From NCBI GenBank assembly GCA_001244265.2, contig CDLV01000008.1, positions 2,232,001 to 2,275,168 on the forward strand: 43,168 nt of DNA, written 5' to 3'. This stretch comes from Microbotryum violaceum. Lineage: Eukaryota. The notes under the pieces were generated by a model. The model was given only the letters and a program-made list of their open reading frames with translations. It searched no databases and was not told where the DNA came from. Position numbers and translations under genes: made by a program. The stretch's first letter is position 1. Each line of letters begins with the position of its first letter. This document shows, one piece after another, positions 1 to 43,168 of the stretch.

Positions 1-1015
1 TTCAATTCGGTATCCAACACTTTTGGCGTTGTTTCACCCGAGGTAGATGCACTCTCGCCAGATCCAAGAATGATGTCCCCTACTCTCAACTTTGTGAATT
101 CGAGCTTGCTTCGTAGGGTCCTAAAAAACCGGGGGGAGAAAAGAAAGGGGTAGAGGTGGATCAGTTTTTCGGATGCAAAATAGTCGAAGAGCGACTATCC
201 AACCATCCTCTTGCCGCGAACCGAAACCTAACCCTCACCTCCTGTACCCCTTCCTTTTCTTGAATTTTTCGACTTCAAACATCTTCCCTTTGATATGTTC
301 CAATACCAACACTTCAGCTTTGACTTCTCCTTCTTTGAAATAAGGTAACGAGTCGGGATGACGTTGCCAATCCCTTGGAACACCAGAAGCATCAATAATC
401 GTACGCGCCATGGGGGGACGTAATAAGGGAGTGGAAGTTTGGAAAGAAGATAATTTGGCAGAGACGGCTGAGGTAGGTCGAGGAGGAATTGAAGAGGGGG
501 AAGGACCGGCACGAAGGGTGTAATCGCGCGAACCGACTTCGAGAATACGGGTCAGGGAGATACGTTGACCTGCGCGAACGGATTTGAGCTTGGGGACGGT
601 GAGAACGTCGTGTGGGGTTAGGGTGTAACGACGTCCCATGAGGAGACAGGTGATGTAGTGCGACGGTTGCGAGGCGAGCAACTCCAAAGGGGAGGCACTG
701 GCTCGGCGGAGAAACGAGCTGAGATCAGTAACGGGCAGTGGGTGAACGCATGCGTAGGGTAGGGAACGTACCTCGTCGAGGGAAGCGGTTTGGGAGAAAG
801 AGCAGATAGCCGCTCGTGCTTGGGCAAGGTCGGAGGTAGACCTTGGTCACGCGATGTCGACGAGAAACTGCATCGCCAACTTGCAGCGACCGGCTTGGAC
901 GAGCGAGAGAACAACCACCGCGTCGGAGCTGAGCATGGGCAACTAGGATGATCAGTGAGAGCAAAAAAGTGTGGGCACGGGTTATTGAGATGTGCAGACC
1001 TATTGGGAACGACAT
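1..1015 (-). CDS. MRPL49: Mitochondrial ribosomal protein bL21m (L21p family); 3' end runs off the window
   Basis: Spliced model: ATG at 1015 (MSFPI|APTRWLFSRSSK..., presequence-like) with GT-AG introns near 999-929, 771-719 and 238-121. The core carries L21-type motifs HYITCLLMGRRYTLTPHD, ILEVGSRDYTLR and VLEHIKG...KKRKGYRR|TLRSKLEFTKLRVGDI. Confidence 0.85.
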
Positions 1016-1431
1016 GGCGGCTACTACGTGCTATATACGACGGGACGGGGGGGGAGAGCAGGACGAGCGACGCGCACGAAGCGTCTCATGATCATCCCCA
1101 GCGCCTCGAGATTGAGCTCGGGCCCATGGGCGAGCACACCTCGGTCACTGACGAAGATGGTTAAACGCTTCATCGAGTGCCACAAAGTCAAGTCAGGGTT
1201 TTGCACAAGGACCCCAAGTCGAACATTGCAATAAAAACCCTCCAAATCGATTGGAAAAGGCAGAATAAAAAAAACGCCTCGGTCAGGGCAAGATAGTGAA
1301 TAGTGAAAAGAGACTAGTGATAAACAAAAAGGAGGGGAGCTACGTTATGAAATAAAGGTCAAAAGGGACAGGGTTCTTGAAAGATCGTTGGAGAGCACGG
1401 AAAGAGTGGATAAAGATGGTGCAATCATCAC

Positions 1432-3257
1432 CTAACACCCTCGTTCACCTCTCGGATCATCATTCACCACGCTCAACTGCCACCTCCTACCACCTTCACC
1501 CTCGTCGTAACCCGTACCGAACGGTCCGCCGACTTGCATATCCGTAGGTGAAGAAGGACGCTCGATCTCGTCGTGACCCATCTCCGACCCGGGAAGAGGG
1601 AGGACGCCGGATCCGACGGGGTGCGCTTCGCCAAGATCGTTCGAAGAAGCAGCGACGGGGGGTGAAGGCGTACCGTGACGCATCTCGGATCCTGGCGCGG
1701 TGTTGTTCGCTGCCATGGCGCGTTGGTACTCGATCGATGCCGGACCAGGCGCGAGAGGAGTTCCCGAGTTGGAGGAAGGCCCGCTGCTACCAAACATGTT
1801 CTTATGCGGCGAGTAAGGCGTCGTTGCTCCGTACGAAGAGTACGGCGATTCCTCGGACGAGTAGATCGACGGCGGTACCTGGGGTAACGTCGGCTGTTGG
1901 CTGTGTCCACCGTGACTCGACATTGAATTGTAGCGATGCGCCGCATAAGCCCCTGCACCGACTCCTGCCGCTCCAGCTCCCACTCCCGCCGCACCCCGAC
2001 CAAAGTCCGAGTGCACTTCCTCCATCTCGTCACCACCCACACCGGCTCCACCGGTCGAGTGTACGGGTTGAGGGTACAGGTTCGCCTGATCCTGAATCTC
2101 GGGCCAACGAATCGCATCGTCCTCCTTGCGTTGCTTGCGGCGTCTGGCGACCAGGCAGAGGATCACGAGAGCAGCGAGTGCGGCGAGACCACCGACGACG
2201 GAACCGACGATGATGCCGATCCGAGCACCGGACGAGAGACCCGACGAGCTCGAGTCACCGGAGCTGGTGCCTGTCTGGACGGCGGTAGAGGTGATGGGGC
2301 TGAGGGTCGAGGTAATGGTCGAAGAGCCAACGACGATCACTGCGAGACCGTCGGCGAAGAGTCAGTCTCGGGAGTCCGGGCTTTCAACAAAAAGGTCGCA
2401 GCGGCGCATAGCACTCACCAGTCGTGGGCGTGATGACGACCGTTGTTGTGAGAGCTAAGGCGATGGAAGCAATGAAGCTGCAATGCATCAGTTGCCGGTC
2501 CTTCGTCGAGATGATCGCTCATTCATTACGCGGCGTGGGTGAACTCACGGGCACGAGAGGTTGTTGTCGGCTCTGCGGACGACTCTACGGATGGTGTCGT
2601 AGTTCGAGCAGCTAACAGCGTGGGGCGATCACGATGCAAGGTCAGCTGATGAATCAAAGTACTTGACTGAATTGTGGGTGCTTACTCGTCGCAGCAGCGG
2701 TGGTGGGACTAGGGTTAGGACTTGCTGCTGCAGTTGTCGTTGTAGGTGCCGCATTGCTGAAAGAACAATCGCCACACAATCAGCGTTCGAGCCTCGAGTG
2801 GGTAGCAGCAGAGCAAAAGAAGGTTTCGTCAACCCGACCCGAGTCGACTTGAGATTCAACTTGACAATTATGAAGTCGTCGGCGAAGAGGAGGAGAGGAC
2901 CGGGCACGGCAAGGGATATCGGCGAAGCTCGTCTTATCTAACGGGCGGGAGAGCAACTCACCTCGAAGTGGTGGGAGTAGGGATCGCCGACTCGGACGTC
3001 GTCGTCGAAGCCCTTGTGGTGGCCACGGGAGGAGTGGTCGTGGCCACGGGAGGAGTAGTTGTGGCGACAAGTGGGGTCGTGGTGGTCGTGGTTGGGTCAG
3101 TCGGGTCGATCGGGTCGGTCGTCTCGGGGCCGATGCTGATCAGTTGACGCTTGAGCATCAGCGCTGCGCGACGATTGGCCCCAGCGGCCGCTGCTGGAGC
3201 ACCACGGTGGCGGCGTAGAGGCCGGAGTCCGCTCGAGTCGGCGTTGAATACGGCCAT
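1432..3257 (-). CDS. Ser/Thr-rich single-pass membrane protein (Mid2/Wsc-like cell-surface sensor architecture), multi-exon
   Basis: ATG 3257, then a Thr/Pro-rich ectodomain with VATTTPP repeats and several GT-AG introns. One TM helix (IGIIVGSVVGGLAALAALVILCLVA) is followed by RRRKQRK and a low-complexity cytoplasmic tail ending at the stop at 1432. Confidence 0.7.
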
Positions 3258-3834
3258 CGTCTTGTGAGGGCAGTGGTGGGTATGTAGGCTTAAGTTGGGC
3301 TTGGTATCGAGGTATCCAGTCTCCGAGACGAAAGAGAGAGTAGAGCCAAGATTCGAAAGGCTGAATTGGTGAGGAGGACCCGCTTAAGCAACAACCAATC
3401 GAGAGGCGACTAAGGCGACGCGCGCGGGCGAACTGACGTCCGGCGATGCGAGCCTGACAACGGAGCGCGCCGGTTTGCGAAGACCGAGCGTTGGTTTGGG
3501 TGAACGAAACGGAGGGGGGGTGTAGGAACTTAAGAGTCGAGAAAGGAGCCTAAGCGGTACAAGTAAAGGAGCGAGTGGTGTGTCCAAAAAGTCGACAAGG
3601 AGGGATCACGGGGTGAGAGAGGAAGAGGTAAAGCTGCCGGGAACGATCGCTGCTAGGGCCAACTTACTACGCGAAGCAAAGGAGGCGATGAAGGTCACGC
3701 CCATGCGGAGCACTCGCGGAGCGCGACTTCGGCCAACGGCTGCCAGACTTCATAGCTTCATCGCCTGAGTGGCGTCAAATCTCGGCTGAGGTCGTCGAGG
3801 CTGTCCTCGGGACCGATCAGAGACGCTTGCTCGG

Positions 3835-3876
3835 CGTTGGACGTTGGACGTTGGACGTTGGACGTTGGACGTTGGA
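3835..3876. repeat. 7-bp tandem repeat (CGTTGGA)x6
   Basis: Directly visible perfect repeat in the intergenic region. Confidence 0.95.
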
Positions 3877-4445
3877 AATCATAGCATCGACAGGAGTCAT
3901 ATTATGAAGGAGCCTCACACCGGATCATGTCCACTAAAGTCGGCCTTGCGTATGGATCGGGGCCTACTAGGCTGCTCCGAGTCAACGAAGAAAGACTTTG
4001 GCGCCGCACGTGATCACGATCGTCGACGTCATTTGTAACTTTTTCACAAGCCCCATTCTTGCCGTGTGTGTCGCCGCGTAGATGTCTAAAAAAAGTGAAC
4101 CTTTAAAACGTCGAACGGCTGGGAAGATGTCGGAGAGCTTAGGATCGAGGTCACGTGTTTCTACCCAAGTTCTCCGACATGGGGAGTGGAAAGACACCTC
4201 GAGCATTGTGACTGTTGTAATAACGTTATCATGTCTTCCTGTCCATCCTAGGTCTAGTTGGGGTAGTGTTTTCCTGTGGTAGAGAGTTGACGCCCTCCTC
4301 CTCCGGCCCAACCTGGTCAATCCCGAATGCCAAAGGCCCTTCCTCGAATGCCGTGACGCCAGTGCGCTTCCATACTATTACAACATATTCTAACCCTAAC
4401 CCACTTCCCTACGACTGAACCCAACCCCTCCCCCAACCCGGATCT

Positions 4446-4944
4446 TCACCTCCTCTCACATTCCTTACAAGCCCAATCCACTCCCTCCGCTTCCTCCCTA
4501 CTCATAACTCTAACCCCCCTTCTTCCTTCCCCATCAACATCATCTCTCCCCAAACCCGTTGTTGTAGAAGTCGTAGAAGTCGTAAAAGGTAGAGTTTGTA
4601 AAGTCTCGAGATAAGCTTGTTTGCGTCTTTGTTCATCTAATTCGGCTTGACGCGCTTGACGTTTCGCAGCTAGTCGGGCATCGTCACGTAGTACACCGGC
4701 GAACATGGTCTGACATTTTCGCCGTGAGCGTGAATGAAGGAAGAGAGAGAGAAGGGGGAGCTTTGAGTTTGGTTGAGAGTGAGAGGTGGTTGGGAGTTTG
4801 AAGAGATGGGGTGGAATGAGTTTAAGGTAAGGTAAGGTAAGGACTTACTTGACGTTCTTGGTATTGCGAAAGGTGGACACCGCCGATTGATGCGACGGCG
4901 ATGACGAGAGAGAGACCTAAGAACGCTTTGGACGAGCGGGACAT
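4446..4944 (-). CDS. PET117: Cytochrome c oxidase assembly factor PET117
   Basis: Exon 1 4944-4849 reads MSRSSKAFLGLSLVIAVASIGGVHLSQYQERQ. Intron GTAAGT..CAG at 4848-4710. Exon 2 reads TMFAGVLRDDARL...ELDEQRRKQAYLE. This matches the PET117 pattern MSxxSK...VHxxQxxER..M..GV.RD..R. Confidence 0.9.
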
Positions 4945-5328
4945 TCGATACCACCTTTTGCGTTTGGAATTTACGTCGATGAAGAGGTGCTTGGGGTTCA
5001 GGTGGGGCGGGAGAGGGAAAGGAGTATGGCGCGCGAAACTCGAAGCGGTAGAATCACAAGACTGTCGACTGTCACAATAGTCACGATCCAATTCTGCAAT
5101 ACGTTCGAAACTTCTTCAAAATGATATGGATTTGAGGTTAAGTGGTATTATTACGGGTTTTATATCCCAAAAGATCGTGCGACTCGAAAAGTCTAGGAGT
5201 AGATAAAGCAAGCAGAAAGAGTAGACCGAGAGGAACGAGGGTGAGACGAGAGGGAATAGCCAAGTGATGACAAATTTTAATGAGGTGAACGCCGAGCCGA
5301 AATCCAAAAAACGTAATCATGTCCTCTC

Positions 5329-6883
5329 TTACTTTTCCTCCGGCTTCTTGCAAACGAACAACATCATCGGCGTGAACAACTTCTCTCTACCTCCCGCGAC
5401 CAAGGCAACGGAGGCGGTAACGAGCGCTTCACCGACGTCGTGCGTTCCTTTGGGCACCATACCGATTTTCTCCAAGGCCCAAACGGTATTTTGCGTGCAG
5501 AACTTGCCGAAACGGGTCATGCGCCAGCACTTTTGCGGAGAAGGGAATGGAGGCGAAAAAAAAGTCAGCGATTGGACGTGTTTGGGAATCGGAAAAGGGA
5601 AGGAACGGGGCAAAAACACACGATCACGTAATCCCAAAGTGTTTGACATTTCTTCAAATCGCCTTCGAGCGGGTAGTACCACTTGACCTCGTCGTCGCGA
5701 TCGGCGAGATCCTCCTCGTGCAAGATCTCGAATCCTACATTTTGAAGGGCGGTGCGGCATGCGCCGATCGAACGCATCTCGGGGATACCGTCGCCGACTT
5801 CGATGCCGTGCGCGATCTCCTTGTGGTGAGGGATCTTTGGGTCCCATGCGTCGGTCATGCACCATTCGTAGACGCCGAACTGGGGGGGAAGGAGAGGAAC
5901 GGGGCAAAATAAGATTAGCCACCCGGGAAAAGAAGCCAAACGCGATCTAGTCCGGAACAAGCTTCACTCACGACTCCACCAGGTTTCAACACCTTCTTGA
6001 TCTCGTTATAACACCCTTCCCAATCAGGGGCATGACACGTCGCCTCGATCGCGTAAACGGCATCGAACGAGTTCTCACCAAACTGTTCGGCCAACTTCAT
6101 GAAATCCCCTTTTACGAACGAAACTTGATCACTGAGACCGGCTTTGGCGGTGTACTTGTTCGCACGACCGACTTGGAACTCGTTGTTGTTGACTCCGATG
6201 ATGTGCGCGTCGGTGAAACGTGCGATCTCGCGCGCGGGCCCACCGACACCGCAGCCGACGTCGAGGACGCGCATCTTGGGGCGGATACCCGTTTGTGCGG
6301 CGAGGTAGTGCTCGTGGCGTGCGATCGCTTGGTAGAACGCTTCGCCTTTGTCTGGTGGGAGGAGTCGAGAGGCGTGGAAGGAGTCAGGGCGTAGATCTTT
6401 TGGAAGCGTCGTCGCGGATCGGGAACAGGAAGAACACGTACAGTAGCGGCAAAAGTGGAACGAGGTTCCCCATCCGTACTCGTACAGCTCGGTAGCACCT
6501 GGAGAACACGAATCAATTCCGAAAAAGAGTCAGCATCCACTCGTACCGGCCCTTCCCGAACCCCCAACTCTCGCATCCCCAACGCGTTCTGCATCACCAC
6601 GCCACCATCCTCTCCTCTCCCCTGAAAAACCCTCTCCGTCCCTCAACCGGAGAAAGAGAAACGAACCATCATAATAACTATTAACGACATCCGTGTACAC
6701 ATCCTTCCTCTGCTCCGTCATTTCAGCCGTGTCATTCACCGAATTACGATCCCAGTGTTGGGTATAGGACGCGATCCCGGCGCGGTTACGCGCGTCACCT
6801 TTCGTTGGCGCGATCAACGCCGTTGAAGAACCATCCTTTTGGTGGTCATCGCTAGAACCATTCGTGCGAGGCGCGTTAACCAT
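5329..6883 (-). CDS. ERG6: Sterol 24-C-methyltransferase
   Basis: [37 protein letters not shown] motif [56 protein letters not shown] introns between these blocks. Confidence 0.97.
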
Positions 6884-7660
6884 TTCGAGAGACGGGAGGG
6901 GGTGGGGTGAATGACTGTGAGGGTCTGGGAATGGGAATGGGAATGGGCGGGGAAGAGAGGGTCAGATGGAATTCGTTAGCGCGCGCGCGAAAAGAGCCTA
7001 TTATCAAAGTGCGCCTCCTCTTGGCAAGTTGCGCGTCCGCGTGGGGTGGGTGCGTAGGCGCAGCGTAGAGGCCGAGTTCAGATCTTGATACGGCGTACTT
7101 CTACGTCCAGTGGACATGAGGCCGGTAGAGGCAGGAGGGACTCACATTGGATTCGTTGTCGAAACGAAGCAACCTTAACGAAGAAAGTGTTGAAAAGTAG
7201 CGGCGAGCGGCGGGTGAAGAGGAAGGAAGCAGCCCACCCAAGTTGAACGCTGTCGAACGATCTGAAGCGACCAATCTCGCTCGTCGGCCGATCATTCCCC
7301 GCGCTTGCCTGGTCTGCGATGGGCGAGTTGGCTGGCGAGAGATAGCAGGGTCGCAGGGGGGCCAAAACAAGCCATCTCAAACGACGAGCGGTTTGAGCTC
7401 GCGCGCGCGCGACGGGGCCAGACGAGGGCCCGCGTTGAAGCTGTGAAGCATGTGAAGGCCTCCGTCGATTCGCCGGCGCTGAAGAAGGCCTGGGTTTTTC
7501 AGGGCGACCAAGATGACTTTCTTTCACATTTTCCATCACTTTGCAAGAAAGTTGGGTTGCTATTGCAGTATCTACGGCGTTGCGATACAGGGGGGCCACT
7601 TTTGTGGGCGAGAAAATGATGATCGCGCCCCGAAACATGACATATTAGATGAGGAAACTA

Positions 7661-9358
7661 TCAATATTCGGGTATGAATTCATTATCGTACAATTCCTGC
7701 GCGCCAAAGCCAAAGATAAGATAGAAAATCATCAGTGAACCCGAATACGTTCTCGAAATAATTCGAACAAGGGTCTCGGGGGCTCAAAATCGAACCAAGA
7801 AAACTGACCGTCGGTCGGAAAGGCCATTCGGCGAACGCATCCGCGATCACGACCCATTCGCCCACGTCCAAAGCTTGAACTTGTTTTCCCAAGGGTGGAC
7901 CACCGCGGGCAAGAATGGTTGGGATCAGGTTCCCTGCGCCGACGGCTAGACCGCTGTAGGGGGTGTCAGATTCGATGAGGAAAAAGGGGGGGGGGGGGTT
8001 AGGGGGAAAAAGTCACGCTGAGCGGGAGAATGGAATGGTGGGTCGTCGACGTACGGCATCGTCCTCTCCCAACCCGTCGATTTTGAAATAAACATCTGCT
8101 TCATTACGAACTGCAGCACCTCAAAGTCTTGCGCCATCGGTTCGATCCAAGGCGTAACTTTGATGGGAGAATAGGTGTTTTGGTCCGAGCGAGGTTTGTG
8201 AAAATGGTGTTCGGTCGGCGTCCAAGGTTTGGTGAGAGGGGTCGGGGTGAGAGAGGCGACGGTGGAGAGGATGACACCGGCTTTGTGGCGGTCGTGCGAG
8301 CCGATCGGGGCAAAAATTTTCTGGAAAGCAAAGATGAGGCCAGCCATCCGGGATCAGCTTCAGGATGGGGCAGTCGATCGAGATCTGGGTGCTCACCTTC
8401 CAATACGCATCAGCGGTGATCGTACCAATGCTGAAGCGACCGTATTTCCATAACCACATCTTGGTCGCGGCGGCCGAGACGCATTGTATAAAGAGTTGTT
8501 CGCCGTGGCGGTTCGTCGATTGCTGCAGCGCGAGGAAGAGCCCATCCTGGGCTGCGATTTGAGAAAGAAGGTGAGATGGGGCGCATTACGCAGGGTAACG
8601 ATTCGCGATCAAAACTTACGTTCCTTCCAGGGTCGGTGGACGACGTCTTTGAGCAGGCCGAGTTCCTCGATCTTGGCGTAGGAATCCCACGAGAAGCCAT
8701 CGCCCGCGTGGACGTAGAGTCGTTCTGGATCGTCTTGGCGAGTACCGAGGTCCTGGAGGATGGGGAGGTAGCGGAACGAATCTTCGAAAGCGATGACGCG
8801 TTTGACGTTGGGGAGTTCGAGGAACGCTCGGGTGAGACCACCGGGACCTGATGAGGAGATGGGGTGGGTTAGCTTGTTCGCTTCGAGCGCGGAGAGAGAG
8901 CGGTGGTGCTCACCTGCAAAAGGTTCGACGACGACCACGTCATGCATCTTGTCGACCCCCCAAGCTCTGACCACATCCCTCGCTGAATCGAGGTTGATCA
9001 AAGTCGGTCTCGATCGAACGGGAGACATGGCAGACACCGCCTGGAACAGCTCGTGGTTCTGGAGACTGGTCGGCAGCACCGGCGCTCGGCGGGTGTACGG
9101 TCCTCGTTTGCGTGGCCGACTGGTATCCTTTTCTAGGTCGGGAGCGTTGATGGTTTTGTGTCTTGGCTGTGCTTTGGGTTTGGATTTCGGTTTGGAGCAA
9201 GTGGAATCCTCGTGGGAGGTCGAGGTGGACGAAAACGGTCGAGAGGGGGCGGACGAGTTGAGGCGTAGGCGGGAGAGGCACGCCGAACAAAAGGGTGTGG
9301 TCGGTAGCCATGACTGGAGCAAGGTCGAGGACAGTCGCAGTGCTGCTGTGGTGCGCAT
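7661..9358 (-). CDS. MTF1: Mitochondrial transcription factor 1 / rRNA adenine-dimethylase-like (mtTFB) protein
   Basis: Presequence-like N-terminus (MRTTAALRLSS...). RrnaAD-fold motifs VVVEPFA|GPGGLTRAFLE, RVIAFED, DGFSWDSY, WLWKYGRF; C-terminal LDVGEWVVIADAFAEWPFRP. Last exon ELYDNEFIPEY* ends at 7661. Confidence 0.8.
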
Positions 9359-9440
9359 TTTGAGCGGTGGGTGCGCTGAGGATGAGAGGCAGCGAGGGAG
9401 GGAGGTGAGGAAGGCCCAGTGCCGCTCGCGACGTGCCAAG

Positions 9441-9503
9441 TCGGCTTGCTTATCGGCTTAGTATCGGCTTATTACCGCCTTAGTACCGGCCTAGCACCGG
9501 CTT
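9441..9503. repeat. Imperfect 11-bp tandem repeat (TATCGGCTTAG-like) in the divergent MTF1/ARC1 promoter
   Basis: tatcggcttag tatcggcttat taccgccttag taccggcctag caccggctta, visible directly. Confidence 0.75.
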
Positions 9504-9773
9504 ACGCTGGCTGGCTTGCTTGCGAAGAAAGAACGACCCCGTCGCGCGCGCGCATTAGAAAAGCTTAGACGAGATTAGAAGACTTGGAAGAGGCACGTCA
9601 CCGCTCAGTCCGCGGCGCGCTCTCACTCTGATCATACACTCCTCGTCTCCACGGACACCACTCCAGATACGGCTAACCCTTCCACACTGGCCTCCTTCCT
9701 GACTCGCACCCGCCTAGGCCGTATCACCTCCGCCTCCCACAACTCGACCTACGCTTGGACTCGCACTCGAACG

Positions 9774-11483
9774 ATGGCCTCGCTCACGCTCACTCACAGC
9801 ACTTGTGCCGGTAGGGCAGCTGCTCTCCTCGCTGCTGTCTACGGTCAATACGTTCCCGACTTGACCATCACCCACCACGACAAGGACAAGGTGAGCTTGT
9901 CAGATCGACGACCTCAGCTCGACACCGGAGCTGATGATTGGGCTTCGTTCGTCTCTGTCTCTCTCTCTCTCGTTCTCAGCTCGAATTCAAATCCGCTTCA
10001 TCGCAAACGTACACCAAGCTCGTCGATATCGCGAAAGCTCTCCTTGAAGCAGCAGGCAAGACGAACGATGCTCTCGGAGGCGCCTCGGACCAAGTGCAGC
10101 AGAGCGTATTGCACTACCTCAACCTAGTCGACGAGAACAAATTCGACGCAGACAAAGGGGCTGAGGTCAGTAAAGATAGGGGCTTCACAGGCTGGGGTGC
10201 TGGGTTAAGAGTGCATCAGCCAATTGACGAGATCGTTCTTTGCGAGCAGGCCGCCGATGCCGAATTGAGGACCAAGACCTTCCTCGTCGGCGAGTCCGTC
10301 TCGGCTGCAGATCTCGGTCTCTTTGCGGCCGTCCATCCGACCGTCGTACGTGTATCGAACCGGTTTTCGGAAGATGCTTGCACTCCCTGACGCTTTATCT
10401 CACCCCACCAGGCTTCGGCAACGCACAACCAACACTTATCACACCCTTCCCTATCCCGTCACTTTAACCACATTCAAAACCTACGCCTCGTCGCACCCCA
10501 CCTCTCGACCGTGTTCACCTCCACCCCCGAACCGGTCAAGATTGACGTCGAGAACGTACCCGTCGTCGAGATTAAGCAACAAGCCAAAGTGAAAAAAGCT
10601 CCTGCCGCCGCCGCCGCCGCTGCTGCTGCTACGGAGGCACCCAAGGAAGCGGGCAAACAGGCAAAGGCTGACAAGGCGCAGGTCGTAGAAGAGGTCAAGA
10701 AGGAAGTAGAAACCGTCGCCCCTATCGCCATAGCTGAGGGAACGACGTCGTCGGGGAAACCGAAAAAGGAGAAAGCGGAAAAGGTCAAGAAACCTACGCC
10801 TGCGGTACCGGTCGTCGAAGCGCCTGCACCTTGGATGATTGATTTGAGGGTCGGCAAGATCGTCGAGGTCGCGGTGCACCCTGATGCGGACTCGTTGTAT
10901 GTCGAAAAGATTGATGTGGGCGAGGAGGAACCGAGGACGGTCGTTTCGGGTTTGGTCAAGTACATGACCTTGGAGCAGAGTGAGTGCACAGTTTGAGTGG
11001 AGAGTATTTGAGACGACGTTGCTGATTTGAGCATGGATTCGAATCAACAGTGCGAGGAACTACGTTGATCACGGTGTGTAACCTCAAGCCGGCCAACATG
11101 CGCGGCGTCAAATCTTTCGCGATGGTGCTCTGCGTAAGACCTCGCTACATATTCTTGATCATCGAAAATTATAAATTGATCCGACCACTTTTTCCTCGCA
11201 GGCCACGGCAGCCGAAGGCAAGGAAGCGGGGATCGAATTCCTTTCCCCTCCAGAGGGTTCCGTCCCCGGTGATCGGGTTTATTTCGAAGGTTTCGAGGAC
11301 CAACAGGCGTTGGAGATGCTGAACCCCAAGAAGAAGATCTTTGAGACCGTTCAACCGGGGTTCACGACGTTGGAGAACCGGGTCGGCGCTTGGGTCGACA
11401 AGGAGAGTGGGAAGACGTACAAGATTGTGACGAAGAGAGGGGAGTGTAAGACTCAAAGTTTGGTCGGGGCCAGTTTGAGTTAG
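9774..11483 (+). CDS. ARC1: tRNA-aminoacylation cofactor Arc1p-like protein (GST-like N-domain plus EMAPII/tRNA-binding OB domain)
   Basis: GST-C-like [20 protein letters not shown], a Lys/Ala linker, then IDLRVGKIV...[46 protein letters not shown] and [14 protein letters not shown]; stop TAG at 11481-11483. Confidence 0.92.
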
Positions 11484-11757
11484 AGCACGAGAGGGGAAGT
11501 GCAATGCAGTATTATAGGTGAAAGATCTAAAGTGGATAGGATGCTGCTGTGAAGATGGAAGTAAAGCTTTTCGATTCGGCAGGTGCGATTGGAGAGCGCG
11601 ATTGGCTGCGATGCCGCCTGCGAGCCCGAACAATTTCCTTCCTCCACCCCACCTCTCACCCAACGCAGTTCGCACCCCCATCGCTCTACCGGCTCTTGTT
11701 CTCGACCACTAGAGCTCGACTTTCAACCACCACCTCCTTCCACCCTTCTCCGGCATC

Positions 11758-13032
11758 ATGCCCTCCGCGCTCTCGAACCGAGTCCGTTCCGTGATCCGAC
11801 GACAGCTCTCCTTCTTCGGTTGGGCACTACTCGTCGACTGGCTCGTTGTGGTCGGACTGTGGTGGATCGGGACCTATATCGAGAAGCAGGAACCGTACAA
11901 GCGGGATGTGGTGCATTACCTGGGTGAGGAGACCGAACCGAAACCGCCGAGCCACGTGGGTCATCGTCCTGCACCTAATTCCAGCGTATCATCGTGTGCT
12001 CACAGGTGACCACGACATTTCCTGGCCCCATACTCAACACGAACGCGTTTCGGTCGAGAAATTGAACTTGTTGACCGTGTACTTGCCCCTCGCGATCATC
12101 TTGCTCGTCTCGGCGCTGAGGAGGTCCGTACACGAGATGCATCATGCCGCTTTGGGCTTGTTGGCTAGTAGGGCTTTGATGACGATCACGGTCGAGTTTA
12201 TCAAAAATAGGGTGCGTCAACGTGTCGATTGGTGATCGTTGCCCAACGGGGCTGCAAACCGGCCCCCAGACGGCACGACCAAGTGGGGCACCAGATGAGC
12301 TGATCCCCTCTCTCCTCGGCGGTCTGTTTTTGCTTTCCCTGGCTCGCGCTATAGGTCGGACGTCTCCGTCCCGATTTCCTCGATCGATGCGCCTACAGTG
12401 TCCTCTCGCACGACTGTACCGGACCTCATCACCTCGTCAAGGATGGCAGAAGATCCTTCCCCTCGGGTACGTGAAAAAAAAAAACGTCTGCCCCCGACGG
12501 CGAATGAGCATCACCCTGATGTGGGCGGCTTTTCACTTGCAGGTCATACATCAGCTTCGTTTCAAGGCTTGTTCTTCTTGTGCTTGTTCCTTGCGGGCAA
12601 GAATGGTACGTACGCGCGATGTTTTACCGCAGCAGCTGGGACTGATGTCTTTTGCGCCGCACACACATAGGTGCGTTTGCCTTTCAGGCTCAATTCCCTC
12701 GCTCGACGATCCTGCAATCAAGAATGCTTCGACTTGCCATCACTTTATCGCCACTACTATTGGCAACTTGGATCGCCATCACTCGTCTAGAGGATCACAT
12801 GCACCACCCGACCGACGTGCTCGCCGGTTCAACGATCGGTATCCTCACCGCGAGCCTAGGTTACGCTTTGTATTGGAATAACCCGTTTGATGCGGACAAG
12901 TTGCATGTGATGGGTTGCGCGAGGAAGGTTTATGGCGCAGAGGAGGAAGATGGCGAATTGTTTTTGGAGCGGGATGCGGTGGAGAGTGATTTGGAGGAGG
13001 AGGCGATGAGGGGTGCCGTAGAGGAGTGTTGA
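11758..13032 (+). CDS. PAP2-family lipid phosphate phosphatase (DPP1/LPP1-like)
   Basis: All three PAP2 motifs occur across exons: KNR|VGRLRPDFLDRC, RRSFPSG|H and TRLEDHMHHPTDVLAG; multiple hydrophobic helices. Confidence 0.92.
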
Positions 13033-13368
13033 GTTGAGTAGAAGAGATGGGTTGGAGTTGTAGTTATTGCTTAGGGTTAGAAGCCTGGCTTTTTTTTTTT
13101 TGGAGGAAGGATTGCTTATTTGTAAATATTAGATTACAGTGGGTAATTTAAGAGCGAAATCGAGTGCAGGGTCGAGATTGACAGAGCCGATCGAGATGAG
13201 CAACGCCTCGGCATGCATAACAACAGTATGAAGCGACTAGAGTAAATCATCTTCGATGCCAAGATCATACCCCTCACACGACATCTTGATATTCCGGAAC
13301 ATCGCCTGGCCAAAACGTTTTCTGAACGCCAGCTTCATACCATCACCCTGCGTTGCATAGCGCCGGTC

Positions 13369-15545
13369 TCAGAAGGGCGTTGCCGACGGCCATGCGCCGC
13401 TGTACTCGTCTTGAGCTTGAGCATGATTGTAGGAAGTGGGATTGTCGTAGTCCTTCTGCATTGACGAGGAACCGACGATCGACGTCGGAGCGGACGAAGC
13501 ATACCCATTCGCATTCCCATTCGTATTCGCATTCCCGATCCCATTCGTATATCCAATCGCATTCGCATTCGCCGTTCCCACCTCCGCCAATCGAGGAAAC
13601 CCGATGCCGGACATCATCATCTGTTGTTGTCTCATCGTCACCATCTGAACAAATGCCATCACTTCTCCATTCGTAGGTTCGCGGTCCGTCAAGTGCGCGA
13701 AGAGCGTTGGACGAAGGGAGGCTACGAGGGACGTCCACGAGTGCGGGGAGAGGGCGGAGAAAGTTGTTGGGTCGAAGGAGGCTGCGGGGGAGGAGGTGGG
13801 AGAGGGATGTGGTCGTGGTTGTGGTGGGAGGAGAGGGGTAGTGGAGGGGGTGACTTGGGGTGTAGGTAGGAACATCGGCGGTTTGAAGCCTGGTGGGGGT
13901 GGGGGTGGGGGTGGCGCAACAAGTGACGGGTTCGCATTTGTGGATGGGAAAGAGGGCGAAGGGCGCGGGGCAGGAGATGAAGAAGATGGTTCGAGCAACG
14001 AACTCGAAACTTGATTGTTTCGAGAGTCTGGTCTGTCGGACGAGTGTAGGGCGGGGGGAGGAAGGGTCGAGCGTGAAGCATCTTTCACAGAAGGCGGCGG
14101 CTTCGCCAGCGATTCGAGAAGCGCGATTTGTGAGGTGTTGAATGGTGATGCCGAGCGTGCTGGAGTTGGGAGAGGAGGTACGTTTGACGATGCTATCGCA
14201 GGAGCTGGCGGGGGTGTCGGTTCGTTCGGAAGGCTGTTCGATAGAAGGGGAGATGAGCCGGTGAGTGAAGACTTGCCTTTCTCGTTGCCCCGACATCAGG
14301 CGAATACGCACAAGACCCCGGATTTCGCGCCTGCGATCGCGCGAGCTACTTCATCCTGGATTGATAAGGTGGGTCTGCCTTTACCGTTCGTTGTCGAAGA
14401 AGAGTTGGACGAGGTCGAGGTCGAGGTCGGATCGGATTGAGCGGCAAAGAGGGCGAGCACACTGGCTGGCAGGCCTGAAGGTGCCGAGCTGGGAGGGTCT
14501 GGAGCACGGACGGAGTGTTAAGGTGCTATCTCAGCTCTCTAGCACACGTAAAGAATGCAAAGAACGCGGAGATGGACATTGCAAGCTTCGCACGAGGATC
14601 GATGCGCCGTCATCGATCAATCGATCGATCGCTCGCTGTGACAAAGCTACAACGAAGGTCGCACCAGGAAACAAGACCGGAAACAGGACATGACGGCAAA
14701 TGCACTCACCTTGTGTTGCTGCGACGGTATAAGCTTCTGGGGGAAGCGATAGCGGAGGTGTGGTCGAAGCCGAGAGTGGAGCTGATCCGTTCGCTCCGCT
14801 GGCGCCTTGTTGGTCGAAGGCGGCCATCTTGGCGTTGATCCGTGAAAGCGACGACGACGAAAAAACGGCTCCCTTTTGCCAGATCTCAAGGATCTTGCGC
14901 ACTTTTTCCTGTGGGATTGCCATCGAGAGCACGGTTTCAGTTGGCCGAGCTCGATCGCTGACAGCTCCGCGGTTGCGAAGCAGAACGACAAGCGGTGACG
15001 AACACGATGCTGTTGTTCGCCATTCTCCCACGAGTCGAGTATGATCTTGGCGAGCATGGCTTCCAACTCGGTCATAAAGGCCGCATAATCCGATGTGGCC
15101 AATGATGCGCTCGAGGTCGACGGTTCGAACGACGACACGGATTGCTCCTTCAGGGCTCGCTTGACACGCTTCCTGCCTTCCTTTGCGATGGCGTCGACGA
15201 GGTACAAGGAATGAAGCTTTTGCGGTGGGGTGGCTTTGCGGTGGTGGCGAAGGATCGAGGCGACGAGCGGAGTGTCGGGCTGTGCGGGTGCGACAAGTCA
15301 GCCTTCAGCGCAACGCAGGGACACATCACTGGAGCCGTAAGCCCGCGCACATGGACATTGAGCATAGCACTCTCGACGACGGCTTCCACTCTCGAATGGG
15401 ACAGCGACTTGGTGAGCGCCTGTCGCACGGACCGATCGAATTCCTGCGAAGATGAGTTGGGCGAGCTCAGTCAGCGCCCGATAACAAGGCAGCGTGCTGA
15501 ATAGAGTCGCACTCGGATGCTTACCTCGATAGTTGAAGTGGCCAT
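13369..15545 (-). CDS. RNA polymerase II CTD-interacting domain (CID/RPR) protein, Nrd1/Seb1/SCAF-like N-terminus with Pro/Ser-rich tail
   Basis: ATG 15545 (MATSTIE|EFDRSVRQAL...), CID motifs HHRKATPPQKLHSLYLVDAIAKE and EKVRKILEIWQKGAVF, then low-complexity exons to the stop at 13369. Confidence 0.8.
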
Positions 15546-15710
15546 ATCCGACGTCGTGGAGGGATACCGGGTCGAGCACGGCTGCTGTCGTCGCAGTCGT
15601 GAGCGCCACCCAGTGAGGTGAGCGTGCGGGAGGCCTAAGCCATCATCCTGCCGCGCCCAACTTTAATTTTGGGGCCCGGCCACCCGCCACCGCCAGCCAC
15701 GACGCACCTA

Positions 15711-15857
15711 TGCGGGTCAAAATAAGCCTAACAAATATACTACCCCGCGCGCGGCGAGTTTAGGGAGCTTTTTAAAGATTTGGCCCAGGAAAACGTTGGT
15801 GCGGGCTAGGTGCACCATTGCCCTGCCAACCCCCAGCCCCGGAGGCAAAAGTGGTCA
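15711..15857 (+). repeat. Left arm of imperfect long inverted repeat
   Basis: CCCCGCGCGCGGCGAGTTTAGGGAGCTTTT..TTTGGCCC..GTTGGT..GGTGCACCATTGCCCT..CCCCGG..GTGGTCA is collinear with the reverse complement of 24095-24249. Confidence 0.85.
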
Positions 15858-15870
15858 CTAATCCGGGCAC

Positions 15871-18800
15871 TTGCTACTTATCCCCGCTAATGGTCCATCT
15901 GCCTCAGCACCACGAGTTCCCCCCCACTTCCCTCCAACCAAGGCCTTGCAGGCTCGCACCCATTGCTTCAAGCATGGACATCCTACCACACACACCACCA
16001 CCTCTACAACCTCGCTCAGCATTGCCAGTCGGAACAGAGAAGGGAAAACGCCTGACAAGACCAAGCGCAAGAAGAGCACGACCGTGAGGAGGAGGAAGAA
16101 GGTGACCAGCAGCAACAAGGACACGTGTGAGAATGGGGCCACGACGTCGGTCGGAACGGAGGAGGAGGCAAAGACGAAGAAGATGAAGAGGAGGAAATTA
16201 TGGACCAAGCGAGTACGGAAAAGGGAGCCATCGTTGTCCCCGGATAGCGAGCTGTTCGACAAGACGTTCGGCTTCAACTTCGGCATTTTCCGCTCTCCAA
16301 CGAAGAGGCGTCCGAAACGTCAGCCGGGCCCTCCCCTATCACCATCAGTCCAGAGGTCAACGCGTCGTCGGAAGGAGCATTCGGAGAAATCTATTGCCGG
16401 CCTCCGCAAATCATCGTCCTAGCCTTGGACTGACATTGCCGATGGCGCAACGGCGTGGCCTCTAGACACCGAGACCGGCGGCTTCGAGCACAACTTCAAG
16501 CCTAACAGCGCGCCCGACTTTGAGCCCGACTACGACTTCGGTCGCGACTTCGGCGGTGGATACTCATCTGGACCGGAGCATTCGCCATTCCACCCAGACG
16601 GTGCTTCTCAAGACCAAGCGCCCTCTTCCCTTAAGCGATCGCAGATCGAGAGGAACGCCAAGAAGCAGCGCAATCGTCGCCGGAATGCGAGGGCCGAAGC
16701 TAAAACTAGGGCGTCAAAACGAGCTGAACTTCTCTAGGCGTACCTATTGCTGAAGAAAAAGGCCAAAGAAGTGCTTCGACAGAGCGGGTTTGTCCCTTCC
16801 CCAGACGACGAGGGGTGGTGCGACGCATGTCATGAACGCCGAGTCACCAGAAAGGTCCGGGTTGTCGACCTGTTCTTTGCAGGTAGGTGCTTATGTTGCA
16901 CGTATTTTGTCAATCACCCCTACGCTATCGTCTTGGACTGATTTGATATCCCCCAACCATGAGCAAGCATGCGAGAACTACGATACTGCCCATGCTATCC
17001 CGAGATCCAAACCCTGGCAGCTCACGGTCTTCTCCCGACGTCGTCATCTTCAATCCGAAAAAGAGAAGGCATCACCGCATTCACCTTTCGCACGATCGAA
17101 TATCTCAACACCTACTGGGGGGTAGATCCTTTTGGTATCTATGACATGTCCGAAGCGCTCATTCTCTTTTGGTCCTCTGAGATATCCTCGGGGATCCTTT
17201 TAACAAGGTGGGCTCTGGGACAGGGACAGGCCGGTAACATTCACTGTTTCTTACAGAAAATATTGGAAGCTTCCCAGGGTCCAACCGTGCGTCAGCATCT
17301 TCAAGCCACAATGGATGAATATCGATTTATGCAACAGCTGCAGGCAACTTTGACCGCCGAATTTATCGGCCTCTCCCCGCTCGAGCGTCTGGCCGACGTT
17401 TGTCCGGCATGTTTTGGGCCTCGGATCGATGAAGCCGACAAGGGCGAGAATGACCTCGATGTCATCATTGCTGTCGACGGCAATTTTCAGCATCGACAAT
17501 TCGCGCGGGCAACTGCTGATCCTCTCAAGTCACGTCCAGCGTTATTCCTGTCACCAGACAAGATTCGAAACGAGCAAGCTTTGATCGACGGATCGACTGA
17601 AGCGGGCGAGCAGGTACCTTGGTGCTGCTGATGTTGGGTCACCCGAACCCAATAATGCGTTGACCCGACTGTCTGTGATTGCTAAACGGGCTATTCTATC
17701 ATATATGACGAATGTACAGCGAACTGGAAGGCCGCAGATGGTGGTGTGACCTCCGCTTCGTCAAATGTAGTAGCCGACACAGGCCTCGTTTCTGCAGTGT
17801 GCCGTCATGATCATTGCCTGCGACTTTGCAACCTTCATCAATCAGGTGAAAAGTATGTGTGGACCGGCCATCTGTGACTCCAGGCAAGGACACTAATAAG
17901 CGAGTTTGGTCTACCGCAGGTTAGTATATCCCGTGTCGCTGTTGAAATGGATTCTCGAAGAAGTTGAAGTCGGAGAAACGGATTGTACTACGGGACCTGC
18001 GCGTACCAGTGACGCTACAAACGTCGGATCCAGCTCGGGATCGGGCTCCCACCAAAGTTCGAGTCAGGATCGAAGTCGAGTTGGAGTCGCGTATGATATC
18101 GCCTGCAACTTATCGTCGCACTTACGCCGTGTGAGTTTGTTCGTGACACTCAGCCTGAGCATTGGCTTAGTCCGTAGCTGAACAGCTCATCTCTCCCCGG
18201 TATGCGCAGCGCAATCTTCTGGCAGACCACTTACCGCGTCTAGAATTTGCTCTCTCGTCGATGCATGCCTATGCGCACAAGTGGTCCTGCCAGGTTGACT
18301 TTGATCCGCGCTTTTTACCCAGTTTTGGTTTGACTGATGCCGAGGGAGCCGAGCGCTTGTGGTCGCAGCTTCGAGGCATGATACCCATGAATCGATCATC
18401 CAGTGCCTCCCATCGGCTGGAGAACATCAATCGTCGAGCGTCTGCTTATAACAAGCAGCATCTGGCCGAACTTGGTTCGCCTAAGCGTCCAGTCTTTCAT
18501 GCACTACCTTACCATGTCGCTGATCTTTGGCGTATCGATCATGCCCAGTGACCAAACTTAATTCTCGACTCAAAAACTCAATCAAGCTCAAGGCCGAAGC
18601 CGACAGAGTCATTGCTGAGGTCGTTAATCGCTCCGCCGAATGGACGGTCGCTACCCTCCTTGAACAATGACACGCGTAACGTGCAGCGTCCAAGCAGATC
18701 CCTCTGAAAGAGCAGCGCAAAGAGGTAGCCGAGATGCGCAACGTCATGTTCAATCTTGAGCTGATTAACAGAGACATCGCAGCATGCCGGTGGGTCTGAG

Positions 18801-20157
18801 CTATCGTCGTCGTTTGGGAGTGAGACACGAACCGGTAACCTAACTTCGGTATTCATTTTTCGATTGCTATAGGGAAGACCTAGCCTGCGTGAACACCATA
18901 GATACGAACAAGCTTATAGAACAGTCGACTCAACTTCAACAGCTGGCCAAACAACGGCAGGTTCTTGATGATCGACTGAACTCCTTACGCACGTCGGACA
19001 TAAACATCAGTGTCCTGGACCCTGGTACGTCACTCCCTTCTTCCATTCTGACCCTCTGGTGTGATCCCCGTTGTCCTCGCTTAAATATTTCAATACCTTT
19101 GATTGACACGGACTATGAATTTGCCTGCACATTGATTATCGCATCTCGCTCGCTGTGGGACTTGGTCGTACAATATCGACAGGGAGCTGAGAAGCTGCGG
19201 CTCCCGTGCCTAGGCGGTAAAGCCCTCGGTAGGAAATCCATGGTACGAGTCTTCTGCGCCGGCAGAAGGAACGCTGATGTGTAGCAATGCCAGCTCATAG
19301 GTACGAAAGCGGCTGGTCTCCTGGTCAAGAATCTTAATTCTTTGCGTCCAAGACTCATGAAGGCAGTGGCGATGTATAACGACGAGGTGAAAAAGTATGC
19401 TGCCATCCTCGCCAATTCTGAGGATTCCCATTCGATCTTGAGAACCCGAAGGGTACCGCCGTCAGCCCCAGAGGATCTCAACGAACTGCTCAAACTCGAC
19501 ATCTTGGCGCCGCTCTGGAATAACGGATTATATAGTCATCCCACTGAGCCGTGGGCCTACGATGATGATGTTCGTGTCGGCATTCCAGCAGTATTGTCTC
19601 GCGCAAGATGCCAGCAAGAAATCAAGCGACTTGGATGGGAAGTGCGTCGCATTGGACGGTGGCTGATAAGCCGTCGCAAGAGGTTTCAGCAAGTTCGCCA
19701 GCAATCACTCCAACGAGATGAGCAGGATGACTCTGCGATGATGATGCTCGAGCAAGAAGAAGAGCGTCTTAGAAATATTGCGCGCCGATGGTTTTCGAAG
19801 GGCGGCCTAGATCACCTGTGGGAATGCACCCGGCAAACCGGCGAACCGCAAGTGGAGGAGTGGGTCCAGCTTCGAATGTGGTGCACCGACGACGTTGATG
19901 TTTTCCAACGAACCACAGCGGGTGGCTTGCCGGATCACACATGGCCAGACTGCATCAATGATGGGATGGTCGGAGAGTCAGACGACATCACCACGGATCA
20001 TGACACCCTTCTTGACCTCAGTGATCATTCGAGCGATGATCCGAGTCATCATTCCGTCGACACTACCGATTACGGCGCCTTCAGTGACGAGATCAACGAG
20101 AACTTTGATGAAGACGATGGCGATTTTTTTGGGGGATTTGATATTGATCATATATAG
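15871..20157 (+). pseudogene. CxC1-domain KDZ transposase, multi-exon, with premature stops
   Basis: CxC-like WCDACH...YCPCYPEIQTLAAHGLLP...TAFTF; CPACFG, IAVDGNFQHR, TGLVSAVCRHD, SGEK, VAYDIACNL, MHAYAHKWSCQ, GLTDAEGAERLWS, EPWA, RCQQEIKRL. In-frame stops at 16420, 16735, 18668 and 18677. True start uncertain (first in-frame ATG 16183). Confidence 0.92.
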
Positions 20158-20269
20158 TTGCAGTATTTTGCCCAGTTGCTACTTGCACTAGTAAAGAGAT
20201 CAATGATGCGTTCATTTCGCTAGTAATTCTACCCGTTATACGACGCTTCGCCAGGAAGTGCAACAAGAG

Positions 20270-21860
20270 CGATCAGACATCCAAGACCCGGCATCGCTAA
20301 ATCGCTCGATCTTGCGGTGGCTCGCCTAATGTCGCTCGAGTAAAGCTGGCAGCCGGAGCCCAACACGACCGGTAAGATTTAAAGGAAGAGCGCGCTACAC
20401 TGAGGGAGTGAACACAAGCGTCCAATGCATCTTTGTTGCACTGACTGCACTGAGATCTCCTACATGTAGACCGCGCTCCCTGCCAGTCAGTCACATGCGC
20501 AGTCCGTGTCGTGCCTTGGGTGACACTTCCCAAACAGTCAGCAGGGATTGCAAAAGTATTTGTTATATTCCAACACTGCCGACTACATTTTGATGTATAC
20601 TTGAACGAAGTCCTGATCCAGCGTACTGCTTTGTCGCAATTCCTTCCTGCGTAGTTCACACGCTCACTGTAATCTCGATGCGAAGTACGTCATCACGGGC
20701 GCTTGCGTTTCAACAGTCGAACTGCAGCAAGTCATAGTCACCCATACCCAAAGTATTGTGCTATATTTGACTGAACAAAGCCACGAGCGAGTCAGATTCA
20801 CCTTGATACACCCCTTGCTCTGTCGTTGCTCTACGTTTTCTCATCGCGTTAGGCGGTTTGAGAGTTCTGCACGCTGTTGTGGCCTAGGCCTCCTTCTAAT
20901 ATCGACCGACCGACTGCCCTGCCGTGGTTTTCGGCGATGGCAGGTCATATAGTCTTTTGTGACACCAATCAGGGTTCAAACCCAAGGTGGACAACACGTC
21001 GTGTTGGAGTCAGACTGAAAGTACCCAAACCGGGAGGGTGTTTTCAAAGTTCTTTTCGACGGGACATACCGTCTTGTCATCATTGTGATGGTCATCTTCT
21101 TGGTCTTCAGTTGGGTCTTATAGTTGCGACGATGGGTGAATTCAGGATGGGACATGAAAGGAGAGGTCGAGCTGTCGTCTGACCCCTGTATTGCAGTCCC
21201 ACCGAATGCCCTCACAGTTGTCCACCGTCCGGTTTTGCGGCGCGCAGGCAGTTAAGGGTTATGCAGTGGCAACCGGTTCGACCTGAAGGTGAAGTCAGAT
21301 TGTATCTAAGGGAAGAAGACAACGGTAGGCCAAAAGGTCAAACAGACTTGTGCAACGAGACCCGGTCAATGGTACGGTGCCTTCGGACGAAGCATGGATA
21401 CATGGATATGATAATGATTAGGAGGGATCGGTTCCCAAGTGTGTTTGAAACGGGAGGCGCAAGAAACGGCGATGAGGTCGAAGTTGGAAAAGGTGTATGG
21501 CCATTTGGTTGTACATCACAAGTTAAGAAGAAGAAGAAGAAGAAGAAAGAGGAGATGCGTCGGCCGAGAGCTATTCTAATTTCGTTGACCCAAGGTAAAT
21601 AGATGCGCAGAGATGTCGCCTTGCCTGGATGCGAGCGCCACACCGTTGTGCTGCGGCCCATGCGGTGCGCCCCGAGTCCTTGTAGGACAAAGGTGCGGAA
21701 CGATTGGTTGTGAAGAAAGACTCCAGCGTAATCTCTGGAAGGGGGGCCGTAGATGAACGGGATGCCGGGCGCCCGGAGCACACAGGGGCCCCCGGGCCTT
21801 GACGTAGGAAACGGTCCGCTGCGGGGGGGGTCGAGTATGCCCAGTGATCTTGGCGGAGCC
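20270..21860 (-). pseudogene. Degenerate multi-exon gene relic inside the KDZ element (weak resemblance to Ulp1/C48 peptidase)
   Basis: Splice-like signals on the minus strand and broken frames ILWVWVTMTCCSSTVETQAPVMTYFASRL and KDALDACVHSLSVAR...FTRA. The catalytic HW/D/QxxxxDCG motifs are not intact. Confidence 0.25.
21525..21548. repeat. (AAG)n microsatellite
   Basis: aagaagaagaagaagaagaagaaa visible directly. Confidence 0.9.
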
Positions 21861-22112
21861 TGACAGAATGAGCGTTCTGATGGTATTGATTTACAATCCT
21901 GTTAAGATTAATTGCCACAATCAAGATGGCGGCTGAGACGCTGTATGCGTGCATGACAATCATCTGAAACTAAACTCAAGGATCTACACTGAAAGACGCG
22001 TCACAAACCACAGAGACATAACAAATATCGGTCATCTTGCAGACCGACTCAGAGCATAGTATGCCCAAAGAAAGACATAAGAACGGTCTCAATCCATCGA
22101 CGATGTTTTGCT

Positions 22113-24101
22113 TCATTCATCCTCCGGTCTCCTCCGCCACCCCCCGCTATTTTTTTCTCTATCTTCTTCTCCGCTTTTTTCTCCGCCGCGTACCTCTCCG
22201 CCTTCGTCCCCGGCTCCACCAAATCTTGGGCTCATGGGTCCTTCTCCGCCATTCAAGTCATTGTCGCTTGCCTCTGCCTCCGTGTTGTCGTTCGGGTCCG
22301 CCGAGGGTACGATAGCGAGGCGGCCGTGACGGAGGTCGTCAATGATAGCCTTGAGCTGAGCAACGGTTCGCTTGGGCGATGTCTCTGCACTATGATGCAG
22401 AGCCATTTCGTATCTACTCTTCGTTCCGGGCTTGATCCGCAATTTGACACCCAGTGCCTTCAAGCCCTGGGTAGACCACATCATCTTCTTCTGAGGTGTG
22501 AAAGCGCCTGTCGATGATCCCGTGTCGGAACGGCGATGTATAGTCTCGAGGGCAGAGTCTGTAAAGACGGAAATGATTAGCACGGAGTCGAGCCCGATCA
22601 GATGCAGACTACTTACTGAGTTGGGCGCGGAACAGAGTGCCGTGTCATTTGCCAAGAACGCCACAAGTAGCACTGTCCATCGAGCGAGTTCTTGCTGATA
22701 GATGAGACGAAAACATATGTCACATAATTGGTAATGGTAACTTGGTCTCATGCGCGTATAACTTGCGATGAAAGGCTCACCCTCTTTCAGATCTGCCGCT
22801 TCATTGGCCTTGAGTGTCTCATCCCAGCTCATCTTGGAAGCAAAATCAGACAACAAGGAATTGCCGGATGGATCCTTGAAGTCGTTGCAGTGAGCTGCAA
22901 ATCTGAGCCCACCTATCGAATGCACGGTCGCCTTCGTCGCTGGCGACACGTCGTCTTGATAACGAGGGACAATAAAGGCCAGGGTTTCCACTCCGTACAG
23001 CTTGGACATGCGTTGCGCCAGGTCTCGCAACTCTGCAATGTACTTTTTGCATTGCTCCATCCGAGTTGGGGAAGGAATGTCGGATGGCGACCGTGTGATG
23101 ATGGTGGGTGGTACTATCGAAGTGAAAGTCGTATTACCTCCGGCCTCTGCCGCTGCAAAAGCCGCGCGAACAAGCTCTTCATCGTCCTCGCCAAGTTGGG
23201 CAGATGCGAGGTCCCCCTGGTCTCTCAGGAAGTTCCAGAGGTGAGCGGCAAGTTTGGTGATGGATTGCGATTTCGACTGATCCGATTCTGAGCACGTTTG
23301 ACACACCCAGGGTATGTAAGAACAGACATTGCGGACGCAGCGGTAAGCATAAGCGAGAGCGTAGGAGAGTGGAGTGGGCATGACCGGAAGCGCCCGGAGG
23401 ACCACTCACCCTTGCTTGCTCGCTAGTGTAAAACCTTGATTACAGGGTCCGAGAGAAATCTAAACCACGCATTGCCCTTCGAAGCGATCCTGTCGAACTT
23501 TTTGACGGCCTGAACGAGCCTTGCATGAGATATGCCGAGTTTCGCGGCCATCTTGAGCTCCGAGTAATATCTTCGAGCGGCCCAGCGCTTCAGCGAGGTC
23601 CACTTTCTTTGACTCATACGACCGGTCGCGTTCCGATGCGAGCCATGTATGGCCGTCCAGAGCCTGATAGCTCTTCGATGGTCGATCGCGACATCTTCAA
23701 ACTCGCTCTCACTGTGACTGTGACTGTCACTTTCACTGTCACTGTCGTCAGCCGAGGATTGACTGGAATCGCCCAAATTGGGCTCGTCAGAGTCGGAGTC
23801 GGACGAAGGGGTTTGGGGCACGGGCATGCGCCGCTTTCTCTTCCGAGTCGGGCGTCGAGACGGTTCATCCAGAATTGTACTGGCTTGTGAGGAGGCTCGA
23901 CGGCTTTGATCGTCCCTCCGACCTGCAAGAGGTGTGAGAGAACTGAGAATTCTTCAGCTGTCCGTCAGGATTGAGTAGATAGAAGGATGAGGTTGATGAC
24001 TGGCACTCTGCTCTCAGCCCTGCTACAAGGGATCTCAGTTGGCACACCAGACAAGAGCACTCACTCGGATGTACTAGTGGCCCCTTATTACTTATGACCA
24101 T
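22113..24101 (-). pseudogene. KDZ-associated gene with acidic tract and HMG-box-like segment; probable premature stop
   Basis: Exon 1 24101-24065 (MVISNKGPLVHP) splices in frame via GTGAGT..GCAG to 23922, then an NLS-like RKRKRR and a D/S-rich tract. NAWFRFLSDP...SITKLAAHLWNFL resembles an HMG box. A TAG at 23425-23423 sits just before the next donor. Confidence 0.6.
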
Positions 24102-24249
24102 TTGAGGTGCACTGCGCCGGGGTGGGATGGGGTGGGGAGGGCATTGGTGCACCCGACCTGTACCAACCTCCAACCGGGCCAAAAAAACAGAAAAGCTGCC
24201 TTAACTCGCCCGCGCGGGGAGCTCATTTGGCTGGGTTAACGGACCTGCC
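24095..24249 (-). repeat. Right arm of imperfect long inverted repeat
   Basis: Reverse complement reads CCCCGCGCGGGCGAGTTAAGGCAGCTTTT..TTTGGCCC..GTTGGT..GGTGCACCAATGCCCT..CCCCGG..ATGGTCA. Confidence 0.85.
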
Positions 24250-24283
24250 GATCTGGGCAGGGGCCAACCCAGCCAAGTATAAG
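24227..24283 (+). promoter_or_regulatory. GC-rich hairpin immediately followed by a TATA-like box upstream of the secreted-protein gene
   Basis: TTGGCTGGGTT (24227-37) pairs with AACCCAGCCAA (24266-76); inner CCTGCC/GGCAGG. TATAA at 24278, then a pyrimidine tract and ATG 24428. Confidence 0.55.
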
Positions 24284-24427
24284 GACACTAAAGCCAGGTC
24301 CACGCCCGTCCACCTCTCTCCCCTTCCTCCCTTCCCTCCCCCATCCCTACCACGTCATTGAACGTCTCGATCTCTCCGGACCAAGTCTTACCCTCAAGTC
24401 CACTTCCTCAAACTCGTTTCCATCATC

Positions 24428-25307
24428 ATGCTTTTCAAGGTTTCTGCGGCCCTCGTGCTGACCTTGCTCTCGATCACCACTTCGGCCTCGCCCCAGAAGG
24501 CGGCAGCCGTCGAGCATGATGCGATGCCGTCCGCGCACCATCATGGGATGTCGTCCCGGCACCAGGACATGCCGTCCGCGCACAATCAAACGATGCCGTC
24601 CGCGCACAATCAAACGATGCCGTCCCCGCAGGCACTCCCCGGCCCGAGCGGTATCACCGTCACGCCCATGCCGCCGGTTCTGGGCTCTTTATGCAATACC
24701 AAGGTTTCCTGCGCGTTTCGCTCGAGACGGCGTCCATTGACGTTGTATTGGTTACTGCGAACAAGCTCAACAAACTTGTCGTGAGTGGTAAAGAGCCTCA
24801 ACCCTTGACAACGCCCCCCCCCTCTCTCTCTCTTCTCTCTTTCTCTCTCCTCTCTCTCCTCTCTCTCTCTGGCCCGCCAGCTCCAGAAAAACTCTTGTCT
24901 ACCTCCAAAGATCCAAGTATGAACTAAACCTGCTTCACACCATCGTACCAGCTTGCCCAAGATCTGTCTGCCATAAATGCGTCAAATTTCTTTGCAGCGA
25001 ATTTTAGGCTGCCCGTGGCTTACCACGTCACACACCAGGAGATGGGCAAACCCCTCCTGGCAAATGTGAGTTTCATTTTCGCCAACGACCGGAGTCTACT
25101 CCTCGTCAGACTGCTCTACGGTTTCAGACGATGCTAAGACCTTTCTCGTCGAATGGGTGGTTGTCCCACCAGCTTGACATCTACGAGCGTGAAAAGCAGC
25201 TCTTGCCCGACGGCAGCTCCAAGTTCCAGGTTCGCTACCTGTCGCAAGCGCCTTCCTTCCTGATCAACAACGCCAGGTACATCAAGGATAAGAAAATGAC
25301 CTCGTAG
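24428..25307 (+). CDS. Small secreted effector-like protein; frameshifted or dependent on a cryptic intron
   Basis: Signal peptide MLFKVSAALVLTLLSITTSA and 24-bp MPSAHNQT repeats. Downstream exons ..24780, 24952-25065 and 25128-25307 have GTGAGT/CAG sites and an open frame to TAG. The signal-peptide frame and downstream frame differ around 24650-24765. Confidence 0.7.
24813..24870. repeat. Poly-C plus (CT)n pyrimidine tract inside an intron of the secreted-protein gene
   Basis: Directly visible. Confidence 0.85.
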
Positions 25308-25564
25308 ATACCTTTCCATTTCGACTCGTCACAGGACGCTGCACCCTTTCGTGATGCAACGCGTTTCGAGCTCGCCATTTGGTTGCCTGAAACACCTCAA
25401 CTTCCCCCCGTGCCTTCGTTTTGGACTTGCCTGCCTTCGCACATGCCTTCCCCCCCCCCATCTTACTCTTCGTATGACCTATAGTCCAATACCGCTTTCC
25501 CGTTACATCTACTCATTATCTGCAACGTTCATGATTGCAATTTATCTGGGGCGCTGGCGGTGTC

Positions 25565-28500
25565 CAGGGAGTAACTTCAGGCGCGCGCGCACGCATGAGG
25601 CCCGCTTAGGCAAAGAAGTCGGCGAAGTTAGCAGAGGCGTGGGGGAAGTTAGTATTGGCCCACGGCTAGTTCTGGCTAGTTTGCCAAGGCGCGTGTGCTA
25701 ACTGCGGGACGGTCGTACGAGAGACTCTCCCTCGGCTCATTCGCGTGCTTTCGACTCATATACATGAGCCATCCCAATGCTCGGGTTCCCAACCGAATCG
25801 ACATGGCTGCGTCATGTAACCTCGCCATTTGATCACCGTCATTCATCCAGCCCGGTGCCGAATGATCAAGACGATGGAGACGCGATGGCGATCGACGAGG
25901 ACCGAAGATGACGCAGCGTCTTGGATATAACACCTCTCGACAATTTCAAGACTTCAATCTAAACCACTGAGTCGGTGATCCGCTGAAGTCATTGAGTGAC
26001 CAAGGACCACCGAAGCGGGCGCGAGGTCGTCCAGCCCTATCGGAGCAACAGAAGGCTGCAAGAAATGAAATGGACAAGAAGAAGAAGCAAGCGTTGAGAG
26101 AAGCGAAGGAAGCTCAGAGAGATCTGCAGAGAGAGGCACAGCGGGTCAAGGATCAGGCCGAGAAGGAGCGGCTTGAAGCCAAAGCCGAAACGGAACGCCA
26201 AGCTGCCGTCCTCAGGCAAGAGGCACGTATGCAGATGAGTTCAACCCGCTCAAGCCTGGCGATCATTCATTCCTACGTGCTGTTCGCTGTGCCGATATTC
26301 GTGATCTATATGACTGCGAATAGAACCCGTCTGATAGAGAGTACACCGTGAGTGCACATCCCGCAGCTATGCCTTCGCGATTCGCTTGATCTCGCTTGAT
26401 CTCGCCGATTGAACTCTAAGTACGATTAATGCTCAAACACTATAGAAACAAACGAAACTATCGTCGCCACCACAAGGGCGGTGATGAGCTAGTTCACGGT
26501 TTTCTGCCTGTCAAGTCGGCTTGGACTAGGCTCTATGACGGCTGCATCTCCAACGCCAATCTGGACATCTACGAACCACAATTCTTCTATTGGGATCCCC
26601 TCCTAATGATCGGCCAGCCGGATGACAAGCGAGCGGGCGTCGGCCTGCGGTGCATGGAGTGCGAGCTTAACGAAGCCGTCCCAAAGGCATGTTGAGGCTG
26701 AACGGGTTCTTGGATCGGCCGCGCCGAGCGTGTGGTCTCCGCGAGTTCGTCTATCTCATCGGCCGCTCTTACAACTGCGACAACAAGAAGTGCTCCAAGA
26801 CGTATCGGTCTTGGTCGCCAGAGGTCCTTGACCCACTGGACCCATCACTGCGCTCGATGTTCCCTTCTATTTGTCACATCGCACCGCCATTACCTCGGAG
26901 GTGTTCGAGGTAGTGCGATCTTCCTTCCACTACGGTCTGGGAGCCGAGCAAATTTCCGACATGCTTGTCTGCTTTCGTCGTGGCGCCCACGACAGGCTAG
27001 AGCTCGACTATAGGTCGGCCATGTGCGCGCCAAAAGCCGGGACCTTATCAGGACATCAGTGATTGAGATGACTCGGCGGGCAATTGCAGCTATGTGCCAA
27101 CATCGAAGGTTCTTGCAATTTTTTTCAATGCGAAAATAGAAGAGTAAGGCCGGATTGTAGTATCGAGCACTGCGAATACTTGCTTCTAATCTTCTCTGCT
27201 GACCCTCTTTGCTTTGCCCATTCTCAGACACGAGTCGCTCATACGCCACCATGTTTCATTGGCCCCTTGCACAATCATGTCACGCGATCACAGCTGCAAG
27301 TTGAGAACTTGGAAAAGGGGCAAGTAAACTCTTGATCAATTCAAATTGTGCTAACCCAATGAGTCTCTCTTCATCTCAGGTCCCGAAGCAAATCGCCAAG
27401 ATCAATGGCATTCCTCCCTTTCATGCGCTCCTGATGGTCGGAAACGAGTACGGCAAAGTTCGACTCGCCGTCCTCACCGCGACCAAAGGCCACGCGTCGT
27501 TCGAATCACCACTCGAGGACATGTCGAAGCATCTGAAATTGTATGGTCACGAACAACCATCCATCTGCTACACGGATCAGCCCGGCCAGGACACTACATT
27601 CTTGATAGAAACGCTCCCCTCGCTTGCTCCGACTCTCGGCACCAACGCAGGCCCGCGCCAAGGCGACCTCATGCTACCTCCTGAGACGACCCCTGTTCAG
27701 GTGAACACCGTTTCCGCGTTGACCCAAGTGCTGAGGCAGATAACAGAAAACATTTCCAAAGATGGAAAACTTGTGGTTGGTGTCGACGCCGAATAGGCAA
27801 CCGCTCCCGCAAACTCGTATCGCAACGTGGCCATTGCGGCCTCTAAGAAAGCCGTTGACGTCGTCCAATTCGCCTGGGAATCACTGGAGTGCGACTTGTT
27901 CATTCATGTGATTCAAGTGAGCTTTTCGTACCCGTGCTCTTTCACATAAAGTCGAACAAAAAACTTACCAAATTATTGCGTGTCTGCAGCTCTCGCAGAT
28001 CATACAAAAGTGCTTCAAATGGCGTTTGCCCCCGCCCTTGCGGCATTTTCTCGATCGCGCGGACATCTTGAAGGTGGGCGTCGGCGTTGCTGGCGACCTC
28101 ACTCGCATCGTCACGCCATCACGAACGCGGAGCGCTGGGAACTTGCGATCGATGAGGAGAATCCGATCAGTCTTACCGAAACTTCAAGCATCGCGGTGGA
28201 TTGGATCTGGCGCAGCACGCGAACCTGAACGGGCCACATGCTCGGGAGAGGAGTTGGATCTCGAAGCCTCGCGCACTTTTCGAAACGCTTCCTCAAGAAA
28301 CGGCTGCCGAAAGACGAATCAATTCATCGGTCAATGTATTTGGCTGAGACGATGCTGCCCCCACGCCACATCATGTACGCTGCACTCAACGCCTACGCGT
28401 CGCTTCTCGTCTACAAGGCGATCAGTAAGTGTCACACGCGACCATTGTCGCCCCTGGTACTTCCACGTGTGGGCACTCAAGTCGCTATCATATATGAACC

Positions 28501-29945
28501 TGATCGTTCAATCGCACGTGGTGTCATCCAGACAGTTGATTCCTCGATCGACGAAACGTGCACGCCTCCATCCGAGTTTCACGGATTCAAATGGGACAAG
28601 AGCCGCGCTGTCGTTGACATCACACAAATCCTCATTCCTGGAGCGCTCGTTCCCGAATACAACACCAATGCGATGACTTTCCACAGCGCGATCTTTTGGC
28701 CTTACGAGCGTTCTCAATTCAACAGAACACTGACAGCAACGTTCGCTCCCAATGCGGTGACGGATCATTCCCGTTGCTTTTTGCGCTCGATGCTCTCATG
28801 GTCGACTTGGACGATGAGGTCACCATCGAGAGTTCCGTCCACAGCTCAGCTCACACGTTCACGTCCGCTCACAAGCCGTCGCTGTCCTCGGCTCAAATAT
28901 CTTCGCCTTCAAAAGCACTGGACGTTGGCGCCGTAGCGAATTCCTGCACGAGAGAAACGGAGATGGAAGAGCACACGGAGGACTTCGACGACAGTCTCGA
29001 TGCGGCGACCGCTGAGATCGAAGAAGCGCTCTTACTCGAACGTTGCGAGACGACTGCGGTTGAGATCTCGGCCATCTTAGACGCTGCCGACGGAAACAAA
29101 GGTTGGTCACTCCGGTTCCTCGGTTGAGTTTGATTTAAGGCTCATTCGATTTTCATCTCTTTCATCTGGTCAGCCTCGTCGCTCGATGATCCCCAACTCC
29201 GAATCCTCATGGATCCCTTCCATTTTTTCCAGAGGATCTATCTATCGAAAAAGCACGGAGCTACGAGAGCTTTCCTTCGCGCTCTCTCCGATGCCATCTC
29301 TGTCGTCAACCTAGACGACAAGCACCTAGTGTCGATACGACTCGCCAAAGCGATGATGACTTTCGACGAAGCCACACGGTCGCCCGCTCACGCCAAATAC
29401 ATCTGGAAGCGTGTCCGACGAACGATTCCTCCTCCAAGCATTCTTGAGCCATTGGTCAGGGAAGTTTTCGAGGCGTTCGGGTCGTTGCTCGATGCTAAAA
29501 CAAAGCAGCCCCTCTTCAATAAGGCTGCACTCCTCGTCACGAAAAGGTGTCTCGAACTCGTTCGAAAGGGACAGCTTTCTGATCCAGTGGGCATCGAGCT
29601 TTACACCGACCTCGGACCTTGTCGTGGACCTGATGAAACAGCTGATGATGGTGTCCGCTTGTATTCATGTCGGCGCGGCACGAACGGCCTCGAAGGTGGC
29701 ATCCATCGAAATCTCCGCGCGCGCTTCGCTAAGTCAGGCGTCACTCCGCGTCATGCAAACGCTCGCCTGCTGGACTATGTACTAGGACACAATCTTACAG
29801 TCAGTCGGCACGTTTATCGGTCGTGTTGACCACAAGCAACAAGAAGCTCATTCACGATTCAAACTTGCAGGTTGGCACATACAATCGCACTGGGGTGGCT
29901 TTCACCGGTCATTTCGACTTATGGCTCACTCTGGATCTGTATCGA
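25565..29945 (+). mobile_element. 3'-truncated DNA transposon encoding a DxxH-type DDE transposase with an embedded exonuclease
   Basis: GC-rich end with repeated GAAGTT/GCTAGTT motifs at ~25570-25690, then the transposase. No right end; the sequence passes directly into a host gene fragment. Confidence 0.65.
25908..29945 (+). pseudogene. DUF6729-like DDE transposase with AT-hook, Cys cluster and DnaQ/WRN-like 3'-5' exonuclease insert
   Basis: KRARGRP; PQFFYWDPL..LRCMEC..LIGRSYNC..C; SRDHSCK|VPK (D 27286); ICYTD (D 27575). Exonuclease motifs VGVDAE*, KVGVGVAGDL, YAALNAY. Then MDPFH (29209), YSCRRGTNGLEGGIH and GHFDLWL. Frameshifts near 26690 and 26870; stop at 27794. Confidence 0.8.
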
Positions 29946-30649
29946 CTCCCCTCCCCTCAACGCGCTCCACAACCCTTCCCGATCCGATCCGAGTGAAACT
30001 CCCTCTCCCAGGTTCCTACCAATACCAGAATAGCGCCGTTGCCCTGCTCGCTGTCGAACTGCTCCGTACCTCCCGTCGTCCTCTTTCCCTTGTCCCGGCT
30101 TTGTCGAACGTTTCTCCTCTGGCCTACCGAAAAGGAATCGAAGTGACTCGGTGGGTAGGACGATTGGATTGGGTCAACTTTTCCTCTGAGCTTAGTAGGA
30201 CCAAACACCCCATCTTGATCGACGGAGCGCACAACCCTTCAGCAGCCGAACAACTTCACCAGTACCTACACACCCTTGCCGAGGACTCGGCACCGACGAC
30301 GTTGATCACTGCTATTTCGGCCCCGAGACCACCGACGGTACTCTTGGAACCCCTTTTAAGACCCCGAGGATCCATTCGCAAGGTCGTGTGTGTAAGTTTT
30401 AGTCGTCCCGATGGGATGTCTTGGATAGAACCGACGCCCCCCGAAGAGATGAGGGAGCTCCTTCTTCGTGACCCAGCGTTCGAGCACGTGCAAGAGGTGC
30501 AGGTGTTTGGGGAGGTTGAGCAGGCTTTGAAGAGTTTAGGGGAGGCGGATCGCGTCGTGGTGGCGGGGAGTTTGTATTTGGCCGCGGATGTGTATCGGTT
30601 GATCAGAAGGGGGAGGGAAGGGGCCGCGGAGGCGGAGGCGGATGCATGA
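29946..30649 (+). pseudogene. FOL3: C-terminal half of dihydrofolate synthase (FolC/FOL3-like); N-terminal ATPase half missing
   Basis: LPGSYQYQNSAVAL, RWVGRL, ILIDGAHN (DHFS/FolC-type rather than DGAHT) and VVAGSLYLAADV; frame open to TGA 30649. No upstream GTNGKGS P-loop anywhere in the window. Confidence 0.85.
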
Positions 30650-30832
30650 GTTTGCGTAGGCGGCTTCCTTTGTGGCTATTATAATGTTGTCATACTCTTC
30701 TAACCCCCTCTCGAAATGAAAGTACGAAGGCGTTGTACATTCGTGTATAAGATTACAGGGACAAAGTGAACTGCAACTACACACGAAAAAAAAAATGGCG
30801 CACAAGATCAACGAAGCTACAAGACCTTCACC

Positions 30833-33642
30833 TCATTCCCCCGCCTCCTCCTCCTCCTCAACCAGCTGAAAAGGCCACGCCAGGACCTCATCCTTATACT
30901 CGGCCTCACTCCTCGTCTCCAACAGATAACGACTGAAAAAAACACCCACCAGAGCCGCAAGACCGCCAAAACGGAGTACCCATACGACGTCGTTGGCTCC
31001 TCGAAGACCGTCTGTGGGTTCGGAGTCGCTACCTCCTCCGCCTTCGGAAGCGAAGGTGGAGACGAGGAGTTCGAGTCCGCGTCGCAGCACGAGATCTGTC
31101 GATTTCCCATTCCCTTCGTTTACGGAACGTTCCTTCTCCAATAGAGAGAAGATGCAAGCCGCCACGACAGCGACGAAGAACTGCGGCATGCAACACGCTT
31201 GGTTGTGGATGCCTAGAATCGTACCTCCCGCTGTAGAGCTCGAGTTCGATGCGGCTGGATCGGAATGCGCTTCTCGATGGCCTCGCTCTTCGATTCGTCC
31301 TTGAGAACCACGTGGCGAACCCCTAGAAACCCCCTCAGGCCTCGATGACAAAAGCGGTGAACATTCCGCCAACCCCTGTCTGACTCTCTCTAGCTGCGAA
31401 GAGGAATGCGCAAAAGGTGGCGGGGAGGCGAAAAGGGTTTCTTCTTCGATCCCCGATCGAAATGCGTACTCCCGTAGTTTGTTCGGGAGGGCGCTTGAGA
31501 GGGACTCGTACGTGCGTCTTCCGAGGAGGGAAGAGAGGATGCGGTTGGAGCAGATGCGGGCTCGATTTCGCGGATGGATTCCATGACGAGGGCGAAAGGG
31601 ACCTAAAGTGAAAGCGATACAAATCAGCAAGGTTGCCCCGAAAGAATATCGTCCAGGTACTCACCCAACACTGCACTGCCCAAGAAACGCCACAGAACGC
31701 CACAATACTCATCGCCCCTTCTACCGTCTTGACCCAAAACGTCGCGACCATGGCAGAAGCATACAACACGGTCCCCAAAGTCCACATATTCCTCGGTGTC
31801 ATGTTCGCCAATAAATGCCTCATCAGCCTACCCTTCTTCGACGTCCTTGATAGTCGCCTGTCGACAATTTTTCTGCGGCCTAGAGTCGTTAACCAGGGTA
31901 GCAACGATCCCGACCCGAGGGAGACGAGCGCATAAAGAAGCAGAGCCAATGAACCGGCCCTCGTCGCCGTATCCGTCGAAGGTTCCTCTTGATCAGGCGG
32001 CAGACTCGCATAAAGTACTTCGGCGACGTACGACGTCGAATAAAACAAAAAGGGGAACCAAGCGGTCCATTGGAAGAATTGGAGATAACAGACCCTTCGT
32101 ACGGAGAGGGGGAGTTCGCGAGTCGCTTTGCGGACGTTGATCCAGATGCTGGACCAGCGGATCCCCCGGTTTGCTATCTGGAGCTCGGAGGAGGAAATGC
32201 GCTCGACTTGGGTCCAACAGGTGATGGCGACGCAGAGGGTCATGACGACGCAAGCCATGACGGCCAATTTACGGAACTGACCTCCACCAACCCAGGAAAG
32301 GGCGGCCCAATGCCCTAGATCGATGTAACCCGCGCCGTAGCCGAAGATGTTGGCGAAATGGGACATGCGACCGTGCCAGGCGTTGGCGACGTTTTGTTGA
32401 TGCCTTGGGGATTGGTCGAGGATCAGGGCCTAGGGGGTGAGATGCGGTGTCAGGATCAGACCGTGCTGCGTCATGAGCCTTGGGTAGAACGGATCACCGA
32501 CTCACGCGCAACGAGGCCTGTAGTCCGTTGAGACTGAAATCGAGAATGTAAAAGCCTAGGACCCCAATCGCGATCGCGCTTGCTCGAACGTGGTCCTCCT
32601 GCTTGGGATCCCAATCGCCCAGGCCGGACCACCCACTCAACAAGGAGCCAATCTCGTTGGCATAAGCGACGAAAAGAGTCGAGACGACGACCGAGGCAGT
32701 TGAGGCGGCGATGAACGCTCTTCGTCTGTACTTTGTTTTCGATGCATCGGACAAGGCTCCGATGATAGGTTGCATGATCAAGCCTGCCAACGGTCCTGCG
32801 AGCCATACGAGGGAAGTGGCGCGTTTGGTCAGACCGAGGGACAAGAGGTAAGGTGTGCCAAACGCCATTTCGACTGTCCACGCGAGTTGAGCACCGGCTA
32901 GACCGAGGGTCAACTTGACGAGGTCAAAGGTGGTGAGGTCGGGGGTGGAGGAGGAGGTGCCGGTGCTGGTGTGGTCTAGGGGGTGCTTGTCCGAGTTGGT
33001 GCGCGTGGGATGTGGTTGGGACTGTGGTCTGTAGCCCATGATCCCCTGTGCGACCCGGCGACAGCTGGTGTCATCGTCCTCTTCCTCTTCGTCGTCGTCG
33101 CCTCCGGCTGCGAGACGTTCGCCCGTTGAGGCGTAGTATTCTTCTTCACGGTGGGGTGGGGTGCCAATCGGGGCGGTACGTGGGGGGCCGGCTGTGAGGG
33201 GTCTCCGACTGCCCAGCAGAGTGATGGCGGATGCTACTCGGGTGCGCCGGTTCGACGAAGGTGACGAGGCAGAACAAGAGGACGATGACTCCCGGTGAGG
33301 TGTTGTGTTCGTCACGGTGGTCGTCGTGGGCTGGTTCTGGTTCTTGTGGGCGCTCCCGCCTGCGCCTGGTCGATGAGGACTCGAACGATTCCACAAGTTT
33401 GACGTCGCATTGGAGAGTGAAGAAGGCGCAAACTTGGGCGAAGCGTGTTGAGGTGGTGCACTCCCAATGTGGCCCAAATCAGCGAACGACTCGTAGGTGG
33501 TGTGGTGTGCAGGCAGGGTCGGCGTCGTAGGTGTGGTCGGTGTCGTTGCGGTCGGTGGTCCGCACGAGGTGCGACGAGAGGTGCCGTTGTTGTTGGCAGT
33601 GCTGCCACGAGATGAACGCGTCGAGGCTCGTCGCGAGCTCAT
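30833..33642 (-). CDS. SUT1-like sucrose/alpha-glucoside:H+ symporter (GPH/MFS)
   Basis: GAQLAWTVEMAFGTPYLLSLGL, VWLAGPLAGLIMQPIIGALSD, RRRAFI, LDFSLNGLQASLR, QFFQWTAWFPFLFYST, ATRAGSLALL, GTILGIHN..PQF; ATG 33642. Confidence 0.93.
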
Positions 33643-33812
33643 GGCGTGGGGGAGGGTGGGTGTGACTGTGCGACGGGGCAGCAGGCCCTCCACTGCACCG
33701 TGGTCCGTGTGGGAGGAGGCGGTTGGAAAGGAGACCGACCACACTTTCAACTCGGCGCTGGCCCGTCGGCTTTCGGAGTTTGGCCGAGGAAGGACCCCCG
33801 AAAGCCCAGCCG

Positions 33813-33950
33813 GAGGCGCATTTTTTTTTTTTTTTGACATTTTGAGGACCCAAAATTCTGAAAATCGTCGAGGCGCATTGCAGAAAATTGACATTTTGGG
33901 ACAAAACACACGTTTCGCCCCCGAGGCGCATGTCCAGATTTTGACATTTT
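33813..33950 (+). repeat. Three spaced copies of bipartite motif GAGGCGCAT-N9/12-TTGACATTTT
   Basis: Copies start at 33813, 33870 and 33923; an inverted variant lies at ~42658-42686. Confidence 0.75.
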
Positions 33951-34399
33951 CCCGTAAGTCGGCCCAATTTTGGCCTACCCTGAGCAACCTTCGGCATGAC
34001 TTCGGGCCCGTTCGCCTTCGCTTCGAGACGCGTTTAGCGATGCTCGCGCCTGAACAAGTCACTTAGTACTAGCCATCTTCGGTAATCACTTGAGTTAAGT
34101 GGCTGTGAGGGATTAGGCCGATTCGATATTGAAGGGGCGCAGGTTCCGTTCCGCTTCACCGACTTTCGTCCGAGATTGGAGCATAGCACGACAACATCAT
34201 CCCATGCAGGCCTTGAACGATGCCTTCGATTGATTATTGCCGCTCACCAACATGAACATGACGATCGCCGAGCTCCTCGCCTTCGATGTCGCTCCCGCCG
34301 ACGCGTCTCTTCACATCGAGTTGTCCAAAGACGAGCACACCCAGTACTCGACCTTATCATCTACTCGATGCCGTTGAGAAGACAAACAGCTGGGTTAGA

Positions 34400-35400
34400 A
34401 ACTTGAAGTAGGTAGTCGTCTTGACGAATGAAGAGTTGGACTCGGTGAGTAGAGCGCTGCACTACAATGCAGTTGTTTCGTTGTCAAAGGACAAACTCAT
34501 CAGGCGCTTGCGCTTCTAAGGCCTTTCAGGTATTTAGTAGAAAGACTAGTTCGAACTTGAAATGATCCATCTGCTTCGATAAATCCTGCTAATCAAGCAT
34601 TCCAAGTCAGAAGGCTAATGAGAGAATAGATTCTAATCCGAATTTCGGACTTAGAAGGAATCTCTCAGAGGCCAGCCATGACTAATAAGTGGAGGTCAGG
34701 TGGTCTGTGCGAGTTCAAGAGCTGGACAGCGGAGTAAGCACCCCTGTTCCAGGGATGCTCTGACCTCCTAATAGACATTACTAGGTCTAGTAGTGGAAGT
34801 TGTAATACCTCCACTTGGAAAAACAAATGAGTTTTGAATATTAAAATATTTTTGACTCAGTAACATCAGGTCGTGTTGATGCAAGTGGAGTCGATGTAAT
34901 CCCATACATCTGAAGACCAAAAGCCACCGAAAATTGAAGAAAATTCTGGTGTATAACGCTGTCCAAGTCAAAAGACTTGGATGTACATAGTACACGAGTT
35001 ATAATCAATCTAGAGTCGAAGAATTCTCAAAATTTGAAAAAGAATTCTTTGAGCGTCTAGTACAACTGATATGAAACCGTGCTAAGGTTCTCAGTGTATC
35101 TAAGATGTTACAGTTCCTTCTGCCACCAGGAGAAGGAGCTATCTGTTATGCTACTACAGAGCCAGAATGGACTCCAGATAATTTTAATCATAAGTTCAAG
35201 TACCCTCTCACGGAAGATTCTCAATGATTCTCCGAGTAGAACAAGAGAGTACAAGCCTTTATGATCTCGATGTATCTGTTTAACGTAGTTCCACTTATTC
35301 ACGGCATGAATAAGGTTTTAAGTTTTCTGGTGAATCTTATCAAAGTCAAATCATCTGCTCCTCCCTGCTGGGGTCCAAGTGCCAGGGTGCAAAGTAAGTT
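34400..35400. other. AT-rich, stop-riddled coding relic of unknown origin
   Basis: Visibly more AT- and TA-rich than the flanks. A + frame from ~35000 (YNQSRVEEFSKFEKEFFERLVQLI*NRAKV...EDSQ*FSE*NKRVQAF...) reads as protein interrupted by TGA/TAG. Confidence 0.4.
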
Positions 35401-35454
35401 ACACTAGATCTTTCAATCTAATGTAACAAGTTATGCACCCAAGTCCAAGGATGT

Positions 35455-36060
35455 AGTATATACGTATCATAGGTGGGGCACAGGCCAATTCTGGGATACG
35501 TTTTGGAATAGAACCCCAAATTCCCAGTGAAAATGAAAATTGACAGTGCACGGTCAATTGCTCGTGCACTGCTAAAATCCACTTTTTCGACTCTGAAGGG
35601 CGGCACAAGCCAAAAACCGTCAAATCGAGGTGCACGGTCAATTGCTCGCGCACTGCTGAAATCCACTGTATATATGGGCAATTGCCAAATACCACATGGC
35701 ACAGACTCCTGAGTATATAGGTATCATAGGTGGGGTAGAGCCCAATTCCGGGATACGTTTTGGAATAGAACCCCAAATTTCCAGTGGAAATGAAGTTGAT
35801 AGTGCACGGTCAATTGCTCGTGCACTGATGAAATCCACTTATTTGGCAAAACCGTCAAATCGAGGTGCACGGGAAATTCCCCGTGCACTGCTGAAATCCA
35901 CTTTTTCGACTGTGAAGGGCGGAACAGGTCGAAAACCGTCAAATCGAGGTGCACGGGAAATTCCTCGTGCACTGCTGAAATCCACTTTTTCGACTCTGAA
36001 GGCCCCAACAAGGCGAAAACCGTCAAATCGAGGTGCACGGGGAATTCCTCGGGCATTGCG
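35455..36060. repeat. Composite minisatellite: two ~90-bp leader blocks plus six 24-bp palindromic cores GTGCACG-N10-CGTGCAC
   Basis: Leaders start at 35455 and 35712; cores start at 35546, 35630, 35802, 35865, 35949 and 36033. Confidence 0.92.
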
Positions 36061-39000
36061 AGATGGCAGTGCAGCGTGAAACTTTGTGCACCGAGTAAGC
36101 CTGAGCCCAGAGCGCTGAACCGGGATCGGATCCGAAATGGGAAACCCATTTCCGGCTTCGGCGTGGCGCTAGAGCTGAGACACGGCAGACTTGAGGACTT
36201 GTAAACGTTGATAAGTTTATCGCAACTCTGTCACGATCACAGCTGGCTTGTATACGCGTGATTTGTGCTATTCTGCGTTGTTTTTTCAGTATACTCAATT
36301 ACACTAGTAGTTGTGGCCTTGACGAACTTTGGAGCGCCCGCGCGGTCCACTGCTTCTTGTCCTCGGCCCAGAACAAAGGTACGGACATGTCCGTCCACTT
36401 GATTTTAGGTACACAAGGTGAACAATTGTATGAGTAGACCCACTTTGAATCTGCAAGGAGGACATGATAGCATGGGTATTTTAGTACTCTTGAGCTTCGA
36501 AATTGTCATGTGCGTACCGCAACCCCATGTCCGTCCACTTGTCGGTCGCGGGTGCGGACACGGCGGTCTGCGGGACGGACAATGAGTGAGGTTGCCGCCA
36601 ACAACGCCGCGGTCGCGCGACCACTGGCGAGTGTGGGAAAGACGCGCGAGACCACGGCGCATGGTTTTTGGAGCGCGAGCGGGTAATTACATTACATTAG
36701 CTCTTTCACTGGTTTAGACCTTACATTCCACTAATTGACAATGTGTTTCGGTAATGGGTCCAAGCTCACCAGCCAAAGTTTTGACGGGATACCCCGTCAA
36801 AACCACGAGGAATCGTGTCTTCAATCGCATCTCACAAGCTCACCACGCACATTTGGTCATCACCAAGAGAACCATATACTTGAGTACACAAACAACATGT
36901 TCAGCACCCAAGAATGGCTCGAAAGCGACGTGGTGAGGGTCTGTGAAGTTGGCCCACGTTTCAGGTCCATGTTCCAGGCCCACGTTCCCAGCCTTGATGT
37001 CGTCGTGGGGAAAACATAGACGGCCTAGCCATCACGAACAATGACGATGACGGTGACATTTACTTGGCCCGGAACCGAACTCGGATCCTGACCCGCGCCC
37101 GGACCTCTACTTGTGCTCGAGTTCGCCTTCAGACGCCTCGACCGGTTACGTCTCTGACTGCGATGACTACCTCGGATGTCCACGTCACATGCTTTCACAT
37201 CGTTCACATGCGTCATGCAATCTGCGAGATGCAACTCGATCTCTCCCAACTGCAGCTCGACGTGTCACCTGGACCCGACTCTGATGCGCGCACGGTGCGA
37301 CGTCGCACAACACGGTTAATGACATGTCCAACATTGCCATCATCAACACCGTACAACTGAAACTGCACCCTGAGAGGGCGTGGTCACTTTCAGCAGCGTC
37401 CAAGCACACGTCGATGCTTCGCTCGAGCGTTCTCGGTCGTACACGTGCCCGGTCAGCGCATCGCCTCGTTCACCCCGGTCGCCCTCTCGCTGCTCGACCG
37501 ATGAATGTGGTGAGCTCTTCATTCAGATCGTACCAAGCTCTCACCTTCTTCGCTCACCTCATGTCTGTCTTTGCTACTTATCACTCTAGTTCAGATCGCG
37601 CGTTGGCCGACTCGCTGGCATCCAAGCTTCGCACCGAACCGCTCTGTGACTTGTAAGACCCTACTCTGCGATCACAGTGCGCAACCCACATCAGCACCGC
37701 CAAAAAGATGCGCAACTTTCCTGTGGTCTGGCATCGATGCACACCTCACTCGATCTTTGTCGCTTCACTCCGAGGATCACCTCCGCCTCCCCCACATCGT
37801 TCACTCGCGTCGTCGAGCGACCGCTCGCATCTCTCTTGATCAAATCGACGGGTCTCATTGACGACTCTCATCGACGACTCTCATCGACGTGGAAAACTCG
37901 GAGTCTGTCGGAAACTGTTGCTCGACTCGGCGAACATTCAATCGACGCCCATCCGCACCATCGACCTTTGGTCCGATCCATCGGTCGACCGACCGAACCG
38001 ACCAACCTCTACAGCTCGATCTCTCCCTATCCGTACCCCTCCCATCACCACGACGCGCAAAGTGACCATCCGCTCGACCCTCGCAATGGCCGCCTCGACC
38101 GCCTCGACCGTCAACCTTCCTCCGCACTCGTGCTCGGTTGCCTTGGACTCACTGTCACCATCCGACCTATTCACCATGAATGCCAACCCCACTATCGACT
38201 CATTCTCGACCCATCTGCCAAGTTCTCCTATCGACACGCTTCACCTCACCTCGCCTTGATCTGTGTCGGCGCACTCAGCTCGGCACTCCCCCGTGATCTT
38301 CGCATCCACATCATCAGCTCAATCAGCCAGGTCCCCAGTTCGGTAGGCTCTCATCTCCAACCTGGGTCTCTATGCGCTCAAGTCCCGTCAATCCTGACCT
38401 TACTTCATTCGAGATGTCATCTGTGTTCCACAGCATTGCCCGACATCCCTGGCGCGCAAGATCCAACTTGCAGGTCACCCATCGTCAGCTTCCCACCGAT
38501 CTGCCCAATCATCGCTCACACCAATACGGCTTCTCCCGACCCGAAGTCCGTCATTTCCTTGCGATCAGCTTGACTCTTCTGCGCTGTTTTCGGCTGGCTC
38601 GGCACTCGAGCCACTTCATCGAGCAGCGTCGTCTCGACTCGGACCGTTCGGCACTCGGACGATCGATGATCAGCTGGACCCGTCCATCTCCCAGGCAACT
38701 TGCTTCGGCCATACTCGATGGACGAGCGAGCCCCAACTGACATGTGTCCTCCTCGATGTGCCCACCTTGCCCAAATCGCCACTCCAACTTGTCCGGTCAA
38801 CTCGAGCTTCAACTCGACGATACTTATAACGTCGACGATCCTATCTCTCTGACACCGTGTTTGAACGCGACCCGATACGCCAGTCGATACATTTCAATTC
38901 GACCAATTCGACTCTGACCGTGTGGCGCTAACCGCTGACATGATCGATATGAAAATTGTGATGGTGCTGTCCGTGGACGGTGTTGGAACATGATGTAGGA

Positions 39001-39707
39001 GGGCATGGGTACACGGAAGAGACGGTTTGTGATGTAATGCACGTGAACCCCAACATGAATTGTCACATCATTGTGTGAACCCCAACGCGCATTGTCGCAT
39101 GATCATGTGAAGCACAACTTCCATGATCGCTGACCGTCACCATCTCCGGGTGAGAGCTCGAACACGTGATCGTGTGGGCGGTTTATTGCTCCGCCAGCCC
39201 GAATACCGCTCCGATGATGGATATATGATGTGTCGCGATGAACCGCATTCGATTATTTTCCATTTCGGAGATCGCGAGAGCTCTCAGTGGCCGAAGGCAG
39301 TGGGGGCCGCCGTTCTCTCAAATACCAGATGGCAGTCGCCCAAATCGCCCAAGCATCTTTGTAAGGATTTGCGCTCGACAGCGCGCGCAGAGCTGGCGGG
39401 CAGCTGGCCGGGGGATTTGGTATTTGGTATTTGAAAACTGCCCATATAAACAGGTTGAAAAACACTACTGAAGCTTCGGTGCTCCTGTCTGGTCTATGCA
39501 GGCTTGCTTTCGTTATAGCCGGGCCGCCGTAATCCCACCAAAGCTCGCCCCACTCCTGTCGTCGATTGCATCAGGTTCGCCAGGATGATGTTGATTGGTA
39601 TGCGCGAAATTTAGGAGTTTGATCACAACGCGCAGTACGGAGTCTAGTATTACATTCAGATTCGTCCATAGAAATGCAAGACAATAACGCGGATGTCGAG
39701 CACGGTT

Positions 39708-42239
39708 CTACTCGCAAAGGGCCTTAAAAGCCGCCTGGACATGTTCATACGACATCTGACCCGAGTTCCAAAGCGACGCAAGTTCTGGCTCTGTATTGAT
39801 GGGTCTCACCCTGGCGAAAGACCAATCCAGCGAGCAATTTTGCTGCAGGACACTCAGAACCTTCTCCACGCCAGACCAACGAGATGCGCATGCGTTCAGG
39901 AGCTCCTCGAAGCCGGGTTCCGTAGACAGCCAACCTTTCCTGATTGCTGCATCTCTGAGATCCTTGGCATTCCACGCGTTCCAGATACGCGCGGCGTCCG
40001 GCTTCTCGAAAAGTCGCGCGTCGGCAGATTCAGATTCAGGTTGGAAAGCCGTACGGCACGCCACATAAAAGAATGATTCTACATCATGCCAGCGCTCGTG
40101 CACCACACCCTCGGTTGCGGGGCTGAGCAGGAGTCGAGAGATGTAGGGTAGCGTGCCCTGTGGTTGATCATTGTACAGGGGAAGGATGGAAAGGAGTTAG
40201 GTGAGACCAAGAACGTGTGAAGGGCTAGCAAGGACACGAGAAGAACGTACCGAGCGGCTGAGGCGACTCTCTTCTTCCGCCGTTCGGGCCTTCTTCACCG
40301 CCAGATTGTAATCAATCAACACTCCATCGCCTTTACGGTCCACCATGACGTTGCCATAGGACACGTCCCGGTGGATGAAGCCGTAATTCCAAAGCTGGCG
40401 ATGCCCTGTCACGCAAGGCAAAGGGTCGTCAGTGTTGGCACACCCTTCAGCGCGCTGTCCCGCTCTGCTCTGAGCACTCACCCTCAATCGCACCCTCGAG
40501 AGCGCGCGCGAGCTGCTTGGTGGTCTTGAGTGTGGCGAGTGGGTAGTAACGTTCTTCGTGAACGACGACCTCCCTGGCCCGTGGGGTGCAACCGGCGAGG
40601 GATTCGTTGCCGGGTAGGAACACGGGGAGGGTCCTATATTCGGTGCGAAAGACGCCGACCAGTGGAGCGAGCCCGCGAGGTCTCTTTTCTTGGATCACGT
40701 TGCGGATCTCGGCCAAGTCCGAGTTGCGCGACTCCTCGACCCAGATGATCGTCATTGCGAAGGTCCTGATGTTGGCGCCCTCAGCAAGTTTGACCTCGTA
40801 TGTCGACGTTGCGCGGCCGCACTCTCTTTTTCGACGAAAGATGAGCTCCTTGATCTTGACGTTGGACATCGTCGTTGCTCCCCAGATAAACTCTGAGGCC
40901 GCCGGCGGGAAGAAGTCGGGGCAGGGCGTGAACGGGCCGTAGCGGTCGTCGAGCGAGGTTGTGGTCGCTAGAATGCCGTTAAGCCGATCGCTGTGTTGGA
41001 CGAGACGGTACAAGAACGTCGACAGCTCTCCATTCTCTTCGGTGACTGTTCTAGATTTGGTAGAGAACACTCCGCAAGCAGACATTACGTAGACCTTGAG
41101 ACGTTCGCCGCGAAGGGTGAATCCGATCGCATGTTCGCGAATCGGCGTTGCGAGGAGTGCCGACAACCGTCGGAACAACTGGCGCTCGGCGTTGGAGGTG
41201 CCGGCTTTGGTCTCGCCGACGGCGGCCACTTGCGTAAAGGAGCGTTTGGCCTGGTTCAGGTCCACCTTGTCCTTGTCCTTGACCTTGGCCGTGTTCGTGC
41301 TGTCTTCTTCTGCGTTGTTGTCCTCGTCGTGAGGCTGGCCCTTGCCGTTTTCGTTCGCGTTGGAGTTCACGTTGGTGGCGGGGCCCGCATCGGCGTCGAG
41401 TTTCTTGGCCGGATCGGCGTGACTGGGAAGGGCCCATACATTCGGGAGGGTTGGGTCGTGCGCGACCGCAGCGTGGGTCAAGAGCACGACGTCGGCCGTC
41501 TTCTCGGTCGTCTCCACACGGTCAGGTGCGACGCTGATGTACTGGGGCGAGTTCTGGCAGGCGACCAGTCGCCGGTCTCCAGTCTAGAGGTCCAACAGTA
41601 AGACAAACGGCAGTGAGAAGGCGAGTCAGCTCTCGAAGGAACATACACCCTCGATGTCACGCAATCCAGGCGTCGACTCACCGTGTTGATGACACCTGCT
41701 ATGACCTCGCCCAGCGCTTCTTCGGTGCCCATCTTGAACTCCTTGGGCCAGATCTTGTTAGCGAGCTCGTCAGCGGTCGGATGGCCGAAGAAGTAGGCCT
41801 CGAGGGCCGCACAATGTTTTTGGTCCATCTGGACCGCTTCGGAGATCCTCTCGGCTCTGTCCAATGCTCGCTCGTGCGAGGCCGCCTCCCGGCGCGATCG
41901 TAATGGGGTCGATTGAGTCGACGATACCAAGGGAGAGACCGCGTCCCTGAGTTCGGCGAGGTCGTACGCGTTGGCGGTTGCGCTTGAGGCCGGGGCCGAG
42001 TTTTCAGCCGCTGAAATTGAGGTCGAGGGCGAGGGCGAGGGCGAGGTCGAGGTCGAGGCAAGAGCCTGAGCGGGCGAGTCGACGCCGTGTGCCACGGGCT
42101 TCGCGTTCCTTTCAGCGATGCGCGCGCTCCTGCGCATTGGCCCTGTCGACGCGCCGGCGCTCGGCGCGCGAGGTTCGTGTCGGCGCGGGCGGTCACTGCA
42201 ACGGCCCCAATTGGGGCGTGGGCCAGTGGCGTCAGTCAT
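39708..42239 (-). CDS. Fungal-type protein kinase (FunK1/Pkinase_fungal), multi-exon, apparently intact
   Basis: ECGRATSTY, LEGAIEG|HRQLWNYGFIHRDVSYGNVM, GVLIDYNLA, RS|GTLPYIS, HERWHDVESFFYV; start uncertain (ATG 42239 or 42137). Confidence 0.9.
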
Positions 42240-42512
42240 GCGAGTCAAAACAAGGCCAAGCTCGGTCTATTATGGGCCGACTCACTGTGGCCAACTCACT
42301 GTGAAGGCCCTGGGCGTGATGGGTTACGGGGCAGTGGGGGCTGGTCACCACTAGGACCGGTGGTAAACCGGTGGTAAGTCTTGAAGACGAGCAGGGAGTG
42401 GGAAGAGGGTTGAGGGAGAGCAAGATGTAAAGCGATTTTTCCTTCGTTGCGGAATATCGAGACTCTGGTCGAGACATCAGCTACCTGTCATGCAAAATGA
42501 TTTCGCAACTCC

Positions 42513-42593
42513 CAGCTTTGGACTCCGCCCGCCTCCTCCCAACTTGGGACTCCGCTCGTCTCCTCTCAACTTTGGACTCCGCGCGCCTCCGCG
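42513..42593. repeat. 27-bp tandem repeat x3 (CAACTTTGGACTCCGC.CGCCTCCTC.) upstream of the kinase
   Basis: Units start at 42513, 42540 and 42567. Confidence 0.88.
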
Positions 42594-43106
42594 CGCCTCC
42601 TCGTGGAACAACGGTCTTTTCTGAAGTGTTTGTCGGATTTTTACACCCTCTTTTCCAAAGATGTCGGCTTTTGCACATGCGCCTCAATATCTCACCAAAA
42701 GTTGCTCTGCATGCTCCAAAACTTGCTCAAAAGTCGTCGAAAACGCGTTCCGTTTGCGGGCGCGCGGCGGCCGGCCGATCGAACATAGCGAAAAACCCCC
42801 CGGGATGGGGCGGATTTGCTATGAAAGTGGCTTGCCGCATCTTGCCGCGCGCGTCGCTTCAACTGTCTTCGGCTGGTCTCCCAGCCTCTTGAAAAGCTTC
42901 AGCCTTCCTTGCATATTCGGTGATGGGCTCGTGACTCGCTTGTCAGACTTGGATTTTGCTGATTTTGGGCGCATTGTATCCGCGGTGTCGTTCTTGCGGC
43001 TTGTAGAGGCTCTACCGGCGGCATCCGCGGGTCGGGCACGCTCTGAAGGACGTCAAATCGTGGCTCGGCATGTGCGCTCGTGGTAATAATGCGCTCGTCG
43101 GAAGTG

Positions 43107-43168
43107 AGTATATACGTATCATAGGTGGGGTACAGGCCAATTCCGGGATACGTTTTGGAATAGAACCC
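43107..43168 (+). repeat. Direct copy of the palindromic-array leader, truncated by the window end
   Basis: 60 of 62 nt identical to 35455-35516. Confidence 0.95.

Follow-up and report, generated by a model that had tools for sequence, protein, structure and literature searches.

A dihydrofolate synthase fragment abutting a truncated repeat-family gene in the anther-smut fungus Microbotryum is probably a dead partial paralog

In a stretch of Microbotryum DNA of 43,168 bases (the window, that is, the whole stretch analysed), an open reading frame for the C-terminal part of dihydrofolate synthase (DHFS) directly follows the gene of a repeat element. The first-pass annotation of this DNA described a folate gene cut in half by a transposase and offered three readings of it: a sheltered haplo-lethal allele, a rearrangement breakpoint or a captured fragment. 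The locus raises the question of whether a working folate gene was broken here and, if not, what the joined sequence represents. More probably (with a probability of about 0.8), it is a 5'-truncated, dead paralog of DHFS joined to a 3'-truncated copy of a repeat, the intact gene being located elsewhere in the genome and the fragment having drifted. Coordinates of the features are summarized in Table 1.

Table 1. Features at and around the junction of the repeat-family gene and the DHFS fragment (window coordinates)
Feature	Position	Strand	Remarks
3'-truncated copy of a dispersed repeat-family gene (DUF6729 / 3'-5' exonuclease family)	26501..29947	+	several frames; tblastn, 5 relatives
Public gene model MVLG_07211 (KDE02219.1, 516 aa)	28798..30646	+	exons 28798-29100, 29173-29799, 30029-30646
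Intron of the element transcript	29800..29870	+	GT..AG; X1 contig joins 29799 to 29871
242-aa ORF	29921..30649	+	ATG and first 9 codons are element sequence in the DHFS frame
DHFS (FOL3/FolC-family) fragment	29948..30649	+	last 233 codons and stop; corresponds to residues 276-508 of MVLG_06732
SUT-like MFS/GPH transporter gene	~30836..34062	-	convergent with the DHFS fragment; weak MFS_1 and MFS_2 matches

The exact break lies between 29947 and 29948, where the truncated element copy on the left abuts the truncated DHFS on the right; the switch had been placed at about 29940-29950 beforehand, and this position is confirmed and narrowed. Frame 3 of the plus strand reads VGTYNRTGVAFTGHFDLWLTLDLYRL from 29871, and the element ORF ends in it at the stop codon 29994-29996. 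Frame 2 of the same strand has no stop between 29786 and the TGA at 30647-30649 and is colinear with DHFS from about 29948. As the element and DHFS are read in different frames at this point, the junction is not an in-frame fusion. The ATG at 29921 sits in the DHFS frame and opens the 242-aa ORF. No terminal repeat, inverted repeat or target-site duplication was found at the junction at 29947, in agreement with the earlier description of a switch lacking a terminal repeat.

Contigs from four public runs (X1, X6, X15 and X16, each from a different study) were aligned to window positions 28000-32000. An X16 contig of 281 nt corresponds to 29850-30130 of the window with 0 differences, of which 98 letters lie to the left of the junction and 183 to the right. 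One X1 contig stops at 29947, and another begins at 29918 with 30 letters of the element, crosses the whole DHFS fragment and enters the gene that follows. Run X15 matches both sides at 95-99% likeness, with no X15 contig bridging the junction. Contigs of X1 and of the DNA run X6 diverge from the window after 29947, and the sequence beyond this position reads RQKTAHLLP in the element frame, with RRKTAAYLP and RRKTLAFLP at this place in two Microbotryum relatives. Since this branch keeps the element frame, another element copy runs on where the copy in the window is cut, which sets the break between 29947 and 29948. In the region 29400-30700, at least half of the sampled words were contained in 14 runs, and the 20 runs with matches came from nine studies. 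There are no N letters in the window. Misassembly at the junction is unlikely.

The left-hand partner was compared with five relatives (P0218, P0223, P0217, P0274 and P0238), which match the window from 26501 to 29948 in tblastn with about residues 393-1369 of proteins 1563-1606 aa in length. All five end their alignments at 29930-29948, about 200-335 residues short of their own ends, namely at residue 1238-1369 in the four long relatives, whose lengths are 1515-1643, and at residue 369 of 705 in P0217. Because all of them stop at this place, the element copy is cut within its own coding sequence, and a natural end of the element is not expected at 29947. A search with the 231-aa ORF at 29134-29829 matched 1154 cluster representatives at E<=1e-3, of which 108 reach E<=1e-30. 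Copies of the element are present on Chr1-3, Chr3-3 and Chr12-2 of M. saponariae and on C001 and C006 of M. silenes-dioicae, and a second close copy shows in the runs X1 and X6.

Full-length relatives of the element are about 1500-1650 aa long. DUF6729 together with DNA_pol_A_exo1 was recognized in four of the six that were scanned, the exonuclease alone in one and nothing in one. No Pfam domain was detected on the four element ORFs of the window, and Pfam on 24 further ORFs of the window revealed nothing that identifies the element. A recognised transposase catalytic domain was found by Pfam neither in the element ORFs nor in the relatives. An Atlas search with the C-terminal part of the element gave a best score of 0.80, which is a lead only and adds nothing on a transposase, and no paper using the term DUF6729 was found. 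The element is a dispersed repeat-family gene that probably codes for a mobile-element protein. Of the proposed transposase fused to FOL3, the adjacency holds; the transposase identity is not supported, DUF6729 and the 3'-5' exonuclease being the only domains recognized, and these in the relatives, and the in-frame fusion fails on the differing frames.

The right-hand partner is clearly a homolog of DHFS, judged from its 93% amino acid identity. It is identical to the intact protein MVLG_06732 in 217 of 233 residues (93.1%; 203/218 in blastp) and to the M. silenes-dioicae protein in 218 of 233 (93.6%). Identity to M. saponariae DHFS is 86.3% over 233 residues; residues 279-510 of this protein align to 29951-30646 with 201/232 identical, and residues 243-479 of M. 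intermedium DHFS align to 29939-30631. The N-terminal half of DHFS (residues 1 to about 275) had no match in the whole window when two full-length DHFS proteins were searched by tblastn, and the 242-aa ORF without the ATP-binding half, as annotated earlier, is real as a reading frame. The fragment scored 69.2 bits against TIGR01499, covering profile positions 222-399 of 400 only, at a cutoff of 162.65. The Mur_ligase_M ATP-binding domain, which occupies residues 58-310 of MVLG_06732, is absent from the fragment, which begins at residue 276. Mur_ligase_C was matched with E=1.9e-4 and 22.7 bits, under the gathering score of 28.4, and the intact MVLG_06732 is also under it with 21.6 bits. As the ATP-binding domain was tested and is absent, the fragment stands outside the functional DHFS family; judged from its sequence, it would be enzymatically dead and no ligase. 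Comparing the window with itself revealed no further copy of either the element or DHFS. The 242-aa ORF and a 206-aa ORF of the element had no exact match in the protein collection, so that assemblies of the sequencing runs provide no control for absence.

An intact DHFS of 508 aa, MVLG_06732 (KDE02735.1), is annotated in M. lychnidis-dioicae p1A1 Lamole, the same strain as MVLG_07211. It matches TIGR01499 over positions 1-399 of 400 with 262.8 bits, above the cutoff. The protein falls in a 90% cluster that is represented by the DHFS of M. saponariae and has five members, including a 508-aa protein of M. silenes-dioicae. Over the 233 residues that correspond to the fragment, the intact proteins of M. 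lychnidis-dioicae and M. silenes-dioicae are 99.6% alike. Within residues 1-275, the intact DHFS sequences carry GTNGKGS, which we take to be the P-loop. According to the available text of PMC4469406, p1A1 is a cultured a1 haploid. Folate synthesis in this haploid genome is carried by the intact MVLG_06732. The first-pass annotation had stated that the haplo-lethal reading would be refuted by a second, intact FOL3 in this haploid genome, and MVLG_06732 is such a gene.

All 516 residues of MVLG_07211, deposited for M. lychnidis-dioicae p1A1 Lamole as a hypothetical protein, match frames of the window exactly, so the chimera already stands as a public gene model. Besides the element intron listed in Table 1, X1 contigs join 29099 to 29172 and skip 29100-29171 (GT..AG). 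On the minus strand, an intron of the transporter gene is seen in X1 as a joint of 31600 to 31663, with 31601-31662 skipped (CT..AC). The third intron of MVLG_07211 (29800-30028) is not among the X1 joints, and contigs can lose rare forms. Run X1 was taken as RNA-like by its GT..AG joints only, and none of the matching runs listed is recorded as RNA. No paper was found on this locus, on MVLG_07211 or on dihydrofolate synthase in Microbotryum. Neighbouring gene numbers occur only in PMC4469406, where the available text has them in unrelated contexts.

With M. saponariae as outgroup, 13 derived residue changes were counted in the fragment versus two in the intact lineage (binomial p=0.007), or 12 versus two when the first residue is left out (p=0.013). 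Both changes of the intact lineage (W to C and K to E) are common to the M. lychnidis-dioicae and M. silenes-dioicae proteins. The fragment seems to have evolved at roughly six times the rate of the working gene. On the strength of two residues, the copy seems to have arisen after the split of M. saponariae and before that of M. lychnidis-dioicae and M. silenes-dioicae. The excess of 13 changes over two, with these two common to both sister species, characterizes an old, relaxed partial paralog and not a recent break. In a neutral simulation of substitutions only, with indels left out, 53% of the sequences were still open after 13 residue changes and 47% had acquired a stop. As about half of neutral sequences stay open, the open frame supports neither a recent origin nor a function. 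In the light of the simulation, a recent break does not follow from the lack of stops in the fragment, and the 13-to-2 pattern points to an old copy.

Downstream of the fragment, the reverse-strand transporter gene recalls the arrangement in relatives. DHFS is followed by a reverse-strand SUT-like gene in four of the 13 metagenome DHFS loci (L001, L005, L006 and L007); L001 is the closest of the metagenome loci, with 57% identity, and L006 and L007 are nearly the same. In the other nine loci, no transporter was found beside DHFS, seven of them having some downstream flank and two none. The adjacency of FOL3 and a SUT1-like gene in relatives, suggested for checking earlier, is accordingly present in part of the loci (4/13) and absent from the seven others that have some downstream flank. 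For the metagenome loci, the sequence preceding DHFS had no credible match in the window, so colinearity with the ancestral locus begins precisely at the junction. Ordinary genes are found in the left third of the window; they code for a mitochondrial L21 protein, a sterol methyltransferase and a tRNA-binding-domain protein.

A second version of 29948-32000 or a loose end before 29948 was seen in none of the four runs; the intact DHFS was likewise unseen in them, so the runs are silent on the copy number of the fragment and the transporter. No contig of the intact DHFS, a gene that these genomes must contain, aligned to the fragment at a likeness of at least 90%, either because DNA identity is lower than the protein suggests or because of filtering. 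A processed (retro-) pseudogene was considered for the fragment and rejected, as the native downstream neighbour follows it in conserved convergent order.

Both partners are cut inside coding sequence and no terminal repeat is present, which indicates a non-homologous join rather than the insertion of a transposon into a gene that worked. A single segmental duplication is most likely, being the simplest history. Its left breakpoint would lie at DHFS codon 276, and the SUT-like transporter would be the ancestral convergent neighbour kept beside the fragment. The duplicated segment may have landed in a copy of the repeat, or a later deletion may have run into one; in either case, non-homologous joining would link the DHFS fragment to the element copy at 29947/29948. 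The fragment would then have drifted under relaxed constraint. The duplication probably took place before M. lychnidis-dioicae and M. silenes-dioicae separated. A rearrangement breakpoint and a captured fragment, the two fallback readings of the first-pass annotation, both survive.

Several other explanations were weighed against the segmental duplication. That the junction is an assembly chimera absent from the real genome is extremely improbable. Assemblers can be misled by repeat copies, and the de Bruijn graphs of X1 and X6 fork exactly at 29947, but the junction is bridged without difference by the X16 contig and, with element letters and fragment together, by an X1 contig; the stretch is present in runs of nine studies, the public model MVLG_07211 crosses the junction and the window is free of N. 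A junction spanned by no reads had been regarded earlier as the mark of a misassembly, and it is covered by these two contigs. Equally little credit can be given to a sheltered, mating-type-linked loss-of-function allele of the sole DHFS gene. Deletions of fol3 in yeast are lethal without external folates, and the fragment is without the ATP-binding domain; against this, an intact DHFS is annotated in the same haploid strain, which is moreover a cultured a1 haploid. With intact MVLG_06732 in the same haploid genome, the haplo-lethal reading is refuted, and with it the notion that the folate gene itself has been cut in half. A functional new chimeric gene, in which the MVLG_07211 fusion or the 242-aa ORF would use the Mur-ligase C-terminal domain, is very improbable. 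Its 233 codons are without stop or frameshift, the element part is transcribed and spliced, RNA-like contigs cross the junction region and an in-frame public model exists. However, the X1 splice of 29799 to 29871 leads into the element ORF in the other frame and to its stop at 29994-29996, the model intron 29800-30028 is not among the joints (with the reservation that contigs drop rare forms), and a frame open by chance is expected about half of the time. The contigs are also strandless, so a convergent transcript of the transporter could explain the coverage, and the 13-to-2 excess of replacements includes residues that are invariant in the five other full-length Microbotryum proteins.

Another history would make the window the original DHFS locus, from which a full copy (MVLG_06732) was duplicated away before the 5' half was lost by a deletion or rearrangement that ran into a repeat copy, possibly in the non-recombining mating-type region. 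It is unlikely, although the fragment retains the adjacency of DHFS and transporter known from relatives, repeat-derived sequence occurs in the neighbourhood, and the number of MVLG_07211 is near those of the HD genes MVLG_07149 and MVLG_07150, among small scaffolds, in the available text of PMC4469406. Two events are needed for it versus one for a segmental duplication with a breakpoint in DHFS, none of the upstream neighbours that DHFS has in the metagenome loci was recovered in the window, and gene numbers give no map. Full-length members of the DHFS cluster on Chr12-2 of M. saponariae and on a 1.0-Mb contig of M. silenes-dioicae suggest that the intact copy is at a conserved location. A still less likely variant is that the ancestral DHFS locus was in the non-recombining mating-type region and decayed after a full-length back-up had been placed in recombining DNA, the relic being transcribed as a chimera with the gene of the repeat element. 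If true, this would be a case in which an essential gene has escaped from a fungal mating-type chromosome undergoing degeneration.

With the segmental duplication as the preferred history, the locus belongs to a kind already known, that of partial, unprocessed gene duplicates joined to a repeat. Partial gene duplicates and unprocessed pseudogenes at breakpoints of segmental duplications or rearrangements are known in repeat-rich fungal regions. Like them, the locus has one end cut in coding sequence, a native downstream flank with its neighbour, a join, free of terminal repeats, to a truncated repeat unrelated to it, faster protein evolution and an intact parent elsewhere. Unlike typical partial duplicates, the frame of the fragment is open and lies in transcribed sequence, and the junction partner belongs to a little-known repeat family. 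Compared with DHFS itself (yeast FOL3 and bacterial FolC; TIGR01499, Mur_ligase_M with Mur_ligase_C), the fragment is colinear with residues 276-508 of MVLG_06732 and matches the C-terminal part of FolC, but it is without residues 1-275 (the ATP-binding part) and far below the family cutoff. The non-recombining mating-type region of Microbotryum has a TE content of 41% according to the available text of Perlin et al. 2015 (PMC4469406). The locus resembles the degeneration of Microbotryum mating-type chromosomes, as far as presented in the available text of PMC4469406 and PMC7898863, in being from the same species, with repeat-rich surroundings and a broken gene copy. It differs from such cases in that no essential function is lost at this locus.

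The folate pathway of the strain is not broken, and the locus is therefore no candidate for the haplo-lethal factors of anther-smut fungi; these factors have long been sought, and one false lead is removed. MVLG_07211, which is named in UniRef as a Mur ligase C-terminal domain-containing protein, is flagged as chimeric, one part being a repeat-element gene and the other a DHFS fragment. What the locus offers is one precisely mapped non-homologous junction and a marker that seems to predate the separation of M. lychnidis-dioicae and M. silenes-dioicae, and both could be of minor use for reconstructing genome rearrangements in these fungi.

The public gene model MVLG_07211 of Microbotryum lychnidis-dioicae p1A1 Lamole joins exons of the repeat element to the dihydrofolate synthase (DHFS, FOL3) frame. 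The join runs through an intron predicted at 29800-30028; in its place, RNA-like contigs of the public sequencing run X1 show splicing to an acceptor at 29871, and with this acceptor the element ORF terminates at 29996. In contigs of the DNA run X6, many element sites between 28330 and 29871 have two letters at about equal depth, as at sites with 47/91 and 58/117, and positions 28997-29172 are represented by two versions, but only a single version was found right of the junction of the element with the DHFS fragment (29947|29948). These observations fit the presence of another, closely similar copy of the element in the X6 genome.

The DUF6729 / 3'-5' exonuclease family, to which belong the element (26501-29947) and the proteins P0217 and P0366-P0370, is large. 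Its Atlas entries include clusters with Chordata as the commonest phylum, and P0366, a cluster member of 1902 aa, has an Exo_endo_phos domain. Three family models in M. saponariae share the contig of DHFS, one in A1 (Chr12-2g03941, with DHFS as g03884) and two in A2 (g03442 and g03445, with DHFS as g03504).

The repeat block is bordered by ordinary genes. Directly upstream of the element homology is a 39-nt unit present four times, with spacings alternating between 24 and 45 nt. Degenerate direct repeats with 80-89% identity lie in a low-GC stretch (G+C content of 43-47% at 34-36 kb), and their initial 62-64 bases were found again at the extreme end of the window with 95-97% identity.

Features of the window
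Feature	Position	Strand	Remark
Ribosomal_L21p gene	235-846	-	
Sterol methyltransferase	5329-6529	-	Methyltransf + Sterol_MT_C
tRNA_bind domain protein	10391-10996	+	
39-nt units	24500-24631		
MVLG_07211	28798-30646		
Degenerate direct repeats	35455-36059		
Pkinase_fungal family ORF	40447-41583	-	
Recurrence of the initial 62-64 repeat bases	43105-43168		

In the M. saponariae A2 genome, DHFS has a second model, P0214 (Chr3-1g05700, 479 aa), which lies outside the window. When the proteins were compared, it was identical to the Chr12-2 DHFS copy up to ...VVCVGFS, with an unrelated tail thereafter. P0214 is a partial duplicate of DHFS, truncated at its 3' end, and the mirror image of the 5'-truncated DHFS fragment in the window (29948-30649, + strand). 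With two such oppositely truncated copies, DHFS fragments may recur within the genus Microbotryum.
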